Source of the DNA: Sulfolobaceae archaeon
Lineage (GTDB): Archaea > Thermoproteota > Thermoprotei_A > Sulfolobales > Sulfolobaceae
Length of the DNA stretch: 64,000 nt
Assembly (NCBI GenBank): GCA_038893355.1
Contig: JAWARQ010000002.1
Coordinates: 64,001-128,000 of the forward strand
Direction: 5' to 3'
A model generated the notes under the pieces. That model was not told the DNA's origin. It did no database searches and worked only from the letters and a program-made list of their open reading frames with translations. The position numbers and the translations under genes are program-made. Shown here piece after piece: positions 1 to 64,000 of the stretch; positions within the stretch are counted from its first letter, which is position 1, and every line of letters begins with the position of its first letter.

Positions 1-1
1 G

Positions 2-388
2 ATAAAAACACCTCAAGATGTTTCCAAATACCTAAGACCGGGGAGTTTAAATTATATAACGCTATTAACCTCATCTTCAGAGGTGAAAGAAGTAAGTGTA
101 TATATTCCAAATTCTACTGGAAAATTAGGGGTTATGCTAAATTATTACTTTCCTACTCCTCTAAATTGGATAATATACTTTTCAATCTGGATGTTTAACA
201 TAAATCTTAGCTTATCACTACTAAATGGTGCTCCATTAATAATTACTGATGGTGCTAAAATATTCACAGAAATAATGAAGAGAAAATTTGGAGAGTTAGG
301 AGAAAGAATTTCCTTTGGACTTCAATTAGTAATTATATTATCATTAGTATCTGCAATTTATCTTTCTCTTATTAGTCCTCTTGGATAA
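2..388 (+). CDS. Site-2 protease (M50 family), C-terminal part; gene begins before the window
   Basis: Frame is open from base 2. [17 protein letters not shown] resembles the M50 NxxPxxxxDG motif; hydrophobic C-terminus. Confidence 0.75.
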
Positions 389-1865
389 TTTTTGAACTTA
401 GCATGGGGAAAGGAATAACTTCTTTAATACTATAATTTGAAGTAAGAAGCATCACTAATCTATCTATTCCTATCCCTAAACCACCGGTTGGTGGCATACC
501 GTAGCTAAGAGCTCTTATAAAATCTTTATCGTATGGATGTGCTTCCTCATCACCGCTCTTTAACATTTCTTGCTCTCTCCTAAAGAATTCATCTTGAAGT
601 ATAGGATCATTAAGTTCAGTATAGGCATTTGCTAACTCCATTCCACCGATATATAATTCAAAACGTTCTACTAAACCTTTCTTATTCTTGTCCCTATGAG
701 GTTTGCACAAGGGGGTAGTCTCTACTGGATAGTCGTAGATAAAAGTAGGTTCTATCAGATTTGGAGTAACTAGTTTATCGAAAAGCTTTTCTATCATCAG
801 ACCTCTAACATATACTCCGCCTCTAGGCTTAATCCCTAACTTTTGAAGGTATCCTCTTAATTCGTCATCTGAAATGTTTTCAACATTCTTACCTAAAACA
901 TTTGATAAAGATTCAAACATACTTAGCCTTCTAAATCGTTTTGAAAGGTCTATCTCAAATTCTCTATCTAAACCCTTATATCTTATTATTGTAGTACCTA
1001 AAACCTTTTTAGTAACCTCCCTTATCATCTCTTCTGTTAATTCCATAATATCATTATAATCTGCATATGCCCAATATAATTCTAGCAACGTAAACTCTGG
1101 ATTATGTGTAACATCAATATCCTCATTTCTAAAAACCTTTCCTATTTCAAACACCTTATTAAATCCACCAATAATATATCTCTTTAAGTAAAGCTCTAGA
1201 GATATTCTTAAGTACCAATCTTCATCTAGATAATTTACGTGAGTCTTAAAGGGTTTAGCTAAAGCACCACCATATACTGGTTGTACAACTGGAGTCTCTA
1301 CTTCAATAAAGCCCTTATTATATAAAAATTCCCTAATTTCCCTAATGACCTTAAACCTAATCTCCATAGTTCTCCTTGCGTTATCATTATAGAGAAAATC
1401 AATGTATCTATGTGCATATCTAAACTCTGGTGATAATTTAGTCCAATCTGGAGGCTCAATTAGTGCTTTCGATAACAATTCATAATCCCTTACTAGTAAC
1501 GATAGCTCTCCACGAATCGTATAAAATAGATCACCCTTTACTCCTATTATATCCCCTCTATCAAAAATTTCAAAGAACTCATCATATCTTTGACCAAGTT
1601 CATTGACTCTTAATAATAACTGTAATTTTTCACCCTCATCGAATATGTCAACAAAAGATAACTTCCCATGCCTTCTTATATTTGCAATTCTACCCGCTGT
1701 CGAAATATTAAACATAAAGGCTTCATTAGATTTCTTATCAAAATTTTTACTAATCTCCCTAATCTGAGGTATAGTATGAGTAATCTGATACTTATGAGGA
1801 TATGGATTAATTCCCTTCTTTCTCAAATTCTCTAAAACCTTTAACCTATTTTCGTCCCACTTCAA
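372..1865 (-). CDS. lysS: Lysyl-tRNA synthetase, class II
   Basis: OB-fold N-terminus, [25 protein letters not shown] (motif 2), [15 protein letters not shown] (motif 3). Confidence 0.98.
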
Positions 1866-1949
1866 CTCTAACTCTTGTTTAAATACTTACAACCTTCTAT
1901 AAATATTATCCACTCGTTTTTTAATTATGAAATAAGGTAGTATAATATA

Positions 1950-2978
1950 GTGTTAAGGCTTCAAAATAGGGATTTTATAAGGATTGGGTATGATGTAGAA
2001 TTACCGTTAATAGGTAGTATTGCATTTGGAATTATAGATAGGGGAACAAATATACTACAAGTTAGAGCTAATAGTTATTGTCCTTTAAATTGTATATTCT
2101 GCTCTACAGACGCAGGGCCTAATTCTAGATGGAGAAGATGTGAGTACAGAGTAGATAAAGATCTTTTAGTATCATGGGTTAAGGAAGTTGTTAAGTTTAA
2201 GAAGAAAGATGTAGAGATACATTTAGATAGTGTAGGAGAACCATTAATGTATGATAAATTACCTGACCTAATTCAAGAACTAAAGTCTATACCAAATGTG
2301 AAGGTAGTAAGTATTCAAACTCATGGTTCCTTACTTAGTTATAAGTATGCCGAACGTTTAACTTCAGCAGGATTAGATAGGATAAATCTTAGCATCGATA
2401 CCTTAGATCAAGAAAAGGCGAAGTACTTACAAGGAGCAGAATGGTATAACGTTAAGAGAATAATGGAAATAACTGAATGGATCTTAAGAAATACTAATAC
2501 TGATATACTACTAGCACCAGTATTATTGCATGGAATTAATGATACTGATGTGGAGGATGTAATAAAGTGGGGTAAAAGTATAGGAGTAGGTAAGAGATTT
2601 CCCGGATTTGGTATTCAAGTATTTATGAAACATAAGCATGGCAGAATTCCTAAAGATGTAAAAATCATTAATATGAAAAAATTCGAAAAAATTCTTTTAT
2701 TATGGGAGAAGAAATATAATGTAAAATTAAGATTAAGTGAGGAGGATTTTGGTATCAAAAAGCTTCCTATGATACCCACAATTTTTAAGGAAGGAGAAAA
2801 GGTGAAAGTTAAGATAGTTGCACCAGGTTGGTTAAAAAATGAGTGGTTAGCGGTCCCAGTTGGTAAAGAAGAGAGTAGAGTCATAACCGTTATTGGCAAA
2901 GAGTTAGATATAGAATCTAAAATTAATGTTAGAATAATTAAAAATAAACATAATATATATTTAGCCCGACCCTTATAA
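1950..2978 (+). CDS. Archaeal radical SAM protein with C-terminal TRAM-like domain (COG2100-like)
   Basis: CPLNCIFC motif, GEPL, QTHG, beta-rich C-terminus ending KNKHNIYLA. Confidence 0.8.
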   Translation: MLRLQNRDFIRIGYDVELPLIGSIAFGIIDRGTNILQVRANSYCPLNCIFCSTDAGPNSRWRRCEYRVDKDLLVSWVKEVVKFKKKDVEIHLDSVGEPLMYDKLPDLIQELKSIPNVKVVSIQTHGSLLSYKYAERLTSAGLDRINLSIDTLDQEKAKYLQGAEWYNVKRIMEITEWILRNTNTDILLAPVLLHGINDTDVEDVIKWGKSIGVGKRFPGFGIQVFMKHKHGRIPKDVKIINMKKFEKILLLWEKKYNVKLRLSEEDFGIKKLPMIPTIFKEGEKVKVKIVAPGWLKNEWLAVPVGKEESRVITVIGKELDIESKINVRIIKNKHNIYLARPL

Positions 2979-3332
2979 CCTCGCTATCTCATTAACTCTT
3001 TATTATTCATTTATTCCAAATATTTCATAAAAGAGGGCAAAAAGATAACTGGATAATACTACTTAAGATGTAATATACTTTTAATCTTTAATAAATTGCT
3101 TATAGGGCACAACTTTTCCTTACTTTTAATTACGCCACGGTACCTCTCTTACGGTTACAAAATTATGTTTATAAGAGGCACAGCACGTAGTAACTCTTAA
3201 GAATCATAAACTTTCACCCTTAACTTATTGGGGCTAGTCGAGGGAAACGAAATATAAACATAATTCATAATAAAGATAATATCGAGAATTGATTAAAAGT
3301 AGTTAAAAATTTTGTAAAATTGTTATAGTCTA

Positions 3333-3385
3333 CCCGTAATTTGATTAAGAAAAGATACGATTAAAAGAGAATTTAGAGTTACGTA
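3333..3385. mobile_element. Possible degenerate mini-derivative of an ISH3-family element
   Basis: Begins CCCGTA like the ISH3 end at 9535. GAATTTAGAGTTACG resembles the reverse complement of that end (GAATTTGGGGTCTACG). Short and degenerate. Confidence 0.3.
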
Positions 3386-3555
3386 AAACTTTATTAGAAA
3401 TTAAAAGTCATAAGGATTTCTAAACCCTCGAAAATCATCATTATATCAATATTTCTTTACCGTTCAGTATAATCCCACTTTCTTTTTCACTATCTAGAAA
3501 TTATTGCGATGATTATTAAAGAGAGCTTTATTAATAAATAATAAAAAGAAACACT

Positions 3556-4263
3556 ATGGCTACTGAAGAACTATACCTAAAGGATTGCTATATAAGAGAA
3601 TTTAAGGGAAAGGTAATTAGAGTAACAGATGATGGAGGTATTATTCTTGATAAAACTGCATTTTATCCAGGAGGCGGTGGACTAGATGCAGACACTGGTG
3701 TGATAGTTTTTAACGGAAATGAATTCATAGTTAAAAAAGTCTATAGAAGTGAAAATGGAGAAATAATTCACTTAATAGGTCGAAAAATTGAGGAAGGAAG
3801 TGAAGTCATAGGGAAAATAGATTGGGAAAAGAGATATAGGATTATGAGACTACATACAGCATCTCATATAATAGCAGCTATTGCATTTAACAAATATGGT
3901 GCATTAATCACAGGTGGTCATATAACTGCAGAATATGCCAAAGATGATTTTAATCTGGACGAAAAGGAGAAATTAATTGACATAATAGAACAAGCTAATG
4001 AAATTGCTAAGAGGGGTATAGAAGTAAAAATATATTTCTTGCCAAGGGAAGAGGCATTAAAGATTCCAGGAATAGTAAAGCTTGCAGAAAGAAATCCACC
4101 TAATTTACCAATATGGAGAATAGTTGAAATTCCAGGAATAGATATTCAGGCTGATGGAGGACCACATGTTAAAAATACAAGCGAAATTGGTGAGATTGTA
4201 TTGCTAAAAATAGAGAATAAAGGTAAGGGTAGGAAAAGAGTCTATTATAATGTAAAGCCGTAG
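3556..4263 (+). CDS. alaX: Alanyl-tRNA editing protein AlaX-M
   Basis: TAFYPGGGG, MRLHTASH and DGGPHV metal-binding editing motifs. Confidence 0.93.
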   Translation: MATEELYLKDCYIREFKGKVIRVTDDGGIILDKTAFYPGGGGLDADTGVIVFNGNEFIVKKVYRSENGEIIHLIGRKIEEGSEVIGKIDWEKRYRIMRLHTASHIIAAIAFNKYGALITGGHITAEYAKDDFNLDEKEKLIDIIEQANEIAKRGIEVKIYFLPREEALKIPGIVKLAERNPPNLPIWRIVEIPGIDIQADGGPHVKNTSEIGEIVLLKIENKGKGRKRVYYNVKP

Positions 4264-4378
4264 AACTTAAAAATCATCAGAACTGCAAGTTAACCACTTA
4301 CAGAAAGTGATTAGACCACTAAATATGAAGAATCAAATTTCCGAAAATAATTAAAATTCTAAGCTATTTTACTATCTT

Positions 4379-4924
4379 GTGAGCTACTATATTTTAGAAA
4401 AATTGAAGAATGAACTATTATTATCAGATGCAGAAATAGAATTTGCAATAAATAAGGCAAAAGGCATATTATTAGGATATGCAATGGAGTATAGGGCATG
4501 TAAAATTTTAGAAAGATATAATTTTAAAAATATAAAGTATGTAAACTTACCAACACATGATATAGAGGCAGAGAAAGAAGGGGAGAAATATTATATTGAA
4601 GTAAAGGCGACTAGCAAATCACCAACCAGAGAATATACTGCACATAAGGTCGTAATGATTGCATTATTAGATGGTACACACTTAACACTTTTAATGAAAC
4701 CTAAAGAGGAACTTTACCTAACTAGACAAATATTAAGTGAACCTAAAAGAGTATTATATGATTTCTTTAAAACTTTAAGAACAAGAGGGGAAGTAGAAGC
4801 TATAAGGTTCATAGAGAACCCTATACACTATAACATACTTAAAAGTTATCAGCGAGTTCTATTTACTTATAAAAACCTACTCACTAAAAAGATAATTGAA
4901 TTACTTAATATTTCTTCTTATTGA
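4379..4924 (+). CDS. PD-(D/E)XK restriction-endonuclease-like protein (DUF3883-like)
   Basis: E...HDIEAEKEGEKYYIEVK catalytic pattern. Confidence 0.65.
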   Translation: MSYYILEKLKNELLLSDAEIEFAINKAKGILLGYAMEYRACKILERYNFKNIKYVNLPTHDIEAEKEGEKYYIEVKATSKSPTREYTAHKVVMIALLDGTHLTLLMKPKEELYLTRQILSEPKRVLYDFFKTLRTRGEVEAIRFIENPIHYNILKSYQRVLFTYKNLLTKKIIELLNISSY

Positions 4925-5437
4925 ATCTAATTTCTTCTCCTTAAGATCAATCTCTGCTCTATCTAAGTATTTATAAACAGTAGAATGTTGTCTACCATCC
5001 ATTAGCATTAAAATTGCATTTTTAGCAACCTCTACTTGATCATAACTCCCAAGAATTGCAATATAATTATCTCCAACTTGTATTACCACATCAGTATATT
5101 GCTGAATTATTTTCTTAGTCCTACCGTGTTCTCCAATTATTCTACCTTTTATCCTCCTCATTTCTTCCTGATTTCTTGTAAATTCTTTTAAATCTATTAC
5201 CTCAAGCCTATAATCATCACTAAGTAGCTTCATTGCATCTTCGACTTTAAAACCATAATTTATTGCTTTAATTACATTAATTACCTTTAAAGTATCATAA
5301 ACATTTCCAGAGTTCGGAATTACTCTAATATTTTTACTTTTCTCATCTATGAGTATCTTCACATTAACAATCCTTTCTAGATCACTTACTATCTTCTTAA
5401 TAACTGGTATCTTATCATCATTTAGACTCACATACAC
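4901..5437 (-). CDS. dim2: KH-domain pre-rRNA processing protein (Dim2/Pno1)
   Basis: RIKGRIIGEHGRTK KH motif, GRQHSTVY, next to rio1. Confidence 0.92.
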   Translation of the reverse strand: MYVSLNDDKIPVIKKIVSDLERIVNVKILIDEKSKNIRVIPNSGNVYDTLKVINVIKAINYGFKVEDAMKLLSDDYRLEVIDLKEFTRNQEEMRRIKGRIIGEHGRTKKIIQQYTDVVIQVGDNYIAILGSYDQVEVAKNAILMLMDGRQHSTVYKYLDRAEIDLKEKKLDSIRRNIK

Positions 5438-5471
5438 TTATTAACACCTTCCTAAATTGTCTTTCCTAATA

Positions 5472-6227
5472 TTATTCTAATATCATCTTAAATATATCTT
5501 CTAACGGCATAACTCTTATCCCTTTAGATGAGAAAAAGTTATTTATGTTTCTTAAATCTCGTTCTAATAATTCCTTCCAATTTTGGTGATCTATTGTTAT
5601 AGACTGACTAACATCAATGATGTAGGGCTTAGAATTATGAACTAACACATTGTACTCACTTAAATCACCATGAACCAGTTTTGCTACCTTTACCATTCTC
5701 TTTATTTGCTCGATAAGATCCATGTATAACTCTTGAGTTATTAAGTCTTCATTAACGTCTTTAAGTAAAGGTGCGCTAACTCCGTCCTCGCCTATAAATT
5801 CCATTACTAATACGTTCTCGAGGACTAAATAGGGCCTGGGTACTCTGACATCAGCGTCATAAAGTCTCTTTAAATTCTTAAACTCCTTTTTAGCCCACGT
5901 TGAGATTAAATGCCTAGTACTCTTCGGCCTAACCTCCATAAATCTAGGATCACCCATCATGTACTTCTTTACTGCCCTCTTATGTGAAGCAGTAGAAACA
6001 TAGTATACCTTTATAGCATACCAATTTTCTTTATCATCCATAGCTGGATAAACCTTTGCCTCCTTCCCTGAAGAAATTGCTCCAAAAATCTTAACAATAT
6101 TTAACCTCCTTGATATCTCAAATAAAATATTTTCAGTTCTTGGATCAATTGTTGAATCGACAACCTTTATAAGATCTTGATCCTTCCACCTCTTCTCGGC
6201 CTTTCTCTTACGTTCTGGAAACTTCAA
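5472..6227 (-). CDS. rio1: RIO1 serine protein kinase
   Basis: ISSGKEAKVY, LVHGDLSEYN, IIDVSQS. Confidence 0.96.
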   Translation of the reverse strand: MKFPERKRKAEKRWKDQDLIKVVDSTIDPRTENILFEISRRLNIVKIFGAISSGKEAKVYPAMDDKENWYAIKVYYVSTASHKRAVKKYMMGDPRFMEVRPKSTRHLISTWAKKEFKNLKRLYDADVRVPRPYLVLENVLVMEFIGEDGVSAPLLKDVNEDLITQELYMDLIEQIKRMVKVAKLVHGDLSEYNVLVHNSKPYIIDVSQSITIDHQNWKELLERDLRNINNFFSSKGIRVMPLEDIFKMILE

Positions 6228-6246
6228 ATAACCTTTCCCACCATTC

Positions 6247-6573
6247 TCAACTCTTACTTAAGGTTTCTAAAACATCCTTATCTACAACCTTTTCTTCTAT
6301 AAGTTTCTTTATCTCATCAGTACCATATTTATGAACTATATCGCACTTATTTTGTTGAAATTCCCATACTGCAACGAGAACAACATCACCTTCCCTTAAC
6401 CATACTCTTTTCCTCATCTTACCTGGTATTCTACCCATTCTTTCCTTACCATCAGCACAAATAACAATAGCATGATCTGCACCAACTAGCTTTTTAACTA
6501 CACATATCTGCTCGCCTTCGGCAGGCTTTAATACTTCTTTTGTATTTCGAATTGGCTCCTTTATTTTAGGCAA
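6247..6573 (-). CDS. eif1a: Translation initiation factor aIF-1A
   Basis: [18 protein letters not shown]; conserved aIF1A-rio1-dim2 order. Confidence 0.95.
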
Positions 6574-6728
6574 ATGATTCCCTATGTTTATACTATCATA
6601 GCTTAATATAAAAGAGTTTATACTACACTTTCACTTTTATAGAAACAGTCTGGCGTTCAGTAATAAACCTTTTGGTCAAACCTCAAGCATAATCTCAACT
6701 AAGATTGCCACGTGGGCCCTATATAGGA

Positions 6729-6857
6729 GATAGTGTCACCACTAAGCTACAAAAATCCCTTTTACCCTATAACATTTCATGAAAAATTACATTTTACACC
6801 TCTACTCTATAAAGGGAATTTTCATACAATAATTTATAGCTTAATAGTGACACTATC
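6729..6857. mobile_element. 129-bp MITE
   Basis: TIRs GATAGTGTCACCACTAAGCTA and TAGCTTAATAGTGACACTATC (19/21 match); non-coding interior. Confidence 0.85.
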
Positions 6858-6990
6858 TGATTTTTTCTAATTAATTATAAATTATAATTAATATGTATAT
6901 ACTAATAAAATTTTAATTTAATATAAATTAATATGTATCTCTTCCCATTATCATTGCTCTTATGAAAATTCTTATACATCTATAATTCAC

Positions 6991-8133
6991 TTAACTCTTC
7001 TTTTCCTTTAAATATCCAAATAAGTAAGTTATGCCTGATATAAGGACAAAGATAGAGTCAAAATAAAATGGTAATGTATAGCTAGCATCATATAAATATC
7101 CAGAAATAGCATAGCCTATAATGCTACCCAAGTCTTGAGAAGCAGAAATAATACCAACTGCAGAACCCTTAATACTCACTCTTCTACCAATATACGCGGG
7201 CCAAAGTGTGTACAGTGCATTAATAAGAATTGCATTAATGAAAGCGATTAATATAATAACAAATATATTTTTAGAAAGATAAAATAATATTAATATTGAA
7301 GATATTATCAAATTGGCACCTATAATTAAAAATTCATGTAAATTTTTACCATAATTTCCCCATAACTGTGATGCTAAAATATTTCCGATACCAATCATTG
7401 TATAAGTTATACCCACATAACTTGCATTAAGATCTAAAATATCTACTACGAATAATGGAAAAACTATTTGAAATATGCCAAGTCCAATATATTCAAAAAA
7501 GTTACCTAATAAAACTATTAAAATTGATATATTTTTTAAATTTTGAAAATTTATATTATTATTCATCATGTTAATATTATAAACTTTTATATAATTTTTT
7601 AAAGAAAATAAAATTATTAAAGAAAATAATAAAATAATATTTACAAATAGAAAGAAAATTTTATGATTGAAGGTATATAATAGGGATCCAATTAAAGGTC
7701 CTATAGTAGTTGAGATGTAAGAAAGACTATTATATAATCCAAAAGCTTTCCTATATTCATCTTCTTTACTTATAGTCATGATATAAGCTATTAATGAAGG
7801 TCTAAGGAACGAAGTACCAATACCTTCTATCAATCTAACGAGAAATAGATACTGCCAAATCTCTATGAAGTCATAGATGATAAATGCAATTAAATAAAGG
7901 ATAAGTCCTAATAATAATATATTATACTTATTCTTAATATCGAATAGAAAGCCTGTTATCGGTTGAATAATTATCCTAACTATTACATAATTAACTACTA
8001 AAAGTCCTATAGTATAAGTAGGTGCCCCCAGATTTTGGGCGTATAGTGGGAAAATGATAAGAAATGAGAAAAACACAGTATTCACAAATATACTTACAAT
8101 AGAGAGCATTAATAGTACATGAAGTTTATACAA
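6991..8133 (-). CDS. MFS transporter, probable exporter of the cluster product
   Basis: About 12 hydrophobic segments, motif A-like GFLFDIKNK, RLIEGIG, GPLIG; starts 3 nt after the rSAM stop. Confidence 0.9.
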   Translation of the reverse strand: MYKLHVLLMLSIVSIFVNTVFFSFLIIFPLYAQNLGAPTYTIGLLVVNYVIVRIIIQPITGFLFDIKNKYNILLLGLILYLIAFIIYDFIEIWQYLFLVRLIEGIGTSFLRPSLIAYIMTISKEDEYRKAFGLYNSLSYISTTIGPLIGSLLYTFNHKIFFLFVNIILLFSLIILFSLKNYIKVYNINMMNNNINFQNLKNISILIVLLGNFFEYIGLGIFQIVFPLFVVDILDLNASYVGITYTMIGIGNILASQLWGNYGKNLHEFLIIGANLIISSILILFYLSKNIFVIILIAFINAILINALYTLWPAYIGRRVSIKGSAVGIISASQDLGSIIGYAISGYLYDASYTLPFYFDSIFVLISGITYLFGYLKEKKS

Positions 8134-8136
8134 TTT

Positions 8137-9201
8137 CTAATCCCTTAGTGTTTTTGGACAAAATGGGTCTGGAGCGTAAATATCATTTAAGAAAAGGTAT
8201 GCAAATACCCTTGAACCACCTCTGCATTTCTCTACGAATTCACAACTTATACAAGGTTCTTTGAACCAATCATTCTGTCTAAACATATTAAGAGCAACAG
8301 AATTTTTCCATATTTTATCTATAGAATTTTCCCTTACATTATCAAATTTAATAACCCCTTCATAAAGTAATGTGTCTGCAGACTCCACTAAAGGTAAAAC
8401 GTAACCTTCAGGATTTATTATCATACCATAATATCCCCATATGTTAGGCTTAACTTTAAAGTAATCTTTAGCACGATTAATAATTTTAAAACTAATATGC
8501 CTATTATATTCTGCTTCTAAATCAGAAACAATTTCATTAATCTGTATTATTTCTTTAAATTTTGGAATAATCTTAGGATTCTTATAAGCGAAGCCTGCCG
8601 GCAAAACTGGCTGAATAATTAAAGCGTCTAGCTTCCTATATTTTGCATCTAGTTCAATTATTAATTTTAAAATTTTCTTTAGTTTCTCATATAAATTAGC
8701 ATAAATTGACAAATGAAATATTGCAGCCTTATGTTCTCCTTCTTTTTCTTTAAATAATATAATTTTTTTGTAAAAATATTCTAAATTTCTGAATATATTA
8801 TAATCATCACTATTGGCATATCTATATACATGTAGGCTTAATTGCATTAAATCTAGGTAATCTCTAATAATTTTAATGCCATTTTCATTTAATAATAATC
8901 CATTAGAGGAAAGAGCAGTAATCGTATTAAACGATTTAGCATATTTAATTAATTCAATTACACCCTCATATTTTAGAGGCTCTCCTCCAGTAAATATCAA
9001 AATTTTAGTACCTAGCTCAACCACTTGCTTAATTATAGATTTCCATTCCTCTATACTTAACTTTTTTCTATCCATATGAGTTGGGTTAAAACAATATGGG
9101 CATCTGAGATTACAGTCATAAGTTAATTGTAATTCTACAATATGTGGTATCTTTGGATCTAAAGATAATAATTTACTTTGATTTTGTAAAAAATCAAGCA
9201 T
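8137..9201 (-). CDS. PqqE-like radical SAM/SPASM peptide maturase with atypical SPASM domain
   Basis: ELQLTYDCNLRCPYCFNP, FTGGEPL; C-terminal WFKEPCISC-x5-C...PDPFC parallels PqqE. Confidence 0.88.
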   Translation of the reverse strand: MLDFLQNQSKLLSLDPKIPHIVELQLTYDCNLRCPYCFNPTHMDRKKLSIEEWKSIIKQVVELGTKILIFTGGEPLKYEGVIELIKYAKSFNTITALSSNGLLLNENGIKIIRDYLDLMQLSLHVYRYANSDDYNIFRNLEYFYKKIILFKEKEGEHKAAIFHLSIYANLYEKLKKILKLIIELDAKYRKLDALIIQPVLPAGFAYKNPKIIPKFKEIIQINEIVSDLEAEYNRHISFKIINRAKDYFKVKPNIWGYYGMIINPEGYVLPLVESADTLLYEGVIKFDNVRENSIDKIWKNSVALNMFRQNDWFKEPCISCEFVEKCRGGSRVFAYLFLNDIYAPDPFCPKTLRD

Positions 9202-9213
9202 GTTGTAAACCTT

Positions 9214-9366
9214 TTACAATTTTTCCAACGATATCGCTATAACTCCTATATATAATGAAGAACTGATAGGATTGTAATCTACTATATCTTTGTTTCTACT
9301 TAATTCTTTTTTAATCTCATAGACTTTATTTATAGTTATGAATTTAGTAGATAGGTTTCCTTGCAT
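9214..9366 (-). CDS. Putative 50-aa RiPP precursor peptide MQGNLSTKFITINKVYEIKKELSRNKDIVDYNPISSSLYIGVIAISLEKL
   Basis: Internal ATG of the 97-aa track ORF, preceded by GGGGGAT and a TATA box 25-30 nt upstream; ends 12 nt before the rSAM ATG. Confidence 0.7.
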   Translation of the reverse strand: MQGNLSTKFITINKVYEIKKELSRNKDIVDYNPISSSLYIGVIAISLEKL

Positions 9367-9390
9367 TTTTATCCCCCAGATTATCTTTAA

Positions 9391-9411
9391 CTTAAACGGT
9401 TTTTTTTTTTT
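9391..9411 (-). promoter_or_regulatory. BRE/TATA promoter of the peptide-rSAM-MFS operon
   Basis: Minus strand A12-CCG-TTTAAG, with the TATA 25-30 nt upstream of ATG 9366. Confidence 0.6.
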
Positions 9412-9534
9412 AACTCTCAATAATTCTAAAAAGTTATCATAAATAACAGTTATTATGTCAATAAAATTTAAACACTTGTCATTAATACTAATATCATATA
9501 TAAACAATTTTTAATAAACCTTAAGAATTACATT

Positions 9535-9897
9535 CCCGTAGACCCCAAATTCATCACCTCGAAAATAATTCTAGAGAGTTAAAAATTGGATAGAATAATT
9601 TAACTGAATATTCTTGAATCGTAGTAATATTACCTTACAAAACAAAATCAAGATAATTAGTAGTAAGCGGAAGTCCTCTTTGCTTGTTGTTCCCCTTGAA
9701 GAGTAGGTAAAGCGTGTAAATTAACATTGCCAAAGCGAAGATGAACAAGCGAACTAACCAACTCCTTGATGAGGTAAAGATGAGAAATGATTTGATTAGC
9801 TTGTAAGAAGTCTCTATTGGTGTCCTAACCTTGTCATACCAATTTATTACAATACTCCTATGCACGTCTAGGTTCGTCCCCTTGGCCAAGTACTCTA
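9535..9897 (-). pseudogene. 3' fragment of an ISH3-family (IS4-like) transposase with its terminal sequence
   Basis: EYLAKGTNLD..YDKVRTPIETSYKLIK..FTSSR..RLFIF DDE C-terminal signature. Continues through two frameshifts (GTTSKEDFRLLL; QEYSVKLFYPIFNSLELFSR*). Putative end CCCGTAGACCCC at 9535. Confidence 0.85.
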
Positions 9898-10258
9898 TAT
9901 AGGAAGTTGATTAGGATTGTATTGAGTGTTTGATATAATAATAAGCCTTACGAGCCTAAGTGATTGAGGAACCCTCCCCTAATCGCCACGTGGGCCCTTT
10001 AGACCCACGTGGTAATGTTAGCTTACACTATGCTTGAAATATGACCGAAAGATTTATTACTAAACGCCAGGCTGCATAGAAATATCCAAACAACTTAATT
10101 GCTAATTTTTCGAAATTCTTTAGTATTAGTATATAGATAACAAGGGCTAATTAAAATTATAAATTATATTATATAATTAAAAAGATAAAAAATTATTTTA
10201 TTATTTTTAATTAAATTATGAATACATCTAAAAATTGAAATTTAATTTTAAAACTTTA

Positions 10259-10344
10259 CGCCGGGGGCGGGATTTGAACCCGCGCGGGGGAAACCCCCAG
10301 CGGCTTAGCAGGCCGCCGCCCTGGCCAGACTAGGCGACCCCGGC
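10259..10344 (-). tRNA. tRNA-Ser(GCT)
   Basis: GCCGGGG/CCCCGGC acceptor stem, GCGGC-CT-GCT-AA-GCCGC anticodon arm, long variable arm, GGTTCAAATCC. Confidence 0.97.
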
Positions 10345-10399
10345 AATATATCATATTTATTTACTCCTTAAAAACTCTTATTCACTTAGAATTGATTTC

Positions 10400-10470
10400 T
10401 TGTCATCTTCACAGAGGCGAGGGCTATCCATCTTCACCTTAAAGAAGCAAGCTTCCTGTCCTCAACCCAT
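10400..10470. mobile_element. Degenerate IS200/IS605-type end remnant
   Basis: CATCTTCACCTTAAAGAAGCAAGCTTCC looks like a decayed CATCCCCGCCCT-AAGGGCGAGGCTTCC terminal hairpin (compare 47114). Confidence 0.35.
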
Positions 10471-10902
10471 ATAGAACATTCCGATTTTGTAAGGATAAAT
10501 ATAAACTTACTAAACATCCCAAAATTTGGTTTAGTTTGCTAGGTGAGAAGTAAAGATATTTTATTCTAATCTTAACTTCTAGATGCTAAGGGTCAAGGAA
10601 CCAATGCTAAGAAATTCTATAAAACGCTCTTGAATATTCTTAAGAGCTCATAATTTTGATGAGAGAAAAACAATACCCAGAAGAGAACTTTACTTTATAA
10701 CGCGCTTAGAACTATAGTCATACATTAAAGAGATCTCTATACTATTCTATACTATTCTCTTGTTATAAATTTACCGTTGACGAAAAATTATATAATTACT
10801 ATACCTTAAGCTGTATTTTATCACTAGTTATTTGTAATTTTATAACAAATGCATGTTTAAATGCAATAAGATTTTTTATATTAGATATACAAAGCCCTAG
10901 TA

Positions 10903-11195
10903 ATGAGTCATGTGGATGAAATATTAAAAAAGAGATCATATTTTTAGAGCTATCTAATATAATGTCGATTAAAGAATATCGGATGATTAATTTAAAAGTT
11001 GTAAATAGCATACCTAAATTTTTAGATAACATTTTACCGAAAACCGTTAATAAGATTTTGATACTTTTACCATCGCAAATGTTAGGAGAGTGTAAAAAAG
11101 TAAAGGAAGAAGTGAATTTAATCAGAAAAGCAGAAGTAGTTTGTATTTATGGAATAGCGATTGATAAGGATACAATTTTGATTGGATTTTCATAA
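10903..11195 (+). pseudogene. Small hypothetical gene with a single-base frameshift
   Basis: TTTTTATA lies 23-30 nt before ATG 10903. Removing one A from the A5 run (10926-10930) joins MSHVDEILK to EIIFLELSNI and the 77-aa ORF. Confidence 0.4.
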
Positions 11196-11304
11196 TTTTA
11201 ATTATTACTGTAAAAACTCTATAATGTTAGAATATATCCTGCTTAAAAAAATAGATGATTAAACACATATAAATTTTAAAAATTACTAGGTAAACTTTAA
11301 TCTG

Positions 11305-13875
11305 ATGATTAGGAGAAATTACAAGAAGCTTATTGAAGATATAAATTATTACCCTCTTATGGATTTAGAAGAATTAGGTTTTAAAATTTCTAAATTACCT
11401 TATTCTATTAAGATACTTATCGAAAATGTTTATAGAAATTTAGATGGGGAAAAGATTACTGAGGAAGATTTAGAAGCAATAGCAAATTGGAAAGTAGGAA
11501 AGGAGTTTGCATTCTTACCCAGTAGAGTAGTACTACAAGATTATACTGGTGTTCCGCTTTTAGTTGACCTAGCTGCAATGAGGTCCGAATTAAAGAGGAG
11601 AGGATTACCGGCTGATAAAATAAATCCAATAATTCCGTCTGACTTAGTAATAGATCATTCAGTCCAAGTTGATTATTATGGTACCAGTAAATCTTTGCTT
11701 TTAAATATGAAGAAAGAATTTGAAAGAAATCTAGAGAGATATAAATTCCTTAAATGGGCCCAATCGAGTTTTAAAAATCTTAGAGTAGTCCCGCCTGGGA
11801 ATGGAATTGTGCATCAAGTAAATTTAGAGTATCTAAGTAAAGTAATAGATGTTAGGGAATTTAATGGAGTAAAAATAGCATTCCCTGAAGTAGTTATAGG
11901 TACAGATTCCCATACTCCGATGGTTAATGGACTTTCAGTATTAGCATGGGGAGTAGGAGGATTAGAAGCAGAGGCTGTAATGTTAGGAGAGCCATATTAT
12001 ATGCAAGTACCGGAAGTCGTTGGAGTGAAACTAGTAGGAGAGCCGGTAGAAGGTGTTACAACTACTGATATTGTCTTATATATAACAGAACAGTTGAGAA
12101 AGAAAGGAGTTGTGAACAAGTTTGTAGAATTTTTCGGACCAGGTCTTTCTCTACTTTCAGTTCCTGAGAGAGCTACAATAGGAAATATGGCACCAGAATA
12201 TGGTGCAACAGTAGGATTTTTCCCAATAGATAATGAGACGTTGAAATATCTAGAAGCTACTGGAAGAAATTCTAAGATTGTTGAAATTTACTCAAAGGTT
12301 CAAGGACTATTCTATTCGTACGAACCAATTTATACTGAGGTCGTAGAAATTGACTTATCAAAAATAGAACCCTCAATTGCTGGTCCACGTAATCCGGATG
12401 AGAGAATTCCATTAAATAGAGCTAAAGAGACAGTATCTTCTTTAATTAGGAAAGAAAGAAGAGTATGTGGGGAGATATTTGATGGTGCAGTTGCACTGGC
12501 TGCAATAACTAGTTGCACTAACACCTCAAATCCTTCAGTATTAATAGGAGCTGGATTATTAGCTAAAAATGCAATAGCATATGGTTTAAGAACTAAGCCC
12601 TATGTTAAAACCAGTTTTGCCCCTGGCTCACCAGTGGTTGTTGAATATTTAAAGAATGCCGGATTATTGCCTTATCTAGAAGCTTTAGGATTCCATATAG
12701 TAGGATTCGGATGCACTACATGTATAGGTAACTCTGGACCATTACCAAAATCTGTCGAAGAGTGTGTAAAGAATAATGATATTCAAGTTTTTGGTGTTAT
12801 TAGTGGTAATAGAAACTTTGAAGGAAGAATCCATCCCCTACTAAAAGGTACTTTCTTAGCTTCGCCTATATTAGTAGTCGCATATGCATTAGCTGGAAGA
12901 ATAGATATAAATTTTGAAAAGGAACCTATAGGTTATACTCCTTATGGAGATCCAGTGTATTTAAGGGATATATGGCCTACACAATCTCAGGTCAAGGAGT
13001 ATATTAAACTAGCCTATGATCCTACGCTATATATTGAGAAATATAAGAGAATATTTGAAGGTGATGAAAATTGGAAATCCTTAGATGTACCTTTAGCCTC
13101 AGATACTTATAACTGGGATGAGAAGTCAACGTATATAAAGGAACCACCTTGGTTTTCTGGAATAATAAAGCCGATAAGTGATGATATAGTTAATGCCAGA
13201 ATATTATTACTTTTAGGCGATAAAGTAACTACAGACCACATTTCACCAGCAGGACCCATCTCTCCAGACTCGCCAGCAGGAAAGTTACTAATCGAAGCTG
13301 GAGAAAAAGATCTTAACACTTATGGCGCAAGAAGAGGAAACCATGAAGTAATGTGGAGGGGAGGATTTGCAAATCCAAAATTGAAAAATCTATTAGTTGA
13401 TAAAGAGGGTGGATTTACTATTCATTTCCCAAGTGGGAAAATTGCATCAGTATATGAGGTATCTGAAATATATAGGAAAGAAAATACCCCATTGGTAATT
13501 GTAGCAGGTAAGCAATATGGATCTGGAAGCTCAAGGGATTGGGCTGCCAAGGTTACTGCACTATTAGGTGTTAAGGCAGTTTTAGCAGAATCTTTTGAAA
13601 GAATACATAGAAGTAACTTAGTTGCAATGGGTGTGCTTCCGATACAAATTCCAGATTGGAGAAAGTTAGGAATTAAAGGTGATGAGTTAGTAAACATTAG
13701 AGGTTTAAAGAATCTTGAACCTAGGAAAGAGGTTGAGGTAGAATTCATAAGGCAAAATGAGTCTATAAAGATTAAAGGGATTGCATTAATAAATACGAAA
13801 ATAGAATTGGAGTACTTAAAGCAAGGTGGAATTTTAAACTATGTATTTAAAAAATTCTTAGATGTTAAGGGCTAG
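11305..13875 (+). CDS. acnA: Aconitate hydratase AcnA
   Basis: QDYTGVP, DHSVQVD, GTDSHT, SCTNTSNP, GCTTCIGNSG, YGSGSSRDWAAK. Confidence 0.98.
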   Translation: MIRRNYKKLIEDINYYPLMDLEELGFKISKLPYSIKILIENVYRNLDGEKITEEDLEAIANWKVGKEFAFLPSRVVLQDYTGVPLLVDLAAMRSELKRRGLPADKINPIIPSDLVIDHSVQVDYYGTSKSLLLNMKKEFERNLERYKFLKWAQSSFKNLRVVPPGNGIVHQVNLEYLSKVIDVREFNGVKIAFPEVVIGTDSHTPMVNGLSVLAWGVGGLEAEAVMLGEPYYMQVPEVVGVKLVGEPVEGVTTTDIVLYITEQLRKKGVVNKFVEFFGPGLSLLSVPERATIGNMAPEYGATVGFFPIDNETLKYLEATGRNSKIVEIYSKVQGLFYSYEPIYTEVVEIDLSKIEPSIAGPRNPDERIPLNRAKETVSSLIRKERRVCGEIFDGAVALAAITSCTNTSNPSVLIGAGLLAKNAIAYGLRTKPYVKTSFAPGSPVVVEYLKNAGLLPYLEALGFHIVGFGCTTCIGNSGPLPKSVEECVKNNDIQVFGVISGNRNFEGRIHPLLKGTFLASPILVVAYALAGRIDINFEKEPIGYTPYGDPVYLRDIWPTQSQVKEYIKLAYDPTLYIEKYKRIFEGDENWKSLDVPLASDTYNWDEKSTYIKEPPWFSGIIKPISDDIVNARILLLLGDKVTTDHISPAGPISPDSPAGKLLIEAGEKDLNTYGARRGNHEVMWRGGFANPKLKNLLVDKEGGFTIHFPSGKIASVYEVSEIYRKENTPLVIVAGKQYGSGSSRDWAAKVTALLGVKAVLAESFERIHRSNLVAMGVLPIQIPDWRKLGIKGDELVNIRGLKNLEPRKEVEVEFIRQNESIKIKGIALINTKIELEYLKQGGILNYVFKKFLDVKG

Positions 13876-15139
13876 AATAAGGGGAATCTATGCTACTGCA
13901 TTAACATATATTTTTTCCAATATTTTTAAAATAGTGCAACAATCTTTAGAAATCTCTCAAAGATTCAATAAAGAAATAATTAAAGAACCAGCAGAAGTTA
14001 CTATTAAGGACAGTGAGGAAGATAAGGGAAAATTGATTGTAATAAGTGAAAAGGATATACTCGATATCTTAAAGCAAGTATTTAAGTATTCATTTATCTG
14101 GAAATCCCCAGTAAAATTATATGAGGTAATAGAAACAGATGAAGAATGCAAATATAAAGGGTTCATAGTAGAACCTTGCATAAATAAGGGAATGGTAGTA
14201 AGGAGCACATTAGACGGGAAAATTATCCTAACAGAACCGAGGGCAGTAGGGAGAAACTTAATGATCTGGAGAGGGAAGGGAAGAACGTATTTCTCCGAAC
14301 ATATAAGGGATCCATTATTAAAGGCAAAATTATTATCAATAAGTTCATCCATTAATAGAAAAGGTTATGATGTAAAATGGAGAAGTAATGCGGCATTTGC
14401 AAGTCTTGATGAGATAAAGGACGAAATTAGTAGACTGCTAATAAGACTTGAATCAGAAGACTATAAGGGACAAGGAGAAGAATTTTATACTATTACTCTA
14501 TCCTTACAAGATAAATTAGAGTTAGATGAGGTAAGAAAGAAAGTTGTACCCACTACAAAGTTTCACCATATGCTAAAACTAAGTTATGGTAAGGAGGTCG
14601 ATGAAATAGAGATGAAAGGAATAGAATGCCCAAAAGATTTACTTGAAAATTTAATTAATGAATATATTCAAATAGAACATATAAAATTTGATAATAAATT
14701 AAAATTAAAAGCTGGCAAGGTTATTAAGTATAGTATCTATGAATGTGGATATGAAATTTTACTAAAAAGAGAATTTAATAGTCAAGGCATTTATGATGGT
14801 TTAGGAGTTAGTAAAGAGCCTGGAGACTATGATCTAATGTATGTAAACTCTAGTAACTGGTATCAGATACATAAATATTATTCTAAAGATAATAAATTAA
14901 AAGGAATTTACATAAATATTTCAACACCACCGGAATTATTAAGAGGAAGTATAAGATATTTAGACCTTGAATTAGATGTGGTAGTTAAAGAAGGTGGAGA
15001 AGTATACATTATAGATAAAGAAGAGTTAGAGAGAAAAAGAGATCTACTTACTGAAAGCTTATACAATACTGCACTACGAAAAGCCGAAGAGATTGTTAGA
15101 GATATTAAAAATGGAAATTTTAAAGATTTAGTTTTCTAA
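13862..15139 (+). CDS. fau-1: FAU-1 / AU-binding ribonuclease (DUF402 C-terminus)
   Basis: [12 protein letters not shown]-terminus; [18 protein letters not shown]. Confidence 0.85.
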
Positions 15140-15786
15140 TTTTCTTGTAAAATTTTCTTACCATGATACATTACATTATTTGGTAAGAATGAATTTAATC
15201 GAAATACTCTATTTTCTATAGTTAAAAAACCAAATTTTTCCATGATCTTTCTTAACTCCCATGGAAAATAAAACCTATAAAATCTATATAGTTTTCTGCC
15301 ATTAAAATTACTAATTAACCATACATTCCTCCTAAATAGAAATTTAAACTGAACAAGCCATACTGTTACTATTATCTCTCCTCCTACTTTTAAAACCCTA
15401 TACATTTCTGATATAGCAAGTGAAGGGTCTGGAAGATGATGAAGCGTAGCTAGACAAAGTATTGTAGAAATACTATTATCTCTAAATGGAAGAAATTCCA
15501 TATCTGCCTGAACAAGATTTTCACATCCCCTCTTTTTAGATTCTATTAATTGTTTTTCCGCAATGTCTAAACCTATTACATACCCCTTTAATTTACTACA
15601 ATTATACCCTGCACCGCATCCAATATCTACTACTGGGTCTTTTTTAACTAAATCTAAAAATTTAGAAGGTTTTCTTCTATGAATAATGAATTCGTAAGCT
15701 TCTTTAACCCTCTCTTTAATTAAGTTCTTTTGCGAGATAGGGTCCAAAGTCACGATAGCCCCTCTTTCTATAGTATTCTTTAACAC
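15136..15786 (-). CDS. Class I SAM methyltransferase, Trm9-like (true start uncertain; track ORF overlaps elp3)
   Basis: [34 protein letters not shown] match Trm9/ALKBH8 motifs; directly downstream of elp3. Confidence 0.75.
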
Positions 15787-17131
15787 CTACCCCAGAAAGT
15801 ACCAGTATTCTTTTTGCATCAAATTCTTCCCTCGATATCCTTTCAGCCTCTCTAAGTAACAAAGTACCGTAACCCTTATGTTGGTAAGCCATTTCATCCC
15901 ACTCGCCTACAGGAACTTCTATTCCATAAATATGGAGCTCTCTTATTATCGTAGTTTTCTCGTCTATCTCATTTCTATGAGCCTTTTTAGACGGTACTCT
16001 TAATCTTAAGTAGCCCACTAAAATATCTTGTTCGTCTTCTAGAGATAGGAAAATTTCTATACCTTCACTTGCTTCGTATATTTCCTTCTTTAAACTAATA
16101 TTTTTAGGAGTAATATTTCTATGTAACCACATATAACCTACTTCCCTATATCTAATCTCATTAATTTTTATGCCCTTTTGTAGTGCCCTCTGCTCTACTA
16201 GTTCCCTTAAATTCCCCTTAATATTCCCAGCTAATATCACATCAGCTGGAATATCCCTCTGAATCCTCATTACCCTAACCCATTTTGGTATGTATCTATA
16301 CATTTCAGAAATTAATTCAACTAAAGTCTCTGTATCATATGGCTTATAAAGTCCTTTTTTCCAAAGATATACTAAAGGGGCAGTCTCAACTACTAGGGTA
16401 GGATAAATCTTAAGCATGTCTGGTCTAAAATCTGGATTTCTAAAAATCTCCTTAAATGCTTCTAAGTCTTTGTCTGGATCAGAGCCTGGTAATCCTAGCA
16501 TTACGTGATAAACTACCTTAAATCCCGAATCCTTTAAAATTCTAGTAGAATCTATAGAATCCTTTACAGTATGACCTCTATTCGTTATTTTTAATATTTC
16601 ATCATATATCGTCTGTACTCCTAATTCAACCTTAGTAACTCCCAAATTTAACATAATATCAGCCTGAGGTTCTTTAGCCCAATCTGGTTTAGTCTCTACG
16701 GTTATTCCGACTGCTCTATGAACTGCTTTTTCATTTCTCGTTTTAGCATCTTCAAGATAAACGAATTTTGGCTTTTCTTTACTCGGATATCTATTCATGG
16801 CTTCTAATGCCATGGTAACGAACCATTCTTGATAATCTAAAGGCATCGCAGTAAAAGTACCACCCATTATAATTAATTCAATTTTACTAGGATTATGGCC
16901 TAGATAGTAGTACTGAGAAAGCCTAGAATATACTTGATAATAAGGATCAAAATTATTCTCAATTGCTCTCATTAATGCAGGTTCTCTGCCATAATAACTT
17001 TGGGGCGTATTATATTCTACTCCACCAGGGCAAAAAATACATTTACCATGAGGACATCTACTAGGACTTGTCATAATTGCTACTATACTTACTCCAGCCA
17101 TCATCCTTGTTAACTTTCTTATAACCTTCAT
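15716..17131 (-). CDS. elp3: tRNA U34 carboxymethyltransferase Elp3
   Basis: [43 protein letters not shown] domain. Confidence 0.97.
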
Positions 17132-17193
17132 CTAATTATGATAGTGAATTTCAAGTATTTATTCTCGTTCATTTTCAAAACATTTTAGAACAA

Positions 17194-18312
17194 ATGAAGC
17201 ATTATACTAGCGAATTGGATAAAATATATGCATATGCAAACGCAGTTGCTAGAATCTTAAAGTATCATATATCATCAGAATTGGCTTTTAAAATTGTTAA
17301 AAGTAAATATTCACTGAATAATTTAGATTTTAGTGAATTTCTTAAAATAATTAAATATTTTTGGTATTATAAAGAAATTTATCCATTCAGAGATATAAAT
17401 GAAATTATTGAGATCATATTAAAATCTCCAAATGAAAAAATAGATATATCTAAAATATTGCCAGATTGGATGTATGAAAAATTATTTAAATACATAGGTG
17501 AGGAAGGTATTAAAGGCATATTTGAAAGGAAGTATTGGATAAGAATAAATAAACTAAAAGGGGATGTAGATAAAGTTGTAAAGAGACTAGAAAATCAAGG
17601 ATTTACTTTAGTCCAAGATGAAAATTTTTCTAATCTATTCTATATAGAGGAATCACCATATCCAATATCTAGAACTAAAGAATTTAAAGAAGGTCTAGTA
17701 ATTCCCAATGATAAGTCAAGCATGCTAGTGGTCTCAGCGTTAAATCCTAAGCCTAATGAAGTTATTTTAGAAATAGGTAGTGCACCCGGAATTAAGACTA
17801 GTATTATTCAAGAATTTACTGAGAATAAAGCAAGAGTAATATGTGTTGACCTCTCAGAAAGAAGGATAAATACTCAAAAAAAGTTAATGAAAAAATTAGG
17901 AGTAGATAATATTGAATTGGTAAATGCTGATGCATTAAATTTATCATTAAGAAATTTCGATATTGATAAAATATTATTAGATGCACCGTGTAGCAACAGT
18001 GGAACGATCAATACGGATCCTAGTATTATTATAAAACTAAATAAAGATTTAGTGAATTTCTATTCAAAACTTCAACGAAAACTTCTCTATAGATTATCTT
18101 TATTAGAAAAACCCATAGTATTCTCTACCTGCTCCCTTTTTTATGATGAAGGTGAAAAAGTTGTAGAGAATTTTTCAAAATACTTAAAAAGACCATTAAA
18201 TTTAGATAAAAGTTATAATGGTTATGGGAAAAATTCTGATAAAGTAATTAGGACTTTTCCACATAAGCATAAAACTCAAGGATTTTTTATTTCGCTAATA
18301 GATTTATCTTGA
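17194..18312 (+). CDS. RsmB/NOP2 (NSUN) RNA m5C methyltransferase
   Basis: SAPGIKT, LDAPCSNSG, FSTCS, FPH...GFF. Confidence 0.92.
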   Translation: MKHYTSELDKIYAYANAVARILKYHISSELAFKIVKSKYSLNNLDFSEFLKIIKYFWYYKEIYPFRDINEIIEIILKSPNEKIDISKILPDWMYEKLFKYIGEEGIKGIFERKYWIRINKLKGDVDKVVKRLENQGFTLVQDENFSNLFYIEESPYPISRTKEFKEGLVIPNDKSSMLVVSALNPKPNEVILEIGSAPGIKTSIIQEFTENKARVICVDLSERRINTQKKLMKKLGVDNIELVNADALNLSLRNFDIDKILLDAPCSNSGTINTDPSIIIKLNKDLVNFYSKLQRKLLYRLSLLEKPIVFSTCSLFYDEGEKVVENFSKYLKRPLNLDKSYNGYGKNSDKVIRTFPHKHKTQGFFISLIDLS

Positions 18313-18380
18313 TATTAGAAAGAACGAGAATAATGGAAATACTTAATACTATGAAGAATGAATAAGATACTTTTAATACT

Positions 18381-19049
18381 TTGAATTCAAGAATGAATTT
18401 TATGGCTAATAAAGGAGGATTAGGAGAAGTAGTTTATGAAAAACTTAAGCAGGATATTCTCTCCGGAAAATTCTCACCTAAGGATAAGTTAAATGAAAAT
18501 GCTATTGCAGAACTTTATAAAGTAAGTAGAACTCCAGTTAGAGAAGCTCTACAAAAGTTAGCAAAAGAAGGATTAGTAGTGAAGAAAGAAGATGGCTATT
18601 ATGTAGCATATTTAACAAAGGAAGAGATATTAAAGGTTTTTGAAGCAAGGATTGCACTTGAGACGTATATAGCTAGTAAAGTTTCATCTATAAAAAATTT
18701 AGAAAAAATTAAAAAGTTATCAGAAATAATAAATGATTTAGAAAAAATTAAGGAAAATAATGATAAAATAAAAGAGATAGAAGAATTAATAAATAGGTTT
18801 CATTTAGAGCTAGCTAAGGCTTCTGATAACGAATTCCTTTATGAGTTTGTAGAGCAATTGTTATCTAGGTTAATTGTGACTAAAATTTCTTCTGTTATAG
18901 TAACTGAAATGAAGTTATCCATAATTGAGAGACTAAAGAAAATTCTCGAAGAATTAGAAGCTAATAATCCAGAAATGGCAAGGAATGAGATGAAAAACTA
19001 TCTTGAAGCATTAGTTGATTATATAAAGAAAACCGTAATAATTATTTAA
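18381..19049 (+). CDS. GntR/FadR-family transcriptional regulator
   Basis: VSRTPVREALQKLAKEGLV; FCD domain with FH. Confidence 0.92.
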   Translation: MNSRMNFMANKGGLGEVVYEKLKQDILSGKFSPKDKLNENAIAELYKVSRTPVREALQKLAKEGLVVKKEDGYYVAYLTKEEILKVFEARIALETYIASKVSSIKNLEKIKKLSEIINDLEKIKENNDKIKEIEELINRFHLELAKASDNEFLYEFVEQLLSRLIVTKISSVIVTEMKLSIIERLKKILEELEANNPEMARNEMKNYLEALVDYIKKTVIII

Positions 19050-20059
19050 AACATTGCTGCTACCAATTCATCTTCTTTAACTTCAACATCTTCCTCTCCA
19101 CTTATTCCTATCTCTGGCATAGATGGGACTTTAATTCCGTATTTCTTTAATCCGCCGGCAATTCTAATCACTGCCTCTTTCCAAATTTTTTCCCTTTCAT
19201 CTAAAGGCGGTATACCTAAACCGCCTAAATTTGCAAGTTCCTCCATTTTTTCATGAACCTCCAAATACCATGCAGGTAATTTCCAAAATTCCTTAGGAGG
19301 TCTATAGGTAATTAATGAAAGAAATACGAAGCCGGCCCTTATTTGCTTGGTTATAAAACTCTTTTTCTCATCATTCATCTTAGCTACATTCTCATGTAGT
19401 AATAGATGAGTAAAAGCGTAATGCCTAGTTTCATCGGTTGTTAAATTCCTAAATGCTTGCCTAAAAGTAGGTATCTTACTTCTGTCCTTCATACTACTGA
19501 AAATTGAGGTTGCAGCAGCTTCTCCCATCATAAATGAAGTGAATAAGACATCCAAAGTATATTTTTTATAGGCCTCTAGATATCCTTTCCAATACCTAGA
19601 ACCATTCCACCATACCCACTCAACATTTAATATAGCCTTTCTTTCTAAATCGTCTTTTGGTTTATAATTAAATGGAAATCCAGGAATTGCATTCTCTATA
19701 GCAAGCCCGCATAGAACATTATGTCTATTCTCGTCATAAGTTATTGTAGTAAGCAAGGCTCTTACTGGTAATGGCATTTTCTTTTCGGTAGCTTTGATTA
19801 ATGCATAGGCAAATACTGGCGTTGCGTTATCGAAATTGGAAAGTAGTGCCCACCAATAAGCAATAGCAAACCTCTGTTTATGATCTAATCCATTAATTAT
19901 CTCTTTATAGCTTTCCCAATCTAGCTCTTCCTCATCCCATTGCTCTCTCTTAGCTCTTCTATACAACTTCCACGCTAAATTATTATCAAAATCCCATTTA
20001 GGTGGATATATATTATCTTCAGGATATATTGGGTCGTTATCATAATTTATATTTTCCAT
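19046..20059 (-). CDS. Ferritin-like di-iron carboxylate protein (R2/AurF-like)
   Basis: Paired DENRH and DETRH (ExxH) motifs with an intervening GE; LYRRAKREQW N-terminus. Confidence 0.8.
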   Translation of the reverse strand: MENINYDNDPIYPEDNIYPPKWDFDNNLAWKLYRRAKREQWDEEELDWESYKEIINGLDHKQRFAIAYWWALLSNFDNATPVFAYALIKATEKKMPLPVRALLTTITYDENRHNVLCGLAIENAIPGFPFNYKPKDDLERKAILNVEWVWWNGSRYWKGYLEAYKKYTLDVLFTSFMMGEAAATSIFSSMKDRSKIPTFRQAFRNLTTDETRHYAFTHLLLHENVAKMNDEKKSFITKQIRAGFVFLSLITYRPPKEFWKLPAWYLEVHEKMEELANLGGLGIPPLDEREKIWKEAVIRIAGGLKKYGIKVPSMPEIGISGEEDVEVKEDELVAAMF

Positions 20060-20169
20060 ACTATCACATATATATGTTATTAATTGTTATATATAAGCAT
20101 TACTACAATAAACTCTTAACCTTAGTTTCTACAATTATAATATCTTTTTATAAAAAACAAATAAAAATT

Positions 20170-21192
20170 TTATAAATTAAATTCTTTTGCATATTCAAAT
20201 ATTCCTTTAGGCCAATTAAGTCCTAGCTTAGTAGCAATATTTATATCATCACGTGATGCTACACCCTCCATTTCTAGCCAATAAGCTTCCTTAATAGCTT
20301 CAATGAGTAACTCTTCCTTTCGTGGTTTCTTAGAAACACTTTCAGGAATTTTAGGCTTATTGCTACTCCAATCATAAAATCCTTTACCGGTTTTTAAACC
20401 TAATCTTCCTTCTTTTACTAATTTTTCAAAATAATCACAAGTAAAATCAAAACCCCTTCTTCTAACTTCATTCGAAATTTGATAGTTTATATCTATTCCA
20501 GTATAGTCTAAAAGTTCAAATATGCCCATAGGAAACCCTAATTCATACTTAGCTACATAATCTATCTCTTCATGAGAATAATTTTTAAGCAATTTACATG
20601 CAGTAGAGAAAATCCTAAATAAAATTCTATTAACAACAAATCCTACAACATCCTTTCTAACTGCTATTGGAACTTTTTCAATTGATTTTACTATTTCTAT
20701 AGCAGTAAGAAACACATTATCTGCAGTATAATTCCCCTTTATAACCTCCACTAGCCTCATTAGTACTGGTGGATTAAAGAAATGCATTCCCAAAAATCTA
20801 TGTGGATTTTTGACTGAAATTGAAAGTTCAGTTATAGGTATACTACTAGTATTTGTTGCAATTATAGAATTAATATTTGCGTACTCACTAACTTTCTTAA
20901 AGAGGTTAGATTTAATCTCAAAGTCCTCTGGAACAGCTTCTATTATAAGTTCAGAATCTTTAACCGCAATTGCTAAATCTCTTGTAGTTACAATATTTGA
21001 CATAATATTGTTTATATCAGATTTTAATTTACCTTTCTCCTTAAGTTTTATTAAAGATTCCCTTATTCTTTGAATTGCCTTATTTAATGCTTCATCGAAT
21101 ATATCATATAAATAAACTTTATTGCCATAAATTGCAAAAACTTCCGCTATTCCATGACCCATAGTTCCTGCTCCAAGTACAGAAACAATCAT
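20170..21192 (-). CDS. 3-hydroxyacyl-CoA dehydrogenase (PaaH-like)
   Basis: GAGTMGHG, EAVPE, TNTSS, HFFNPP, GFVVNR. Confidence 0.94.
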   Translation of the reverse strand: MIVSVLGAGTMGHGIAEVFAIYGNKVYLYDIFDEALNKAIQRIRESLIKLKEKGKLKSDINNIMSNIVTTRDLAIAVKDSELIIEAVPEDFEIKSNLFKKVSEYANINSIIATNTSSIPITELSISVKNPHRFLGMHFFNPPVLMRLVEVIKGNYTADNVFLTAIEIVKSIEKVPIAVRKDVVGFVVNRILFRIFSTACKLLKNYSHEEIDYVAKYELGFPMGIFELLDYTGIDINYQISNEVRRRGFDFTCDYFEKLVKEGRLGLKTGKGFYDWSSNKPKIPESVSKKPRKEELLIEAIKEAYWLEMEGVASRDDINIATKLGLNWPKGIFEYAKEFNL

Positions 21193-22481
21193 TGTCTTAT
21201 GATCACCCTCCTAGACTTTCCTTCCCATCTAGGTAAAGTTCCAATTGGTACAATCTCAATTTCAGGTTTTACGAAAGCGACCTCCATAATACCTTCCTCT
21301 AGCCTTTTCTTATCTATTACTTCTTCTGCTTCAATTTTAATAATTACTTTTCCTTCTATTTTATCTACAATTATTTGATATTCTCTTACAGGAAATCTCA
21401 TAATTACAGACTCTACTGCCATAGGATATATCTTAACACCTTTAAAGAATATTACATCGTCTATCCTACCTTTAATCCTCTTAATTTTAGAGTGTGGAAT
21501 ATCATCATCACTATGTCTTATTGCAGTAATATCCCTAGTTCTGTATCTTATTACAGGCATAGCATCCTTACTTAAGGTCGTTAATACTAATTCTCCTTCC
21601 TCTTCCTCTCCTCCTACTAGTTCACCAGAGGTAGGATCTATAATTTCAACATAGAAATGATCCTCCCAAATATGCAGCCATTCATGATTATCATAGGGAC
21701 ATTCTTGTGCAACGCCAGGTCCAATAGCTTCTGTTAAACCGTAAATTATTCTAGCGCCACCACCTCTAGATTTTAGACCTAATCCTTTTTCTATCTTTTC
21801 TAGCATTTCCACTGTCATTGGTTCTGCTCCTGGAATTGCAAGCCTTAGATTTAATTCTTTTTCTGGATCTATGCCCAATCTCTTTATAGTTTCCACTATA
21901 TATAGCTCATAAGATGGAGTTCCAGTAATTACTGTTGCCTTAAAATCCTTAATAGCTTTAATCAAAGCTTCTGTTCTTCCAACACTCCACGGGATAACCT
22001 TAGCGCCTATTCTTTGAATTCCAATATGTAACCCAATACCACCAGTAAATAAACCATATCCATAAATATTTACAACTATATCTTTAACTGTAACACCTGC
22101 AGTCCTTAAACATCTACCAACTAGATCAGCCCATAATTCCATATCGTTTTTAGTATAAGCACCAACAGTAGGTATACCTGTTGTGCCAGACGTCATGTGC
22201 CACCCTACTAACTCCTCGAAATTTACAGCAAGAAACTCCCCACCGTAAGGATAAGCATAGTTTCTTAAATCATCTTTAGTAGTAAATGGCACCTTCTTTG
22301 AAAAATCCTCTGGTGATTTTATATCCTCTGGCGTAATTCCCCTACTTTTGAATACCTTTCTATAGAAAGGTATGTTTTCATAAGCCCTCTTTATTAATTT
22401 TCTTAACTTAAACCATTGAATTTCCTTAATTTCTTCTCTTTTTAACGCCTTAGGATCTGTTTGGTCATATTCCTTTATCAT
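21189..22481 (-). CDS. paaK: Phenylacetate-CoA ligase
   Basis: PFTTKDDLR, TSGTTG, YGYGLFTGG, YGLTE, RYRTRD. Confidence 0.9.
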   Translation of the reverse strand: MIKEYDQTDPKALKREEIKEIQWFKLRKLIKRAYENIPFYRKVFKSRGITPEDIKSPEDFSKKVPFTTKDDLRNYAYPYGGEFLAVNFEELVGWHMTSGTTGIPTVGAYTKNDMELWADLVGRCLRTAGVTVKDIVVNIYGYGLFTGGIGLHIGIQRIGAKVIPWSVGRTEALIKAIKDFKATVITGTPSYELYIVETIKRLGIDPEKELNLRLAIPGAEPMTVEMLEKIEKGLGLKSRGGGARIIYGLTEAIGPGVAQECPYDNHEWLHIWEDHFYVEIIDPTSGELVGGEEEEGELVLTTLSKDAMPVIRYRTRDITAIRHSDDDIPHSKIKRIKGRIDDVIFFKGVKIYPMAVESVIMRFPVREYQIIVDKIEGKVIIKIEAEEVIDKKRLEEGIMEVAFVKPEIEIVPIGTLPRWEGKSRRVIIRQ

Positions 22482-22864
22482 TCTATCACCTCCGCAATAA
22501 CCCTTAAACCATCAGTTGTTAATCGTACTTTACTTCCAACCTTTGGCTTTCCTTTAACCCAACACATTAACCCTATTCCATCCTTATTCTTCACTATTCC
22601 TACAATATAATCTGAATAATTTTCAAAACCTTGAGGCTTTTGCACTACTATACTATAAGTCATGAGTTCTCCTTCTTTAGATAGACTAAACCACTCCATG
22701 TCACTCGATTTACAGTTTGCACAATCTAACTGTGGAGGATAATATATCTCGCCACATTTTTTACACTTAGTTGCTAAAATTTCTCCTTTTTTAAGACCTT
22801 CTATATATTCTCTTGGGTATTCAATGGTATATCTTAGATTTAACGGTATTGCATCGATTTGCAA
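22478..22864 (-). CDS. DUF35 Zn-ribbon/OB-fold thiolase partner
   Basis: CKKCG..YYPP..CANC, adjacent to thiolase. Confidence 0.9.
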   Translation of the reverse strand: MQIDAIPLNLRYTIEYPREYIEGLKKGEILATKCKKCGEIYYPPQLDCANCKSSDMEWFSLSKEGELMTYSIVVQKPQGFENYSDYIVGIVKNKDGIGLMCWVKGKPKVGSKVRLTTDGLRVIAEVIE

Positions 22865-22868
22865 TATC

Positions 22869-24038
22869 TCACCTCTTAAGTATCATTACATATGCAAAGT
22901 GTCCAGTTCCTCCAACATTATGAACAAGACCAATATATCTCTTTAATGGATGCTGTAAAGGACCTGCCTCTTCCCTAAGTTGTTTATATATTTCATAAAT
23001 CATACTAAGCCCAGTTGCCCCTAGTGGATGACCTTTAGCCTTTAAGCCGCCAAATAAATTTACTCCTACTTTTCCTCCCTTCTCACTTTGACCTTCTTCA
23101 ATAAATTTACCACCCTTTCCCTTTTCAACAAAGCCCAAATCTTCATAACCTATTATTTCCGCAATAGTAAATGCATCATGTACAGTTGCTACTTCAACCA
23201 TATTAGGCTCAATCTTGGCCATTTTATATGCAGTTCTTGCTGCAAGTTGAGTAGCTCTAAAACTCGTCCATTCTCCTCTTCTAGCAACATAAGCATAATC
23301 ATTTGCATAACCTATGCCCTCTACCCATACTGGGTCACTAATCTTTAATTCCTTCACTTTATCCTCAGAAGCAAAGATTACTGTAGCAGATCCATCACTA
23401 ATGGGACAAGAATCTAAAAGTTTAATTGGCCATGCTATAATCCTAGACTTTAATACATCTTCAACTGTTATTTTATTCTGGAAGTGAGCCTTAGGATTCA
23501 TTGAACCATACTTATGAGCTTTAACGGCAACCATTGCCATTTGTTCTTCAGTAGTACCATATACTGCCATATGTCTAGTAGCGTACAGTGCATAATACAT
23601 AGGGAAAGTTGTACCGTAAAAATGATATTCCCAAATATAATTACCTCCTCTACCTCCTATTGCTAATGAAGTAGAAGTATCAACTTCCGTCATCTTGTCC
23701 ACACCGACCGCCATAACTATATCAGCTAATCCAGAGGATATCATATTTACCGCAAGAAATGCAGCTGCTAGACCAGTTGCACACATTGCCTCAACCCTCA
23801 TCGGCAACTTTCCTACCATCTTTGAGTAATCAGTTACTGGTAACGCAGGGTAAATTTCCACACCCCTATATGCAGTACTTCCAACTACTATACTATCAAT
23901 GTCTTTCTGATCAATCCCACTATCCTCAAAAGCTTCTTTAATAGATTCCCATGCTAATGAGGAAACTGTCTTGTCTTGCCTCTTGCCGAATTTAGAATTT
24001 CCAGCACCAATTATTGCAACTTTTCTTCTTAACGACAT
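22869..24038 (-). CDS. Thiolase (SCP2/archaeal type)
   Basis: EAMCATG, HDAFT, GHPLGATG, HNVGG. Confidence 0.93.
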   Translation of the reverse strand: MSLRRKVAIIGAGNSKFGKRQDKTVSSLAWESIKEAFEDSGIDQKDIDSIVVGSTAYRGVEIYPALPVTDYSKMVGKLPMRVEAMCATGLAAAFLAVNMISSGLADIVMAVGVDKMTEVDTSTSLAIGGRGGNYIWEYHFYGTTFPMYYALYATRHMAVYGTTEEQMAMVAVKAHKYGSMNPKAHFQNKITVEDVLKSRIIAWPIKLLDSCPISDGSATVIFASEDKVKELKISDPVWVEGIGYANDYAYVARRGEWTSFRATQLAARTAYKMAKIEPNMVEVATVHDAFTIAEIIGYEDLGFVEKGKGGKFIEEGQSEKGGKVGVNLFGGLKAKGHPLGATGLSMIYEIYKQLREEAGPLQHPLKRYIGLVHNVGGTGHFAYVMILKR

Positions 24039-24114
24039 CAGTGTTATCTTGATATAATGGGATATAAATGTTTATATGAAAAATTATATATGCTATCAGT
24101 TCCAATAATTTTTA

Positions 24115-24888
24115 ATGACCCTAGTATATGAAACGATAAAAGTTGAAAAAATAGGGAGAATATGCATAATTAGACTAAATAGGCCTGATAAACTTAACGC
24201 AATAAATATAAAAATGGTAGACGAACTTGTAGATGCACTTAATCAAATAGAGAATGATAATGATATAAGAGTAGTGATAATAACCGGAAGTGGAAGAGCA
24301 TTTAGTGCAGGTGCTGATGTTAAGGAAATGGTTGACTCTAAATTAGAATTTATAATTAGAAAAGGCCATTTACCGCTGTGGGAAAGATTAAGGAACTTTA
24401 GAAAGCCAATTATTGCAGCTCTTAATGGAATTACTGCAGGCGGAGGATTAGAGTTAGCTATGGCTTGTGATATAATAATAGCAGCAGAATCTGCTATGTT
24501 AGGGCAACCGGAAATTAATCTAGGAATAATGCCAGGGGCAGGTGGAACGCAAAGATTAACAAGGACTATTGGAAAGTATAAGGCAATGGAATTGGTTTTA
24601 ACTGGTAAGCTTATTTCCGCAAGAGAAGCAGAAAGACTTGGTCTTGTTACAAAAGTAGTACCAGATGAGGCGTTGTTAGATGAGGCGTTAAGACTTGCAA
24701 ATGAGATAGCTTCAAAGCCACCTTTGGCCGTAGAATTAGCTAAAGAAGCTGTAAATAGAGCTCTAGAGACTAATCTGCAGCAAGGATTAGATATAGAAAG
24801 GAGAAATTTCATTTTAACATTAGCTACTGAAGATGCAAAAGAAGGAATGATGGCCTTTTTAGAAAAGAGAAAACCTAGGTGGTCTTAA
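24115..24888 (+). CDS. Enoyl-CoA hydratase (PaaF-like)
   Basis: AFSAGAD, GGGLE, QPEINLG with both catalytic Glu. Confidence 0.92.
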   Translation: MTLVYETIKVEKIGRICIIRLNRPDKLNAINIKMVDELVDALNQIENDNDIRVVIITGSGRAFSAGADVKEMVDSKLEFIIRKGHLPLWERLRNFRKPIIAALNGITAGGGLELAMACDIIIAAESAMLGQPEINLGIMPGAGGTQRLTRTIGKYKAMELVLTGKLISAREAERLGLVTKVVPDEALLDEALRLANEIASKPPLAVELAKEAVNRALETNLQQGLDIERRNFILTLATEDAKEGMMAFLEKRKPRWS

Positions 24889-25637
24889 TGTTAGAGACAG
24901 TAATTAAAAATAAGTATGCTATAGTAACGTTAAATAGGCAAGATAAACTTAATGCTCTAAATAAGGAGTTAAGGTCAAAATTATTAGGAACATTAAGGCA
25001 ATTAAATAATAACCCTGAAATTAGAGTTGTGATACTAACTGGTGCAGGTAGAGCATTCTGTGTAGGTGCAGACGTAAGCGAAGATGTTAAAGATGTTTAT
25101 GAAGATTTAAAGTATAGTTTTCATCCATTAATTTATGAAATAAGAAATCCTAACAAAATATATATTGCGGCAATAAATGGGGTAACAGCCGGTGCATGTA
25201 TAGGATTAGCTCTATCTTGTGACATAAGGATAGCCAAAAAGGGTGTAAGATTTATAACTGCGTTTCAAAGATTAGGTTTAACATCAGATACTGGCGTAGC
25301 GTATTTCCTCTTAAAACTTGCACCAAATCAAAGAACTTACGAGCTTTCCATTATAGGGGGAGAGTTTACTTCTGATGAGGCTAGTATATGGGGTTTAATG
25401 AAATTAGCCGATGAGCCCTTAAGCGAAGCTGAAAAGATAGCAACTCAGATAGTTGAAGGTCCATTCTTATCTTATATCAGTGGAAAGAAAATGGTTAACA
25501 TGGTACTGTATCATGATCTAGATAGATTCCTAGACTACGAGGCACAATTACAAGGTATGTTAGGTAAAAGTGAAGATTTTAAGGAAGGTGTTTCTGCATT
25601 TAGGGAAAAGAGAGAACCTAAGTTTAAAGGGGTCTAA
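24879..25637 (+). CDS. Crotonase-family isomerase (PaaG-like)
   Basis: AFCVGAD; lacks the hydratase glutamates and has FQRLGLTSDTG like PaaG's F..LGL.PD.G. Confidence 0.8.
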   Translation: MVLMLETVIKNKYAIVTLNRQDKLNALNKELRSKLLGTLRQLNNNPEIRVVILTGAGRAFCVGADVSEDVKDVYEDLKYSFHPLIYEIRNPNKIYIAAINGVTAGACIGLALSCDIRIAKKGVRFITAFQRLGLTSDTGVAYFLLKLAPNQRTYELSIIGGEFTSDEASIWGLMKLADEPLSEAEKIATQIVEGPFLSYISGKKMVNMVLYHDLDRFLDYEAQLQGMLGKSEDFKEGVSAFREKREPKFKGV

Positions 25638-25660
25638 TCTATTTCTACTATAAGTAGAAG

Positions 25661-26611
25661 ATGAGGTTTATGCCAAATAAGGAGGGTAGTAGTATAAGAA
25701 GGATCCAAAAAATTAAGGGTGGTAGCTATATTATAAGCATACCACCCGACTGGATAAGAAGAAATGGTTTAGATGTGAAAAGTGAAGTTGAAGTAATAGA
25801 AACCTCTGAGGGTCTTATAATCAGACCTATTAAACCTAAAGAGGCTGTTAAAGAAATAAAGTTCACGAATATCGAGACTGTTGAATACTTAATAACTGCA
25901 TACTACATGCAAGGTGCTTCAAGAATAATTATTAGGGGAGAGAGGATTATTAGACCAGAGGACAAATTAAGGCTGAAAAACCTTCAACTTGAATTACCAG
26001 GGCTTGAGGTTGAAGAGGAAGGATTTGATAGTATTATATTTAGAGTAAATTACTCTTTAGACACTGATATAAAGTCTTCAGTATCTAATTTTGCTACAAG
26101 AATTGGCGACCTTATAAGTGATTTAAAAAAGGCGATAGAGAGTTCTGATAGGGCAATGGCTGAAGATATTAAATTAAGAGTAGATGAATTAATGAAAAGG
26201 TATAGAACGATAATTAGACAAATAGCGTTAATAATACAATTAAATTATTTTGTACTACCATTCAAAGATATTGTGCTTTTTGCAATAGCTATGAGGGATA
26301 TGGGGAGAATAATACATCATATAAAAACATGTGCAATGATTTTATCAAAATGCGAAAAAATATCTAATGAAATAGTAAAGGAGATAGAAGAAATAGCAGA
26401 GTTATTTAGGAAATCATTTAAAGTATTTGATGTAGAAGACCTTTCATTAATTCCGGAAATTAGAAGAAAAACAAAGGAATTGTATTCTATAAATGAAAAA
26501 ATAATAAGGAATAATCATTGTTCAAGTGAAATTGCAAAAGAATTAAATAGAATGCTCAGTTACATTATTGCATTAATGGATGATGGAGTTCATAAGAGTG
26601 TGCGAATTTAA
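25661..26611 (+). CDS. AbrB-PhoU family regulator
   Basis: RRIQKIKGGSYIISIPPDW AbrB domain followed by helical PhoU-like repeats. Confidence 0.85.
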   Translation: MRFMPNKEGSSIRRIQKIKGGSYIISIPPDWIRRNGLDVKSEVEVIETSEGLIIRPIKPKEAVKEIKFTNIETVEYLITAYYMQGASRIIIRGERIIRPEDKLRLKNLQLELPGLEVEEEGFDSIIFRVNYSLDTDIKSSVSNFATRIGDLISDLKKAIESSDRAMAEDIKLRVDELMKRYRTIIRQIALIIQLNYFVLPFKDIVLFAIAMRDMGRIIHHIKTCAMILSKCEKISNEIVKEIEEIAELFRKSFKVFDVEDLSLIPEIRRKTKELYSINEKIIRNNHCSSEIAKELNRMLSYIIALMDDGVHKSVRI

Positions 26612-27158
26612 TAGCTTCTAAAAATGTCCTCTTATTCTCCTCACCCTTAATAACATTTAAGAAATGTTCTTCTGAAATTAGGTCTTTAAAAGCACCTAGA
26701 CCTATTAAAAAACCTAAAACTGCTATGTTAACACCCCTAGGATTTTTAGTATTTTCAGCAATTTCATTTGCACTAATCCAGATTTTCTTAAAACCGTTAA
26801 GTTTCTTATCTATCTCCTCAAAATTTAAGACTTTTACCTTCGGTAATACCGGCCTTATGATACTCTTATTTATTATAATAACTGTCTTATACTTTGAAGC
26901 ATAGTTTATATTTCTTAAAACTTCCATTGCTTCAAGACCCAAAAGATAATCTGCTTCACCAAATGGGATTAAAGGCGCATAAACCTTATCACCTATTCTA
27001 ACATGCACATTCACTGCTCCACCTCTTTGTGCTAAGCCATGCGTTTCGGCTACAATCGCTTTTAAACCTGCGTTTAAGGCTGCATTAGCTAAAATCTTTC
27101 CTAAAGTTATTATACCCTGACCACCGATTCCTGCGATTAATATATTTACTTTAACCAT
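26565..27158 (-). CDS. iorB: Indolepyruvate:ferredoxin oxidoreductase beta subunit
   Basis: [18 protein letters not shown]. Confidence 0.93.
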
Positions 27159-28951
27159 AAATCCCAGCCTTCTGGATATTCTCCCTCAATACTTATCGCC
27201 TTAAATGGACAAATAGGTACACATGCACCACATCCGATACATAGCTTATTATCAATTATAGCCTTCTTGTTATCTAAAGGAATAATTGCAGGACAAGTAA
27301 AGTAATCATAGCATATGCTACATCCAGTACACTTATTTAAATCAACTTTAGCCCTTGGCAAATCACCTTTTATATTATCTAAAACATCTAATGCACATGC
27401 CCTCTTTGCTATTACAACTGCAGGCTTGAAATTCTTTTTAACCCATTTTACTGCTTCCGAAATTTTTTTAATAGATTCAGTGTAATTAAATGGATCTATT
27501 ACTTCTACGTATTCCACTCCCAAACCCTTTACAACCTTTTCTATATCGATCTTCTTAGATGGACTAGGTTGTTGGCCCGTCATTGCTGTAGCTCTGTTAT
27601 CTAGTATAATAATAAGTATAGGTAATTCATTATACACAGCATTAGCTATTCCAGATAAGCCAGAATGGAAAAATGTAGAATCACCGATAATTGCAACAGG
27701 GATTTCATTGGTAGCTCTATACACACCATTAGCTATTCCTAAACTAGAACCCATTTCTAAAGAAGTATCTTGCATATTAAACGGCGGAAGTACACCTAAA
27801 GTATAACAACCTATATCACCTGAGAAAAACGTAGTATTCAATGAACCCATTATTAAACCTTTCTTTAAATCAACATATGTAGACCTATGAGGACATCCTG
27901 CGCATAACGCTGGAGGCCTAGGGGGTACTTCAGGATTTAAAGGTTCTGGAATTGGAGTCTGTATATTAAAAAGCTTTCCTATTGCATATCTAACTCTATC
28001 TATAGTTAACTCTCCTATCCTTCCTATTAACTCTTTTCCATAAACTTTTATCCTAATCCCCTCATCATAGAGAATATCTTTAAGTTGCATCTCGACTATA
28101 GGCTCTAACTCCTCTACAACCAGTACTCTCTCAACGCCATCAATTGCTTTTAATATACAATCTTTAGATAGCGGTACTGGTACTGTAAGTCTTAGTATCT
28201 TACATTTTATCGCTAATTCCTCTACAACCTCTTTAACATATGCATATGCAATCCCGGAAGCAATTATTAAAGTAGAGCCATCGCCTTCAATTTCATTTAA
28301 TTTCGAGACGATCTCTTTTGCCCTTTCCCATCTTTTTAACTGTTCTTTCCTTAGCCTTCTTGCATTTTCTGGTACAAGCACATATCTTGAAGGATCTTTA
28401 ATTAATTTTCCTTTAATAGGCTTCTTAGGCGGTAATAGCTTTACCGGACCCCTAACATGACTCACCCTAGTTGTGGTTCTAAATATTATTAAAGATTTAA
28501 GTTCATCACTTATTTCAAATGCCTTAATTACTAAATCATATGCACTTTGAGGATCATAAGGTTCTATAACTGGTACTAGAGCATGCAATCCATAATATCT
28601 ATTATCTTGTTCATTTTGAGAAGACCACATTGAAGGATCATCAGCTGAAACTACAACTAAAGCTCCTTCAACTCCACTATAACTAGCACTCATTAATGCA
28701 TCTGAAGCAACATTTAAACCTACATGTTTCATTGCTACAATAGCTCTTGCACCAGTAATTGCTGCGCCAAAAGCAGTCTCAAAAGCTAATTTCTCATTAG
28801 AACTCCATTCAACATAAACTTCCTCGCCGTATTGCTTTAAAGTTTCAATTATTTCAGTTGAAGGAGTCCCTGGATAACCTGCAGCAACTGCAACACCAGC
28901 AGAAAGTGCACCAAAAGCTATTGCCTCATTACCTAGCAGCAATCTTAGCAT
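27146..28951 (-). CDS. iorA: Indolepyruvate:ferredoxin oxidoreductase alpha subunit
   Basis: [30 protein letters not shown]-terminal ferredoxin domain. Confidence 0.96.
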
Positions 28952-29144
28952 TTTATATCTAAAGCTATTTATAATTTATATAAAATAAATCTTTATAACA
29001 TGCCATTCTGAAAACATTTAAATACATATATTTAGACCTTGATAAAACATATAAGATTATAAAAACCTTTATATAATTTTTTAACACATTATTTTGATTA
29101 TAAAGGTTAGACTAATAAGGCTCTAAAAAGAATATAAAGTAATA

Positions 29145-29606
29145 ATGACCATTATAGTTAGAAAGACGCATAAAAAGGGTGAAAAAAGAATATGGATAAG
29201 AATTGGGGAAAGTCCACCAGTAATAAAAGAGGGTAAAATTAAGGATGGAGCATTCTTCGTAATAGTTGGAGATGATGAAGGTGAAAAGAAAATTCGATTG
29301 ACAGATCAAGAGGCTTTAGATATCGCGAACAGGATAATTATAGCATATAGAAAGCATATAAGGCAATATATGGAGCTAGATAAAATGGCTTATGCCGAAT
29401 ATAAGCAAAGAGTTAAAGAGGAGGAAAAGATTTCAGAAAAAGAGATTGAACTTGAATTATTAGAGTACCTCATTAAGAATAAGGGGGAGGTTAATATAGA
29501 AGATTTAAGAAAAGATTTAGGCGTGAAACATGCAGATGAAGTATTTCGTCTTGAAAGAAAAGGGATAGTAAAAATAATTGAAAATAAAGTTAGATTACTT
29601 ATTTAA
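29145..29606 (+). CDS. Hypothetical protein with C-terminal winged-helix-like segment
   Basis: Clean 153-aa ORF; EVFRLERKGIVKI wHTH-like tail. Confidence 0.7.
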   Translation: MTIIVRKTHKKGEKRIWIRIGESPPVIKEGKIKDGAFFVIVGDDEGEKKIRLTDQEALDIANRIIIAYRKHIRQYMELDKMAYAEYKQRVKEEEKISEKEIELELLEYLIKNKGEVNIEDLRKDLGVKHADEVFRLERKGIVKIIENKVRLLI

Positions 29607-31772
29607 AAGTTTAAGAATAAGTTCTGGCTTAACTGGCATAAGATTAATTACTTCACCTATTGCATCTTCTATAGCACTGACTATAGTTGGTGTTGATATT
29701 ATTGTTGGTAACTCTCCAATACCTTTAGAGCCTAATGGAGTAGCTGATCTTGCAAGAGATATAGGAGTCCACGAGACCTTAGGCATTTCATATGAAGTTA
29801 ATATTGCATAATCTGCTAAATTTGAGTTTACAAGTATACCGTTTTCATCATAAACAGCCTCCTCAAGTAATGCCTGCCCAATACCCTGGGCTATACCACC
29901 ATGCACTTGCCCTTCTGCTAATAATGGATTTACAACTACTCCCACGTCATCGAAAGCTTTATATTCTAATATTTTGACAAACCCAGTCTCCCTATCAACC
30001 TCTACTAATGCTAAATGAATCCCATATGGTGTAGTATAGTCTTTCATGACATAAACTGACGATTCCTCTGGCATAATCCCCATTCTTAATGCCTCTCTTG
30101 CAACCTTTCCTAAATCCATAGTATCTCCATTTCTTCTATTTATAAATTTCCCTTCTCTATATTCAACTTCATCTAAGCTTACACCAAACTTCTCAGAAGC
30201 AATCCTCTTCAATTTTTCTAAAAGTTTAACGGAGGCATCGTATACTGCAGAACCTCCTACTGTAAGAGTTCTACTACCTGCAGTAAGATAACCTTGTGAT
30301 ATTAATTCAGTATCTCCCCATAAAACCTCTATATTTTCTGGCGAAATATCGAAAACTTCAGCAGTAACTTGTGCAAAAGCAGTAGCATCTCCTTGCCCTT
30401 GTGGACCACCACCAGTTATAACTACTAATTTTCCATTAGGATTTACTCTAACCTTAGCAGTACCATAAGGACCAAAGGATGCTATTTCAATGGGAAATGC
30501 TATACCTAAACCTACTAATCTTCCCTTTTTCCTTAATTCGTCTCTATACTGCTTAAGCTCCTCATAAACAGACTTTACGCGATTCATGAACTCCTTATAT
30601 TCTCCGCTATCAATATAGATTCCTGTCGGCGTAGTATAATTATATACTCTATCTAGAGTATTTCTCTCCCTAATCTGCCATCTATCAATACCTAAGCTTC
30701 TTGCTATTATATCCATTAATCTTTCAGAGAAATATGCAGCCTCAGGCCTACCTGCACCTCTATATGCACCTATGAAGGTTTTATTCGTATTAACACCATA
30801 AACGTTAATTCTTACATTAGGAATATTATAGTGACTTACAATAAGTCTACCAGCTATATCACTCATCCAAAATGAGTCTTCATTAATAGCTGGATTTGGT
30901 GCACCTAAATCGTGTATAATGACCCCATCAATTCCTAAAATTCTACCATAAGAATCAACAGCAACCTTATACTTAAATTTCATGTCTCTACCATGATTAG
31001 TTGATATCATATCTTCTGTTCTAGTATTAAAGAATTTCACTGGCCTATTTAACATAACGGCAAGATATGCAATTACAAATTCTTCGGGATAAATAATTAT
31101 TTTACTACCAAAAGCTCCTCCAACAAAAGGTTGTATCACCCTAACTTCCCCAATACTGAAATGGCTAGCAATAACTTCTTCAATTTCTTTTTTTAATGAA
31201 AATGCGTCTTGAGTGCTACTCCATATCGTGAGCCTTTTCCCATCAAAGTGTGCTATTGCCCCTCTCGGTTCCATTGCGAGTGGAATGACGCGCTGATTCA
31301 CTAACGTACCACTAATTATCTTGTATGCCCTCGCAAAAGCAGATTCTACATCGCCATATTCAATTTTACTTTCTTTGAATATATTCGTTTGAAGATCTGA
31401 CCTAACTTTTGGAGAATTTTTATCCATAGCTCTTTCTGGGTCTAGAACTGGCTCTAGTGGCTCATATTCTACTTCAACTTGCTCAGCCAAATCTCTAGCC
31501 TTATACTCGTCATCAGCAACTACTACAGCAATAGGTTCCCCGAAATATGTTACTTCATCTTTTGCAAGACCAATTTCTACTGAAAAATCTTTTGCAGTAT
31601 AGCAACCGGAAGGGCAATTAGATATCTTGAATTTAGCATGTGCATATTTACTCCTTATAAAGACTGCATAAAGCATTCCTGGCAATGAAATGTCATTTAC
31701 ATAGTTTCCCTTACCCTTAATTAAAACAGGATCCTCAATAATTCTCTTAATCGGTTTTCCGATATATTTCAT
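29595..31772 (-). CDS. Xanthine dehydrogenase-family molybdoenzyme large subunit (CutA/CoxL-like)
   Basis: GGAFGSK, AYRGAGRPE, GQVHGG, KGIGE. Confidence 0.93.
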   Translation of the reverse strand: MKYIGKPIKRIIEDPVLIKGKGNYVNDISLPGMLYAVFIRSKYAHAKFKISNCPSGCYTAKDFSVEIGLAKDEVTYFGEPIAVVVADDEYKARDLAEQVEVEYEPLEPVLDPERAMDKNSPKVRSDLQTNIFKESKIEYGDVESAFARAYKIISGTLVNQRVIPLAMEPRGAIAHFDGKRLTIWSSTQDAFSLKKEIEEVIASHFSIGEVRVIQPFVGGAFGSKIIIYPEEFVIAYLAVMLNRPVKFFNTRTEDMISTNHGRDMKFKYKVAVDSYGRILGIDGVIIHDLGAPNPAINEDSFWMSDIAGRLIVSHYNIPNVRINVYGVNTNKTFIGAYRGAGRPEAAYFSERLMDIIARSLGIDRWQIRERNTLDRVYNYTTPTGIYIDSGEYKEFMNRVKSVYEELKQYRDELRKKGRLVGLGIAFPIEIASFGPYGTAKVRVNPNGKLVVITGGGPQGQGDATAFAQVTAEVFDISPENIEVLWGDTELISQGYLTAGSRTLTVGGSAVYDASVKLLEKLKRIASEKFGVSLDEVEYREGKFINRRNGDTMDLGKVAREALRMGIMPEESSVYVMKDYTTPYGIHLALVEVDRETGFVKILEYKAFDDVGVVVNPLLAEGQVHGGIAQGIGQALLEEAVYDENGILVNSNLADYAILTSYEMPKVSWTPISLARSATPLGSKGIGELPTIISTPTIVSAIEDAIGEVINLMPVKPELILKLLNK

Positions 31773-31841
31773 GCTACTAGCTGATAGTTCTAGATAATTA
31801 TAAATTCTACTTATAATCTACTATTAAAAGTACTAATTAGA

Positions 31842-32027
31842 ATGAGGAACAGTTTAAAGAAACTAAGTATAGGCATAATATTGTTAGTGATTGCACTAGT
31901 GACTGATATTGTATTCTCGTCTGTTATACCTAATTTGCTTGCATTGATAATTTCCTTATCCTTAGCTATAGCTGGTGCAATAATAGGTCTCAGAGGTCTA
32001 ATAGAATTCTTCTCAGAAGTATTATAG
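31842..32027 (+). CDS. Small two-TM membrane protein
   Basis: 61 aa with two hydrophobic helices; fills the intergenic gap. Confidence 0.65.
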   Translation: MRNSLKKLSIGIILLVIALVTDIVFSSVIPNLLALIISLSLAIAGAIIGLRGLIEFFSEVL

Positions 32028-33017
32028 TTAATAAAGCCAGCAGGCAACATAATGACCTTTCTTAACTTCCACTAGTTTAGGTTCTTCAAGTTTACATTTA
32101 TCTAATGCAAATGGACATCTTGGATAAAATCTACAACCGTTCTCAGGAATTATTAACTCGTCTTTTATCCTTATCCTTATTAACTCATTTCTCCTTTCTG
32201 GCCTAATTTTAGGATAAGCCTCAATTAATGCTTGAGTATAAGGATGAAGTGGATTGTTTATTAGCTCTTCTGTATCACCAATCTCTAATACTTTACCAGC
32301 ATACATAATTGCAATTCTATCCGAAATCACTTTTGCTACTGGAATTTCATGAGTTATTAGTAAGAAGGAAGTAGATTTCATATTTCTTATATTATCAATA
32401 ACCTTAAGTATTTCGCCTTTTAATGAAACGTCTAGCATTGTAACTGGCTCATCAGCAACTATATATTTTGGATCTAAAATTATAGCCCTTGCTATACTTA
32501 ATCTTTGCCGCTGACCACCAGAAAGTTGGAATACGTAATTATCCAGTAACTCTTCTGGTAATCCTACAATTTCCATCGCACTTCTAATCTTTTCATTTAC
32601 CTCCTCCTTCGATTTAATACCATGATATTGTAATGGAATTCTTAATGTATCATAAACTCTCATATATGGATCTATAGAGGAATAAGGATCTTGATAAACC
32701 ATTTGTAAATAACTTCTTAACTCTCTCCATTTTTTACCCTTAACTCTAGTGATATCTATCTCTTCATTCTCCATATATAAGATTACATTCCCTTGCGTAG
32801 GCTTGATTAAACCAATACTTGCTTTACCTAAAGTAGTTTTACCAGAACCACTTTCTCCAACTAATCCTAAAATTTCGCCCTTTCCGATTTCTAGATTCAC
32901 ACCATCTACAGCCTTAGTAATACTCTTTTTCGATAGAATTCCTCCCCTAGTAAAATATACTTTTAAATTCCTTATTTCTAAAAGTTTAGTAGAGCCAACA
33001 TGCAACTTCCTCACCAT
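32028..33017 (-). CDS. Oligopeptide ABC ATPase (OppF/DppF)
   Basis: GESGSGKT, LSGGQRQR, HPYT, CRFYPRC. Confidence 0.95.
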   Translation of the reverse strand: MVRKLHVGSTKLLEIRNLKVYFTRGGILSKKSITKAVDGVNLEIGKGEILGLVGESGSGKTTLGKASIGLIKPTQGNVILYMENEEIDITRVKGKKWRELRSYLQMVYQDPYSSIDPYMRVYDTLRIPLQYHGIKSKEEVNEKIRSAMEIVGLPEELLDNYVFQLSGGQRQRLSIARAIILDPKYIVADEPVTMLDVSLKGEILKVIDNIRNMKSTSFLLITHEIPVAKVISDRIAIMYAGKVLEIGDTEELINNPLHPYTQALIEAYPKIRPERRNELIRIRIKDELIIPENGCRFYPRCPFALDKCKLEEPKLVEVKKGHYVACWLY

Positions 33018-33927
33018 TGTTTAATTGCTTAAGTTTTGGCTCTTCCCTTTTACAAATATCCTTCACGAATGGACACCTTGGAAAGAATTTACAGCCTAAA
33101 GGAAGACTAGTTAAATCTGGCATATGACCGGGAATACCTTCTATTTTATCATTTTCTAAGGTTGGAATAGATTTAAGTAAAAGCTGAGTATAGGGATGCT
33201 TAGGATTCTTGTATATAATCTCTGAAGGTGAAGATTCCACAATCCTACCAGCATACATAATATATATCCTATCGGCCAATTCTGACATTAAAGCCAAATC
33301 ATGAGTAATAAAGATCATTGAAATTTCCAATTCTTTTCTAAGCGTCTTTAAAAGATTAATAATGTGAGCTTGTGTTATTACATCCAGGGCAGTTGTAGGC
33401 TCATCTGCTATTAATATCTCTGGATTTAGGGCTAAAGCCATTGCTATAAATGCCCTCTGCTTTTGTCCTCCAGAAAGCTCGTGAGGATACTTGTCAGCTA
33501 TTGAAGGATCCAGTCTTACCATCTTCAAAAGCTCTCTAACTCTTTCTTCATAATCACCTTTCCATCCATGGACTTCTAACACCTCCTTAATCTGGGCCCC
33601 TATTTTGTATACTGGTGTAAAGCCATTCATAGAGCCTTGGAAGACCATTGCTATCTTCTTCCACCTATATTTACTATTAAATTCATTTTCACTTAATTTA
33701 AGTAAATCTACACCATTATAAATTATCTCTCCACCAACTATCTTTCCTGGCGGTAAAATTAACCTCATTATTCCTAAACCAAAAGTACTTTTGCCAGATC
33801 CACTTTCCCCTGCTAGGCCAACTACTTCACCCTTCTCTAAATATAGGCTTACATTATCTACAGCCTTAATTATACCTCTTTTTAAATAATAATATATTTT
33901 TAAATTTTTCACTTCCAAAATTTTCAT
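32986..33927 (-). CDS. Oligopeptide ABC ATPase (OppD/DppD)
   Basis: GESGSGKS, YPHELSGGQ, DEPTTALD. Confidence 0.95.
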   Translation of the reverse strand: MKILEVKNLKIYYYLKRGIIKAVDNVSLYLEKGEVVGLAGESGSGKSTFGLGIMRLILPPGKIVGGEIIYNGVDLLKLSENEFNSKYRWKKIAMVFQGSMNGFTPVYKIGAQIKEVLEVHGWKGDYEERVRELLKMVRLDPSIADKYPHELSGGQKQRAFIAMALALNPEILIADEPTTALDVITQAHIINLLKTLRKELEISMIFITHDLALMSELADRIYIMYAGRIVESSPSEIIYKNPKHPYTQLLLKSIPTLENDKIEGIPGHMPDLTSLPLGCKFFPRCPFVKDICKREEPKLKQLNNGEEVACWLY

Positions 33928-35300
33928 TATCTACCACCATATATAATTTTCTCTAAAGCAAGACCTACTAATACAAAAGGTAAAGAGACAATAACTATGG
34001 CTGCACCAGGGAATACGATCCACCACCACCAACCATTTACTGCAGCTTGATAAGCTTCAGCATCACTTAATATCTTTCCCCAAGTTATAATACCTGCAGG
34101 CTCAATTCCAATAAAAGCTAAAGTTTGTGATAATATTATTGCAGCAGGAATACCTAGTGCCATATACGCAGTAGCAAAAGGAATAAGCCTTGGAATAAAG
34201 TGAGTAAAAAATATCCTTCTTGCTGGGATTCCAAGTACCTTATCAGCCTCTACAAACGTTTGAGATCTAATTGATAGTGCCGTAGATCTCGCTATTATTG
34301 CATAAAAGGGCCATGATAAGAAAGCTATAAGTAAAGATTCTATTATAAGATCTGGTTTATACACAAATGAAACAGCAACTAAAAAAGGAAGTGCAGGTAA
34401 TGCTAGGAAGACTAAGATAACCCACTGAATTACATCATCCTTCTTACCGCCTAAATATCCAGATATACCACCAACCAAAACACCAATGACTACAGATACT
34501 ACAGACGTAAGGGAACCAATTAATAATGCAGGCCCCAATCCTATTAATATTCCTAGGTCTATAGGTCTTCCAAAGAAGTCGGTACCCATAAGACCGTATG
34601 CAGTTCCTACTAATATTATCTTATTTTGAATGGTGGATAATGGAGTAGTAGAAGTTATAATAATTTCAATATTATAATTACCTTTCTGAACAGGGTTATC
34701 TAGTAAACTTTTTCCATCTTGATTAAATAATGCCTTAGCTAGGGTTTGTGTTAAAACGTAAGTAGGAGTGCTTCCAGTTTCTTCGCTAATAAAGTTTACT
34801 ATAGTAGATTGGACGGAAATTAGATCAAATTGAGTATTAAAGAGGTTAGGAGGAACATTAATCGTTAAATTATTACCAGAAGGCTTTATCCACGTAATAG
34901 AAATCGTAGAAGGTGATGAATTGAATTTCAGAATGAAATATACGTCAGATGGTGGTACATCTTTATCCCAATTAAAGTTAAAGTTATCAATATAAATATA
35001 AATAGTTTGATTCGAAGATATAGGTATAATTTGAAATAGTCTAAAATTACCATAAATTTCTTGTGAAGAGAAATAAACTGAGGGATTAAACAGAGAGTAC
35101 CAGATTGGAGGGGCAGACTGAGGATTAGTAAGAAAACCAGTACCACTTAGCCATTCAGAATACAAAGTTGGGGGAACTACTATTGAAGATAATAATGAGA
35201 TGATAAAAAAGATTATTATCAAGATTATACCAGCCTTACCCATCTTAGACCTCCATAATTCTCTTAGATAATATCTCATTCCAAATGACTTGTAGGACAT
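33927..35300 (-). CDS. Oligopeptide ABC permease (OppC/DppC)
   Basis: MGTDFFGR, FVEA..LG EAA loop, WWWIVFPG. Confidence 0.93.
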   Translation of the reverse strand: MSYKSFGMRYYLRELWRSKMGKAGIILIIIFFIISLLSSIVVPPTLYSEWLSGTGFLTNPQSAPPIWYSLFNPSVYFSSQEIYGNFRLFQIIPISSNQTIYIYIDNFNFNWDKDVPPSDVYFILKFNSSPSTISITWIKPSGNNLTINVPPNLFNTQFDLISVQSTIVNFISEETGSTPTYVLTQTLAKALFNQDGKSLLDNPVQKGNYNIEIIITSTTPLSTIQNKIILVGTAYGLMGTDFFGRPIDLGILIGLGPALLIGSLTSVVSVVIGVLVGGISGYLGGKKDDVIQWVILVFLALPALPFLVAVSFVYKPDLIIESLLIAFLSWPFYAIIARSTALSIRSQTFVEADKVLGIPARRIFFTHFIPRLIPFATAYMALGIPAAIILSQTLAFIGIEPAGIITWGKILSDAEAYQAAVNGWWWWIVFPGAAIVIVSLPFVLVGLALEKIIYGGR

Positions 35301-35302
35301 TG

Positions 35303-36355
35303 TTACTCACTCACTTTAGTCCTAGGATCTAACAATCCATATATTAATTCTCCTATGAAGAGTCCTATTAATAAGACGATAGTAAGAACATAAGCTAATG
35401 CTAATATCACTGGTAAATCTTGCTGCTGTACTGCGAGATAAGTTAATAATCCTACGCCAGGCCATAAGAATACTATTTCCGTAACGATACCACCTGCAAA
35501 AGAACCAGCAATTGCTAATATAGCCTGAGTAGCTATAGGCGGAGATGCCGTCCTTAAAACATGCCTATATATTATCCTTCTCTCTGGTAAGCCCCTAGCT
35601 TTCGCTGTTAAGGTAAAATCTTCTTTCATAACGGATAGTACTAATCCTCTAACTACGTAAGCAAATCCACCAACATTTATTATAAAGAATGTTATTAAAG
35701 GTAGAATAAGATGATAAAGAACATCTAAAGTATAATTTAGTGGATCTTTAGGAGGAGGTATAGAATTCATTCCCCCTGGAGGGAATATCCTAACTCCATA
35801 AGCTAACGCCGCTATTAATACAAAACCAAGCCACCATGTAGGAATGCTATTATGTATAATCGCAATTGGTGGTAATATTTTATCCCAGATTGAACCAGAG
35901 TACCTAGCAGCTAACAATCCAATAATAGTTCCCGCAAAAATTACAAGTAAAGTACCAGTCGTAAAAAGTAATATTGTATTAGGAAGATAAGCCATTATAA
36001 TATCAGCTACAGAGCTTGAACCTTGAGGAGTTGTTAAGAAGTAAGATTTTCCAAAGTTAAATGTAAGTAAATTTTTCATTTGGATGAAATATTGAGATAG
36101 AATGGGTTGATTAACACCATATGCCTCATACAGACTTTCCTTATATTTTTGTATACTTTCAACTATTTCTTGTTGTGATAAACCCTTTGCATGGGTAGCT
36201 AAATAAGCTTGATATTGCTGAACATCATTATTTATATTATTAATCAATATTTGTTGTAAAACTGGATAAGTGAAAATATATAAAATTGTAATTGTAGCAA
36301 TAAGAACTGAAAAATAAATAATTGCCTTTTTAACAAGAAATTTTATATAACCCAT
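35303..36355 (-). CDS. Oligopeptide ABC permease (OppB/DppB)
   Basis: AKARGL, EIVFLWPGVG, LDPR. Confidence 0.94.
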   Translation of the reverse strand: MGYIKFLVKKAIIYFSVLIATITILYIFTYPVLQQILINNINNDVQQYQAYLATHAKGLSQQEIVESIQKYKESLYEAYGVNQPILSQYFIQMKNLLTFNFGKSYFLTTPQGSSSVADIIMAYLPNTILLFTTGTLLVIFAGTIIGLLAARYSGSIWDKILPPIAIIHNSIPTWWLGFVLIAALAYGVRIFPPGGMNSIPPPKDPLNYTLDVLYHLILPLITFFIINVGGFAYVVRGLVLSVMKEDFTLTAKARGLPERRIIYRHVLRTASPPIATQAILAIAGSFAGGIVTEIVFLWPGVGLLTYLAVQQQDLPVILALAYVLTIVLLIGLFIGELIYGLLDPRTKVSE

Positions 36356-36356
36356 C

Positions 36357-38993
36357 TTACCTCCTCCTAAGAAGTATTACGGCTATAATTATTATTATAA
36401 TTATAACTACTACTGCTATTATAATAGAAGTACTTATCCCACCGCCAGCAGATGTAGTTGTAGTTGTTGGTAGAGATGGAGGAGTCGTTAAAGTAGTTGT
36501 AGTTGGAAGTGTAGTGGTTGTAGTCATTGTAGTTGTTGGTGGAGGAGTAACTATAGTTGAGTACATATAAGGATATACTAATACACTATCCTGCGTATAA
36601 GCATACATTATTAGATTATATCTTCCTGCCGGCAATTGAGATGGTATCTTAAGGCTAAATGAACCATCACTACCAGTATTTGTAATTAAGGTGGATAACA
36701 CTTTTCCTGCAGATGTAATTTGAATTACTACAGTAACATTAGGTGCTGGTGAAGAGGTTGATGAACCCATTAGTGTCTGCAATACTTTCCCTGATATGCT
36801 ACTTCCTGCAGAAATTACACTTGGAATAGAAATACTTATACTGAATAATCTACCTGGCTTAGTAATAACATCTGGTACGTTCATGGCAAAATACGGGCTC
36901 TTAACTAAAACTGCCTGTGGCGGTGAAAGTTGTGGAGAGTACTGAGATAATATGTATGGACCAGAACCTATTAATGCATGACCATATTGCTTTATAAAGG
37001 ATATAGCAGCAGAATATTCTGCTTTTGCAGTAGAATTATCAATTAAGGTAATCCCACTTAATTTCTGTGCATCTAATAACGGTTTAGGTATATAAGGTAT
37101 TGACGAGTAATTCCCTAAAGCATATAATATTAATTTGACATGTTGAGGATTAACTAAACTTAACCAATCAATACCTTTTGCTGCTGCTGTAGATCTGAAC
37201 CAGGCAGCCTTACCATCCTGAACAACCTTTTCCATTCCAACATAAAGCACCCAGGGCAGATTTCCACCCCATGGTAATGCATTGCCTAATGGAATAAAAC
37301 TACCTAGAGTATTGTAAGCTATGTAGTTTGGATCAAAATACCATACATTACTCCAGATTTCTATAGCTGTAGAATTTAATATCTTAAAACCTACTATTTG
37401 TTGTAAGGATGGAGCATAAACTGCATTTGCAGCACTTTCATAAACACCACTTGCATTATCTAATGCAACCCTAGCTGCAGCAATATATTGATATATAATG
37501 TCAGCTAAGGTCACGGGTTGACCATCCTGCCATTTTGTATTCTTAAGATAAGGCGAAAAGTCAAATATTATATCTGCCTTAGCCTTAACACCTTTTCCTA
37601 CAGTAGTAATTGTATGCGCAGAAACATTATAAATTAATGCATTAGAAGGAACACTTATTGATGGTGTTTGAGAATATGAAACAATCTTAAAAGTAAATCC
37701 GAATGGTATCGCATAACCATTAGAAGGAATTGTAGTAGTCATAGGAACAATAGTTCCTAATGCTATTTGATCTGTGTAAGCATCAGAGAATCCGCCCACT
37801 GGGTTCCAAGCACCTCTACTTAAGAATCTAACTCCAAATTTTGCTTCTCCAGTTGGCGAAGAAATTGTTAAATAACTTTGAAAGCCTAATAAACTGCCAA
37901 ATGCAAAATCTGGATTAACACCACTTAATTGAGGTGAAGCAAATACTGGTAAAATACTTTGAGCTATAAATACTCGTATAGAGGAATTGATACCTAAATC
38001 CACTAATTGGTTGAGTAATGAATCCCTTTCTGCCTTACTTGAATAATTATAGTTAATTAATTTCATTGCTACTAAATCAATTTTATTTATAGTTGAAATT
38101 AGAGAAGGTAATTCATACTTAGAATCATTATATGTACCCCAAGTTAATCCATAATAGTCTGTAGCTGGTAAGTTCCCTACTTGTGTAGAATACATATTTA
38201 TTGCTAAACCTTCGTCATAATAACTATAAACTCCACCCCAGGCTTCTACATATATATTCCATGTTGAATTAACTGGATCTGGACCATAAACTACGTCATA
38301 TGCCTTGGCTAAATCTCCCTCTATAGTTTGTACATTAAATCCTAATTTTTTAAGTTGCTGTACTAGATATAAACCAAATTGTTGCCTTACTGTATCATCA
38401 ATTCTTATAAATACATATATCGTTATTGGTTTATTTCCGTAATACCACATTCCATTTACTAACTTTGCGCCATGTGCAGTGAGGGTTTTGTATATCGTTA
38501 AGTTCGCATAAGTGAGGTTATAAGTTATGAATGAATACTTTCCAGTTGTATTAGCAACTACTATAGCATCCAATTCACCACCATAAGGAGATATTATTGG
38601 AATTCCATAACCACCTAATAATGTATTAACGAAATAGTTTCTATCTATTATGAAATTCATAGCAAACCTAACTTCTTGAAACATAAATGGGTTAAAGCCA
38701 AAACTAGTGTTTAACGGGTTCAGAACTATATCATATAAAGTTCCTGGAAATGGGTATGCTGATACGTTTTTCGGAAATGAGCCACCAAAAACATTAGGAG
38801 GAACTTGGAAAAGATATGCGTTAATATCTCCCTTAATGAATGCTGTAGCACCTGCTTGATCATTTCCTTGATATGATATAAACGTTATTTTATTTAACTT
38901 TGGGTAAGACTCTGCTATTGAAATTAGGGAAGGTATTAAGGACAGGACAAGGACTGCTAGTATTGCGAGACCAACTAGAGACTTATACTGCAT
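36357..38993 (-). CDS. ABC family-5 substrate-binding protein with Thr-rich linker and C-terminal anchor
   Basis: Signal peptide, VRFAMNFIIDR, WQDGQPVT, poly-T/P linker, TM helix ending RRR. Confidence 0.9.
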   Translation of the reverse strand: MQYKSLVGLAILAVLVLSLIPSLISIAESYPKLNKITFISYQGNDQAGATAFIKGDINAYLFQVPPNVFGGSFPKNVSAYPFPGTLYDIVLNPLNTSFGFNPFMFQEVRFAMNFIIDRNYFVNTLLGGYGIPIISPYGGELDAIVVANTTGKYSFITYNLTYANLTIYKTLTAHGAKLVNGMWYYGNKPITIYVFIRIDDTVRQQFGLYLVQQLKKLGFNVQTIEGDLAKAYDVVYGPDPVNSTWNIYVEAWGGVYSYYDEGLAINMYSTQVGNLPATDYYGLTWGTYNDSKYELPSLISTINKIDLVAMKLINYNYSSKAERDSLLNQLVDLGINSSIRVFIAQSILPVFASPQLSGVNPDFAFGSLLGFQSYLTISSPTGEAKFGVRFLSRGAWNPVGGFSDAYTDQIALGTIVPMTTTIPSNGYAIPFGFTFKIVSYSQTPSISVPSNALIYNVSAHTITTVGKGVKAKADIIFDFSPYLKNTKWQDGQPVTLADIIYQYIAAARVALDNASGVYESAANAVYAPSLQQIVGFKILNSTAIEIWSNVWYFDPNYIAYNTLGSFIPLGNALPWGGNLPWVLYVGMEKVVQDGKAAWFRSTAAAKGIDWLSLVNPQHVKLILYALGNYSSIPYIPKPLLDAQKLSGITLIDNSTAKAEYSAAISFIKQYGHALIGSGPYILSQYSPQLSPPQAVLVKSPYFAMNVPDVITKPGRLFSISISIPSVISAGSSISGKVLQTLMGSSTSSPAPNVTVVIQITSAGKVLSTLITNTGSDGSFSLKIPSQLPAGRYNLIMYAYTQDSVLVYPYMYSTIVTPPPTTTMTTTTTLPTTTTLTTPPSLPTTTTTSAGGGISTSIIIAVVVIIIIIIIAVILLRRR

Positions 38994-39152
38994 AAATAAT
39001 TTGATTCAGAAAACCTTAAAAAACTTACTTAAAGCTCATTTTAAGCTAAACACTAGAATAAATAACAATTATGATTGCCTAAATTGTATTTAATTTCATT
39101 ATATCACAATTATTATTTTTTAGCTTTATTTTATAAATAAAATTATTTTAAT

Positions 39153-39587
39153 TTAAAATTTTTTATTAACTACAATATCTAAAAGTAATTCCATAACTTC
39201 TTCATTCTTCTGATTTTTACCTACAATCTTAAGTAATACTTTGCCTCTTTTGCCCAAATCTTCCTTCTGTACTACTTCAACAGTAGCCCTTATCGTATCT
39301 CCTATCCTAACGGGCTTTTTAGCCTCCATTTCAAGCTTTCGTAAAGCTATAAAACCTTCACCGAATGGGTCTGAATTCAGTTGATAAGTTAACCCTACTA
39401 GAATCGAAGCTGTTAATAATCCAGGAGCTATTCTTCCCTCAAATCCTACTTTTCTAGCATATTCGTCACTTAAGAATAATGGATTTGTAGCCCCAGTATG
39501 TGTAGAGAATATAACTATATCTGCCTCAGTAATCATTCTCTCTTTAGTCTCCCATTTCTGACCAATTTGAAAATCTTCATAATACAT
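39153..39587 (-). CDS. MaoC-like dehydratase/hydrolase
   Basis: YYEDFQIG, ITEADI..F...TG..NPL, PVRIGDTI. Confidence 0.88.
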   Translation of the reverse strand: MYYEDFQIGQKWETKERMITEADIVIFSTHTGATNPLFLSDEYARKVGFEGRIAPGLLTASILVGLTYQLNSDPFGEGFIALRKLEMEAKKPVRIGDTIRATVEVVQKEDLGKRGKVLLKIVGKNQKNEEVMELLLDIVVNKKF

Positions 39588-39649
39588 GTTAGAGTAGTTC
39601 TAAAAGTCTTCTAATAAATTTATCCTTAAGTAATAAAATCTCCTTATTA

Positions 39650-40783
39650 TTAGCCTTTTGGTAAACCTAGTATTACCTCGCCAATAACATTTCTAAGTAT
39701 TTCAGAAGTACCACCAGCTATAGTTCTACCTCTTGATCCTAATAAACCAATTATCCAACTGTTAGGAAAGCCCTCTTCAATTACTAGAGCTTCAATTCCC
39801 ATATTCTTTACTGCCTCCTCATAAACTCTCTGTAAACTTTCTGAACCTTTAATTTTAATTGGAGTTATTTCCGGCCCTACATCATAACCCTTCTTGATTT
39901 TCTCTATTATTCTCTTATAGTAGCTTTTAACTGCATATATTTCTACTGCCAAATCTTTAATCTCCTCATGGTCAGCAGTAAATAACGATAATAGTTGCCT
40001 CATTACTCTTTCTGCTGCAAAAACTGTAGCTATTCCTACATTTAATCTTTCTCTATTTAGGGTACTCATTGCTATCTTCCAACCATCACCAATTTTTCCT
40101 ATCATATTTTCCTTAGGAACTTTAACTTTATCTAGATATACTATATTAAAATCAGCATTCCCAGTAATTTGTCTAATAGGTGAAACCTTAACGCCTTGAG
40201 ATTTCATATCTACTATTAACATTACTAGACCCTTATGTCTATCTGAAACACTACCAGTTCTGGCAAGTAGTAACATAAAATCAGCTACATGTGCAAAGCT
40301 GCTCCAGATTTTTTGACCAGAAACTTCAAAATACTCACCTTTATCTTCAGCTTTTGTTTGTATATTAGCTAAATCTGAGCCAGCAGTAGGTTCGGAAAAG
40401 CCTTGACACCATATTTCTTCAGCAGTTAATATCTTCTTTATATACCTCTTCTTTTGCTCCTCGGTACCATGAGCTAGAAGTGTTGGACCAACAACCGGTA
40501 TCCCTAGCCCTATACCATCATAAGGTACATTAAACTTAGCAAATTCCTCTCTAACTATTATCTCCTTAAAAGGATCCTCCCCCCAACCTCCATACTCTTT
40601 AGGCCAAGATATTCCTATAAAACCAGCTTCATAAGCCTTTCTTTGCCACCTCCTTACTAACTCAATATCAACCGAAAACCAACCACTAAACCAACCGCCA
40701 CTACTCATTCTAAGCTGCGGAGGGGCATTTTCTTCTAACCAATTCCTAACCTTCTCTCTAAACTTCTTATACTCGTCCATCAA
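39650..40783 (-). CDS. Acyl-CoA dehydrogenase
   Basis: WCQGFSEPTAGSDLA, GQKIWSS, IAGGTSEI. Confidence 0.94.
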   Translation of the reverse strand: MMDEYKKFREKVRNWLEENAPPQLRMSSGGWFSGWFSVDIELVRRWQRKAYEAGFIGISWPKEYGGWGEDPFKEIIVREEFAKFNVPYDGIGLGIPVVGPTLLAHGTEEQKKRYIKKILTAEEIWCQGFSEPTAGSDLANIQTKAEDKGEYFEVSGQKIWSSFAHVADFMLLLARTGSVSDRHKGLVMLIVDMKSQGVKVSPIRQITGNADFNIVYLDKVKVPKENMIGKIGDGWKIAMSTLNRERLNVGIATVFAAERVMRQLLSLFTADHEEIKDLAVEIYAVKSYYKRIIEKIKKGYDVGPEITPIKIKGSESLQRVYEEAVKNMGIEALVIEEGFPNSWIIGLLGSRGRTIAGGTSEILRNVIGEVILGLPKG

Positions 40784-40828
40784 GACATATATCTGAAAAA
40801 TTAAAATATAAGTTAAACCTTATAGTTA

Positions 40829-41746
40829 GTGAAGTATGTGATAAAAAGGATAGTAACAACAGAACCTTCATCTACGGAACTTGTAGCTTATTTAGATGGG
40901 CTGAGAAGACTTGTTGGAGTAAGTGATAAATGTAGTTTCCCTCCAGAGGTTATAAGATTAAGAAAGGTAGTTAAAACTAGATTAGAGACTGATAACCTTT
41001 CGTCTAAGGAAATAGATGAAAAGGTTAGGGAGTTTATTAAGAGTAATAAAGCAATATTTGAGGTAGACTGGAACGCTATAGAAGAACTTAATCCAGATTT
41101 AATCATAGGTCAAGGTTTATGTGAAGTTTGTGCATTGCCCATAAAATCTTTTTTAAATAGTAAAATTAAACTAAAAATTCCTAAAAAGTTTAGGGTTTAT
41201 AAAGTATTTGAATATAGCCCTAAAGGTTTCCTCGAAATTGCAGAATATGCATATAAACTATCTAAATTATTAGATGTGGAGGAAAAAGGAAAGGAATTAT
41301 TAAATAGGTTTATAAGTGAATACAATTCACTAACTGGAATAGGCCACGGGAAAAGAATCTTGGTTATCGAATGGCTAGATCCTATATATGTAGCAGGATT
41401 ATGGATTTCTGATCTAATAACAGCTACTGGTTCTCAGACCTTGATTAGACCAAAAGAGTTTGGGAAAAGGGTTTCATTAGAGGAAATTAAAAAATTTTCA
41501 CCTTCTTTATTAATAATTTCTCCCTGCGGATTTGACATTAGACGAACGTTAAAGGAAATTGACTTAATACATAAAATAATTAATGATGTTAAGAGTATCA
41601 GGGAGGCTTACGTAGTAGATTCTGCGTATACAGCTAACCCTGCTCCTAGAATTCTGAAATTCGTTGAATTCTTAAGAGGTGTATTAACAAATATTTACGA
41701 TAATAACGAGAAGAATTTAGACAAAATTGGAGTAAAATTGTTATGA
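40829..41746 (+). CDS. Cobalamin/iron-siderophore binding protein (BtuF-like)
   Basis: RIVTTEPSSTE, LVGVS..C.FP, LCEVCA, EWLDP, SPCGF. Confidence 0.8.
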   Translation: MKYVIKRIVTTEPSSTELVAYLDGLRRLVGVSDKCSFPPEVIRLRKVVKTRLETDNLSSKEIDEKVREFIKSNKAIFEVDWNAIEELNPDLIIGQGLCEVCALPIKSFLNSKIKLKIPKKFRVYKVFEYSPKGFLEIAEYAYKLSKLLDVEEKGKELLNRFISEYNSLTGIGHGKRILVIEWLDPIYVAGLWISDLITATGSQTLIRPKEFGKRVSLEEIKKFSPSLLIISPCGFDIRRTLKEIDLIHKIINDVKSIREAYVVDSAYTANPAPRILKFVEFLRGVLTNIYDNNEKNLDKIGVKLL

Positions 41747-42408
41747 ATTATGAAGAATTTTTATCAAGACTAATTTCATGCCAGAAATGTAAAAGACTCG
41801 TAGAATTTAGGAGTAGATTCCCAGATAATTACTGGAAGAGACCCGTTCCTCCAAACGGAAGTTTAGATGCTGAAATAGTGATTATAGGTATTGCACCAGC
41901 ACCAGAGGGAGGAAATAGAACCGGTAGAATGTTTACTGGAGATGAGAGCGGGAACAATTTAGCTAGAGCACTTTATGAAGCTGGACTCGCTAATCAACCT
42001 TATTCAGTTTCAAAAAACGACAATCTAGTTCTTTACAATATTTATATTACCTCAGCAGTAAAATGTGCCCCGCCAAATCATAAGCCGACTAGAGAAGAAA
42101 TAAAAAATTGTACAGAATATTTGAAGAGCGAAATAAAATTTTTAAAAAATGCAAAAGTTTTTGTTACTCTAGGGAGAGTAGCATATGAAACTTTAATTAG
42201 TATTCTCGAAGAACTCTATGGAATAAAAATTAATAAAAAATTTTTGCATCAAAATATAATAAAAATGGAAATAGGAAATAGGAAAATTTATATTATAACA
42301 TCATATCACCCTAGCCCCAGAAATGTTAGAACTGGTAGATTGAAAATTGAAGAGTTAGTAAAAATTTTTGAGAGGGCTAAAATTCTTGTGGAAGAGGCTA
42401 GACAATAG
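41743..42408 (+). CDS. udgB: Uracil-DNA glycosylase family 5
   Basis: C..C..L, GIAPA..GGNRTGRMFTGD, YHPSPRN. Confidence 0.9.
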   Translation: MNYEEFLSRLISCQKCKRLVEFRSRFPDNYWKRPVPPNGSLDAEIVIIGIAPAPEGGNRTGRMFTGDESGNNLARALYEAGLANQPYSVSKNDNLVLYNIYITSAVKCAPPNHKPTREEIKNCTEYLKSEIKFLKNAKVFVTLGRVAYETLISILEELYGIKINKKFLHQNIIKMEIGNRKIYIITSYHPSPRNVRTGRLKIEELVKIFERAKILVEEARQ

Positions 42409-42478
42409 TCTTATATCATTCTTATCAGTTGTCTAAACAAACCTCACAATTTATATACTTTACTCATGACTTAAGTAT

Positions 42479-43740
<1,262 letters not shown>

Positions 43741-43747
<7 letters not shown>

Positions 43748-44211
43748 TGATAAGAAGGGCAAGAAAAGAAGAGATAGATATAGTTGCTAATCTATTATCT
43801 AGGATGTATAGATTAAATAGTGAATTCGATCCATTACTTCAAGTTCCAGAAGATCTTGAAGAGAGAATGAAAAAATCTCTAGAAATTAGTATGATCGACG
43901 ATAATTTCATTATAGTAGTAGCTGAAGAGGAGGGAAAAATAGTGGGGGCTGCTAGAGTTAGAATAGCTAATAGAGAATTTTATGTCCCAGAAAGAGAAGG
44001 TATAATAGAAGAGATCTATGTACATCCCTCTTACAGAAGGAGAGGGATAGGTGAAGCAATAATAAATTATATTCAGAGGGAATTATCTAACAAGGGTATA
44101 AAGATTATATCTGCACATTTTCCAGCAAAGAATGTAATTGCAGTATCATTCTATAATAAATTAGGATTTATAGAAGAACATTATCATTTTATAAAATATA
44201 TTTCAAAATAG
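43741..44211 (+). CDS. GNAT acetyltransferase
   Basis: [20 protein letters not shown]. Confidence 0.92.
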
Positions 44212-44226
44212 CTAATTAAAAAGGTG

Positions 44227-44859
44227 TTAAGTAGTACCTCCTAAACGTCTTATAGTACTAGAAGTAGCGATATAGAACAAAATCATTCCAATAAATGTCG
44301 CTAACCCTATGAATATCCCTATTATAAATAGAATTCCTGCAGCAAGATATAATCCTTCACCATACTTTGAATTTAACCTAAATGCACCAACTATTAATGC
44401 TAAAATCTCACCTATGAATAAAATTATGGCACCTAAAATGAATATTGGTATGCCTATTAATATTATTGTAAGCAAAGCACCAACTATTACTAAAATAAGA
44501 CCTATAAGGATTAAAGTTGTACCAGTATAGCATATTCCAAATTCGCTATGAATATTTTTAAGTTTAGAATAACCACTTCTTAGCCTAAATAATGCAATTA
44601 AATATATTATAGCACCTATAATTACTAGGATTATGAGTATACTAAGGGCGGCAAGACCAGTAGATAATCCTACTCTAGGTGCAGGGATAAAGAGAAAACC
44701 AAAAAATATTGAAATACTACCTATTCCTATTAATAAAGTGGCAATTATTGCTAATAGAGAAAAGCTTCTTATATCTCTTAAAGCCTCAATTTCCGCTTGA
44801 GGTGGTTGACTCGGAGGAGGCGGTGGAGTAGGTGGCGGAGGTATGGAATTAATCTTCAT
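44227..44859 (-). CDS. Membrane protein (DUF973/DUF996-like) with Pro-rich N-terminus
   Basis: Several hydrophobic helices, LRSGY..L, PPPPTPPPPP. Confidence 0.75.
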   Translation of the reverse strand: MKINSIPPPPTPPPPPSQPPQAEIEALRDIRSFSLLAIIATLLIGIGSISIFFGFLFIPAPRVGLSTGLAALSILIILVIIGAIIYLIALFRLRSGYSKLKNIHSEFGICYTGTTLILIGLILVIVGALLTIILIGIPIFILGAIILFIGEILALIVGAFRLNSKYGEGLYLAAGILFIIGIFIGLATFIGMILFYIATSSTIRRLGGTT

Positions 44860-45016
44860 AATGTAGAGTATGATAATCTAATATATAAATATTTCGTTCA
44901 TTACGTAATTCTTATATATAATATATATAAAATATAATTTATTAAATATTTTATATATAGTTTTTTATAAGGTTACAGTACCAGAAGGAAGGATAGAGTA
45001 TACAATACCACTAATA

Positions 45017-45337
45017 GGAGTGTTCTCAAAAAGTCATCAATTTTGAAAAGTATTTGTTAATAATATATCAAATTACTATATAATATGCTTAACAATCTTC
45101 AAATAAACATCATTTAAAGGTGTTGCCTAGCTAGAGAAGATAAGAGGATAAATAACCTTTAGTTTTTCATTTAGTCGTACAAGGACATCACATAGCATTT
45201 ACACAAATGAAAAAATAATACTTACTTCACATTTCTAAATCATTTCAGCGACTCAAGACATCAAAAACGTCTTTATGGCTACTGTAATATTTTTACAAGA
45301 AATTATCGAATTTCATGACTGTTTGAGAACAGTCCCC
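45017..45337. mobile_element. 321-bp MITE with 9-bp target-site duplication
   Basis: TIRs GGAGTGTTCTCAAAAAGTCAT and ATGACTGTTTGAGAACAGTCC (19/21); CCACTAATA at 45008-45016 and 45338-45346. Confidence 0.9.
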
Positions 45338-45412
45338 CCACTAATAAAAACCTAACTATTAAATAGTAAAACTTAAAAGTAACTTTTTACAATTACGACA
45401 AGGCGAAAAGAA

Positions 45413-46189
45413 ATGGATCCCTATCCTCTAATCTTAGGTCTAATAGCAGGGGGCACAGTAATTATTGGTGCATTACCTATAGTGAAAAGTAAGGCTAGCA
45501 AAACCACTTTGGGTTACTTAGGTGCATTGGCAGGAGGAATTTTGTCATATTTAGCACTAGATACTGGAAGTTCTGCAGAAGAGATAGTAGAAGGATTTTT
45601 AGAACATAGAGAATGGTTAAACTTCGGTATAGCATTAATAGTTACTTCAGTAGCCTTAATTGGTACTTGGTTAATATTGAGCTCTTTTGAGAAAAAAGAG
45701 AACTCAACTACTTCTACGACCTCTTCATCCTTACCATTAATATTAGCGTTAGGCTTAGGTGTGCATAATATTGGTGAAGGTTTCGCAATAGCATCAGCAT
45801 TACTTACTGGTGCAATAGCATCAGCATGGACTTTTACAATAGGCTTTGCAATTCATAACGCAACAGAGGGTATAGCTATTGCCTCACCTAGTACAATTAT
45901 TAAAACTAAGTGGGGTAGTTTAAGAAATATTATCCTCCTCTCATTAATAGCTGGATTGCCAACTACCTTAGGAGCTTCAATATATTATTTAGGAATTAAC
46001 AATCCCCACCTACTAGCAGTGCTAGATACAATAGCTACTGCATCGTTGGTATTCGTAATGATTCGAATTAATATAATTTCAGCAGGTTTATTAGGAGGAT
46101 TTAGGGCAAAGTTTTGGACATGGTTATTCTTAGGAATTGCGTTAACTTTTGGGCTAGAAAGTTTAATGAGCATTTTGAGTATGATGTAA
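45413..46189 (+). CDS. ZIP-family metal transporter
   Basis: HNIGEG and HNATEG signature helices. Confidence 0.9.
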   Translation: MDPYPLILGLIAGGTVIIGALPIVKSKASKTTLGYLGALAGGILSYLALDTGSSAEEIVEGFLEHREWLNFGIALIVTSVALIGTWLILSSFEKKENSTTSTTSSSLPLILALGLGVHNIGEGFAIASALLTGAIASAWTFTIGFAIHNATEGIAIASPSTIIKTKWGSLRNIILLSLIAGLPTTLGASIYYLGINNPHLLAVLDTIATASLVFVMIRINIISAGLLGGFRAKFWTWLFLGIALTFGLESLMSILSMM

Positions 46190-46414
46190 AGGGAAAATGA
46201 GGAAGAGCCTATTATTTTTTACTTTTCAAATTCATCAATCTAAACTTTTCATATTGTTTCTTATTATTTATGGAGTAATATAGATTTTAATAGTATAAGA
46301 GATTAATGATGATAAAGCTATAGTCGTATTAATTTATTTTAACTTGAATGTAATATCTTGAGAGTTTTGAGATAATTTTATAAAAGTTAAAACTGAATAT
46401 TAGTATAGATAAAT

Positions 46415-46765
46415 ATGAGTGTGGAATTAGTAGAACAACAAAAGTTAATTTTAAAAAGATTTCTGGAGGTAGCATATGGTCTTTCTGATGCAGATGTAGA
46501 AATGTTCTTAAGGATATTGAAGACTCAAGAAGGAAAAGATGTAGACACAATTTCCAAAGAACTTAATATAAGCAAGAGTAGAGCTAGTCTAATACTTAAG
46601 AAACTAAATGATGCGGGCTTAATAGAAAAACAGAAAATGAGCCAAAGTAAAGGTGGAAGACCTAAGTACGTTTATTATGTTAATAAGTCAGAATTGAAGG
46701 ATAAGTTATCTAGAAGAGCAGACGAGCTTTGTAAAAGTCTTGCTGATATGTTAAAGTCATTGTAA
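46415..46765 (+). CDS. wHTH transcriptional regulator (TrmB/MarR-like)
   Basis: YGLS..D, ISKSRAS..LKKL..AGLI, GGRPKYVY. Confidence 0.88.
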   Translation: MSVELVEQQKLILKRFLEVAYGLSDADVEMFLRILKTQEGKDVDTISKELNISKSRASLILKKLNDAGLIEKQKMSQSKGGRPKYVYYVNKSELKDKLSRRADELCKSLADMLKSL

Positions 46766-46856
46766 TTTTTTATAAAGCTAAATTTCTTTTTATCTTTTTT
46801 TAATACTGAAAATTAAGAGTAAGCTTTTAAGTGTACTATTACTACCTTATTATTGA

Positions 46857-46930
46857 GGGCCCGTAGCTTAGCCTGGTTGAGCGCCCGGCTGATAACCGGG
46901 AGGTCCAGGGTTCAAATCCCTGCGGGCCCA
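46857..46930 (+). tRNA. tRNA-Ile(GAT)
   Basis: GGGCCCG/CGGGCCC acceptor stem, CCCGG-CT-GAT-AA-CCGGG anticodon arm, GGTTCAAATCC; upstream TATA-like TTTTAAG. Confidence 0.97.
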
Positions 46931-46997
46931 TTTTAGAGCTGAATTTTTTTACACTAACAGAAATTTTTAATATTTGTTTATGTTAAAATAGTGACTT

Positions 46998-47151
46998 GGG
47001 GATATGTAGTTCAGTGCGAGGACGCTTATTTTCACTATGACCATGAAAGTAAGCTTCTCCGCACTTTATTAGTAGCATAACCTCAAACTATTAAAATTGA
47101 TTAAAAATCTTTACCCGCCCTATAGGGCGAGGCTTGTCGTTCGTTTTGTCA
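46998..47151 (-). mobile_element. IS200/IS605 (tnpB-type) left end with decayed tnpB 5' fragment
   Basis: Minus strand TGACAAAACGAACGACAAGCCTCGCCCTATAGGGCGGG subterminal hairpin, then TTTTTAAT and an ATG. Confidence 0.65.
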
Positions 47152-47165
47152 TTTAGCTAAAGACA

Positions 47166-47262
47166 TCCTATATAGGAGTTCCATGAGCCATAGTGAGTGA
47201 TTACTAAGTCCATAACTTCAGTCATGAAATATCGAAATGAAACTGCAGGGACAAACGGATAC
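47166..47262 (+). mobile_element. IS200/IS605 right-end remnant (omega-RNA-like region)
   Basis: GAGTGATTACTAAGTCC...CATGAAATATC..AATGAAA..GGGACAAACG resembles 3' ends of Sulfolobales tnpB elements (recalled, not searched). Confidence 0.5.
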
Positions 47263-47366
47263 TCTTGATACTAGATATCATAGAGTTAATTAATTTGGAA
47301 ATAACTATAAGATATAATTATATATAGATAGAGATTTCTATTTAATATTAGTTGATAATTAATATT

Positions 47367-48005
47367 TTATCTAAGAAATGTTTTAGCTTTTTCTATAATA
47401 TTTATAAAAAGATTAAAATTCTTTCTACTGATTGGTATTAAAAGTAGTTGATAATTTTTCATGAATACATCATAGAGAAGTAAATATGAATTTACATTAT
47501 ATAAATAGGCATAGACTAAGGATTGAATTATATCAGATTTTTTAAAATCGAACCTAGTTTTAATCTCAAATACAGCGTCATTCACACAAAGATCTGGTTC
47601 GCCAACAATTTTAAGATCGAAAATAAAAGCCTGAGTCTTCTTACACTTAGTAAAATTATTTCCGAATTTTTTTAATACATATTCAGCATGTTTAATATTT
47701 TCAATAACTTTTAGATATATTTTATTTTTTTCTTTTATAATTTTAAAAAATTTATCAAAAGAATCTATTTCTTCATCCAAATCCTTCAAGAAGTCAAAAT
47801 TAAGTTCTTTCATTATCTTTATTAAGGAATTTAGTTTTAACCCTTCAGTAATGTCTTCTATAAGTAGTTTATGAAAGAGAAGTCCTATCTTCTCAGAACT
47901 CCTACTCATGAATGGTGAGTAAACTTGTGATTCTATAACGTAATACTCTACATCATCATATCTTACCAAGACACTTAATGCCCTCTTTGGTAAAACTCTT
48001 ATCAT
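47367..48005 (-). CDS. PD-(D/E)XK nuclease, RecB/Cas4-like, lacking Fe-S cysteine motifs
   Basis: G..FH, IVGEPDL, FEIKT, Q...YA motifs. Confidence 0.75.
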   Translation of the reverse strand: MIRVLPKRALSVLVRYDDVEYYVIESQVYSPFMSRSSEKIGLLFHKLLIEDITEGLKLNSLIKIMKELNFDFLKDLDEEIDSFDKFFKIIKEKNKIYLKVIENIKHAEYVLKKFGNNFTKCKKTQAFIFDLKIVGEPDLCVNDAVFEIKTRFDFKKSDIIQSLVYAYLYNVNSYLLLYDVFMKNYQLLLIPISRKNFNLFINIIEKAKTFLR

Positions 48006-48088
48006 TCAACTTCAATTCAAATTCTTCATATTTATTTATTTCGTATTATTAATATAAGTACTACACTCTTAAAAAGTATAATAATACT

Positions 48089-49069
48089 TTACTTCCGATT
48101 ATTTAATTTTATCAAAACTTCTTCTAAAATTCCAAATAATTCTTTAGTCCCATAGTTTAGAGAAACTCTTGCATGAGTTTTTCTAAGTCCGATAAAACCA
48201 TTTGGTTCTCTTATTTTGTAATTATATCTTTTTAATTCATTATTAACTAAACTAGCCTCAACTGGGAACTCTAAGAGAATGAATGGTGCAGTTGTTCTAT
48301 ATATTTTGAAAAAATTATACTTTATAGATTCTATATCATTTATTAGTCTGCTTACCTCACTTTTACTTATCGTTAAAAATCTTCTAACCTCTTTAGCATC
48401 AATATGTGAAAAGACGTAGTAAGAGATAGAATTTATTCGCCATGGTATTGTTTTTGATTCTATTTCTCTCGAAGATTTACCTATACTAAATCCAATTCTT
48501 AACCCTGGTATTGCTAAACTTTTAGTAAATGTTGAAATTATGAGTAAATTATCATAATCCTCAATTAATTTTATTGCTGATTCACATTTGCTAATATCGA
48601 CGAATGCTTCGTCAAGTACCAAAAATTTATTGTTCTGAAGAAAGTTCTCTATTTCCTCTAATGGGAAACAGAATCCCGTAGGATTTATGGGATTTCCTGT
48701 TATTACATTTTCACCCTTTAATTTACAATGAAAGCTATTTTCAAACTCTTCGCATAAATAGCTTGATTTCCTTGGATATTCTGAAAAATTTGGCTCTGGT
48801 ACGTTAAATATCTTAGGCAAGAGTTTCAATGCCTCTATTGAACCATTGTATACACCTATGTATTCAGGATTTGTATTATAAATTTCTGCTATTTTTTCTT
48901 TTAAGTACTTATAATCATCTGGATAATATCTGTATACTTTCTTTTTTATTGCATCAAATAACAAATCTTCAATAAAGCTAGGAGTTCCGAGAGGATTTAA
49001 GTTAACACTAAAGTCTTTTATAGTCTCTGGTGGTTCACCATTTAGCCACTCTGAACCCCCGTGAAACAT
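48089..49069 (-). CDS. cobD: Threonine-phosphate decarboxylase CobD-like PLP enzyme
   Basis: HGG..DFSVNLNPLG, NPINPTG, DEAF, TFTK..IPGLRIG. Confidence 0.75.
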   Translation of the reverse strand: MFHGGSEWLNGEPPETIKDFSVNLNPLGTPSFIEDLLFDAIKKKVYRYYPDDYKYLKEKIAEIYNTNPEYIGVYNGSIEALKLLPKIFNVPEPNFSEYPRKSSYLCEEFENSFHCKLKGENVITGNPINPTGFCFPLEEIENFLQNNKFLVLDEAFVDISKCESAIKLIEDYDNLLIISTFTKSLAIPGLRIGFSIGKSSREIESKTIPWRINSISYYVFSHIDAKEVRRFLTISKSEVSRLINDIESIKYNFFKIYRTTAPFILLEFPVEASLVNNELKRYNYKIREPNGFIGLRKTHARVSLNYGTKELFGILEEVLIKLNNRK

Positions 49070-49654
49070 CTATTCTTTTAACCTAAAGTAGTTTAAAATA
49101 ACTTTCTTTTCAGCCCTTCTTATAATTTCTAAAAGATTTGAAGGAGACATATTTAGTTCCCTAGCTAATTCTCTCAATCCAACTTTTCTAGGATAATCAA
49201 AATATCCTGCTTCGAGTGCTACTAAGAGAATTCTTTCTTGCTTCGGCGTTAATAATTCCTTTTTAGATAGCTTTACGACCTTTAATACTTTTACATTATA
49301 TCCACCTTCCGATAGTTCTCTTAACAATCTCCTTAACTCTTCGTAACCATTAAGTATAATTGACCATCTTATTACACCTTGAATAAGGTCACCTCTTATT
49401 ATCATATATTTACTCATAATCTCCATAAGTTTAGAAGTTATATTAATAGTACCCATAAATTTATTTTTAGAAACTCTGGTAAATTTTCCTTTTAAATCCT
49501 CTTCACTTCGATCTACATTTGTTACTTCTATTAATACCCTACAGTTTGAATTATCTATCTTTTTAATATCTAATATAGTAATTGAATTTTTTGAGTCTGA
49601 AAATCTTAATATCCATTCCTCTGCGAGAGTATTAATGATTACGTGTAATATCAT
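49070..49654 (-). CDS. HTH_10 (Bat-type) transcriptional regulator
   Basis: LTPKQ..L..A...GYFDYPR...L.ELA..L..S......IRRAE. Confidence 0.9.
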   Translation of the reverse strand: MILHVIINTLAEEWILRFSDSKNSITILDIKKIDNSNCRVLIEVTNVDRSEEDLKGKFTRVSKNKFMGTINITSKLMEIMSKYMIIRGDLIQGVIRWSIILNGYEELRRLLRELSEGGYNVKVLKVVKLSKKELLTPKQERILLVALEAGYFDYPRKVGLRELARELNMSPSNLLEIIRRAEKKVILNYFRLKE

Positions 49655-49717
49655 CCCGAATATGTTAGGGGTTTAATTATTTAATGATTTCTTTCTTTAC
49701 ATTTAAACTGGGACTAA

Positions 49718-50035
<318 letters not shown>

Positions 50036-50087
50036 GTTCTTTTTTAATAATATTTTTAACCTAGATTTAAAATTATTAACTGGGAAA

Positions 50088-51332
50088 ATGAAATTTGAAG
50101 ACCTATGGATATGGAAATACTTGAAGGAAGACCTTGAGTGGTATTATGAAGTAGCAACAAATAGAAAACCTGCCAAGTACTTAATAGCTAAAAGGGTAGA
50201 AGCGGATTTTGATGAGACAGAGAAGATAGATAAGTTATGGATGGAATTTGATAAGAGATTATCAGAGTTCTTAAGATTATGGGAGGATATTAAGAATGGA
50301 GAAAAACTTCATAAAATTGAAGTGCCAAAGAAGACATTATTAGATTTAATGGAATTAATTACTACTAAGTGGCTTGAATCTTGTTCCTTCTGCAGATGGA
50401 GATGTAGGGTAAACAGAATTGAGGCTAAAAAGTTAGGAGCTTGTATGTTAGATACAACTTCAAGAGTTGGAGCATATTTCCATCATAGAGGAGAAGAGTT
50501 AGTATTTCGAGGCACAAAAGGTTCTGGAACAATTTTCTTTACATCATGCAATATGAGATGTGCATTTTGCCAGAATAGTGACATCTCAACAGATAGATTT
50601 AATGGCGTAATAGTGACCCCTAGAGATTTAGCTTACATAATGCTTCAGTTAAGGTTAGAAGGTGTCCATAATATTAATTTAGTTGGAGGCGAACCGACCG
50701 TTCACCTCCATACTATAATCAACGCTATAAATTTACTTAGTAAATACGGTATCAATATTATCCCAGACAATCCTTTATCTATACAAGAAGTTAAGTCTGA
50801 TATATTTATACATTATCCTATCAAAATAGAAAATGCAATTTATCAAGGAGAAGTTAATGTTCCAATTCTTTGGAATAGTAATTTCTATATGAGCGAGGAA
50901 GCTACTAGATTATTAAGAGTAGTAGTTGACATTTGGTTACCCGACTTTAAGTTTGGTAATAACAAGTGTGCACTTAGGATATCAAGAACACCTTGGTATG
51001 TTGAAACTGTTACTAAGAATTTGTTAATGGTGAGGAACTGGGGAGAGAATATGATAATAAGGCATTTAATAATGCCAAACCATGTTCAAGACGATACAAT
51101 TCCAGTATTGGAGTGGATTGCTAAGAATATGCCAGAAGTCTGGGTTAATATAATGGATCAGTACCATCCTGATAATTATACTGACCCAAGTTCTGAAAGG
51201 TTTAAAGTAGAATATGAAGATCTTGCCAGATATCCATATCCATCTGAAATAGAAGAAGCATGGAATTATGCTAGAAAGCTTGGAATAAAATTTGATATTA
51301 TAACTCTAGAGAAAAAATTAAATTATCTCTAA
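50088..51332 (+). CDS. PflX-like radical SAM protein
   Basis: C..C...C.VNR, GSGTIFFTSCNMRCAFCQN, LPDFKFGN, RHLIMP, NIMDQYHP. Confidence 0.88.
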   Translation: MKFEDLWIWKYLKEDLEWYYEVATNRKPAKYLIAKRVEADFDETEKIDKLWMEFDKRLSEFLRLWEDIKNGEKLHKIEVPKKTLLDLMELITTKWLESCSFCRWRCRVNRIEAKKLGACMLDTTSRVGAYFHHRGEELVFRGTKGSGTIFFTSCNMRCAFCQNSDISTDRFNGVIVTPRDLAYIMLQLRLEGVHNINLVGGEPTVHLHTIINAINLLSKYGINIIPDNPLSIQEVKSDIFIHYPIKIENAIYQGEVNVPILWNSNFYMSEEATRLLRVVVDIWLPDFKFGNNKCALRISRTPWYVETVTKNLLMVRNWGENMIIRHLIMPNHVQDDTIPVLEWIAKNMPEVWVNIMDQYHPDNYTDPSSERFKVEYEDLARYPYPSEIEEAWNYARKLGIKFDIITLEKKLNYL

Positions 51333-51389
51333 AACTTTTCATATATATTAAGAGAAAAAATTATTAGGGATAAAATTAACTATCCAGTT

Positions 51390-52289
51390 ATGGAGGAAGT
51401 ATCTGAGATAGTCGAGAAAGCCGGAAAATCAGTTGTTGCAATTACTACTAGAGGTATTACTTTTGATGACATCTTTAACATTCATGTAACGAGGGGTATA
51501 GGATCTGGATTTATAGTAGAAAAAGGTCTTGTTATAACTTCATTTCATGTTATAGAAAATGCACAAGAAATAAGGGTAATTAGCAGAGAAGGTATCTCAA
51601 AAAGAGGATACTTGTTAGCAGTAAACCCATATAACGATTTAGCATTAATAGGTACTGATTTAGATCTACCGCCCTTAAAACTCTCTAGAGAATATAAAAT
51701 AGGAGAATTTGTTATTGCAATAGGGAATCCTTTAGGGATGGAGAGTGTTACTTTTGGAATAATAAGTGGTTCTAGTAGGCTAATTAGATCACCTGCTGGA
51801 AATCCATTATATGTATTACAAACAGATGCTGCAGTAAACCCAGGGAATAGCGGTGGTCCGTTAGTTAACATGAAAGGACAAGTAGTTGGCGTAGTTACTG
51901 CAATGATACCTTATGCTCAAGGTATAGGATTTGCAATACCAGCAAGACTCGTTGAAAGCTTCATAAATAACTATAAAAAGTTTGGAAGGTATGTTAGACC
52001 GTACGTTGGAATAAGTATAGTAAATCTCACCTCGGCGATAGCTAGATATTTTGAGTTGCCAGTAGAAGAAGGTATATTAATCATAGATGTATCACCTAAT
52101 AGTCCCGCCTATTTTGCAGGAATTAGAAGAGGTGATATAATTATTGAGGTAGATGGTAAGAAAGTTAAAGAAGTATTGGACTTCCTAGCATTAATAGACG
52201 AAAAGGGGGCTCCAGCAGTATTAAATTTACAAATAGTTAGGGGCAATAAAAAAATAGGGATTGAATTAGAAACAGTACCTATAGACTAA
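51390..52289 (+). CDS. HtrA/DegP-like serine protease with PDZ domain
   Basis: GSGF, TSFHV, QTDAAVNPGNSGGPL. Confidence 0.95.
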   Translation: MEEVSEIVEKAGKSVVAITTRGITFDDIFNIHVTRGIGSGFIVEKGLVITSFHVIENAQEIRVISREGISKRGYLLAVNPYNDLALIGTDLDLPPLKLSREYKIGEFVIAIGNPLGMESVTFGIISGSSRLIRSPAGNPLYVLQTDAAVNPGNSGGPLVNMKGQVVGVVTAMIPYAQGIGFAIPARLVESFINNYKKFGRYVRPYVGISIVNLTSAIARYFELPVEEGILIIDVSPNSPAYFAGIRRGDIIIEVDGKKVKEVLDFLALIDEKGAPAVLNLQIVRGNKKIGIELETVPID

Positions 52290-52795
52290 TCTTCTGTTTC
52301 GTTCTCTTCATCATTATTATTTATAGGATGTATAACCAATATAGGTTCTTTTTTAACATGAAGATCTCCTTTTGGATGCTGACTTACTTTATAGTATATA
52401 GTTATTTTTACGTTATAAGTTCCTGAAGTTAAATTTACTTTTGCTATTGGCGATTCTAAGGTCAATAGTAAATTATGATTATCTATATTTATAGATACAT
52501 TAAAATAACTAAATACTTTCTCTAATTTTTCCTTATGAAGTAACATGATTACATATGTTCCATTCTCTTTTACAGTTATAGATGCAGTTACAGTTACATT
52601 GCCAGACTTCCCTGGCGTTAAATTCCCTAAGTCAATATACGCCGGACTTATCGTAAATGTCTGATTCTGTTTAGGTACAATTATATTATATGATAGGTAT
52701 GCTAATGGCCCATATCCATAAGTTCCTGCTATCACTACGCCTGCAACTCCAGAAGATGCTATTATTGTCGCTATTAAGAGTGGTAGATATTTCAT
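52286..52795 (-). CDS. Hypothetical exported beta-rich protein
   Basis: N-terminal hydrophobic segment, several N-x-S/T sequons. Confidence 0.7.
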   Translation of the reverse strand: MKYLPLLIATIIASSGVAGVVIAGTYGYGPLAYLSYNIIVPKQNQTFTISPAYIDLGNLTPGKSGNVTVTASITVKENGTYVIMLLHKEKLEKVFSYFNVSINIDNHNLLLTLESPIAKVNLTSGTYNVKITIYYKVSQHPKGDLHVKKEPILVIHPINNNDEENETED

Positions 52796-52883
52796 AGGTT
52801 AACGTTTTATATTCAACTATTTAAGAATATAATGAAACTCTTGAATTTTCATTATTCAAAGTAGTGATAACTGAATTTTTAAA

Positions 52884-53921
<1,038 letters not shown>

Positions 53922-53931
53922 ATTTAGTTTA

Positions 53932-54372
53932 ATGAGAGTTAAAATAAAGCCGATTGTTAATGTCGTAGGTGAAGAAGAGCTAATAATAATACCTATTACA
54001 AAGTCTAGAGATTACTATCTATGCCTTAATTTTTTTGAAGATATTCCAGAAGGCAGACTAGCAAGATTAGTAGTAGTTTTAGATAAGTATGATGAAATTA
54101 ATAATAATATAGTAAAAATTGCTGGAAAAAAGACATTTGTTGAGGCAGAAGAAGTAGAAGAGGCTTATACGGAGTTAAGTAAAGTTATAGTAATAGAGAG
54201 AAAAGCACCATCATATGTTATTCCATTATATTTTAATATTGAGGTAACTGAAGTTTCGTTAACGGAAAGTGAAGGCGTAAAGGGTTATTTTAATTATATT
54301 AAAAAATACGGTGAGATAAAGATTGAAAGACTAAGAAATATCATTCCTTTCTCCGTTAATGAATTGGTTTAA
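53932..54372 (+). CDS. Hypothetical protein
   Basis: 146-aa ORF filling the rtcA-dpo4 gap. Confidence 0.7.
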
Positions 54373-55407
54373 ATTATAATATTTTTGTAATTTACTAACT
54401 CTAACTCCGACTCTTCTAACATTTCTTTTATCAATTTCTAAAATCTCTCGTAATAATTCTATTGCTTTAAATACTGCCGAATCTTTATTAATGCCATACT
54501 TATATGTTCTACTTCTACTTACTATATCAAGATCTTCCATAATAGTAAATACGGAAATTGTCCTAGGAATTCCATCTATTTTAGAGTAAACCTCTTCTAT
54601 TGCCTTAATTAAATAAAGTTTGATCTCATCCAAATTTCTAGTATTTTTAGGCAATGTAAGCGTTCTTGCAATACTCTTCTTATTTTTAGGAGTTATTGGT
54701 TCAAAAATTTTAAGTTCTAATAATTTAATTAGATACTTTGCTTTACTTTCTCCAATTAATTTTTTTAGTTCATTATATTTTATATTTCTCACATCTGAAA
54801 GCTTATTAACACCTATCTCCTTTAGTTTTTTACTTAAAACATCACCTAGGCCAGGTATTTCATCTATACTCAAACTCTCTACAAGACTCTTCGCCTCATC
54901 ATAATCTATTACTTTTAAACCATTAGGCTTTACTAACTCTGCAGCAATTTTCGCCAAAACTTTATTAAAACTTATTCCTACAGTTACTTTTAAACCAAGT
55001 TCATTTAATATACTTTCTTTAATTTTCCTACCTATTAATTCTGCCTCTTTAAAATCTTTCACGACCTCAGTTATATCTAAATAAGCTTCATCAATGCTAG
55101 CTACTTCTATTTTATTCGTAAATCTCGAAAGAACTTTAATAACATTTTCAGAAAATTGCTTATAAAGTTCCTTACGCATAGGCAAAAATATTGCAAAAGG
55201 TGCTATCTTTTTGGCTTGCGAGATTGGCATTCCAGCCTTTATCCCTAATTTTCTTGCTTCATAATTAGCAGTAGCCACTGCACCACTATCTTTTGATCTC
55301 CCAGAATAAACACAAACTACGATCGGCTTACCCTTTAAGGAAGGATCTAAAATTTCCTCTACTTGTGCAAAAAAATAATCAATATCAATAAAAGCTATTA
55401 TATTCAT
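54331..55407 (-). CDS. dbh: Y-family DNA polymerase IV (Dpo4/Dbh)
   Basis: DIDYFFAQVE, ATANYEAR, SIDEAYLD, RRVGVR. Confidence 0.97.
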   Translation of the reverse strand: MNIIAFIDIDYFFAQVEEILDPSLKGKPIVVCVYSGRSKDSGAVATANYEARKLGIKAGMPISQAKKIAPFAIFLPMRKELYKQFSENVIKVLSRFTNKIEVASIDEAYLDITEVVKDFKEAELIGRKIKESILNELGLKVTVGISFNKVLAKIAAELVKPNGLKVIDYDEAKSLVESLSIDEIPGLGDVLSKKLKEIGVNKLSDVRNIKYNELKKLIGESKAKYLIKLLELKIFEPITPKNKKSIARTLTLPKNTRNLDEIKLYLIKAIEEVYSKIDGIPRTISVFTIMEDLDIVSRSRTYKYGINKDSAVFKAIELLREILEIDKRNVRRVGVRVSKLQKYYNLNQFINGERNDIS

Positions 55408-56264
55408 TTACATCTAACTTTAGGTGGATTTGTTTTTAAGACTTTCACTACTTCTTGTAAAGTGGGTGAACTAATGCCACCAAACCTAGTAACTTTAATT
55501 CCAGCTGCAATGTTAGCAAATGCTAAACTACTCTCTATACCCATTCCTTCAAGATATGCATAATTAAAAGCAGCATCAAATACATCTCCTGCACCAGTGG
55601 TATCAACCACATTATCTACTGCATAAGCCTCAGCTTCACATTCTTCCTTATCACTAATAAGCTTTGCACCTTTCCTGCCCATTTTTATTATCATTATTTT
55701 AAAATCTACTTTATCCTTTAATAACTTGTATTCATTCTCGTTAACATAAAGTATATCAACTCTTATATTCTCAACTTCAGAAGCATAGGGACCGGGATCA
55801 TATGATGTTAATTTTGTACCCCTATTATTAACTATTAGAGAAGGATGAACAGAGGAATAATGTACAACATCAAATAAGCCAGAAAGCTTGCTAACTTCTT
55901 CGCTGGTTAATAATAGTAGAGGTCTAATTTTTCTCACAATAGATATTTTTCCCTCATCTCTTAAGAATATTAAGGAAATATTATTACTCTTTTCCTCAAG
56001 AACTTCAATTATATTTTCTAAATTAACTCCCATTTCTGCTATTATACTCATTAAAGCCTTTACTACGGGATTATTCCCTACTTTTGCAAGCAACCTTACT
56101 GGATGTCCAAATTTATTAACTGCAACTGCATAATTCGTAGCAGATCCGCCTGGAAAAATTTCTATTATATCAGAGTACCCTGCCGAATTTTCTGAGGGAA
56201 TTTTTTCAATCTTTGCAATTATATCTATATTAAATCTACCTACAGCTAAATGAAGAGGCTTCAA
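55404..56264 (-). CDS. PfkB-family carbohydrate kinase
   Basis: PGGSATN, NENE, DTTGAGDVF. Confidence 0.93.
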   Translation of the reverse strand: MKPLHLAVGRFNIDIIAKIEKIPSENSAGYSDIIEIFPGGSATNYAVAVNKFGHPVRLLAKVGNNPVVKALMSIIAEMGVNLENIIEVLEEKSNNISLIFLRDEGKISIVRKIRPLLLLTSEEVSKLSGLFDVVHYSSVHPSLIVNNRGTKLTSYDPGPYASEVENIRVDILYVNENEYKLLKDKVDFKIMIIKMGRKGAKLISDKEECEAEAYAVDNVVDTTGAGDVFDAAFNYAYLEGMGIESSLAFANIAAGIKVTRFGGISSPTLQEVVKVLKTNPPKVRCK

Positions 56265-56271
56265 TTTATCA

Positions 56272-56321
56272 CCTCAGACAGCCGCCACTTCATCACAATT
56301 CAGTCCCAAAGGTCATCAGCA
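56272..56321 (-). ncRNA. C/D-box methylation guide sRNA
   Basis: Minus strand: C (CTGATGA), guide CCTTTGGGA, D' (CTGA), C' (GTGATGA), guide AGTGGCGGCTGT, D (CTGA). Confidence 0.9.
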
Positions 56322-56322
56322 T

Positions 56323-56595
56323 TTATTCCTTTGATACATATATTTTTCTTCCATCTTTTAACTCTATTAGTAGACAATTCCTCCCTGGAGTTACGTTATA
56401 ATACGAAACCTTTCCATCTATAGTAGAACCTGCAATAATAACACCTAATTCCCTCAATTTAACAACTAAGTTACATACTTCATCTGGTGGAATTACTTCT
56501 TCTATCTTCTTTACTTGACTCCTCTTTATTACTACTTTCTGCTTTAATTCTGGAATTTCAATAACTATCTCTTCTGTACCTATTTGAACACCCAT
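56323..56595 (-). CDS. Hypothetical protein
   Basis: 90-aa ORF upstream of the sRNA-pfkB-dpo4 run. Confidence 0.7.
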   Translation of the reverse strand: MGVQIGTEEIVIEIPELKQKVVIKRSQVKKIEEVIPPDEVCNLVVKLRELGVIIAGSTIDGKVSYYNVTPGRNCLLIELKDGRKIYVSKE

Positions 56596-56780
56596 ATATG
56601 AGCATATTCGTAGAAAGAAATAATAAACTTAAGGTAGAATTGTACTTAAGATTGTAAACTAGTTATTCTTCTAATAAATTAGTTGAGCTAAAAAGTTTAT
56701 AAATATTTTAAATCAAAAAAATACTCAAATAAAATTTTATATAGCTAAAGCTTATAATCTGATTATTAAGTAAGTTATAT

Positions 56781-58076
56781 ATGCCCACTAGAATACAAAT
56801 TGCAAAAAGCGGAAATATTACAGAAGAAATGAAGATAATTTCCGAATATGAAGGAATTGACGTAAATAAGATAAGAAATTTATTGGCAAGTGGAAAGATT
56901 GTTATTTTAAAAAATGAAAAAAGAACAAATATTAAGAAATTAACTGGAGTAGGGGAAGGTTTATTTACAAAAGTTAATGTGAATATTGGAGCCTCAACAG
57001 TCCATTATAACCCTAAAGAAGAATTGATGAAGATAGAGATCGCAAATAAATTTGGTGCTGATGCAATAATGGATCTAACTGACGGTGGTGATATAGATTA
57101 TATGAGAAGATTAGTTTTAGAGAAGGCAGAAATGGCAGTAGGAACTGTACCAATCTATCAAGTATACTATGAGATGGTAGTAAAGAAAAAATATGCTATT
57201 GAATTTAATGAAGATGAGATATTCAGTACTATAGAAAGACACCTTAAAGATGGAGTAGACTTCATTACTGTTCACACTGGGATAACTCTAGAATTAGTTA
57301 AAAAATATATAAAGGTAGGGCGAACAGCAGGAATAGTTAGCAGAGGAGGTACAATAATAGCAGCATGGATGCTTATGCAAGATAAGGAAAATCCACTATA
57401 TTCTAATTTCGATTACTTATTAGAGATTGCACGCGAATATGATGCTACATTAAGTTTAGGAGATGCATTAAGGCCAGGAGGAATAGATGACTCGCATGAT
57501 GAATTCCATGTGGCTGAACTTATTAACAATGCTAGATTATCCAAAATTGCAATAGAAAAAGGTGTTCAAGTTATGATAGAGGGTCCAGGGCATGTACCTT
57601 TAGACGAAATAGAAATGGATGTGAAATTAGAAAAGAAGTTAACAAATGGTGTTCCATATTATGTTTTGGGAATGTTACCTACTGACATAGCAGCTGGTTA
57701 TGATCACATAGCAGGGGCTATTGGTGGAGCAATAGCAGCTATGGCAGGAGCTGATATGTTATGTTATTTAACACCTGCCGAACATCTCTCATTACCTAAT
57801 CCAGAGCAAGTGAAAGAGGGTTTAATAGCATTTAAGATAGCAGCACATGTAGGAGATATTGTAAAATTAGGAGATAGGGCTAGGAAGAAAGATACTATGA
57901 TGAGTAAAGCTAGAGCATCTTTAGACTGGAGAACAATGTTCAACTTAAGTTTTGATCCAGAAAGAGCTAAAGAAATATATAAACAGTATAAAAGCATCGA
58001 GGCAGGTTCTTGTAGTATGTGCGGAGATTTATGTGTATATTTGGTATTACCTAGAGCTATGAAGAATAAACGTTAA
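56781..58076 (+). CDS. thiC: Phosphomethylpyrimidine synthase ThiC (ThiC/Bza family)
   Basis: [39 protein letters not shown]. Confidence 0.9.
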
Positions 58077-58122
58077 ATGGAACAAGCCAATACTTTAAAA
58101 AATCTAAAAATATAGTTCCCTT

Positions 58123-58806
58123 ATGGATCTTTTTACCGCAATTAGATTAAGAAGAGACATAAGATCGTACTATAAACCAGATCCTATTCCAGATGAGGTA
58201 TTAGCTAAAATATTATCTGCAGCACATATGGCACCGTCTGTTGGATATTCTCAGCCGTGGGATTTTATTATTATTAAGGATAAAGAAATTAAAAGAAAAA
58301 TAAAGGAAATAGTAGAAGAAGAAAGGAAAAAATTTAGAGAATTATTAGATAGTAATAGAAGAGATTTATTTGATAAATTAAAAATAGAAGCAATTATTGA
58401 GACACCAGTTAACATTGCGGTAACATATGATAGCGAAAGATTTGGACCCTATGTATTAGGTAGAGAAAGTATGCCAGAAACTGGACTATATAGTGTAATA
58501 TTAGCAATTAGTAATTTATGGCTAGCAGCTACCGCTGAAGGCATTGGAATCGGATGGGTTTCATTCCTAAATAAAGAAAAAGTCAAAGAAATATTACAAA
58601 TTCCTAAAAACATTGAATTAGTAGCTTATTTAACTTTAGGATATGTTACTAAATTTCCTAAAATTCCAGAGTTAGAGGAAAAAGGATGGAATAAAAGAAT
58701 TAGATTATCTAGTGTCGTATTTGAGAACCGTTACGGGAATAGACCTAATCAGAACTTTCTCGAATTATTAGATAAAACATTTAATGAGTTATTTTGGAAG
58801 CTTTAA
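58123..58806 (+). CDS. bluB: 5,6-dimethylbenzimidazole synthase BluB
   Basis: [48 protein letters not shown]. Confidence 0.88.
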
Positions 58807-59386
58807 TACATAAATACGAACCATCAGAACTTTCCCTAGGTTCTTCAATTCTTTCCTCTTCAAAAGGAGAATAGAATAATGTTGAAATTATCTTTTCTAC
58901 TTTAAAATAATTGGATAATAATTTGAAGAGTTCATCTTTAGATATGAACCTTGCTCTAGAATAATATTTATGACCCTTCTTTCCTAACTCTTCATAAAAT
59001 TTACCCCACTGGGAGTCCCTTGGAATTATACAAATCCCTATATATTGTTTAGTTATCCTATATAATTCAATTATAAATTTTTCCAAATTTTCTAAGAAAC
59101 ATAATGTTACGGATATAAAGGCACATTTAATTCCATTATCTCTAAAGGGCATATAATGCGCGTCTGCCTGTACTCGCTCACCTTTAGCCTCCTTTAATAC
59201 AAATTCGGAAATGTCTAATAAAATAGAATCTTCTCCTAGTACATCTTTAAATATGCCAGGGCCAGAGCCTATATCTAAACAGTTAACTAAACCAAGAGCT
59301 TTAATTGCCTTCTTTTCACTTTCATAAATTTTATAATGAATTTCATACCATTTTCTGTAACTTGCTGGATCATTAAATAATTCCAT
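58781..59386 (-). CDS. Class I SAM methyltransferase
   Basis: [19 protein letters not shown]. Confidence 0.88.
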
Positions 59387-59727
59387 AAAAATTTATATAT
59401 ACAGAACTCTTTAAAATTTCAGACTCTATATCTTCTATAGAAAATTAAATTTATGAATCAGTTCTTATATTCTTTATTTAGTGAAAAAATTCATAAATAT
59501 TTATTCTTTCTAATTCTAAAATTTATTCTATATAAAATACTTCTACTTCTTAATTTTATTTTAAAATTTTAAGATAATTTAAAAATTTTAAAATAAATAT
59601 AATATTTAAATTTTATAATATAAAGAAAAAATTGAATATAAATTTTTAATGATATAGGTATATTTATTATCTATAGGTTAACATAATTAATCTAAATAAA
59701 AGTATGTGGATATAGGGGAAGGAATAT

Positions 59728-60342
59728 ATGATAGCAAAGTATTTGGATGAGGAGATTAAAAGAAGAGAAGATTATAGTTTAAGAAGGTTAAAGGGTATAC
59801 CAAATGATAGAAGGCTGTGGATATTAACATGTATGGATGAGAGAGTGCATATAGAGGAAGTATTAGGAATTAAACCAGAAGATGCACATATTTATAGAAA
59901 TGCTGGAGGCATAGTAACAGATGATGCTATTAGATCAGCAGCATTAACTACGAACTTCTTTGGAACTAAGGAAATAATAGTTATTACTCATACAGACTGT
60001 GGGATGTTAAGGTTTACTGGAGATGAAGTAGCAAAATACTTCTTAGATAAGGGTGTTAAATTAAGTGAGTTACAAATAGATCCTTTATTACCCTCTTTAA
60101 AGATTCAAAGTGAAGGGGAGTTTATTAAATGGTTTAAATTCTTTAAGGATTTAGGTGCTAATACTCCAGATGAGATTGCATTAAAAAATGTTGAAATACT
60201 TAAAAATCACCCACTAATACCAAAAGATGTTACTATTAGCGCATATGTATATGAGGTAGAAACTCATAAATTAAGGAAACCTGGACAAAGAATATATGAA
60301 TTAACATCTAAATATGAACATGGAACAATAGTTAAGGAGTAA
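59728..60342 (+). CDS. CS2/COS hydrolase (beta-carbonic anhydrase fold)
   Basis: CMDER, RNAGG, TNFFG, HTDCGM; 204 aa ending HGTIVKE, as recalled for the Acidianus CS2 hydrolase. Confidence 0.9.
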   Translation: MIAKYLDEEIKRREDYSLRRLKGIPNDRRLWILTCMDERVHIEEVLGIKPEDAHIYRNAGGIVTDDAIRSAALTTNFFGTKEIIVITHTDCGMLRFTGDEVAKYFLDKGVKLSELQIDPLLPSLKIQSEGEFIKWFKFFKDLGANTPDEIALKNVEILKNHPLIPKDVTISAYVYEVETHKLRKPGQRIYELTSKYEHGTIVKE

Positions 60343-61101
60343 TTAAATATTTAGATCTTCATAGAAAACTTCAGAACTTCCACAATTACATGCTGGACCA
60401 TTTACTATAGCTCGACATAAGGCACATCTCACTACAATTTTTTCTTCCTCATTCATTATCCTTATTGAATTTTTAATTAATTCATTCCATTCTCTTTCAA
60501 AACTTTTTAAATTATATTTAGTAAAAATTTCCTCTGGGATCATCTGGCCTAATATTGTTACAGCATATAATCCAGCAGTAAAAGCTAAACTCTCCCAATT
60601 TTTAGCCCTAGATATCGAGAGTTCTCTTATCTTTTCAACACAATTTACCCATAAGATCTTAGAGAATAATAAGGGAAGAGAATATACTTTAATATGCTTA
60701 GCGTCTTCGATTAAATTATATTTAATTAATTTTAATAATGAAAAACTCTCCTCGGGTATCTTTGCATAAGATTTTAAGGAAACGATTAACATTAATATTC
60801 CTAGAGTTTTTAAGATAATTCTCACATCGTCATGAAGATTTATGATATTTAAAATAGCTTCAGCATTCTTTTTCTTTAATACTCGTTTTATATATTTTTC
60901 ATTATCTATTATAGTTCCTTGATAATAGTACCATTTATACAAATCTTTTACTCTTAAATAATAATTTTCTAGATTTTTATTAATAATTTTATTTTCTAAT
61001 ATTTCTTTAATTAATTTACTAGGTTTAATATTTAAAAATTTTGCTAGTTCTTCTAGATCTTCATAGGTCTTAGGATTAATCCAAATAGATAAAGTTGGCA
61101 T
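60343..61101 (-). CDS. Hypothetical protein with N-terminal ribbon-helix-helix and C-terminal Zn ribbon
   Basis: MPTLSIWINPKTYEDLEELAK....PSKLIKEIL; CALC...CNCGS. Start moved to ATG 61101. Confidence 0.7.
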   Translation of the reverse strand: MPTLSIWINPKTYEDLEELAKFLNIKPSKLIKEILENKIINKNLENYYLRVKDLYKWYYYQGTIIDNEKYIKRVLKKKNAEAILNIINLHDDVRIILKTLGILMLIVSLKSYAKIPEESFSLLKLIKYNLIEDAKHIKVYSLPLLFSKILWVNCVEKIRELSISRAKNWESLAFTAGLYAVTILGQMIPEEIFTKYNLKSFEREWNELIKNSIRIMNEEEKIVVRCALCRAIVNGPACNCGSSEVFYEDLNI

Positions 61102-61234
61102 ATATTTATAAATACCACTTCTTAATTTTAAATTTTTCTTTAAATGCAAAAAATTACCAAAACTAAATCTTTTTATTTTAGGTATTTAAGGATCAATACC
61201 TCTAACTTAAAAATCTTTGATTCTATAAACTGTT

Positions 61235-62767
61235 ATGCTTTTAGAAAAGGCTAAAATAGAAATAAAGGATCATAGATTTAAGGATATATTTGAGGAAAAG
61301 GATGGGATTTATAACTTTAAAACTTATATTGCTGGAAAATGGGTAGATTCTGAAGATAAAGTATTAGTTAAAAGTCCAATAGATGGTAGTATTATAGCAT
61401 CAGTACCTAAATTAGATAAAAAGATAATAGATAACGCATTAGACATAATTTCTTCAAAAGGTAAGTGGAGTATTAGGGATTTACCAGGAGAGAAGAGGCT
61501 AAGAGTTTTTCATAGAGTTGCAGATATATTAGAGGAACTAAAGGAAGAATTTGCAGACGTTTTAGTAGTTGGAAATGGTAAGACTAAAAGTGCAGCTATA
61601 GGAGAAATAAATGCATCAATAGAGAGACTAAGGAGATCGGATTTAGATGTTAGAAAATTGTATGGTGAGTATATTCCAGGCGACTGGAGTACTGAGAGTC
61701 TAGAAAGTGAGGCAATAGTTAGAAGGGAACCACTAGGCGTTGTTCTAGCTATAACGCCCTTTAATTACCCATTATTCGATGCTATAAATAAATTAGTTTA
61801 TTCTTCTGTTGCAGGGAATGCTATAGTTTTAAAGCCTTCTACACTAACTCCATTACCAGCCATACTATTAGCTAGAATTTTAGAAATTAGTGGATTTCCG
61901 AAAGAATCGTTAGCAGTATTTACAGTCCCAGGAAGTGAAATGAAGGAAATCGTTAAAGATAGTAGAATAAATGTGATTTCATTTACTGGAAGTTCAGAAA
62001 CAGGTAAAGAGGTAATTAAATCAGGTGGAATTAAATCATATATTATGGAACTTGGTGGGGGAGACCCAGTGATAGTATTAGATGATGCAGAACCTCAGTT
62101 TACGGCTTCTAAAATAGTGACTGGAATAACTGCCTATGCAGGGCAAAGATGCGATGCAATAAAGCTAATCTTATCAGAGCCAAAGATTTATGATGATTTA
62201 AAAAGTAATTTAATAAATGAAATTAAAAAAATCAAGGTTGGTGACCCAAGATCACCAGAAACTAATATGGGCCCACTTATAGAAGAAAAAACTGCTGAGG
62301 AATTTGAGTTGGCGATTAAAGATGCTATTTCAATGGGTGGAAAAGTATTATATGGTGGGAAAAGAATATATGGCAATTATGTTGAGCCGACAATAATAGA
62401 GATTAGTAAGGAGAAAGTCAAGAATACGTATCTCTATCATAAGGAGGTATTTGCACCAATAGCATTATTGGTAGAAGTAGAAAATTTTGAAGAAGCGATA
62501 AAATTATCTAATGATAGAAGGTATGGTCTAGATGCTGCTATATTTGGAAATAATATGTACAAGATAAGGAAGATAATAAGGTATTTGGATGTAGGTGCAA
62601 TTTACATTAATGAATATCCAAGACATGGTATAGGTTACTTTCCATTTGGTGGTCGTAAGGATTCTGGAATTGGAAAGGAGGGTATAGGATATCCTATAGA
62701 GTACGTTACTGGATATAAGACTATAGTATATAACTATAAGGGTAAGGGTATTTGGGAATATTTATAA
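61235..62767 (+). CDS. gapN: Non-phosphorylating glyceraldehyde-3-phosphate dehydrogenase
   Basis: ALDH motifs PFNYP, FTGS, MELGG, GQRC; GDWS..SLE and C-terminal GKGIWEYL of archaeal GAPN. Confidence 0.9.
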   Translation: MLLEKAKIEIKDHRFKDIFEEKDGIYNFKTYIAGKWVDSEDKVLVKSPIDGSIIASVPKLDKKIIDNALDIISSKGKWSIRDLPGEKRLRVFHRVADILEELKEEFADVLVVGNGKTKSAAIGEINASIERLRRSDLDVRKLYGEYIPGDWSTESLESEAIVRREPLGVVLAITPFNYPLFDAINKLVYSSVAGNAIVLKPSTLTPLPAILLARILEISGFPKESLAVFTVPGSEMKEIVKDSRINVISFTGSSETGKEVIKSGGIKSYIMELGGGDPVIVLDDAEPQFTASKIVTGITAYAGQRCDAIKLILSEPKIYDDLKSNLINEIKKIKVGDPRSPETNMGPLIEEKTAEEFELAIKDAISMGGKVLYGGKRIYGNYVEPTIIEISKEKVKNTYLYHKEVFAPIALLVEVENFEEAIKLSNDRRYGLDAAIFGNNMYKIRKIIRYLDVGAIYINEYPRHGIGYFPFGGRKDSGIGKEGIGYPIEYVTGYKTIVYNYKGKGIWEYL

Positions 62768-62772
62768 ACATG

Positions 62773-63807
62773 CTAACCTGCTGACTTTTCAGTTATTTTA
62801 GGTTTAACTAAAATTCTTGATTTCTCTTGAAAGATTCCTTTTGGTCTAAGAATTAATATTACAACTAAAATAGTACCAAATAATGCATATTGTAACCAAA
62901 TAGGATCAAAGTGTAAGAAGGCTCCTATCTCATCCTTATAAATGTCTATTAAGTGATAGAGTGTTGAGTAAAATAACGTGCCTACTATAGCACCTATTGA
63001 TGTTCCTGCACCACCTAATACTAACATTAAATAAGGAATAAAGGACCATGTTAAATTATCAAACGAGCCTGCATAAACTGATCCAACATAAAATGCATAA
63101 AGAGCTCCTGCTATACCTGCAAAAAATCCGCCTAATGCCATAGCCTTACCTCTTATTACTCCTATATCTCTCCCTAAAGACTCGATTAAGTCCTCATTCT
63201 CCCTAACTGCTCTTAATACTCTACCCATTGGTGAATTTGAAATAAGGTTAAATATTAATAACATAAGTAGTGCAAAAGCTAGTAGCACTATCGCTAATCT
63301 GTAATAGAGGACTGAGCCTTGACCTAATAATGCTACAAACACAGCAGGAACCTGGACACCTACTGTTCCACCAACTAATGGAGGATAGTTAATTCCTATT
63401 ACAACTAGCGAAGTTCCTACTACTAAGAGTAAAATACCTAAATAGTCCTCTCTTAATCTCAGGGCTGGATAAGAAGAAATATAACCTAAAGCAGCTCCTA
63501 TAAGCCCCGCTATAGCTAGTGTTAATAGTAATAACAAGAACGCTATAAGAGGTTCGTTTACTAATCTAAGGTTTATTTCACCAACAATCGTTGGATTAAA
63601 TACAATATAATCCCCCTTTATACCATATACCGCAGCCATTATTCTGCCGGGTACTGAGCCCGCAACAAATGCACCACCAGCATAAGCTAATACTCGACCA
63701 AAATTAGGTACGCCAGTTAAACCTATTTCTATATTTAATGATATTGCTATCATTAAATATATTGAGAAGTCAAGTGTTATTGCTAATAATAGTGATAATA
63801 TATCCAT
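62773..63807 (-). CDS. Branched-chain amino acid ABC permease (LivM-like)
   Basis: GVPNFG, LRLREDYL, SPMGRVLRAVRENE, RPKGIF. Confidence 0.92.
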   Translation of the reverse strand: MDILSLLLAITLDFSIYLMIAISLNIEIGLTGVPNFGRVLAYAGGAFVAGSVPGRIMAAVYGIKGDYIVFNPTIVGEINLRLVNEPLIAFLLLLLTLAIAGLIGAALGYISSYPALRLREDYLGILLLVVGTSLVVIGINYPPLVGGTVGVQVPAVFVALLGQGSVLYYRLAIVLLAFALLMLLIFNLISNSPMGRVLRAVRENEDLIESLGRDIGVIRGKAMALGGFFAGIAGALYAFYVGSVYAGSFDNLTWSFIPYLMLVLGGAGTSIGAIVGTLFYSTLYHLIDIYKDEIGAFLHFDPIWLQYALFGTILVVILILRPKGIFQEKSRILVKPKITEKSAG

Positions 63808-64000
63808 TATCTCACCCTAGAACCCATAATACCTTTAGGTAAAAATAATAGAACTACTGCAACAACTATAAGGGGAACAAGGGTAGAATATTGATTAATT
63901 ACGTACGGGTTAACTCCTATTATAGGGGAAAGGTATATAGAAAGTTGCGTCATTACATACTTTTCTAAGAAACCTTCTATTACTCCCCCTATAAATCCAC
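63807..64000 (-). CDS. Branched-chain amino acid ABC permease (LivH-like), C-terminal part
   Basis: Hand translation GFIGGVIEG...VVLLFLPKGIMGSRVR*; stop overlaps the livM ATG. Confidence 0.8.
   Translation of the reverse strand, partial: GFIGGVIEGFLEKYVMTQLSIYLSPIIGVNPYVINQYSTLVPLIVVAVVLLFLPKGIMGSRVR

Follow-up and report, generated by a model that had tools for sequence, protein, structure and literature searches.

The question raised by this locus is whether three adjacent genes in the window, a 64,000-nucleotide stretch from the genome of a hot-spring Sulfolobaceae archaeon, constitute a system that makes and exports a ribosomally synthesised, radical SAM-modified peptide (RiPP), as proposed in the initial annotation. 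A peptide ORF, a radical SAM (rSAM) gene and an MFS gene do lie in series as described there, being three co-directional minus-strand ORFs separated by gaps of 12 nt and 3 nt. They comprise a candidate precursor ORF of 50 aa (MQGNLSTKF...SLEKL; 9366..9214, ATG start), a radical SAM/SPASM enzyme of 354 aa (9201..8137, ATG start) and an efflux-type MFS transporter of 380 aa (8133..6991, TTG start). The 12-nt gap between the short ORF and the enzyme gene is compatible with an operon. A scan for sigma-70-type promoters returned 31 sites compared to 27.3 expected, this type of scanner being uninformative for an archaeon, and the sole Rfam match in the window is a tRNA. The unit is surrounded by genes encoding aIF-1A, a RIO kinase, a KH protein, a DUF4898 protein and aconitase, and the searches made accord with the annotated absence from the unit of pqqB/C/D, a leader-recognition element (RRE) or a protease gene; the RRE-type PqqD domain PF05402 has no match in the window, its matches in the genome being confined to contigs C4 and C15. 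The unit sequence is present in contigs from four other sequencing runs (three studies) with 0 differing letters, and because these copies are identical no pattern of substitution can be read from them.

The 354-aa enzyme belongs to the radical SAM superfamily (Radical_SAM PF04055, 64.2 bits, cut-off 29.5) and matches the SPASM domain (PF13186, 29.2 bits, cut-off 21.5), while its top NCBIfam family is PqqE (TIGR02109), for which its 168.6 bits lie well below the equivalog cut-off of 381.35. It contains seven cysteines in total, including the CxxxCxxC motif C30/C34/C37, which is preceded by ~25 residues, and a second auxiliary cluster site at C317/C320/C326/C348 (a half-SPASM domain); the invariant rSAM and cluster residues are all retained. 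The SPASM motif, according to PMC5715301, comprises seven cysteines (CX9-15GX4C-Xn-CX2CX5CX3C-Xn-C) serving two auxiliary clusters, of which the window enzyme keeps four, the first two and the last Cys of CX3C having been replaced. The same source describes a Twitch subfamily that is without CX2CX5CX3C and retains the first auxiliary cluster (PMC5715301). The window enzyme displays the reverse pattern, since it keeps CX2CX5C...C and its first-cluster cysteines are gone.

An AF2 model of the enzyme (pLDDT 91.9) is matched by Foldseek to PqqE (6c8v, 1e-18) and then to SuiB, CteB and SkfB (1e-14 to 1e-12), with DesII, BlsE and viperins among the further matches; 6c8v is also the nearest solved structure by sequence (E 1.9e-24). 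PqqE, SuiB, CteB and SkfB are all peptide maturases, which agrees with the annotation of a peptide-modifying enzyme of PqqE/SPASM type, and SuiB (streptide), CteB (sactipeptide) and SkfB, which share the fold of the window enzyme, each have a precursor gene beside the enzyme gene. The solved maturases span 383–440 residues in the Foldseek alignments, whereas the window enzyme has 354 and is without AuxI. We take the extra N-terminal part of the solved enzymes to be a leader-binding (RRE) domain, for which the window unit has no counterpart, either as a PF05402 protein or in the short segment ahead of CxxxCxxC, and to our knowledge such maturases do not all possess an RRE. PqqE and the window enzyme both combine a radical SAM core with a C-terminal Fe-S domain. 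However the AuxI ligands of PqqE are given as C248, C268, C323 and C325 and one AuxII ligand as Asp319 (PMC5715301), and in the alignment with 6c8v the window enzyme lacks Cys at each of the four AuxI positions and has four cysteines at AuxII, with Cys at the position of Asp319, compared to three Cys plus Asp in PqqE.

Loss of the AuxI cysteines is shared with a group of other enzymes. In a tree of 38 rows, the 11 rows that are without AuxI cysteines, and which have three Cys columns lost in common, are separated from the rest by a single branch (support 92/80; recovered in 90% of bootstrap trees) and are sister to the PqqE clade; this amounts to moderate support, from sequence, for an AuxI-less clade. 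The window enzyme clusters with P0002 and P0121–P0123 (99/96), and the other half of the clade (100/100) is made up of a Sulfolobales enzyme annotated as 'PqqE-1' in Saccharolobus solfataricus. Searching 1.84 billion representatives with the window enzyme recovered P0002 only (40% identity, 251 bits), the next match reaching at most 158 bits. No closer relatives emerged from a search of genome contigs (19 loci, mainly bacterial PqqE at 25–30%) or of metagenomes, where 80 loci were kept, none of them close to the window enzyme and the best resembling PqqE, with pqq-like genes around them, and profile A2 returned nothing at 1e-45 in 400 other Thermoproteota genomes. Neither type of AuxI-less enzyme was present in Sulfolobales plasmid records, the plasmid matches being bacterial pqqE at no more than 29% identity, and neither was found in phages or viruses.

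The initial annotation had suggested that homologs of the enzyme be checked for a conserved upstream short ORF and an MFS gene. This layout does recur, with a conserved short ORF, in the uncharacterised 'PqqE-1' sister branch, but those precursors show no detectable likeness to the window ORF. In a profile search of 300 other Sulfolobales genomes the related enzyme was found at 242 bits or more in eight, two of which were rows of the search profile itself, and the next full-length match scored 144 bits. Hosts include S. solfataricus (AAK40864.1), S. shibatae, S. caldissimus, Acidianus hospitalis and A. brierleyi (AWR95673.1). A short ORF containing PPSYYM, or variants with A/I, lies upstream of the enzyme in all six loci read (G017, G024, G221, G257, G085 and G087), and an MFS gene lies downstream of it in G017, G018, G024, G221, G257 and G087. 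Comparison of G017 with G024 gives amino acid identities of 67% for the short ORF, 71% for the enzyme and 64% for the MFS protein, the short ORF thus being about as well conserved as its two neighbours. A block of ~2.7 kb is 97.7% identical across two genera, with differing flanks, and 99.8% identical across two families; these cassettes have thus been under selection and have moved as a unit. They are distributed sporadically and adjoin mobile DNA (e.g. an ISC1217 transposase in G017). Their short ORFs are absent from the protein collection searched below, which suggests that they have gone unannotated.

The window unit and the 'PqqE-1' cassettes have in common an enzyme of the AuxI-less clade and the order short ORF, rSAM, MFS on a single strand, with short gaps or overlaps in the cassettes. 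They differ in that enzyme identity is only 28–31%, that 'PqqE-1' enzymes have an N-terminal insertion after CxxxCxxC, that 'PqqE-1' precursors carry a leader of the form EY-IKKFE-EI and an aromatic core PPSYYM-SW, neither of which is present in the window ORF, and that the MFS proteins are not orthologous. The 380-aa window protein is a member of the MFS (MFS_1 PF07690, 138.8 bits; PF05977, 30.4 bits) whose top NCBIfam matches are drug/H+ antiporter and efflux families, every one below its cut-off, and its hydropathy profile has 12 partly overlapping hydrophobic stretches in ~8 separate regions. It is 23% identical to the MFS protein of the G017 cassette (E 0.007), and its top matches in G017, G024, G257 and G087 are encoded outside the cassettes. 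We therefore rejected the MFS gene as a sign of a common ancestral cassette, and the shared layout may be convergent.

A second cassette is present in the same genome, on contig C15, where a short ORF is accompanied by genes for a PqqD, an rSAM/SPASM enzyme and an MFS protein cut by the contig end. The gene order is that of the window unit, with the MFS gene following the enzyme gene. However the C15 cassette includes a PqqD-like protein, and its enzyme, which has the cysteines of the full SPASM motif, is just 28% identical to the window enzyme.

The short ORF is the least certain element of the unit. Its N-terminal 30 residues are basic and hydrophilic (pI 9.3, GRAVY -0.60) and its C-terminal 20 residues are hydrophobic and contain Tyr and Ser (YNPISSSLYIGVIAISLEKL, GRAVY 0.83). 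It matches no Pfam or NCBIfam family, has no usable match in the ESM Atlas, and among 5.8 billion proteins finds itself only, a gene caller having listed it on two contigs in that collection. The in-frame hexamer score of the ORF is 0.378, compared to 0.461 for the rSAM gene and 0.301 for the MFS gene; it tops ~92% of 519 spurious ORFs (7.7% reach its score), but among true 50-codon windows it stands at only the 14th percentile. The frame is enclosed by a 97-aa ORF with a TTG start at 9507, and the extension upstream of the 50-aa ORF itself scores 0.425, frames rich in K, I and N tending to score high in this AT-rich genome. One other metagenome contains a contig (depth 5.5) with a 1-nt deletion in an A-run at 9400, which would disrupt the 97-aa frame and spare the 50-aa frame. 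A G-rich motif, GGGGGAT (9371..9377, minus strand), precedes the start codon of the 50-aa ORF by 4 nt and is Shine-Dalgarno-like by what we take to be the Sulfolobales consensus. GGGAT occurs three times on the coding strand between 6991 and 9600, two of these copies immediately preceding the peptide and MFS starts, although the motif was picked post hoc and has a genome rate of 0.73 per kb per strand. Beside the enzyme gene there is a candidate precursor which is correctly placed, has a Shine-Dalgarno-like motif and a fair coding score, and is without a homologue.

Docking of the 50-aa peptide onto the enzyme gave a score of 0.35 (runs 0.35, 0.23 and 0.39) compared to 0.02 for the best of three controls, with at least 71% of contacts shared between runs and a partner pLDDT of at least 49. 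Of 80 solved complexes 58 reach the mark used, as do 2 of 110 mismatched pairs, and passing scores of 0.60 or below were obtained by only seven of the 80 solved complexes and by both of the passing mismatches, so that these models lend weak support to the peptide as a partner of the enzyme. We dismissed the idea that the 50-aa ORF is homologous to the YYM precursors: against an HMM of four of these it ranked 2956 of 31,813 ORFs (E 950), against a leader-only HMM it ranked 20,885, and in Smith-Waterman comparison with five precursors its best score was matched by 21% of 3000 shuffles (P = 0.21). A K-Y-IKK resemblance ([KE].Y.IKK, found in five of 31,813 ORFs) was discounted, as the pattern had been defined after inspection.

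Taking the layout, the enzyme and the sister cassettes together, it is plausible that the window unit is a variant rSAM-RiPP cassette with a putative precursor. For the fuller reading, that its three genes were acquired horizontally as a compact cassette devoted to an rSAM-modified ribosomal peptide, we consider the chances to be even. Under this reading translation of the 50-aa ORF would give a precursor whose leader, ~30 residues long, is basic and whose C-terminal core is hydrophobic and contains Tyr and Ser. SAM would be cleaved at the C30/C34/C37 cluster and a hydrogen atom abstracted from a core residue, and, by analogy with PqqE and SuiB, which act on aromatic side chains, an intramolecular cross-link at Tyr31 or Tyr39 would be the most likely outcome, with the sole remaining auxiliary cluster (C317/C320/C326/C348) available for electron transfer. 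The efflux-type MFS protein would then export the product, or a smaller fragment freed by host proteases. An antimicrobial or signalling role for such a product, as put forward initially, would be pure conjecture.

MFS pumps usually transport small molecules, not peptides of 50 residues. A broader proposal, which we advance only tentatively, is that the AuxI-less sister clade of PqqE is a new class of archaeal ribosomal-peptide maturase moving among Sulfolobales as minimal cassettes of precursor, maturase and MFS. The window would hold a second, orphan branch of this class with a new precursor type, and, given an MFS exporter and Tyr-rich cores, the end product may be not a long peptide but a small cross-linked molecule derived from one, made much as PQQ or mycofactocin are.

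It is also conceivable, though less likely in our view, that only two of the three genes form a unit. The substrate of the rSAM enzyme would then be a small molecule, or a peptide or protein whose gene lies elsewhere, the MFS protein would move this substrate or its product, and the 50-aa frame would be open by chance within AT-rich leader DNA. Such a frame would be expected to be without a homologue and unlike the sister-clade precursors, as this one is, and the coding score of the upstream extension illustrates how readily K/I/N-rich frames score as coding; the missing RRE for leader binding and the general preference of MFS pumps for small molecules point the same way. SPASM/Twitch enzymes also take non-peptide substrates, as the presence of DesII, BlsE and viperins among the structural matches recalls, and AhbC/AhbD-like pairs are the next-best matches in relatives. 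However, every sister-clade cassette read has a conserved short ORF at the same position, the top structural and sequence neighbours of the enzyme are peptide maturases, the ORF has a Shine-Dalgarno-like motif ahead of its ATG and an operon-like spacing from the enzyme gene, and the predicted complex beat its controls, if weakly.

The flanks of the unit bear on how it was acquired. The annotation of mobile-element scars is borne out by multicopy repeats on both sides, each with 6 to 11 BLAST hits (self included) in genome G000. To the left are a repeat of ~70 nt (6646..6728, 10 hits including itself) and a MITE-like element of 131 nt (6728..6858, 11 hits at no more than 93% identity) with 26-nt terminal inverted repeats (arms 6728–6753 and 6833–6858, 88% complementary). 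To the right, between the unit and the gene for tRNA-Ser(GCT) (10258..10345, minus strand; ARAGORN, Rfam tRNA 53.5 bits), are a repeated element (9536..9896, six hits at 68–80% identity) encoding an 84-aa ORF with no Pfam match, and a repeat of ~170 nt (9901..10074, 10 hits), a copy of which at C9:100–266 is 92% identical over 168 nt. The last 70 nt of the latter are the inverted counterpart of 6646–6716, and this pair (6646–6716 and 10004–10074, ~82% alike, as aligned to the reverse complement of 9991–10075) encloses the unit. In the contigs of two runs, ~6715 is joined to ~10000 on opposite strands, which probably reflects the inverted repeat. On contig C7, copies of the 9536–9896 element lie on either side of a PaREP1 gene and an ORF of weak integrase likeness; the integrase assignment was rejected, as all matches were sub-threshold. 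The tRNA-Ser(GCT) gene is a possible integration target.

Synteny breaks at the unit, in that the block adjacent to aIF-1A maps to contig C3 of G000 in seven of eight relatives. This lineage-specific break between multicopy repeats is compatible with acquisition of the unit and supports the horizontal origin originally proposed. The accompanying claim that the genes are more AT-rich stands in part: GC content is low (MFS 0.256, rSAM 0.279, genome 0.325; 2.6th and 7.4th percentiles, respectively, among 721 ORFs of at least 250 aa), but GC3 is unremarkable (14th–16th percentile).

A segment enclosed by inverted multicopy repeats, at a synteny break, could carry its genes merely as intact passengers that are silent or are without partner functions, and related cassettes do decay readily: the G221 enzyme has two stops, the G085 enzyme is truncated with no MFS gene, and G257 has a second, broken copy. 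We nevertheless consider idle cargo improbable, as all three frames are open, the invariant rSAM and cluster residues have all been kept, and identical copies occur in the other runs and studies noted above. Finally, PQQ biosynthesis, with the enzyme as PqqE proper and the short ORF as PqqA, is suggested by PqqE being both the top family and the top solved structure, but is refuted as far as sequence goes and retains next to no probability in our assessment, given the sub-cut-off TIGR02109 score, the replacement of all four AuxI cysteines and of Asp319 (residue roles as in PMC5715301), the position of the enzyme outside the PqqE clade, and the absence of any pqqB or pqqC match at E ≤ 0.01 in the 84%-complete genome (the pqqC control itself matching in 0 of 14 control genomes) and of a nearby pqqD. 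In this respect too the initial annotation, which had argued against PQQ synthesis, is upheld. The unit differs from the PQQ system, too, in the MFS gene that comes after the enzyme gene, and the 50-aa ORF is without Glu-X3-Tyr, which we take to be the defining motif of PqqA. The two are alike in layout, the substrate of PqqE being a small ribosomal peptide whose gene lies immediately upstream (PMC5715301).

Within the library that it covered, our literature search returned no characterised rSAM-dependent RiPP from Sulfolobales, in line with what the initial annotation had stated; the BGC tables accompanying PMC13635244 and PMC10105419 may list such clusters. Sulfolobicins and halocins are the only archaeocins that PMC10105419 gives as described. 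If the three-gene reading is correct, thermoacidophilic archaea make and export rSAM-modified peptides from mobile three-gene kits, using enzymes that run on one auxiliary cluster where textbook SPASM enzymes need two, a difference that would bear on how the electron of the oxidised substrate is handled; if the broader proposal of a new maturase class is also correct, the product would be the first such natural product from Thermoproteota. The question is open to immediate bench testing, since a related cassette, with a precursor gene missing from the protein collection, is present in the cultivable and genetically tractable S. solfataricus.

The unit consists of three tightly packed open frames on the minus strand: one of 50 aa with an ATG start (9366..9214) that matches no Pfam or NCBIfam family, a 354-aa radical SAM (rSAM) enzyme starting 12 nt later (9201..8137) that passes the cut-off for Radical_SAM with 64.2 bits and for SPASM with 29.2 bits, and, 3 nt further on, a 380-aa MFS protein with a TTG start (8133..6991; 138.8 bits), which in NCBIfam comes closest to drug/H+ antiporter and efflux families, scoring under cut-off for every one of them. 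This layout, proposed in the initial annotation, is confirmed by the ORF listing. The reading to which we give roughly even credence is that the unit is a minimal and mobile cassette: the 50-aa frame would be the precursor peptide, the enzyme, devoid of the first auxiliary Fe-S cluster site (AuxI), would modify its C-terminal part, and the MFS protein would export the product itself or a piece of it. The combination of rSAM maturase, precursor and transporter is already well known; the novelty lies in the cysteine pattern that the enzyme clade shows, in the host being a member of Sulfolobales, in a minimal, MFS-only layout with neither RRE nor protease, and in the orphan candidate precursor.

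The nearest solved structure to the enzyme by sequence is PqqE 6c8v (E 1.9e-24), which also leads a Foldseek search with the AF2 model of the enzyme (pLDDT 91.9; 6c8v at 1e-18), followed by SuiB, CteB and SkfB and then by DesII, anSME and viperins. Of exactly seven cysteines in the enzyme, C30/C34/C37 belong to the radical SAM cluster; the others are C317/C320/C326/C348. As described in PMC5715301, the SPASM motif is CX9-15GX4C-Xn-CX2CX5CX3C-Xn-C, PqqE builds its first auxiliary site from C248, C268, C323 and C325 and its second from C310, C313, C341 and Asp319, and Twitch domains lack CX2CX5CX3C. Aligned with 6c8v, the window enzyme has no cysteine at any of the four first-site positions and a full four cysteines at the second site; by those definitions it is therefore neither full SPASM nor Twitch, and appears from its sequence to be the reverse of a Twitch.

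Cysteines are absent from three first-site columns in 11 of 38 aligned enzymes and present there in the other 27, and in an IQ-TREE phylogeny of the same rows a single branch sets those 11 apart (support 92/80; recovered in 90% of bootstrap trees), with the PqqE clade next to them. Among them, the window enzyme and four proteins from metagenomes, P0002 and P0121–P0123, make one group (support 99/96), in which P0002 is 38–40% identical to the window enzyme, while the remaining six make up a fully supported Sulfolobales group, whose protein bears the annotation 'PqqE-1' in Saccharolobus solfataricus (AAK40864.1) and is present also in S. shibatae, S. caldissimus, Acidianus hospitalis and A. brierleyi. 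Neither group is covered by a curated NCBIfam, and the literature searched contained no paper on them. A profile built from the window enzyme, P0002 and the enzymes of relatives G017 and G024 scored 242–574 bits in 9 of 301 Sulfolobales genomes, including the source genome; G017 and G024 score high by construction, and G018, G221, G257, G085, G087 and G272 are independent. Below these lie fragments (≤157 bits) and then, from 144 bits down, unrelated families, AhbC/AhbD-like tandem pairs among them. Such pairs of rSAM/SPASM genes (~378 + ~350 aa; loci L005–L008 and L012 in relatives) are the next-best matches in many Sulfolobaceae, and are taken for putative AhbC/AhbD heme genes because the second-best NCBIfam of the window enzyme is heme b synthase AhbD (97.8 bits).

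The initial annotation had proposed testing rSAM homologues for a conserved upstream short ORF plus an MFS gene, and for the 'PqqE-1' enzymes this layout largely holds. In all six loci whose upstream DNA was read (L002, L004, L036, L037, L038 and L039, from G017, G024, G221, G257, G085 and G087, respectively) PPSYYM or a one-residue variant stands at the end of or inside a short frame (e.g. ...KEYIIKKFETEIAMQRRKYMMYYTIHPPSYYMVSW and MEIDEEYVIKKFENEIKIQKRKYTMYYTVHAPSYYMTSW), near the N-terminus in G087; the conserved core of these ORFs is PPSYYM-SW, and they lie upstream of the 'PqqE-1' rSAM gene of Saccharolobus and Acidianus. An MFS gene of 392–418 aa, put through the family scan in two cases, follows the enzyme in six relatives (G017, G018, G024, G221, G257 and G087); in G085 the enzyme is truncated and an MFS gene is absent. 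The exact sequences of three of the PPSYYM short frames are absent from a collection of 15 billion proteins, which suggests that they are unannotated candidate precursor genes. Between G017 and G024 the cassette DNA is 72% alike, with amino acid conservation of 67% for the short frame, 71% for the enzyme and 64% for the MFS protein.

The window unit has the same layout as these cassettes and an enzyme of the same clade, and to this extent the interpretation of the unit as a RiPP cassette is supported; likeness of the precursors and orthology of the transporters are not. Against the YYM precursors (the PPSYYM short frames) the 50-aa frame ranked 2956 of 31,813 genome frames by HMM (E 950) and 20,885 with a leader-only HMM, and its best local alignment score was equalled by 21% of shuffles, so that no homology to them is detectable; no homologue was found in large protein collections either. 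Likewise, the window MFS protein is not the orthologue of the cassette MFS. The shared architecture must therefore be either very old or convergent; in either case it links the AuxI-less kind of enzyme to a small upstream frame and an MFS gene, and supports the 50-aa frame as a candidate precursor by analogy only.

The main rival to the cassette reading is a two-gene unit of enzyme and transporter with the 50-aa frame present by chance, a real possibility although we think it somewhat doubtful. The direct evidence for the frame is modest. A G-rich SD-like motif lies 4 nt ahead of its ATG and GGGAT also precedes the MFS start, this motif, picked post hoc, occurring three times in 2.6 kb of coding strand, while its rate across the genome is 0.73 per kb. 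The hexamer coding score of the frame (0.378, between the 0.301 and 0.461 of its two neighbours) is above that of 92% of 519 spurious frames, yet at only the 14th percentile of true coding windows. One low-depth contig from another metagenome lacks 1 nt of the A-run at 9400, a deletion that would break the longer 97-aa frame and spare the 50-aa frame. Docking of the 50-aa peptide on the enzyme lends weak support to the predicted pairing, scoring 0.35 (runs 0.35, 0.23 and 0.39) where the best of three controls reached 0.02, with agreement between runs in at least 71% of contacts and a partner pLDDT of at least 49. Of 80 solved complexes, 58 passed the docking mark, as did 2 of 110 mismatched pairs; at ≤0.60 it was passed by only 7 of those 80 complexes and by both mismatches. 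These counts are only rough as our own alignment was used.

The cassettes of relatives also move. G017 (L002) and G018 (L003), of different genera, share a block 97.7% identical over 2730 nt, from just beyond the MFS gene to ~120 nt ahead of the short frame, with unlike flanks, and G221 (L036, genus g8) and G085 (L038, family f3), of different families, are 99.8% identical over 2447 nt, which indicates either recent transfer or a contig wrongly binned in a MAG. An ISC1217 transposase directly adjoins the block in G017. Conservation together with block-wise transfer argues that short frame, enzyme and MFS gene are a selected, mobile unit in Sulfolobales. Decay is common as well (two stops in the G221 enzyme; a second, broken copy in G257), and a reading of the window genes as idle cargo may be set beside it, improbable as we consider this to be.

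The initial annotation placed the unit inside mobile-element scars, and multicopy repeats do occupy both flanks (6–11 BLAST matches in the genome, self included). An inverted pair of a ~70-nt repeat, ~82% alike, brackets the three genes (6646–6716 and 10004–10074), and positions 6728–6858 hold a MITE-like element of 131 nt whose inverted ends measure 26 nt (11 BLAST matches including self, up to 93% identical); the ORF listing contains no transposase inside the bracket. The ~70-nt repeat (6646–6728 and 9901–10074 in the window; contigs C1, C2, C3, C4 and C9) has the core CCACGTGGG and ~10 genome copies. In contigs of two other metagenomes, ~6715 on one strand is joined to ~10000 on the other; either an inversion or just assembly induced by the repeat could explain this. 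On contig C7, copies of a 360-nt repeat (9536–9896 in the window) at L152 1732–2128 and 5077–5257 stand on either side of a PaREP1 gene and an ORF of 437 aa; this ORF has HTH and sub-threshold archaeal-integrase matches, and the repeat may mark where an integrated element ends. The unit adjoins housekeeping genes (aIF-1A, RIO kinase, KH protein, DUF4898 and aconitase) and lies near tRNA-Ser(GCT) (10258–10345), beside which is an AT-rich tandem repeat of period 26 and 2.2 copies (10148–10205). The block orf181-KH-RIO-aIF1A is retained in 8/8 relatives examined, and in 7/8 the genes adjoining aIF-1A are those located in the source genome at C3:121401–127080, so that synteny breaks exactly at the unit. 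The genes were also described as AT-rich, which is true of the overall GC of the MFS and rSAM genes (2.6th and 7.4th percentiles of the genome, respectively) and not of GC3, which is ordinary. Contigs from four other runs, in three studies, contain identical pieces of the unit, so neither organism nor cassette is an artefact of assembling a single sample.

PQQ synthesis, already doubted in the initial annotation, which saw no pqqB/C/D in the unit, is highly implausible: PqqE (TIGR02109) is the top family of the enzyme, but its score of 168.6 bits falls short of the 381-bit cut-off, the window has no pqqD (PF05402), and neither pqqB nor pqqC was found in the source genome (84% complete), the pqqC blank being weak since its control gave no signal in any control genome. 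The two pqqD matches of the genome sit on contigs C4 and C15. The latter belongs to a second cassette outside the window (L151 1–1935), in which a 60-aa ORF, a PqqD-like 87-aa protein (PF05402, 42 bits), a 374-aa rSAM/SPASM protein and an MFS fragment, truncated where the contig ends and slightly below cut-off (30.1 bits), lie on one strand. In its SPASM region the C15 enzyme has the cysteines missing from the window enzyme. This cassette shows kits of rSAM and MFS behind a small upstream frame to be recurrent in the lineage, in canonical as well as reduced form.

Follow-up and report, generated by a model that had tools for sequence, protein, structure and literature searches.

Our analysis indicates that the window, by which we mean the entire 64,000-nucleotide stretch of Sulfolobaceae DNA studied here, encodes a radical SAM/SPASM enzyme (P0001) that lacks all cysteine ligands of one auxiliary cluster (AuxI) and possesses a complete set for the other (AuxII). 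With a probability of roughly 60%, we favor the reading that P0001 is a two-cluster, PqqD-independent peptide maturase of the RiPP type whose product is exported from the cell; the enzyme architecture that belongs to this reading is well supported. The enzyme gene and its cluster-binding elements are located as follows:

8137..9201, minus strand: radical SAM/SPASM enzyme gene (P0001), an open reading frame of 354 amino acids placed in a PqqE-sister clade
9091..9114, minus strand: CX3CX2C radical SAM cluster motif with C30/C34/C37 (translation CNLRCPYC), invariant in alignment A2
8389..8457, minus strand: SPASM beta-hairpin region, the expected place of two AuxI ligands (translation KVKPNIWG...VLPL)
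8206..8253, minus strand: AuxII CX2CX5C motif (C317, C320, C326) followed by GGSRV (translation CISCEFVEKCRGGSRV)
8158..8160, minus strand: C348, the fourth AuxII ligand position, in a DPFC motif; invariant in A2 and paired with the last Cys of PqqE

The first-pass annotation of this DNA had counted only seven cysteines in the protein, and both a script count and the translations bear this out: C30, C34, and C37 are accompanied solely by C317, C320, C326, and C348. P0001 is matched by PF04055 with 64.2 bits (cut-off 29.5) and, across residues 256-320, by the Pfam family PF13186 with 29.2 bits (cut-off 21.5). Positions 8137..8460 correspond to residues 248-354 and hence to its SPASM domain, and the C-terminal translation reads FCPKTLRD* (8137-8163). 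The GGEP SAM-binding motif (G72, G73, E74, P75) is invariant across the subfamily alignment. Of the seven-Cys SPASM motif for two auxiliary clusters, P0001 has the four AuxII Cys only. The sequence does not stem from misassembly: contigs from four other public runs are identical to it where they overlap; these contigs match the region 6900-9600 with 0 differing letters where it is covered, runs X2 and X3 spanning almost all of 8137..8460 and runs X4 and X5 parts of it. In the public records, proteins of this subfamily are named only 'radical SAM/SPASM protein' or 'PqqE-1'.

A phmmer alignment of P0001 with PqqE (chain 6c8v; E 1.9e-24) confirms the proposal that all four AuxI positions are occupied by residues other than Cys. 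The first AuxI Cys of PqqE falls inside a 4-residue deletion before W255 of P0001, the Cys of the PqqE sequence 'LPC' corresponds to L271 in 'LPL', and the two Cys of 'GGCRC' correspond to S330 and V332 in 'GGSRV'; the fourth Cys of the CX2CX5CX3C motif of CteB (chain 5wgg) pairs with S330 as well. The AuxII Asp ligand had been read as replaced by Cys in P0001, and indeed the Asp in the 'EKD' sequence of PqqE pairs with C326, while the remaining AuxII Cys of PqqE pair with C317, C320, and C348. The PqqE residues concerned are numbered C310/C313/D319/C323/C325. PqqE coordinates AuxI by four Cys and AuxII by three Cys and an Asp (PMC10452713); Cys248 serves as an AuxI ligand and Cys341 as an AuxII ligand, and Pro245 and Trp252 are described as PqqE-specific residues (PMC10906245). 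Pro245 and Trp252 pair with P252 and W255 of P0001, the latter being invariant in A2.

Profile and structure comparisons point to the same relative. P0001 scores 168.6 bits against TIGR02109 (PqqE), which is under the curated cut-off of 381.35. The next NCBIfam matches are AhbD, NirJ2, and TIGR04053, with 97.8 bits vs. a cut-off of 500 for TIGR04545 (AhbD) and 94.7 bits vs. 395 for TIGR04053. The AF2 model of P0001 (pLDDT 85.2) aligns to PqqE across residues 15-354, i.e., with a PqqE-like fold, and compares with radical SAM structures at Z-scores of 20-28; PqqE 6c8v is the best match (Z 27.7, rmsd 3.0, 297 residues), followed by SuiB (Z 25.4), SkfB (Z 22.1), and CteB (Z 21.1).

The first-pass annotation had suggested that the cysteine pattern marks a distinct functional subfamily rather than decay, and this suggestion is upheld, because the homologs share the pattern, cluster in the tree, show no variation in either the radical SAM motif or GGEP, and conserve their gene order relative to the MFS gene. 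The top four non-self matches in a search of 1.84 billion representatives (P0002, P0118, P0119, P0120) are devoid of all four AuxI Cys and retain the four of AuxII, contrary to the refuting case in which every close homolog would have kept its AuxI ligands. A second branch, formed by P0131, P0147, P0185, and the copies in G218 and G024, shows the same pattern. Ten AuxI-less proteins, about 26-40% identical, group together as the sister of PqqE. In this quick tree of 71 rows, clade A (five rows; SH-aLRT 98) and clade B (five rows; SH-aLRT 99) join at no more than SH-aLRT 84, and the joint group is sister (SH-aLRT 94) to a 17-row clade of full-SPASM proteins that includes those of the PqqE type. 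Across the eight members of alignment A2, Cys is found at the AuxI positions in 0/8 and at C317, C320, C326, and C348 in 8/8; W255, G256, G266, and P270 are invariant. The four AuxI positions hold a deletion, L/M/F/S/G or a gap, S/G/F, and V/M/I/T/F/Y, respectively. Among 224 aligned matches of 280-520 amino acids, ten display the AuxI-less pattern and eight of these belong to this subfamily; P0076 and P0160 share the pattern but look unrelated to it. Judged from these comparisons, the assignment of P0001 to a small AuxI-less clade that appears as sister to PqqE is well supported. Searches for the genomic context of the closest relatives (P0002, P0118/P0264, P0119, P0120) did not locate it: a clade-A profile run against 401 genomes of the phylum retrieved, at E <= 1e-55, the window's own gene alone; a metagenome scan with profile A3 returned distant radical SAM loci among the matches listed, the best full-length match listed being 28% identical; and no relative turned up when genome contigs were scanned with either P0264 or P0002.

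The enzyme gene is the middle one of a three-gene cassette (small open reading frame, enzyme, MFS gene), whose further features are:

9405..9423, minus strand: promoter-like element of 19 nt, some 40 nt before the small open reading frame starts
9214..9366, minus strand: small open reading frame (50 amino acids plus stop), an orphan and candidate precursor peptide, with its end 12 nt ahead of the enzyme gene
6991..8133, minus strand: MFS_1 transporter gene (380 amino acids), beginning 3 nt after the enzyme stop codon; PF07690, 138.8 bits

An MFS_1 gene is positioned directly 3' of the enzyme gene in five of the six other loci (G017, G024, G218, G229, G142), and the sixth (G166) carries a 2-kb deletion at this position. 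Clade-A synteny is represented by the window locus alone. From one cassette to another, the MFS proteins show little resemblance (23% identity across 249 amino acids with an E-value of 0.007; 27% across 123 amino acids), so their orthology is not demonstrable by sequence and only family and position are common to them. IS elements adjoin the cassette. The window cassette contains no PqqD gene, and the upstream open reading frame gave no match to PF05402. Both PqqD genes of this genome reside on contigs other than that of the window, and in the clade-B genomes (5/5) the PqqD genes are far from the cassette. A paralogous cassette of the same genome (C15) encodes PqqD and a SPASM enzyme with all seven Cys, and it has the layout and promoter element of the window cassette. 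The PqqD-like gene on C4 was considered as a third cassette and rejected; its neighbour is a MoeA-like gene (name given by eye), and the 12 kb listed contained no radical SAM gene.

The small open reading frame of clade B encodes a conserved, Tyr-rich peptide of 39-45 amino acids at four Sulfolobaceae loci, with a core that includes a PPSYYM motif; it is recorded publicly as a hypothetical protein of 41-65 amino acids. Its Ser codons differ between G017 and G024 (TCA/TCT in one, AGT in the other), and that this frame is coding is well supported. The DNA pattern for [PA]PxYYM yielded eight matches in five genomes, as compared with three for the reversed control, and six of the eight lie just upstream of a subfamily gene. 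One of these six comes from a different family (G218), and another neighbours a degraded copy. Because the clade-B HMM missed the G218 frame, the peptide link at this locus depends on a 7-residue motif.

The 50-amino-acid frame of the window is a called gene in the public record, is preceded by an SD-like GGGGGA, and lies, in the alignment, where clade B has its peptide genes. We found no relatives of it. When 48,226 six-frame genome segments were searched with an HMM of four clade-B peptides, it was not among the 3200 matches at E <= 1000, the best of which (E about 0.5) lay elsewhere in the genome; profile A5, built from four clade-B peptides and searched across genomes, recovered neither the G218 frame nor that of the window. 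The PPxYYM motif does not occur in the 50-amino-acid frame and has 0 matches in the genome. A resemblance of this frame to the clade-B peptides ('KxYxIKK'), noticed by eye, was dropped as compositional. We infer that the peptide is the substrate of the enzyme, and for the orphan frame of the window the data suggest such a role weakly.

The 19-nt element recurs in identical form upstream of the G024 peptide gene and in near-identical form in G017 and G229. The exact 19-mer occurs once in the 1.40-Mb genome; allowing up to two mismatches, the window contains two matches vs. 0.03 expected. One could tentatively envisage an undescribed RiPP-type pathway of the Sulfolobaceae, made up of a PqqD-independent, AuxI-less sister clade of PqqE, a short peptide that is rich in Tyr in the Saccharolobus branch, and MFS export, in which both paralogous cassettes with their common conserved promoter/operator might be co-regulated as an archaeal peptide antibiotic or signalling system; we regard this wider picture as possible rather than probable. 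Our literature search found no paper on such a radical SAM RiPP-like cassette in Sulfolobaceae.

In the favored reading, the SPASM domain of P0001 keeps the full fold, and the distal AuxII site alone remains, with C317/C320/C326/C348 as its four Cys ligands. Since the AuxI site is lost, the enzyme should carry two clusters, predicted to be the radical SAM cluster and AuxII. It would modify the peptide encoded just upstream in the manner of a RiPP maturase, without a PqqD/RRE partner, and the MFS protein would export the modified peptide. To judge from PqqE, the reaction may form a cross-link to an aromatic residue. That such chemistry can proceed in the absence of AuxI should not be taken for granted, because knockout of either auxiliary cluster abolishes cross-linking by PqqE (PMC10906245). 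In an enzyme devoid of AuxI, the radical intermediate might be oxidised by another route, with AuxII as the acceptor through the conserved W255 region or with the radical SAM cluster taking the electron back; alternatively, no net redox change might take place.

Other explanations of the cysteine pattern must be weighed against this one. Patchy distribution and broken copies within the subfamily (a stop inside the CX3CX2C motif in G142, the 2-kb deletion in G166, 15 stops in the second G229 copy), together with the IS elements beside the cassette, might suggest that the P0001 gene is what remains of a PqqE-like gene, decaying or already inactive. We consider this highly improbable: the window frame is intact and was recovered with identical sequence from several independent runs, eight proteins only 26-38% identical to P0001 show no change in the radical SAM Cys, in GGEP, or in the four AuxII Cys, and the cassette gene order is conserved. 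Hardly more credible is the idea that AuxI is still bound via ligands other than Cys, so that three clusters are present. An Asp ligates AuxII of PqqE and AuxI of CteB has three Cys only (PMC10452713), but no His, Asp, Glu, or Cys is conserved at the four AuxI positions among the eight members, and the loop of the first ligand is four residues shorter in P0001 than in PqqE. The four C-terminal Cys might also form a purely structural metal site ([2Fe-2S] or Zn) that supports the SPASM fold without any redox role. An AhbD variant with only the radical SAM and AuxI clusters (without AuxII) behaved like the wild type in a study that calls the role of AuxII enigmatic (PMC10452713), this role is termed unclear in a review (PMC9012708), and EpeE mutants in auxiliary-cluster ligands came out insoluble (PMC13012085). 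We nevertheless rate a structural site as quite unlikely; the spacing CX2CX5C...X21C of P0001 equals the [4Fe-4S]-binding AuxII motif of characterised SPASM enzymes (PMC10452713), and AuxII is required for product formation in PqqE and MftC (PMC10452713, PMC10906245).

A more serious alternative, although we judge it improbable on balance, concerns the substrate: P0001 may tailor a small molecule or cofactor like AhbD and NirJ, with the MFS protein importing the substrate or exporting the product and the small open reading frames being regulatory leaders or unrelated. Small molecules are the usual cargo of MFS proteins, and drug and metallophore exporters head the NCBIfam matches of the window MFS protein; the cassette contains neither an RRE nor PqqD, its small frame is an orphan, and AhbD, NirJ2, and TIGR04053 rank right after PqqE among the profiles. 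What also counts against a peptide substrate is that AhbD, the only published AuxII-only SPASM enzyme that we found, acts on a tetrapyrrole (PMC10452713). Opposed to this is the position of the clade in the tree, sister to the peptide-modifying PqqE and apart from the AhbD/TIGR04053 proteins. Moreover, a conserved coding peptide gene travels with the clade-B enzyme gene (six of eight motif matches are adjacent), and the peptide chaperone PqqD is encoded in the paralogous cassette, which matches that of the window in layout and promoter element.

The maturase reading, if true, would provide a natural two-cluster enzyme demonstrating that SPASM chemistry can run on AuxII alone. What each of the two auxiliary clusters of SPASM enzymes does is still under debate, the role of AuxII being unclear according to a review (PMC9012708). 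A PqqE sister clade without AuxI and PqqD, together with a full paralog in the same genome, offers a ready comparison for the need of AuxI and of an RRE partner. Some Sulfolobaceae are genetically tractable. A radical SAM RiPP-like pathway would be added to the Sulfolobaceae if the peptide reading holds; if it fails, a well-defined, uncharacterised enzyme family is still at hand.

The AuxII-only cysteine pattern as such is not unprecedented, because AhbD of non-methanogenic archaea also lacks the AuxI Cys and keeps the AuxII motif (Fix et al. 2023, PMC10452713). AhbD and TIGR04053 proteins share with P0001 the arrangement CX3CX2C plus CX2CX5CX20-38C without AuxI Cys, as read from alignments and AlphaFold models (PMC10452713). 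Four Sulfolobaceae proteins (L005-L008) are likewise AuxII-only, and L005, the one scanned, belongs to TIGR04053 (478.7 bits). These proteins form a clade separate from that of P0001, and they lost AuxI independently (two changes on the tree). At the AuxI positions, Glu/Ser are conserved in AhbD, in contrast to the mostly hydrophobic residues and the deletion in the P0001 subfamily; AhbD acts on Fe-coproporphyrin and lacks peptide or MFS neighbours.

Twitch enzymes reportedly keep the cluster nearer the active site, the equivalent of AuxI, as Grell and co-workers are said to have set out in 2015. P0001 would be the inverse of this arrangement, as the earlier annotation had put it, and the full-length domain with its retained C-terminal CX2CX5C...C agrees with that description. 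Like BtrN, MoaA, and the T-SPASM enzyme EpeE, P0001 would have one auxiliary cluster beside the radical SAM cluster (PMC9012708, PMC13012085), but Twitch is a truncated SPASM domain (PMC9012708), whereas that of P0001 is full length, its model aligning to PqqE through residue 354, with the distal site retained. EpeE/YydG was considered as an AuxII-only precedent but set aside, being described as an 'extended twitch (T-SPASM)' with one cluster (PMC13012085). SuiB, CteB, and SkfB, the next-best structural matches after PqqE, combine an N-terminal RRE with two auxiliary clusters (twitch in SkfB), whereas P0001 has neither RRE nor AuxI.

In sequence, profile, and structure comparisons alike, P0001 matches PqqE best, and PqqE also represents its sister clade in the tree. 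The two enzymes have in common the absence of an N-terminal RRE domain, a Pro and a Trp near the first hairpin, and the AuxII CX2CX5-x...C frame; they differ in that P0001 lacks all four AuxI Cys and has Cys in place of the AuxII Asp of PqqE. The window cassette differs further in having no PqqD and an MFS gene directly 3' of the enzyme gene. PqqA carries an E-X3-Y motif, whereas the peptide upstream of the P0001 gene, as read from the sequences, has none. A small open reading frame upstream and an exporter downstream of the enzyme correspond to the usual RiPP layout. What is new here is the cassette context of small open reading frame, AuxI-less enzyme, and MFS gene, and not the cysteine pattern.

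The enzyme P0001, a radical SAM/SPASM protein, is encoded within a cassette composed of a small ORF, the enzyme gene and an MFS transporter gene. The features of this region of the window are as follows:

6991..8133, minus strand (as the enzyme gene), MFS_1 transporter gene (138.8 bits), starting three bases past the enzyme stop codon
8137..9201, minus strand, radical SAM/SPASM enzyme gene, an ORF of 354 residues
9217..9366, minus strand, small ORF of 50 codons with its stop at 9214, ending 12 bases ahead of the enzyme gene
9405-9423, minus strand, 19-nt element about 40 bases upstream of the small ORF start
9635-9889, minus strand, ISH3-family transposase fragment upstream of the cassette, whose match covers only the final 62 of the profile's 298 positions
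10258-10345, minus strand, tRNA-Ser(GCT), upstream of the cassette

Seven Cys residues (30, 34, 37, 317, 320, 326 and 348) were found in P0001 by a script count, and the coordinates of the key motifs were confirmed by translating the relevant spans. PqqE coordinates its auxiliary iron-sulfur site AuxI with four Cys and AuxII with three Cys and one Asp (PMC10452713), Cys248 belonging to the former and Cys341 to the latter (PMC10906245). When P0001 was aligned with the PqqE chain 6c8v, its closest solved structure by sequence (E 1.9e-24), the first AuxI Cys of PqqE fell into a four-residue deletion preceding W255, 'LPC' stood opposite 'LPL', and 'GGCRC' opposite 'GGSRV'; C326 was found opposite the Asp of the AuxII site, and C317, C320 and C348 opposite its other Cys. 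The first-pass annotation had claimed seven Cys, four non-Cys AuxI positions and a Cys at the AuxII Asp position, and every detail held. Since contigs from four further public sequencing runs agree with parts of 6900-9600 without any differing letter, those from two of the four covering nearly the whole SPASM part (8137..8460), the Cys pattern is not an assembly error. At window position 9400, just 3' of the promoter-like element, one base of an A-run is absent in one contig of the run X2 (depth 5.5), a gap that reflects either homopolymer length variation or an error of assembly.

P0001 matches the Pfam models Radical_SAM (64.2 bits) and SPASM (29.2 bits, residues 256-320), and its top NCBIfam model is PqqE, matched over the full length with 168.6 bits versus a cut-off of 381. 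An AlphaFold model built from the subfamily alignment (pLDDT 85.2, pTM 0.87) likewise had PqqE as its best structural match (Foldseek E 2.2e-18), and VIA-align superimposed the two with a Z of 27.7 and an rmsd of 3.0 over 297 residues spanning 15-354. Taken together, these data show P0001 as a protein with a radical SAM core and a predicted full SPASM fold that possesses one four-Cys site at the AuxII position; with this composition, the enzyme would carry two [4Fe-4S] clusters.

A word-indexed search with P0001 gave 117 matches at E <= 1e-5, of which the nearest (P0002) was 38% identical and the others 30% or less. Exhaustive comparison by phmmer with 1.84 billion representatives recovered 13 proteins at E <= 1e-30; the best-ranked besides P0001 itself were P0002, P0118, P0119 and P0120, and all four of these nearest relatives lack the AuxI Cys and possess the four AuxII Cys. 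We then aligned 224 collected proteins of 280-520 amino acids and examined each at the eight columns of SPASM ligands, with a true PqqE-type row for reference. The PqqE ligand pattern was present in 44 rows, and AuxI columns without Cys together with Cys in all four AuxII columns were present in ten, eight of which are P0001 and its relatives (P0002, P0118, P0119, P0120, P0131, P0147 and P0185); the remaining two, P0076 and P0160, look like members of other families. Although the aligned subfamily members are only 26-38% identical to P0001, C30, C34, C37, GGEP, W255, G256, G266, P270, C317, C320, C326, G328, G329, R331 and C348 are invariant in the eight-member alignment; at the AuxI positions, none of the eight has a Cys, nor is there a conserved His, Asp or Glu in its place. 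Another group with SPASM-like tails (P0037, P0039, P0184 and P0208; SH-aLRT 99) is devoid of the hairpin AuxI Cys and of the final AuxII Cys, three or four Cys remaining at most, and CX2CX5C followed by GGSR occurs in at least P0037 and P0039.

In a quick tree of 71 rows, built by maximum likelihood, P0001, P0002, P0119, P0118 and P0120 form clade A (SH-aLRT 98), and P0185, P0131, P0147 and the copies of the genomes G218 and G024 form clade B (SH-aLRT 99). Their union (SH-aLRT 84) is not strong; its sister (94) is a 17-row full-SPASM clade containing PqqE-type proteins. The finding is real: the suggestion that P0001 represents an intact, distinct subfamily and not a decaying gene is correct, in view of the AuxI-less pattern common to its homologs, the invariant motifs and the separate clade.

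Among 301 genomes of the class, eight scored above 300 bits with a subfamily profile: intact copies were present in the window's genome, G229, G017, G018, G024 and G218, and broken ones in G142 (two stops, one of them at the codon of the third radical SAM Cys) and G166 (one stop). G166 does not count as an independent case, its contig being 99.9% identical to that of G142; a 2-kb deletion removed the 3' end of the gene and the transporter gene. G166 is filed under another family than G142. Next in score was another copy in G229, interrupted by 15 stops (G229:C1:771670-772731; 210 bits), which retains the PPSYYM peptide motif upstream, and all others reached at most 167 bits. The broken copies in G142, G166 and G229 all belong to clade-B cassettes. 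Across 401 genomes of the phylum, a clade-A profile matched no gene other than that of the window at E <= 1e-55. Hence, the family is rare, patchy and sometimes broken. Saccharolobus records in the P0147 cluster are titled 'radical SAM protein', 'radical SAM/SPASM domain-containing protein' or 'PqqE-1'. Mobile-element remnants lie beside the cassette in the window (the ISH3 fragment) and in G017 (an ISC1217 transposase); the ISH3 fragment and the nearby tRNA-Ser(GCT) suggest an insertion hot spot or acquired DNA.

An MFS_1 gene directly follows the enzyme gene in G017, G024, G218, G229 and G142, so that this order is kept in six of seven loci including the window, the G166 deletion being the exception. 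The transporters themselves have diverged strongly (23% identity), so that the cassettes have just their family and position in common. Upstream of the enzyme gene and on the same strand, the four Sulfolobaceae clade-B loci share a small ORF of 39-45 residues, conserved among them and rich in Tyr in its C-terminal part, which public records list as a hypothetical protein of 41-65 amino acids. Two of its Ser codons differ between G017 and G024 (TCA/TCT versus AGT) with the residue still being Ser, a switch that would be difficult to account for in an untranslated ORF. In G218, which belongs to another family, the small ORF abuts the enzyme gene and shares the seven residues PPSYYMT with the peptides of those loci; it was not recovered by a profile of the four peptides. 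A DNA pattern for [PA]-P-x-Y-Y-M-[VTAI] gave eight matches in five genomes (reversed control, three), six of them shortly ahead of a subfamily gene, one such gene being the degraded second copy of G229.

The pattern PPxYYM is absent from the window's genome, and peptide-profile searches detected no similarity between the window small ORF and the clade-B peptides. Its 50-residue product is already recorded, in identical form, as that of a called gene and has no relatives. Its putative link to the clade-B peptides is one of position; in a DNA alignment, its ATG and an SD-like GGGGGA fall where the clade-B peptide genes have their start region. The 19-nt element recurs without change in G024 and almost unchanged in G017 and G229 (upstream regions L040, L039 and L043), with common flanks of the form TTTTCA...CTGTT, and identity between the enzymes behind it is only about 30%. 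The 1.40 Mb genome contains the exact 19-mer a single time; allowing up to two mismatches, the window holds two matches (0.03 expected). Of the genome's two 2-mismatch copies, one lies upstream of a second cassette and the other overlaps an unrelated ORF (53932) at its start codon. The element probably serves the cassettes as a shared promoter or operator. The second cassette is located as follows:

Contig C15, L126:1913-4594, minus strand, small ORF (60 amino acids as listed), PqqD (PF05402, 42.3 bits), radical SAM enzyme (374 amino acids, full seven-Cys SPASM) and MFS_1 transporter (366 amino acids)

Here, the 2-mismatch copy of the element is placed at the upstream end, where it overlaps the TTG listed as start codon of the small ORF. 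PqqD is absent from the window cassette, and the only other PqqD gene of this genome is located on contig C4. This stand-alone PqqD-family gene (G000:C4:169033-169317; L127:4034-4318, plus strand; 49 bits) is immediately followed by a 547-residue MoeA-like gene, named by eye. In five clade-B genomes, PqqD genes are far from the cassette; an open frame of 93-111 residues for a PqqD-family protein was present elsewhere in each one searched. PqqD docks on PqqE residues 235-252 and 328-350, adjoining the AuxI and AuxII ligands (PMC10906245), and the former segment includes the loop shortened in P0001.

The order of small ORF, enzyme and MFS genes, the sister relation to PqqE and the apparently translated clade-B peptide point to P0001 as a RiPP-type maturase whose product would be exported (probability about 0.6), a reading that is better founded for clade B than for the orphan ORF of the window. 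Were the enzyme to cross-link onto Tyr as PqqE does, an alternative route would be required for the electron that AuxI normally accepts; a redox-neutral reaction would require none. The main rival, in which the enzyme tailors a small molecule as AhbD does, appears unlikely. The Cys architecture of P0001 has a published precedent: AhbD proteins of non-methanogenic archaea lack the four AuxI Cys, have a conserved Glu and Ser instead, and keep a CX2CX5CX20-38C motif (Fix et al., 2023, PMC10452713), a report based on alignments and AlphaFold models. We found the same seven-Cys pattern in four Sulfolobaceae proteins (L005-L008, in G006, G021, G004 and G005), TIGR04053 in the one scanned, and the tree places their AuxI loss as independent of that in the P0001 subfamily. 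These four loci are adjacent gene pairs with an AhbC/NirJ1-like neighbor that has two hairpin Cys and 'GGDR' replacing the CX3C Cys.

The position of the family as sister to PqqE, its lost PqqD, a conserved cassette of peptide, enzyme and exporter, and a full-SPASM paralog in the same genome make this a good experimental system. Neither an AuxI-less PqqE relative nor a PqqE-like cassette of Sulfolobales was found described in the literature. The SPASM domain with AuxII only is, given AhbD and the TIGR04053-type proteins, an already known variant in another family, and this published precedent lowers the surprise. Twitch is a shortened SPASM with one cluster (PMC9012708; PMC13012085); since the model of P0001 aligns to PqqE through residue 354, its SPASM fold is predicted to be complete, and not truncated like Twitch.

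What the first reader, a model, noticed from the sequence alone, without database searches (positions are those of the whole stretch)
9214..9366. Hidden precursor peptide with leader/core bipartition
The ORF track reads 97 aa through the promoter, but TATA spacing and GGGGGAT point to ATG 9366. Residues 1-30 are charged (leader-like). The C-terminus YNPISSSLYIGVIAISLEKL is Tyr/Ser/Ile-rich and hydrophobic (core-like). There is no Cys, which excludes sacti- and ranthipeptide chemistry. DIVDY echoes PqqA's ExxxY, and YNP/YIG fit aromatic-X-X cyclophane patterns, so Tyr-based crosslinking is the leading guess.
Basis: partly seen in the sequence, partly recalled or inferred. Interest (0 to 1): 0.75.

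Follow-up and report, generated by a model that had tools for sequence, protein, structure and literature searches.

The report
Orphan small ORF before archaeal rSAM
A 50-codon gene with no known relatives sits just upstream of an unusual PqqE-like radical SAM enzyme and an export pump in an AT-rich archaeon; it may be the peptide that the enzyme modifies, but this is not shown.

Summary
The ORF is real and reads as described: 9214-9366, minus strand, 50 aa, no Cys, Tyr16/31/39. It ends 12 nt before a radical SAM gene (8137-9201), which is followed after 3 nt by an MFS transporter (6991-8133). The enzyme is PqqE-like by sequence and by fold but is not PqqE. It scores 168.6 bits against a cut-off of 381, has no pqqB/C/D neighbours, and lacks all four AuxI cluster ligands while keeping an all-Cys AuxII site. 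Its single close relative (38% identity) shows the same pattern.

The peptide found only itself in a word-index search and in an exhaustive phmmer run over 1.84 billion proteins. The relative's DNA lies in a closed collection, so conservation is untested.

The frame is open for 98 codons (5 of 5000 shuffles), not only 50, and starts 20 nt or less from the end of an ISSis6-like IS remnant. The ATG-9366 start is therefore not secure.

The cassette is low in GC and lies between 71-nt inverted repeats flanked by a 7-nt direct repeat.

A precursor peptide remains the best single reading (about 0.35). The Tyr-crosslink guess has no support: there is no ExxxY motif, and the presumed oxidant cluster is absent. 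Interest is moderate.

The parts
9214..9366 (-). 50-codon ORF (P0001), the candidate precursor peptide. ATG start, TAA stop.
   Evidence: No family or homolog found.
9367..9510 (-). 48 further stop-free codons in the same frame. Includes TTG 9507 and the A12 run 9400-9411.
   Evidence: A run of 98 or more stop-free codons arose in 5 of 5000 shuffles. Frame 0 is the best of six by host codon usage.
9371..9377 (-). Purine-rich Shine-Dalgarno-like GGGGGAT, 4 nt before ATG 9366.
   Evidence: Two internal operon genes of the window (KH-domain gene, Rio1) carry GGTG upstream.
8137..9201 (-). Radical SAM/SPASM enzyme (P0002, 354 aa). PqqE-like, with the AuxI ligands missing.
6991..8133 (-). MFS transporter (380 aa from TTG 8133). 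Presumed exporter.
   Evidence: PF07690 at 138.8 bits; efflux-type NCBIfam hits. This exact TTG-start sequence is not in the protein collection, so the start is uncertain.
9530..9889 (-). Remnant of an ISSis6-like (ISH3 family) insertion sequence: a C-terminal transposase fragment (9635-9889) plus the conserved right end (to about 9532).
   Evidence: NF033541 at 48.8 bits, profile positions 237-298 of 298. 53% aa identity to the ISSis6 transposase of a Sulfolobus islandicus plasmid. Right-end alignment.
6646..6716 (.). Left arm of the 71-nt inverted repeat that bounds the cassette.
   Evidence: 82% complementary to 10004-10074.
10004..10074 (.). Right arm of the 71-nt inverted repeat.
6639..6645 (.). 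ATAGAAA, left copy of a 7-nt direct repeat that abuts the arms. The right copy lies at 10076-10082.
   Evidence: Chance of such a flank match: 3174 of 2,000,000 random position pairs.

Best explanation
The ORF is the first cistron of a three-gene, horizontally acquired operon: small ORF, radical SAM enzyme, MFS pump.

Its product is most likely the substrate of the enzyme. That makes it a ribosomally made precursor whose charged, partly helical N-terminal part docks on the maturase. Its Cys-free, Tyr/Ser/Ile-rich C-terminal part would be modified by 5'-deoxyadenosyl radical chemistry, and the product or a fragment of it would leave the cell through the MFS transporter.

Shown here:
- the gene order and spacing
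- the PqqE-like sequence and fold of the enzyme
- the intact radical SAM and AuxII Cys sets
- the loss of AuxI
- the non-random open frame

Inferred:
- that the ORF is translated
- its start (ATG 9366 giving 50 aa, or TTG 9507 giving 97 aa)
- that it binds the enzyme
- the chemistry

AuxI sits about 16-17 A from the radical SAM cluster in anSME and in a PqqE model, and AuxII about 27-28 A. Without AuxI, a redox-neutral outcome (for example epimerisation or H-atom rearrangement), or a crosslink that uses another electron acceptor, is more likely than the canonical PqqE or SuiB type of oxidative C-C coupling.
For: **Arrangement**
- The ORF stop lies 12 nt before the rSAM ATG, and the rSAM stop lies 3 nt before the MFS start. 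All three are on the minus strand.

**Enzyme**
- CxxxCxxC at C30/C34/C37. PF04055 scores 64.2 bits and PF13186 (SPASM) 29.2 bits.
- The best NCBIfam model is PqqE, E 1.8e-49 over residues 18-350.
- The best solved sequence is PqqE 6c8v, E 1.9e-24.
- The AF2 model has pLDDT 88.6 and pTM 0.90. Its first 10 Foldseek ranks are PqqE, SuiB, a sactipeptide synthase (5why/5wgg) and SkfB, all peptide maturases.

**Open frame**
- It is non-random.
- Frame 0 is the best of six frames in both halves under host codon usage. In true genes this holds for 192 of 212 50-codon windows.
- The codon log-odds of the ORF (0.166) lies between those of its two operon partners, rSAM 0.236 and MFS 0.134.

**Start signals**
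- ATG preceded by GGGGGAT.
- The protein collection (NCBI as source) and the ESM Atlas hold exactly this 50-aa product.

**Family behaviour**
- The AuxI-less pattern is shared by the only close relative, P0003, at 38% identity. The enzyme family therefore appears to be kept as it is rather than to be a one-off wreck.
Against: **No conservation evidence**
- The word-index search found only the query (1 of 1 candidates).
- phmmer over 1,835,955,588 representatives found 1 protein with E of 0.001 or less, the query itself.
- For the 97-aa reading, 4 candidates shared words and none scored.
- tblastn of the 97-aa reading against plasmids and phages found nothing.
- Pfam and NCBIfam gave nothing, and the Atlas gave nothing.

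**Missing accessory genes**
- The enzyme has no room for a RiPP recognition element: only 29 residues precede the Cys motif.
- No PqqD-like or peptidase gene appeared among the 36 neighbouring ORFs scanned (6, 30). Six ORFs went to NCBIfam only, 28 to Pfam only, and only the enzyme and the transporter to both.

**Weak coding signal**
- The ORF's log-odds of 0.166 falls below 92% of true-gene windows, and 12% of spurious ORFs reach it.
- With a model trained on the two cassette genes, frame 0 of the 50-codon part is not the best frame.

**Doubts about the start**
- The upstream 48 codons look at least as coding as the 50-codon part.
- They begin 20 nt or less from an IS end. ATG 9366 may be an internal Met of a longer or truncated gene.
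- A TATA-like TTATATATA inside the ORF could give the rSAM a promoter of its own.

**Other**
- MFS pumps usually move small molecules.
Confidence: 0.35

Rival explanations
1. The ORF is not a functional gene. It is the decaying 3' part of a longer gene cut off by the ISSis6-like insertion, or simply the 5' untranslated region of the operon. The radical SAM enzyme acts on a substrate encoded elsewhere, or on a small molecule that the MFS pump carries.
For: - The frame is open for 98 codons and begins 20 nt or less from the conserved right end of the IS remnant. That is what truncation by insertion would leave.
- No homolog was found by any search.
- The coding score is weak.
- An A12 homopolymer lies inside the frame.
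- A TATA-like string at about 9247-9255, some 50 nt before the rSAM ATG, could drive the enzyme alone.
- Relatives of this enzyme class also act on non-peptide substrates. AhbD, NirJ and MoaA appear among the weaker hits.
Against: - The frame has stayed open in 24% GC DNA (5 of 5000 shuffles).
- ATG with a Shine-Dalgarno-like motif sits at the right distance.
- The 12-nt spacing to the next gene is typical of coupled cistrons.
- The enzyme's best sequence and structure matches are peptide maturases, not the cofactor enzymes.
Confidence: 0.3
2. The real product is the 97-aa protein from TTG 9507 (or was once longer). It is a small folded accessory protein of the enzyme, such as a chaperone or scaffold, and not a leader/core precursor.
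For: - The whole 98-codon frame is non-random.
- The upstream half scores higher than the 50-codon half (0.219 against 0.166; frame margin 0.097 against 0.057).
- The size is that of PqqD- or MftB-type partners that precede such enzymes (recalled).
- The single-sequence AF2 model gives a compact beta-alpha-beta-beta-alpha-beta order, in which the hydrophobic C-terminus is a strand.
Against: - The model is poor (pLDDT 57.3, pTM 0.42) and has no structural neighbour. 0 of at least 500 matches counted reached E of 0.001 or less.
- There is no PqqD or other family hit. Pfam gave 0; the only NCBIfam row is NuoC at E 0.08, 12.9 bits against a cut-off of 144.
- The predicted order of elements is not the three strands followed by three helices of a recognition element (recalled).
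- TTG 9507 has no Shine-Dalgarno motif, and I saw no TATA-like string at about -27.
- The collections hold the 50-aa form, not the 97-aa form.
Confidence: 0.15
3. The whole cassette is inert cargo of a defunct mobile element. The enzyme has lost a cluster because it is decaying, and none of the three genes does anything for the host today.
For: - The cassette has 21-30% GC against 32-37% in the flanks.
- It lies between 71-nt inverted repeats with a 7-nt flanking direct repeat.
- It sits beside a broken transposase.
- The enzyme has only one close relative among 5.8 billion proteins.
Against: - All three frames are intact.
- The AF2 model of the enzyme is confident throughout the SPASM region.
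- The same four AuxI positions are non-Cys in P0003 at only 38% identity, while the seven remaining Cys are kept in both. That speaks for selection on an AuxI-less form.
Confidence: 0.1

Closest known systems
PqqA/PqqE of pyrroloquinoline quinone biosynthesis
   Same: - A small peptide gene sits next to a radical SAM/SPASM enzyme.
- The enzyme's best family, best solved sequence and best structural neighbour are all PqqE.
   Different: - It scores 168.6 bits against the equivalog cut-off of 381.35.
- No pqqB/C/D genes appeared among the 36 neighbouring ORFs scanned.
- All four AuxI ligands (PqqE C248, C268, C323, C325) are absent.
- The Asp ligand of AuxII, reported as conserved in all PqqE homologs, is Cys326 here (PMC5715301 passages).
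- The peptide is 50 aa and has no ExxxY.
Twitch-domain radical SAM enzymes (BtrN, MoaA, SkfB)
   Same: They have one auxiliary cluster instead of two.
   Different: - Twitch domains lack the CX2CX5CX3C part and keep the cluster near the active site (PMC5715301 passages).
- Here it is the reverse. The CX2CX5C part and the last Cys (the AuxII set) are kept, and the active-site-proximal AuxI set is lost.
YydF/YydG epipeptide system of Bacillus subtilis
   Same: - A radical SAM enzyme with one extra C-terminal [4Fe-4S] cluster acts on hydrophobic Ile/Val residues of a Cys-free core.
- The chemistry is redox-neutral (PMC5682303 passages).
- The precursor length of about 49 aa is recalled.
   Different: - YydG gives the H atom back from an enzyme Cys, Cys223. 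This enzyme has no Cys beyond its seven cluster ligands.
- YydG does not show among the 25 of 74 NCBIfam hits that were listed.
- The yyd operon has a protease and an ABC exporter (recalled). This cassette has an MFS pump only.
Three-residue cyclophane (triceptide) and streptide-type crosslinking maturases (WgkB, SuiB)
   Same: - They belong to the rSAM/SPASM peptide maturases.
- The peptide has aromatic-X-X strings (YNP, YIG).
   Different: - WgkB model: 60.9 bits against a cut-off of 650.
- The motifs are not repeated, and their third residues are Pro and Gly.
- AuxI, for which a review reports evidence as the oxidant of the Lys-Trp radical in SuiB (PMC10114670 passages), is missing.
ISSis6 (ISH3 family) of Sulfolobus islandicus
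   Same: - The transposase fragment is 53% identical over 66 residues.
- The right terminal region aligns.
   Different: - Only about 62 of the 298 profile positions remain.
- No matching left end was found.
- The 71-nt arms around the cassette do not resemble the ISSis6 ends.

Membership tests
Radical SAM superfamily | CxxxCxxC motif and a PF04055 match above the gathering score | tested here: met
   C30, C34, C37. PF04055 scores 64.2 bits against 29.5.
SPASM subfamily | PF13186 match above the gathering score | tested here: met
   29.2 bits against 21.5, residues 256-320.
SPASM subfamily | Full seven-Cys motif that ligates two auxiliary clusters | tested here: not met
   Only C317, C320, C326 and C348 are present. 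The AuxI columns are a gap, L271, S330 and V332. The first three of those columns are non-Cys in 4 of 43 aligned sequences, this one included.
PqqE (TIGR02109 equivalog) | Score at or above the curated cut-off | tested here: not met
   168.6 bits against 381.35.
PqqE (TIGR02109 equivalog) | Asp ligand of AuxII (D319), conserved in all PqqE homologs | tested here: not met
   Cys326 stands at that position. The conservation claim comes from PMC5715301, passages.
PQQ operon | pqqB, pqqC and pqqD next to pqqE | tested here: not met
   None appeared among the 36 ORFs scanned (6, 30; 6 by NCBIfam only, 28 by Pfam only, 2 by both). They lie between 1950 and 42405. The rest of the window was not scanned.
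PqqA | Glu-X-X-X-Tyr crosslink pair in a peptide of about 20-40 aa (length recalled) | tested here: not met
   Glu at 17, 21 and 48; Tyr at 16, 31 and 39. No pair has a spacing of 4. DIVDY is Asp-X-X-X-Tyr.
Twitch domain | Lacks CX2CX5CX3C and keeps the AuxI-like cluster | tested here: not met
   CX2CX5C is present and the AuxI ligands are absent (definition from PMC5715301 passages).
RiPP precursor peptide (generic) | Short gene, co-directional with and adjacent to the maturase gene | tested here: met
   50 codons, 12 nt upstream, same strand.
RiPP precursor peptide (generic) | Peptide conserved beside homologous maturases, with an invariant core pattern | tested here: inconclusive
   No homolog was found. 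The genome scan gave 12 loci, all matching only within residues 7-147 of the enzyme, and one that I inspected was an unrelated small rSAM. The contig of the one close relative, P0003, lies in a closed collection.
RiPP precursor peptide (generic) | Recognition element (PqqD-like) in the enzyme or in a neighbour | tested here: not met
   Only 29 residues precede the Cys motif. PF05402 did not hit the enzyme or the 97-aa ORF, nor the 30 neighbouring ORFs scanned with Pfam. Some maturases do without one (recalled).
RiPP precursor peptide (generic) | The peptide is made, and the enzyme modifies it | not testable with these tools
   This needs transcript or proteome data and co-expression.
ISH3-family insertion sequence | Full transposase above the curated cut-off, between two matching ends | tested here: not met
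   48.8 bits against 225, profile positions 237-298 only. Only the right end is recognisable.

The most novel reading that the evidence does not exclude
A mobile three-gene cassette in a Sulfolobales-like archaeon makes a new kind of archaeal ribosomal natural product. A Cys-free, Tyr/Ile-rich peptide would be modified by a PqqE-derived radical SAM enzyme. That enzyme has discarded the active-site-proximal AuxI cluster but kept the distal AuxII, so it would perform a modification unlike the known crosslinks. An MFS pump would export the product.
Probability: 0.25. Interest if true: 0.7.

Novelty: new variant of a known kind. Interest (0 to 1): 0.45.

Why it matters
**If the peptide is a substrate**
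- My one search on Sulfolobales, RiPP and radical SAM returned two papers. The one I opened holds nothing on the point, and the other I saw only in the listing.
- This would give a compact three-gene system to express and test.

**Whatever the peptide turns out to be**
- The enzyme keeps AuxII and has lost AuxI, the opposite of a Twitch domain.
- AuxI is thought to take the electron from the substrate radical and hand it to AuxII (PMC5715301 and PMC10114670 passages).
- An enzyme with only the distal cluster, about 27-28 A from the radical SAM cluster in anSME and in a PqqE model, tests that view directly.

**Mobile context**
- It suggests that such cassettes travel between thermoacidophile genomes.

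Tried and rejected
**Complex prediction**
- Enzyme alignment A3, the 50-aa peptide, two 4Fe-4S and SAM.
- Verdict: no answer. Median score 0.30 against a mark of 0.32 (runs 0.30, 0.44, 0.19); the controls were not run.
- It counts neither for nor against binding.

**Genome scan for relatives of the enzyme**
- 54 stretches matched a pattern and 12 were confirmed, all only within the N-terminal radical SAM core (query residues 7-147).
- The one I opened (L012) is an unrelated small rSAM in pieces. The other 11 were not opened.
- The window's own genome did not appear, so no locus was available for comparing upstream ORFs.

**Searches that found nothing useful**
- Plasmids with the enzyme: 228 records, all under 60% identity, best 30.4%, ordinary bacterial pqqE.
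- Plasmids and phages with the 97-aa ORF: no match.
- DNA 9560-10260 against plasmids: no match.
- Atlas look-alike search of the 97-aa ORF: no usable hit.
- tblastn of the ORF against the window: no paralog.
- Rfam on the whole window: two tRNAs only, so no riboswitch or known RNA overlaps the ORF.

**Structure of the 97-aa ORF**
- Foldseek of the low-confidence model gave no match with E of 0.001 or less. The top rows were generic beta-alpha-beta domains.

**Promoter scan**
- The bacterial-type scan is uninformative here: 31 sites against 27.3 +/- 5.8 in shuffles, and 0 terminators.

**Literature**
- A six-term search for AuxI-less SPASM enzymes returned 0 papers. This is one search and does not show that nothing is in print.

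**Not attempted or not possible**
- I considered a PqqD profile comparison for the 97-aa ORF. I dropped it as low-yield after Pfam and NCBIfam gave nothing.
- The organism was not identified.

Full report
**What is at the coordinates.** On the minus strand an ATG at 9366 opens a 50-codon frame that ends with TAA at 9216-9214. The product has no Cys and carries Tyr at positions 16, 31 and 39. Ten of its first 30 residues are charged, against two of its last 20. GGGGGAT lies 4 nt upstream of the ATG. Two internal operon genes in the window carry GGTG-type motifs, so a purine-rich ribosome-binding site is plausible here. The literal observation is therefore confirmed. It is not hidden, though: the same 50-aa protein is already in the protein collection with NCBI as a source and in the ESM Atlas.

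**Is it more than chance?** The 433-nt spacer 9202-9634 has 24% GC, so stop codons are frequent. In 5000 dinucleotide-preserving shuffles, a same-strand ATG ORF of at least 50 codons appeared 102 times. A same-strand stop-free run of at least 98 codons appeared 5 times; in six frames the counts were 242 and 19. The real frame is open for 98 codons, from the stop at 9513-9511 to 9217. The unlikely feature is thus the whole frame, not only the part after ATG 9366.

Codon statistics point the same way, but weakly.
- The log-odds per codon against wrong-frame sequence is 0.166 for the 50 codons and 0.219 for the 48 codons upstream.
- It is 0.236 for the rSAM gene and 0.134 for the MFS gene.
- It is 0.314 +/- 0.105 for 303 true-gene windows and -0.069 +/- 0.218 for 133 spurious ORFs, of which 12% reach the peptide's value.
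- With stops ignored, frame 0 is the best of six frames in both halves under the host model. That holds for 192 of 212 true-gene windows. Under a model trained on the two cassette genes, the 50-codon half is not best in frame 0.

I conclude that the frame is or recently was coding, and that its start is not settled.

**The neighbours.** Twelve nucleotides downstream starts a 354-aa radical SAM protein (8137-9201). Three nucleotides after its stop starts a 380-aa MFS transporter (6991-8133).
- The enzyme has CxxxCxxC at C30/C34/C37, a Radical_SAM match (64.2 bits) and a SPASM match (29.2 bits).
- Its best curated family is PqqE, E 1.8e-49 over nearly the full length, but at 168.6 bits against a cut-off of 381.35.
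- Its best solved relative by sequence is PqqE 6c8v, E 1.9e-24.
- An AlphaFold2 model built on a 43-row alignment is confident (pLDDT 88.6, pTM 0.90).
- The model's first ten Foldseek ranks are PqqE, SuiB, a sactipeptide thioether synthase and SkfB, all peptide-modifying enzymes.

The 36 neighbouring ORFs scanned (6 with NCBIfam, 30 with Pfam) showed no PqqB, PqqC, PqqD or peptidase. They are ordinary archaeal housekeeping and metabolic genes: aIF-1A, Rio1, a KH protein, aconitase, beta-oxidation enzymes and 2-oxoacid oxidoreductase.

**An unusual enzyme.** The protein has only seven Cys. Three form the radical SAM site. The other four (C317, C320, C326, C348) align with the AuxII ligands.
- A paper on PqqE gives AuxI as C248, C268, C323 and C325. 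It gives AuxII as C310, C313, C341 plus Asp319, and reports that Asp as conserved in all PqqE homologs.
- The same paper gives anSME AuxII as four Cys.
- It gives cluster distances in anSME of 16.9 A (RS to AuxI), 12.9 A (AuxI to AuxII) and 26.7 A (RS to AuxII), and about 16, 14 and 28 A in its PqqE model (PMC5715301, passages read).
- In the window's enzyme the four AuxI positions are a deletion, L271, S330 and V332, and the Asp position is Cys326.
- In the 43-sequence alignment the first three AuxI columns are Cys in 39 sequences and non-Cys in 4. Those 4 are this protein, P0003, P0038 and P0040. The last two also lack the final AuxII Cys.

P0003 is the only close relative among 165 hits: 38% identity and 251 bits, while the next hit drops to 30% and 130 bits. 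It shares the pattern exactly. So this is a small lineage of PqqE-derived enzymes that lost the cluster next to the active site and kept the distal one. That is the reverse of a Twitch domain (definition in PMC5715301). A review reports evidence that AuxI is the oxidant of the crosslink radical in SuiB (PMC10114670, passages). A YydG-like epimerisation is a possible model: one extra cluster, hydrophobic Ile/Val targets and redox-neutral chemistry (PMC5682303, passages). But YydG returns the hydrogen from an enzyme Cys, and this enzyme has no spare Cys.

**Conservation of the peptide.**
- The word-index search of 5.8 billion proteins found one candidate, the query.
- phmmer against all 1,835,955,588 representatives found one protein with E of 0.001 or less, the query.
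- The 97-aa reading found four word-sharing candidates, and none scored.
- tblastn of the 97-aa reading against plasmids and phages found nothing.
- Pfam and NCBIfam gave nothing except a NuoC row at E 0.08, far under its cut-off.
All matched only the N-terminal radical SAM core, and the one I inspected was an unrelated small enzyme.

No locus with a true relative of the enzyme could be read, and the contig of P0003 lies in a collection that was closed. A 50-aa query also has little power at the 38% identity expected.

**Start codon and the insertion sequence.** Upstream of the frame lies an 84-codon ORF (9635-9889) that matches only the last 62 of the 298 profile positions of the ISH3-family transposase model. 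It is 53% identical to the ISSis6 transposase of a Sulfolobus islandicus plasmid. The DNA from 9600 down to about 9532 aligns with the right terminal region of that element. The IS remnant therefore ends no more than about 20 nt before the stop that opens the 98-codon frame. Two readings follow.
- The promoter of the cassette lies in the 165 nt between the IS end and ATG 9366. TATA-like strings at -30 to -15 and the A12 run at 9400-9411 both fit, one giving a leaderless and the other a short-leader transcript.
- Alternatively the frame is what is left of a longer gene cut by the insertion, and Met48 is internal.

TTG 9507 has no Shine-Dalgarno motif before it. A single-sequence AlphaFold2 model of the 97-aa form is poor (pLDDT 57.3, pTM 0.42), and no Foldseek match reached E 0.001. 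A TATA-like TTATATATA inside the ORF, about 50 nt before the rSAM ATG, could also serve the enzyme alone. None of this can be decided from sequence.

**Mobile context.** The cassette has 21-30% GC against 32-37% in the flanking genes. It is bounded by 71-nt inverted repeats at 6646-6716 and 10004-10074, 82% complementary. Outside the arms lies ATAGAAA at 6639-6645 and again at 10076-10082, one base off register. A flank match of that kind arose in 3174 of 2,000,000 random position pairs in comparable DNA. The unit sits between the aIF-1A gene and a tRNA-Ser gene at 10258-10345. The arms do not resemble the ISSis6 ends. I read this as a transposon-like, non-autonomous unit that carries the three genes and an IS remnant. 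It fits the near-absence of relatives.

**Verdict.** The most likely single reading is that the ORF is the first cistron of an acquired operon and the substrate of an orphan, AuxI-less PqqE-like maturase (about 0.35). The rivals are listed below.
- A non-functional remnant or untranslated leader, about 0.3.
- A 97-aa accessory protein, about 0.15.
- An inert cassette, about 0.1.

The organism was not identified. The IS match, the GGTG motifs and the 32% GC suggest a Sulfolobales-like archaeon, which is an inference. What is solid and unusual is the enzyme. What the finding claimed, the peptide and its Tyr chemistry, remains a reasonable but untested guess, and its chemical part is weakened.

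Noticed in passing
window 6639-10082: The peptide-rSAM-MFS cassette and an IS remnant lie between 71-nt inverted repeats (6646-6716 and 10004-10074). These are flanked by a 7-nt direct repeat, ATAGAAA. The segment has lower GC than its surroundings. It looks like a non-autonomous transposon-like unit inserted between the aIF-1A gene and tRNA-Ser.
   Followed up: partly
window 9530-9889: Remnant of an ISSis6-like (ISH3 family) insertion sequence. Only the C-terminal part of the transposase and the right terminal region survive, and no left end was found. It ends 20 nt or less before the 98-codon frame.
   Followed up: partly
window 8137-9201: The radical SAM enzyme keeps the four AuxII Cys but has no Cys at any of the four AuxI ligand positions of PqqE. 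Its only close relative (P0003, 38% identity) shows the same. Two more distant proteins (P0038, P0040) also lack AuxI Cys, but they lack the last AuxII Cys as well.
   Followed up: partly
window 9400-9411: A run of 12 A on the coding strand lies inside the 98-codon frame, where it encodes KKKK. This is an indel-prone homopolymer. It could also be part of the promoter of a transcript that starts just before the GGGGGAT motif.
   Followed up: no
window 9247-9255: A TATA-like TTATATATA lies inside the small ORF (the Leu-Tyr-Ile codons), about 50 nt upstream of the rSAM start. It is a possible internal promoter that would let the enzyme be expressed without the ORF.
   Followed up: no
window 9407-9425 and 9567-9585: A 19-nt inverted repeat, 89% complementary with 141 nt between the arms, brackets the IS end and the upstream half of the open frame. 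It may be chance in AT-rich DNA.
   Followed up: no
window 6991-8133: The MFS protein read from TTG 8133 is not in the protein collection as an exact sequence, unlike its neighbours. Gene callers probably use a later start, so the 3-nt spacing to the rSAM stop is not certain.
   Followed up: no
window 1950-2978: A second radical SAM protein (342 aa) matches PF04055 only and has no SPASM domain. It sits next to the lysyl-tRNA synthetase gene. Its function was not examined.
   Followed up: no
window 6728-6753 and 6833-6858: A 26-nt inverted repeat, 88% complementary with 79 nt between the arms, lies just inside the left arm of the unit and downstream of the MFS gene. It may be a hairpin or a small repeat element.
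   Followed up: no
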